A DNA stretch of 1,072 nucleotides from Escherichia coli (GTDB lineage: Bacteria; Pseudomonadota; Gammaproteobacteria; Enterobacterales; Enterobacteriaceae). The stretch's first letter is position 1, and every line of letters starts with the position of its first letter. Location of the stretch: assembly GCF_003334335.1 (NCBI RefSeq), contig NZ_QOWQ01000124.1; one strand, given 5' to 3'. Of this stretch, positions 1 to 1,072 are shown piece by piece. The position numbers and the translations under genes are program-made. Below the pieces are notes generated by a model. The model ran no database searches. It had not been told where the DNA came from and saw only the letters and a list, made by a program, of their open reading frames with translations.

Positions 1-89
1 CACATGCTGAGGGTGCTGTCCGGGTGCAGCTCCGGGTCGGGCAGGCGGTTACCTGCCGGGTCTGTGGCATACGGGATATCAATGCCCAG
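1..89 (-). pseudogene. Orphan Rhs core fragment, 5'-truncated (internal core segment, no start codon in window; continues beyond position 1). May be annotated as a partial RHS repeat protein CDS or as a pseudogene
   Basis: Minus-strand translation of 89..3 is LGIDIPYATDPAGNRLPDPELHPDSTLSM. From memory, IPYATDPAGNRLPDPELHPDSTL matches an internal segment of enterobacterial Rhs cores roughly 300 residues upstream of the core C-terminus. GC content is about 66% (my hand count), like Rhs core and unlike the AT-rich DNA next to it. The frame is open from the immunity stop (123..125) to the window edge, with no ATG or GTG upstream of the homology. Confidence 0.6.
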
Positions 90-122
90 GTTACATATAA
101 TAATAAGAGCAATTAACTTAAT

Positions 123-449
123 TTATTTGTTTATAATGCGCTTACTTAATACAAACCATTGAACATACCCTCCTGACAGAAAATAAAGCCATATTATTAT
201 CGCCATAATATACTTACTATCAATCCTTACGCCAATAATGTCTGATACAGCCCCTATAAATATTAGAGCAATAAAGAATACTTTGCCTGTTGGAAAACAT
301 ATTACCATCATTCCATAAGACATGAGACTAATTAACTCGCTCACATCACGAGTGGAGTCTAATAGTGAAAGTCTATGCATGGAAAAGAATAGTATTAAAA
401 GCGATAAAGCCAGCCATATAGCTCTGAATAAAAAAATAATATATTTCAT
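123..449 (-). CDS. Putative cognate immunity protein for the Rhs CT toxin; small polytopic inner-membrane protein (108 aa, about 4 predicted transmembrane helices)
   Basis: ORF of 108 aa with ATG at 449..447 overlapping the toxin TAA stop by 1 nt (minus-strand TAATG). A GGAG Shine-Dalgarno sits 7 nt upstream. The protein is very hydrophobic, with about four helix-length hydrophobic stretches (YIIFLFRAIWLALSLLILFFSM, ISLMSYGMMVICF, VFFIALIFIGAVSDIIGV, YIMAIIIWLYFLSGGYVQWFVL) and a short basic C-terminus (SKRIINK). Position immediately 3' of an Rhs CT domain is the canonical immunity-gene arrangement. AT-rich like the toxin domain. Confidence 0.8.
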   Translation of the reverse strand: MKYIIFLFRAIWLALSLLILFFSMHRLSLLDSTRDVSELISLMSYGMMVICFPTGKVFFIALIFIGAVSDIIGVRIDSKYIMAIIIWLYFLSGGYVQWFVLSKRIINK

Positions 450-1072
450 TACATCACTCCGGTGAATACAAATCTAATAAAACGTCCAATGTTATTTCCG
501 GAGCACTTCATCTTACATGTTTCTAAAGAATCATTAGACCAGTCTTGGCAGTTTTTAAATAGCCCTAAATTTATAGGTGTGAATATATCAGGCAATACAG
601 AATAACGCGGCCTTACCTCTTTAAACTTCCCTTTTAAACAGTTCTCCACACAACTATTATCGGTTTCAACGAGGTCACAACGGCCAGCAGCTTCTTTTGT
701 ATCATTACTTGCTTTACCTGGCCCCCATAGACCATCTCCTTTTGATTCTCCCCGTTGGTCTTGGCCACCACAAGTATAGTCCCCTTTACCATCTGGGACA
801 CAAAGATATTGATGATAGAACGGATTCCCCCATATATCTGGACCGCTTCTTTCACCAGTTCCGCCCATTGAATGCAGTGGCTTAATGCATTTTAGTGTTT
901 CTAATCCTAATGGATCTATATTTGAGATCGGATTCAACGGATACTGATAAAAATTCCATCCCCCTTTCAGCCCAATCGGATCCTGAGTGATATATCGCCC
1001 CTGCAGCGGGTCATAATAGCGGTGGCGGTTGTAATACAGGCCGGACTCCTCATCATACTGCTGCCCCGGCAG
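449..1072 (-). CDS. Rhs-family polymorphic toxin, C-terminal part (5' end lies beyond position 1072): end of conserved Rhs core plus variable C-terminal toxin domain of unknown function
   Basis: The minus-strand frame is open from the window edge. My translation of 1072..902 is [57 protein letters not shown], which I recognise from memory (not database-checked) as the conserved C-terminal end of enterobacterial Rhs cores, finishing in the DPxGL motif. The supplied ORF 449..937 is the same frame; its reported 'M' is a TTG codon (935..937) encoding an internal Leu, so the true start is upstream of the window. After DPLGL there are 150 non-conserved residues (901..452) and a TAA stop at 449..451. 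Confidence 0.9.
457..460 (-). promoter_or_regulatory. Shine-Dalgarno (GGAG) for the immunity gene, embedded in the last codons of the toxin CDS
   Basis: Minus-strand sequence CCGGAGTGATGTAATG: GGAG, a 7-nt spacer, then the ATG at 449..447. The spacing is typical for a bacterial ribosome-binding site and consistent with translational coupling. Confidence 0.55.
902..916 (-). other. DPLGL (DPxGL) motif marking the boundary between conserved Rhs core and variable CT toxin domain
   Basis: Codons at 916..902 on the minus strand translate to D-P-L-G-L, directly preceded by the conserved [11 protein letters not shown] context. In Rhs/YD-repeat toxins this motif is the established core/CT demarcation and autoproteolysis region. 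Confidence 0.8.

Follow-up and report, generated by a model that had tools for sequence, protein, structure and literature searches.

The probable 5′ boundary of ybfO, an orphan rhs-CT module at the rhsC locus of Escherichia coli

We characterized a 1,072-nt stretch of Escherichia coli DNA (hereafter the window) and found that its first 122 nt very probably (we put the probability at about 0.85) form the 5′ boundary of ybfO, an orphan rhs-CT module of the rhsC locus. The feature is already known, being annotated in E. coli K-12 as ybfO/ybfC, a pair that belongs to the class of orphan modules that Jackson et al. (2009; PMC2935791), Poole et al. (2011; PMC3150448) and Koskiniemi et al. (2014; PMC3967940) have described. 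A literature search on 'ybfO' found no paper analysing it. The anatomy of the locus is that of the class: the fragment lies behind a main pair, rhsC (1,397 aa) and ybfB, and begins at window 77 or 92; only the 3′ part of the main gene's core (rhsC nt 2695-3738) is represented in it; sequence scans find no initiation signals at its 5′ end; and in K-12, outside the window, a variant of the demarcation motif PxxxxDPxGL is followed by an unrelated tip and by a small ORF of its own, ybfC.

Results

The window covers the 3′ end of the E. coli rhsC locus, which lies on its minus strand. It aligned at 99.7-99.8% identity, across its full length, with the E. coli rhsC-ybfB region, and in the K-12 locus sequence (L001) it corresponds to positions 7877-8948, with three mismatches (99.7% identity). 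The gene order in K-12 is ybfA-rhsC-ybfB, then an N-terminally truncated RHS pseudogene (ybfO), ybfC, three ISAs1 (H-repeat) transposase remnants and ybgA. All coding sequence of the window, and each feature described here, is on the minus strand. Window 902-1072 contains the 3′ end of the rhsC core, its hyperconserved region of 57 codons; this part was recognized from its translation, from the K-12 annotation and from matches to the NCBIfam RHS_core model (model positions 1205-1261) and TIGR03696, and it closes with the demarcation motif DPLGL at window 916-902. The variable 150-aa tip of the main gene, the putative toxin RhsC-CT, follows at window 452-901 (GC 0.41, with nine cysteines in its translation), and the rhsC stop codon stands at window 451-449. 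Overlapping this stop by 1 nt is the ATG of ybfB (window 123-449), a putative immunity gene from the ORF list that encodes a hydrophobic product of 108 aa, is annotated as 'protein YbfB' and ends with a TAA at window 125-123. Next come an AT-rich 45-nt spacer (window 78-122), which forms the 3′ end of the RhsC-CT/ybfB cassette and is also found at the rhsA locus, and ybfO, the orphan Rhs core fragment, whose initial 77 nt fall within the window (1-77) and which runs on past window position 1. The fragment of the source strain is thus visible for 77 nt only, but the identical junction and gene order make it the same feature as ybfO/ybfC of K-12.

The three substitutions that distinguish the window from K-12, at window 283, 251 and 164, all lie in ybfB and are all non-synonymous (I to K, T to A and I to V). 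The change at window 283, from I to K, is missing from the closest complete genome too, and it places a charge within a hydrophobic stretch. Stop and start codons overlap in both toxin/partner pairs, as TAATG in rhsC/ybfB (window 447-451) and as ATGA in ybfO/ybfC (L001 10374-10377), an arrangement that would be consistent with translational coupling.

Downstream of the ybfB stop codon the reading frame continues as IKLIALIIICNLGIDIPYATDPAGNRLPDPELHPDSTLSM, forty sense codons that extend to window 3. An earlier note on this DNA, made from its letters alone, had described a return to GC-rich sequence after ybfB and a preceding AT-rich stretch that did not look Rhs-like. Both descriptions agree with our measurements, since GC content rises from 0.267 in the spacer (window 122-78) to 0.675 in window 77-1, and strict identity to the core begins only at window 77. 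From that base onward, all 77 positions are identical to rhsC nt 2695-2771 (L001 7001-7077; E=1e-35), a match far above chance. The strict breakpoint lies between window 77 and 78, and it is fixed independently by genomes that do not have the junction, because in these a junction-spanning query matches only from the base equal to window 77. The junction is as sharp as the earlier note had claimed, and this breakpoint refines the position 'about 80..122' given there. Immediately before the shared ATCCCG (window 77), the rhsC core reads GCGAATCTGGATATCCGC and the orphan fragment reads TGTAACCTGGGCATTGAT.

The alignment to the upstream rhsC core, which had been proposed as a way to map the truncation, placed it at rhsC nt 2695, or aa 899 of 1397. 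A weak echo of the core at window 92-78 (8 of 15 nt, N-L-x-I-x in protein) is of a strength reached by ~1.6% of rhsC 15-mers, and it may move the truncation point back to window 92, the position at which the pseudogene starts in the PGAP annotation. We give the truncation point as a range, rhsC nt 2680-2695; identity is strict from window 77 onward. Another core lineage, such as RhsD, was considered as the origin of the NLGID echo and was rejected because RhsD has DLDIR there.

That the orphan fragment and ybfB share a reading frame had also been pointed out, and the frame was confirmed, but it is a one-in-three coincidence and has no evidential weight. It does raise the formal alternative that ribosomes read through the in-frame TAA of ybfB, the only stop codon between the two, and so make a YbfB-YbfO fusion. 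TAA is the most efficient stop codon of E. coli, no recoding signal is evident, and the junction is invariant across genomes, so that conservation of the frame is uninformative. With a shared frame expected in one case out of three, we regard such a fusion as exceedingly improbable.

The fragment is start-less, as had been proposed. No ATG, GTG or TTG occurs among codons 1-39 after the ybfB stop, and the fortieth codon, an ATG at window 5-3, lies inside the homology, where it encodes an internal Met of the Rhs core. Consensus scans found no promoter- or terminator-like site in window 1-122. The MG1655 annotation nevertheless takes this ATG as the start of ybfO (b0703, a pseudogene of 1,434 nt), and expression without any rearrangement has to be considered, either as a 477-aa YbfO from the window 5-3 ATG or as a short toxin transcript from an internal promoter close to the demarcation motif, which would form a toxin-antitoxin pair with ybfC. 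The ATG is in frame and the reading frame behind it is intact, and there is a precedent in Salmonella, where Starsta et al. (2020; PMC7043789) described an internal P2 promoter, 89 nt upstream of the demarcation motif, that drives orphan Rhs-CT expression; such promoters are used there with CTG/ATG starts, and P2-like sequences were reported for some E. coli. However, no Shine-Dalgarno-like sequence is present in the 20 nt preceding the window 5-3 ATG (ACCCGGACAGCACCCTCAGC), consensus scans show no promoter at the P2-equivalent site, and the product of the unrearranged Salmonella orphan was undetected by immunoblot (Koskiniemi et al., 2014; PMC3967940). When the Salmonella P2, taken from the supplement of the paper, was aligned to both E. 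coli copies, its -35 element TTGACG corresponded to ATGATG and its -10 element TACAAT to TACAAC; a Salmonella-type P2 was accordingly rejected for ybfO, its elements not being conserved. This divergence weakens the case for independent expression, which we consider improbable.

Beyond window position 1, the ybfO fragment of K-12 has an open frame for all 507 codons and is annotated by PGAP as a pseudogene, 'RHS repeat-associated core domain-containing protein, missing N-terminus'. It matches positions 908-1261 of the 1261 positions of the NCBIfam RHS_core model (NF041261; E=3e-230) and hence comprises the last ~28% of the core; its score of 767 falls below the full-length cutoff of 2000 because only 28% of the model is present. 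The other two Rhs/YD-repeat core models were matched significantly as well (TIGR03696 with 83.8 bits against a cutoff of 32.5, and Pfam PF03527 with E=1.8e-14). The orphan repeats rhsC nt 2695-3738 over 1,045 nt at 96.7% identity, with 32 mismatches and 2 gaps. In protein, 338 of 356 residues are identical to RhsC, after which the tips diverge completely. The orphan core ends with PLNPVQYIDSMGL, a DSMGL variant of DPxGL, and passes into YbfO-CT, a 152-aa C-terminal tip that has no similarity to RhsC-CT; the start of ybfC (189 aa) overlaps the ybfO stop. The replacement of DPxGL by IDSMGL before the YbfO-type tip (L001 9906-9918) is also seen in full-length Rhs proteins that carry this tip. The partial core, second motif, different tip and small ORF bear out the earlier note's reading of the fragment as an orphan rhs-CT module and its expectation of what lies past position 1. 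Its further suggestion of a cassette array with more pairs held for one second pair, but this is a single module, and the ISAs1/H-repeat remnants come next.

The toxin roles of RhsC-CT and YbfO-CT and the immunity roles of ybfB and ybfC are putative, being drawn from their positions and from the biology of the family. No NCBIfam relatives were found for RhsC-CT, YbfO-CT, YbfB or YbfC; the three of these scanned against Pfam (YbfO-CT, RhsC-CT and YbfC) had no significant match; and PDB sequence searches with RhsC-CT and YbfO-CT returned no relative. YbfB is small and strongly hydrophobic and the N-terminus of YbfC is a signal-peptide-like segment, which hints that both putative toxins may act at the cell envelope.

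When complete E. coli genomes were searched with a 161-nt junction-spanning query (full coverage, at least 98% identity), the exact junction was found in 2,660 of 5,426 (49%). This result indicates that these copies probably go back to a single shared event. YbfO-CT/ybfC DNA is more widespread: 3,615 genomes contain it, and it exceeds the junction by at least 955 genomes. Two states of the locus can be distinguished: the K-12 arrangement of RhsC-CT/ybfB/junction/ybfO/ybfC (state A), and a full-length Rhs with YbfO-CT, then ybfC (state B). At the ybfA-ybgA locus, state B consists of a 1,399-aa full-length Rhs that ends in YbfO-CT, with ybfC directly behind it and neither RhsC-CT nor ybfB; it was inspected in nine strains, including O157:H7 EDL933 and the K-12-like LR-27 and ET210. 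At the rhsB locus of another strain, a 96%-identical copy of the YbfO tip was found on a full-length Rhs. Its presence on full-length proteins at both the rhsC and the rhsB locus marks YbfO-CT as a genuine, exchangeable Rhs tip.

Two further observations were made behind the YbfO-type tip. In EDL933, the full-length Rhs with this tip is intact and ybfC is annotated as frameshifted (L003 7458-8028), an unexpected pairing of an intact putative toxin with a broken putative immunity gene; a match longer by 1 nt was seen in four O157 genomes among the matches listed, EDL933 included, and not in a fifth, H79. Behind ybfC, some strains have small genes annotated as NTF2-fold immunity protein or DUF6258 (L003 8299-9355, L005 8271-10408 and L012 6297-6476) without adjacent toxin fragments, which are possible stand-alone orphan immunity genes.

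The junction was also found outside the rhsC locus. At the rhsA locus (yibF to yibH) of strain AHM21C2872I, an rhs gene with RhsC-CT is followed by ybfB and by the identical spacer and junction, behind which lie a truncated core with the RhsB tip, its partner yhhH, then yibA and a further core remnant. This order, RhsC-CT/ybfB/junction ahead of RhsB-CT/yhhH at the rhsA locus, occurs in 26 genomes. Two more of the rhsA-locus genomes were inspected besides AHM21C2872I, and in one of these, F8111-1SC3, the rhsC locus itself is in state B. The rhsA-locus cassettes lie at L016 2548-10444, in L018 and at L019 6002-11042; in L019 the first rhs copy is also N-terminally truncated, which makes every tip there an orphan. 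The unit between the repeats measures 1,871 nt; of these, 1,044 nt are core, and the rest is made up by the tip, by ybfB and by the tail of 45 nt. The junction, then, travels with the cassette, and its occurrence before different displaced tips at different loci matches a prediction of the circle model of Jackson et al. (2009; PMC2935791).

The earlier note had suggested a search for recombinant isolates in population genomes. Isolates in which YbfO-CT/ybfC is attached directly to a full-length Rhs of this locus do exist, as described above for state B, but they could have originated by main-orphan recombination or could be ancestral. At 28 diagnostic sites that distinguish core copy 1 from core copy 2 of K-12, the nine state-B alleles had patterns resembling copy-1-to-copy-2 chimeras: LR-27 was purely copy-2-like, three alleles had a single clean switch from 1 to 2, each at a different position, and more complex mosaics were seen as well. 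These patterns were rejected as proof of recombinants, because rhsA and rhsB of K-12 contain identical haplotype blocks with identical boundaries, and gene conversion between paralogous cores is therefore a possible source of the state-B pattern. Over about 5.8 kb, none of the state-B alleles proved to be an exact chimera of the K-12 haplotype, in a comparison with few state-A references; even the best-fitting chimeras left 2-21 mismatches within the repeat and 9-93 within the 5′ region. No import tract was seen next to nt 2695, and core mismatches were scattered along the whole core without directional signal. Between K-12 and four state-B strains there were 0-1 nt differences in the 1.2 kb upstream, in ybfC and in the 1.9 kb of ybgA-phr, and 9-81 nt differences in the rhs 5′ core. 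The variant blocks in the 5′ 2.7 kb of the rhs core (L001 4307-7000 compared with L004, L006, L007 and L010) are common to rhsA and rhsB, and such block sharing suggests that paralogous cores may undergo intense gene conversion. Given the near-identical flanks, states A and B interconvert or pass between strains, fast relative to the divergence of the flanks, and the direction may be either way.

Discussion

The anatomy of the locus, the junction shared by so many genomes, the recurrence of YbfO-CT on full-length Rhs proteins and the presence of the cassette at another rhs locus form a pattern that fits C-terminal displacement by core recombination. By this route, a 1.87-kb cassette would have entered a resident rhs gene via homologous recombination in the conserved core, bringing with it the final ~1,044 nt of an Rhs core together with the RhsC toxin tip, ybfB and the AT-rich tail of 45 nt. 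The RhsC tip of the cassette would thereby become the expressed one, and the previous tip, YbfO-CT, would be displaced downstream together with ybfC and the last ~28% of the core, without a start codon. The junction at window 77/78 would then mark where the end of the cassette itself meets core nt 2695. In the model of Jackson et al. (2009; PMC2935791), a circle carries a partial core, a tip and downstream genes, and one crossover displaces the old tip. The same product could equally come from a linear fragment that recombines in each of the two repeats. As it stands, the orphan ybfO is presumably silent. Recombination across the 1-kb direct repeat of 96.7% identity would delete RhsC-CT/ybfB and re-attach YbfO-CT to a full-length delivery protein, a step that we infer from the repeat structure. 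The full-length forms with YbfO-CT may also be the ancestral state rather than main-orphan recombinants.

Alternatively, ybfO could be a decaying relic, the dead pseudogene of a past insertion, of which at most ybfC is kept as a stand-alone immunity gene against neighbours of the YbfO type. Both the MG1655 and the PGAP annotation call it a pseudogene, its boundary lacks a start codon and, by scan, a promoter, and the SNP and chimera tests gave no demonstrable natural main-by-orphan recombinant. Furthermore, the strain that matches the window most closely, 23AR1101, has its orphan split in two, with both pieces shortened, and some strains have IS1 insertions at the rhsC locus. A pure relic is plausible for some strains. 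K-12 is not known to have a type VI secretion system, and tip switching would therefore have no delivery consequence in that strain. Set against decay are the 507-codon frame, which is intact in K-12, the occurrence of the same tip in intact form on full-length Rhs proteins in many strains, and the presence of both locus states on near-identical flanks, implying recent interconversion. In addition, a 1-kb repeat at 96.7% identity is a better recombination substrate than the Salmonella repeat of 522 bp at 95%, which is itself sufficient. Taken as the general explanation, we therefore think the relic unlikely, if by no means negligible, and we prefer to see ybfO as a displaced module.

It is also conceivable that the 1.87-kb unit (core from nt 2695 onward, RhsC-CT, ybfB and the 45-nt tail) behaves as a discrete, reversible cassette: as a circle, it would enter and leave any clade I rhs gene through single homologous crossovers, and window 77/78 would be the 'circle junction' that it brings along. 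We put this forward tentatively, at well short of even odds.

Among known systems, the nearest parallel is the orphan rhs-CT (STM0292)/rhsI-orphan of Salmonella Typhimurium LT2, which likewise has a start-less partial core, a distinct tip and its own small ORF. In LT2 and at ybfO alike, a direct repeat with the main gene is the substrate for recombination, and the repeat is longer and slightly more similar at ybfO (1,045 nt, 96.7%) than in LT2 (522 bp, 95%). In LT2, main and orphan rhs recombine over this repeat and the resulting fusion deploys the orphan toxin; recombination, toxicity and immunity were all shown by experiment there (Koskiniemi et al., 2014; PMC3967940), whereas ybfO is known here from sequence. 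The two also differ in that the internal P2 promoter of LT2 is not conserved at ybfO.

The dissociated tips described by Jackson et al. (2009; PMC2935791) resemble ybfO in lying downstream of an intact gene, in a trough of low GC, with a core near-identical to that of the upstream gene. The Serratia marcescens genes SMA1612/1614/1616 and the E. coli clade IV locus in that work share with ybfO the combination of a partial core, variable in length, the hyperconserved end and an unrelated tip; their cases form a string, whereas ybfO is a single displaced tip. The same authors stated that the clade I loci of E. coli are generally without dissociated tips. The rhsC locus, a clade I locus with a dissociated tip in about half of complete genomes, is a common exception to that statement.

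A more distant likeness is found in contact-dependent inhibition (CDI), in which the demarcation motif is VENN and differs from that of Rhs proteins. Orphan cdiA-CT/cdiI pairs resemble ybfO in that the displaced pairs keep a conserved upstream piece and are without initiation signals (Poole et al., 2011; PMC3150448), but they belong to a different protein family and to CdiA/CdiB two-partner secretion rather than to an Rhs shell.

Orphan toxin/immunity modules constitute a reserve stock of contact-dependent weapons, and they explain how Rhs toxins diversify and how the toxin that is deployed and resisted can change. In this respect, ybfO/ybfC is nothing new in kind. The exact breakpoint, the 49% frequency of the junction and its recurrence at rhsA before a different displaced tip are modestly useful by-products, which together offer a natural system amenable to tests of the displacement and circle models, in the bacterial species with the best sampling; a portable junction and a two-state polymorphism are useful for tests of the displacement model with population data. 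If the cassette should prove reversible, the two-state polymorphism, with the junction in roughly half of E. coli, would reflect ongoing gain and loss and not one ancient insertion. In that case, the circle model of Jackson et al. would become directly countable in population genomes, and their view of E. coli clade I loci as generally free of displaced tips would be contradicted.

Follow-up and report, generated by a model that had tools for sequence, protein, structure and literature searches.

The stretch of DNA analysed here (the window) comprises 1,072 nt of Escherichia coli and carries all of its features on the minus strand. It is identified as the 3′ end of E. coli rhsC, followed by the presumed immunity gene ybfB and then by a putatively silent orphan module; the product of rhsC is what we take to be a T6SS-associated Rhs toxin. 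A database search matched the whole window to the rhsC locus of E. coli chromosomes with 99.7–99.8% identity; the annotation of the matched region shows rhsC, ybfB, and, as a pseudogene, a truncated “RHS repeat-associated core”. Since the best match reached 99.8%, the exact window allele is absent from the E. coli collection searched. The large YD-repeat shell is encoded beyond the window; in the K-12 record that matches, rhsC measures 4,194 nt and ends at window position 449. Positions in the core are numbered back from the end of the DPLGL codons, such that nt −k corresponds to window position 901+k. The features of the window, from the rhsC core downstream, are:

965–1072, minus strand: GC-rich end of the rhsC core, codons −57 to −22, 36 residues (K-12 annotation and translation)
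980–982, minus strand: GAT, first presumed catalytic aspartate (in DPIGL)
960–964, minus strand: five-G run in the Gly-Gly codons GGG GGA, at the compositional boundary
930–964, minus strand: first half of the AT-rich last core stretch, 12 residues, conserved as protein but with cassette-like codons
902–929, minus strand: remaining half of the AT-rich core stretch, encoding ISNIDPLGL, which belongs to PxxxxDPxGL
902–916, minus strand: DPLGL, with the presumed cleavage site after 902
914–916, minus strand: GAT, second presumed catalytic aspartate (in DPLGL)
452–901, minus strand: RhsC-CT, the 150-aa variable toxin domain, with its stop codon at 449–451 (ORF and annotation)
123–449, minus strand: ybfB, presumed immunity gene, 108 aa, very hydrophobic product (ORF and annotation)
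93–122, minus strand: AT-rich spacer that separates ybfB from the orphan core (gap in the annotation)
1–92, minus strand: 5′ end of the ybfO pseudogene, a truncated orphan piece of rhs core

The last 57 core residues match TIGR03696 with 79.8 bits (cut-off 32.5) and represent positions 1205–1261 of the 1261-position NCBIfam model RHS_core (NF041261); both alignments stop at the final L of DPLGL. The PxxxxDPxGL motif is present at window 902–931 (minus strand). In RhsA of P. protegens, a C-terminal aspartyl autoprotease releases the toxin after PxxxxDPxGL, a motif required for this self-cleavage, and D1324 and D1346, both of the DPxG type, lie 22 residues apart (Günther et al. 2022, PMC8765631). 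The two DPxG-type aspartates encoded in the window are also separated by 22 residues; unlike for the P. protegens protein, for which cleavage is known, cleavage of RhsC is here presumed from its sequence. The two presumed aspartates are found on opposite sides of the compositional boundary described below.

With rhsC-ybfB of E. coli K-12 and its orphan ybfO/ybfC (99.7% identity), the window shares the order of the genes, the motif, the toxin, and the immunity gene, the difference being three bases, all of which are in ybfB and all of which change the protein. These bases (window positions 164, 251, and 283; I96V, T67A, and I56K relative to WP_000873944.1) are the only differences from K-12 (L001) in 1,072 nt, the toxin and the core end being identical. 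The toxin domain, RhsC-CT, has 41.6% GC with a GC3 of 0.31, is cysteine-rich, and is nearly invariant between strains; neither RhsC-CT nor YbfB matched any Pfam or NCBIfam family. The start codon of ybfB (31.8% GC) shares one base with the stop codon of the toxin (TAATG). The cysteine-rich toxin and the very hydrophobic YbfB together hint at a putative toxin acting on the envelope or membrane. A promoter-like site (TTCACC-17-TATATT) is located at window 438–466 (minus strand), just upstream of the ybfB start and within the end of the toxin gene; the total of promoter-like sites over the window is within the chance expectation from shuffled sequence.

The annotated orphan fragment begins at position 7857 of L001, corresponding to window position 92, with near-identity from about window position 79; the orphan core fragment is 97% identical to nt 2695–3729 of the rhsC ORF and leads, in K-12, to a second toxin/immunity pair (ybfC). 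Such an arrangement, a 5′-truncated core fragment of the same clade located downstream and carrying another tip, is exactly the layout proposed in the C-terminal displacement model, in which homologous recombination in the core swaps variable tips that are attached to pieces of core, and tips that have been displaced pile up downstream as orphans (Jackson et al. 2009, PMC2935791). Tips that are orphans in one strain occur on a full-length core in another: f3 is an orphan in L010 but full-length in L011 and L016, yibJ is an orphan in K-12 but sits on a full-length core in L017, and full-length cores carrying the ybfC-type tip are present in L012 and L015. In Salmonella Typhimurium, which likewise has an rhs gene of full length together with an orphan with shared core homology and toxins demarcated by PxxxxDPxGL, recombination between main gene and orphan through this homology has been demonstrated experimentally to swap the toxin (Koskiniemi et al. 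2014, PMC3967940). The Salmonella systems are experimental ones of another species, where the crossover position has not been mapped relative to the last 20 codons. CdiA-CT/VENN cassettes, too, have a short conserved motif preceding the variable toxin, a cognate immunity gene, and orphans with an upstream conserved piece (PMC3150448); Rhs proteins, however, represent a different protein family with a different export route. Chi sites are absent from the window (0), and two are found far upstream within the rhsC ORF.

Base composition and codon usage at the core end

The composition of the window changes within the part that encodes conserved core sequence. The original prediction, which relied on hand counts, had put the GC content at about 62% for 961–1072, about 35% for 901–960, and about 26% for 101–200; the computed values of 58.0%, 33.3%, and 26.0%, respectively, are close to these. 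A step had been anticipated near 940–960 and was confirmed in the computed profile at window ~961–965; the AT-rich block had been proposed to continue through the immunity gene and to end near position 90, and its computed end is indeed at ~90–92 (65.6% GC in 1–90 and 15.6% in 91–122). That 901–960 still encodes conserved core with AT-rich codons, as had also been claimed, is upheld by the core models, which run to DPLGL, and by a codon simulation (P<1e-5; see below). A GC content of 33% is matched by none of the 3,622 60-nt segments in the 3.68 kb of upstream rhsC core (minimum 45%). Its first half taken separately, 930–961 (37.5% GC), is below every 32-nt core segment (minimum 40.6%), and 902–929 has 28.6% GC with a GC3 of 1/9.

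The AT-rich stretch is abundant in Asn, Tyr, Phe, and Ile, and the step could in principle be an artefact of the codons for these amino acids, or chance in a single allele. Such an explanation is hardly credible: the same peptide written in core codon usage is expected to have 52.9% GC in the last 20 codons versus the observed 33.3% (simulation P<1e-5), so that the step is not explained by the amino acids encoded, and the switch at third codon positions recurs at about 80 sites in many genera. On the grounds of the codon simulation and the third-position analysis, amino-acid content was ruled out. In the same simulation, one 11-residue part of the stretch alone gave P=0.007 and one 10-residue part 1e-5; codons −57 to −21 are consistent with core codon usage (P=0.63).

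For the family-wide comparison, one genome per species was scanned, yielding 77 loci with some 100 core ends, with Citrobacter, Trabulsiella, Buttiauxella, Rahnella, and Comamonas among the genera represented; 80–91 distinct Rhs core ends entered the analyses of GC3 and synonymous sites, and 80 sites the determination of a change point per site. As the sampled sites are phylogenetically related, P values overstate their independence. Mean GC3 is 0.68 in codons −80 to −41, 0.60 in −40 to −21, 0.32 in −20 to −10, 0.30 in −9 to −1, and 0.28 in the first 25 toxin codons (+1 to +25). The drop from codons −40 to −21 to codons −20 to −10 is pronounced (Wilcoxon P=3.5e-15, an optimistic value given the relatedness of the sites), and codons −20 to −10 show no difference from the toxin (P=0.06). 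The change point of GC3 per site has its median at codon −20 (interquartile range −31 to −18). Identity of synonymous codons between sites falls at the same place: from codon −20 on it decreases from 0.72–0.90 to 0.29–0.35 for Pro, from 0.70 to 0.32 for Gly, and from ~0.7 to 0.2–0.3 for Leu. Codon −22 is the first to encode a highly variable residue, and downstream of it more variable codons follow every few positions.

An AT-rich sequence over the last 20 codons might also be kept for a function of the nucleic acid itself, for example as an unstructured translation-initiation region for stand-alone expression of toxin and immunity gene. Starsta et al. (2020, PMC7043789) described internal expression for a Salmonella rhs gene, from a promoter and transcription start site that precede the motif-coding sequence by about 89 nt and with a start codon inside the gene. 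For the E. coli gene, an in-frame TTG start codon at window 935–937 speaks for this possibility; against it, a consensus-based scan of the minus strand of 902–1072 for promoters and terminators found nothing and thus no promoter-like site, the poor conservation of synonymous sites throughout the family argues against a sequence-specific element, and the GC3 of the stretch equals that of the toxin. A role of this kind is therefore considered improbable.

Breakpoints between alleles and polymorphism within toxin types

Core ends of K-12 rhsA to rhsE, of their orphans, and of alleles from other strains were aligned. Window 930–961 (nt −60 to −29) is base-for-base the same in rhsC, rhsA, yibJ, O55 (from O55:H7), and f3 (as found in L010/L011), the toxins of which are unrelated; the distant rhsD and rhsE deviate from the rhsC version by 2–3 differences in this segment. 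Bases specific for rhsC are encountered only from nt −28 (window 929) in comparison to rhsA, yibJ, and O55, and divergence begins at nt −52 in comparison to rhsB, f3 (L016), and ylbH. Because the intervening bases are invariant among the relevant alleles, the rhsC break can be bracketed only to window 929–965 (nt −64 to −28); conversion tracts crossing window 930–961 would leave no trace. In L010/L011, codons of the rhsC type continue up to and including the final base of DPLGL, and the f3 toxin comes next; this chimera indicates that exchange exactly at the motif also happens. The f3 toxin (YEFKSKNIDD..., with the immunity gene dsORF-f3) is found with two versions of the last 20 core codons, one in L016 and the other in L010/L011. 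The DPLGL codons are the same 15 nt in both, suggesting a crossover in that microhomology. Several older pairs with the same toxin have mosaic versions of the last stretch. Pairs of the same toxin on different cores across genera were considered as decisive evidence and were discarded, for they are too few, too diverged, and mosaic in pattern.

Where unrelated toxins sit on near-identical cores (68 pairs), identity breaks down ahead of the motif end in most cases; the median position is nt −38, and there are modes at −66 to −42 (about half of the different-toxin pairs break at −42 to −66), at −28 (15 of the 68, approximately at this position), and at 0. In 88% of pairs, the 3′-most exact run of at least 20–25 nt that different cassettes share already terminates upstream of nt −55, the mode being at −78 to −67; this last long identical run is provided by an invariant 12-residue block, codons −34 to −23.

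From these data the boundary in rhsC might be placed at nt −28 (window 929), that is, at the four variable residues of PxxxxDPxGL, with 930–961 being an old, shared feature of the core end that does not travel with the toxin. The identity of nt −60 to −29 in the five alleles named above, with its 2–3 differences in rhsD and rhsE, agrees with such a placement, as do the 15 of 68 pairs and the codon-usage likelihood of the window allele, which peaks at codon −8 (change after the ATC codon 926–928) on a profile that is flat from −21 to −8. It is nevertheless unlikely, because throughout the family the synonymous sites of codons −20 to −10 are as diverged and as AT-rich as those of the toxin, because about half of the pairs break well upstream, at −42 to −66, and because polymorphism within toxin types stops at nt −64 and not at −28.

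The latter observation was made on six groups of alleles sharing a toxin (rhsC, rhsA, yibJ, rhsE, rhsD, and a Trabulsiella type), which are small, with 2–4 alleles each. Segregating sites number 46 in nt −243 to −151, 18 in −150 to −64, only 1 in −63 to −1, and 6 in the toxin; the deficit in −63 to −1 is significant against the adjacent 87 nt (binomial P 5e-4) and against the whole upstream zone (8e-8). The core is 3–7% polymorphic down to nt −64 or −70, where the polymorphisms nearest to the tip are found, and by these counts the last ~21 codons behave like the cassette, unlike the shuffled core. Core variants at nt −130, −101, and −96 are common to L006 (rhsC) and L014 (rhsA), which are different loci in different strains; their sharing points to gene conversion between paralogous cores that does not proceed past nt −64. 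Core copies exchange sequence only as far as about nt −64, and the last ~21 codons combine a composition and a synonymous divergence like those of the toxin cassette with low polymorphism within toxin types. The stretch together with the start of the toxin is carried by 2,601 E. coli genomes; among the matches listed, a spread sample of that search, none combined the rhsC toxin with a stretch other than its own.

Three claims of the original prediction can be judged from these results. Identity was expected to be lost before the DPLGL codons, and in the allele alignment the loss does usually start upstream of them; its position varies, though, and 930–961 is not specific to rhsC. An acquisition boundary 15–20 codons ahead of the protein-level demarcation is in keeping with the family-wide switch ~21 codons before the DPLGL end, with the reservation that the rhsC break itself is only bracketed to 929–965. 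Lastly, the idea that the last conserved residues travel with the cassette gains from the polymorphism stopping at nt −64 and loses from the identity of 930–961 in alleles with unrelated toxins and from the break at the very end of the motif in L010/L011.

The proposed edge of the exchanged unit

Taken together, the last ~21 codons are best regarded as linked to the toxin and the GC step at ~961–965 as the edge of the reshuffled core, in a zone that is mosaic; we would give this reading a probability of about two in three. Toxin/immunity cassettes are swapped by homologous recombination in the conserved core, and the GC step at ~961–965 would be the downstream limit of the core that is kept GC-rich and is reshuffled among rhs copies. 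The last ~21 codons would be required at the protein level, where they supply the cleavage motif and one autoprotease aspartate out of two, but would remain tied to the toxin, with synonymous sites that are AT-rich and drift freely like those of the toxin. A reason for the position of the edge may be that crossover needs ~20–25 identical bases and that the last such run ends at the block of codons −34 to −23, a connection suggested by correlation only; downstream of the invariant block conserved and variable codons alternate, and crossovers would presumably seldom be resolved there. Secondary break points occur at nt −28, ahead of the four variable residues, and at the exact end of DPLGL, and the zone is no fixed block.

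The AT-richness itself, for which foreign origin and relaxed selection are candidate causes, could instead result from recombination: frequent, possibly GC-biased conversion would keep the core GC-rich and homogeneous among rhs copies, and the last ~60 nt, being unreachable for conversion tracts beside the non-homologous toxin, would drift towards AT with the toxin. The conclusion regarding linkage is the same in this case as in the preferred explanation, and only the cause of the AT-richness differs. Conversion as the cause would account for the homogeneity and high GC content of synonymous codons, both of which are confined to the part upstream of codon −21, for the core variants common to the rhsC and rhsA loci, and for identity runs ending near nt −67. 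The 5′ junction of the orphan core is at odds with it, as the GC content there rises from 16% to 66% within a few bases without any decay at the edge, although this junction may be young. On balance this origin of the composition has some plausibility but is rather unlikely.

If the toxin-linked stretch is a general feature, the exchanged unit across enterobacterial Rhs toxins would start ~21 codons before DPxGL, each toxin would carry its own motif and one Asp, and the boundary would split the active site of the protease; this generalization is nearly as likely as not. Were it true, co-adaptation of toxin and cleavage context would be possible, and the true recombination edge would lie ~60 nt upstream of the motif by which toxins are customarily delimited. 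For annotation and toxin mining, this would imply that cassette limits drawn at DPxGL ought to be moved upstream by ~60 nt in the DNA; for chimeric Rhs proteins, joins upstream of the GGW codons would be suggested, provided that cleavage depends on the natural linkage. A concrete and testable reason for a sharp boundary is offered by the final long stretch of base identity. With regard to the old puzzle of GC-rich Rhs cores and AT-rich tips, the switch is abrupt, lies within conserved protein, and falls where core copies cease to exchange sequence.

Both the locus and its mode of evolution are already known (textbook Rhs biology), and the fine-scale offset is a modest refinement. The toxin has been described as “sharply demarcated” by PxxxxDPxGL, with sequences that “diverge abruptly after” the motif (Poole et al. 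2011, PMC3150448). Unlike the analysis presented here, Jackson et al. (2009, PMC2935791) treat the “hyperconserved” core end as core, and the portion of their text that was searched contains no boundary ~21 codons inside it. No statement of a boundary ~21 codons upstream of the motif was found in the literature searched, to which the early papers of the Hill laboratory do not belong.

Variation at the G run and minor observations

Window positions 965 and 995 are A in rhsC of the K-12 type (synonymous, in AAA for Lys and CGA for Arg) and G in nearly all other aligned alleles (rhsC from four other strains, rhsA); at 995, an A is also present in a few alleles, including rhsB. These two sites account for the class of database matches with 99.4% identity. 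With G at window 965, the run at the compositional boundary comprises six G in the other alleles instead of five. In Citrobacter, the orphan modules L022:3826, L067:2301, and L089:812 are frameshifted in a run of 6–7 G at the boundary. “Short” orphans (L022:3826, L067, L089:812), which appear to start ~21–24 codons before the motif, had been considered as proof of a minimal cassette and were rejected, as they are ordinary longer core fragments with a frameshift.

E. coli-like rhs ends (e.g., of the rhsE, rhsD, and yibJ toxin types) were found on the short contigs L020, L025, L027, L036, L041, L046, L050, L054, and L061, which are labelled as genomes or MAGs of Sporosarcina, Bacillota, Flavobacterium, Collinsella, Nanosynbacter, Terrisporobacter, and Alistipes; their occurrence under non-enterobacterial labels is most likely due to contamination or mis-binning. 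In E. coli Ec-050-T20-ESBL, a 20-nt tandem duplication, GCTGAAAGGGGGATGGAATT, is situated at the boundary (L096 453–472, corresponding to window ~951–970); it frameshifts rhsC, and the last ~20 codons together with the toxin become a separate annotated ORF.
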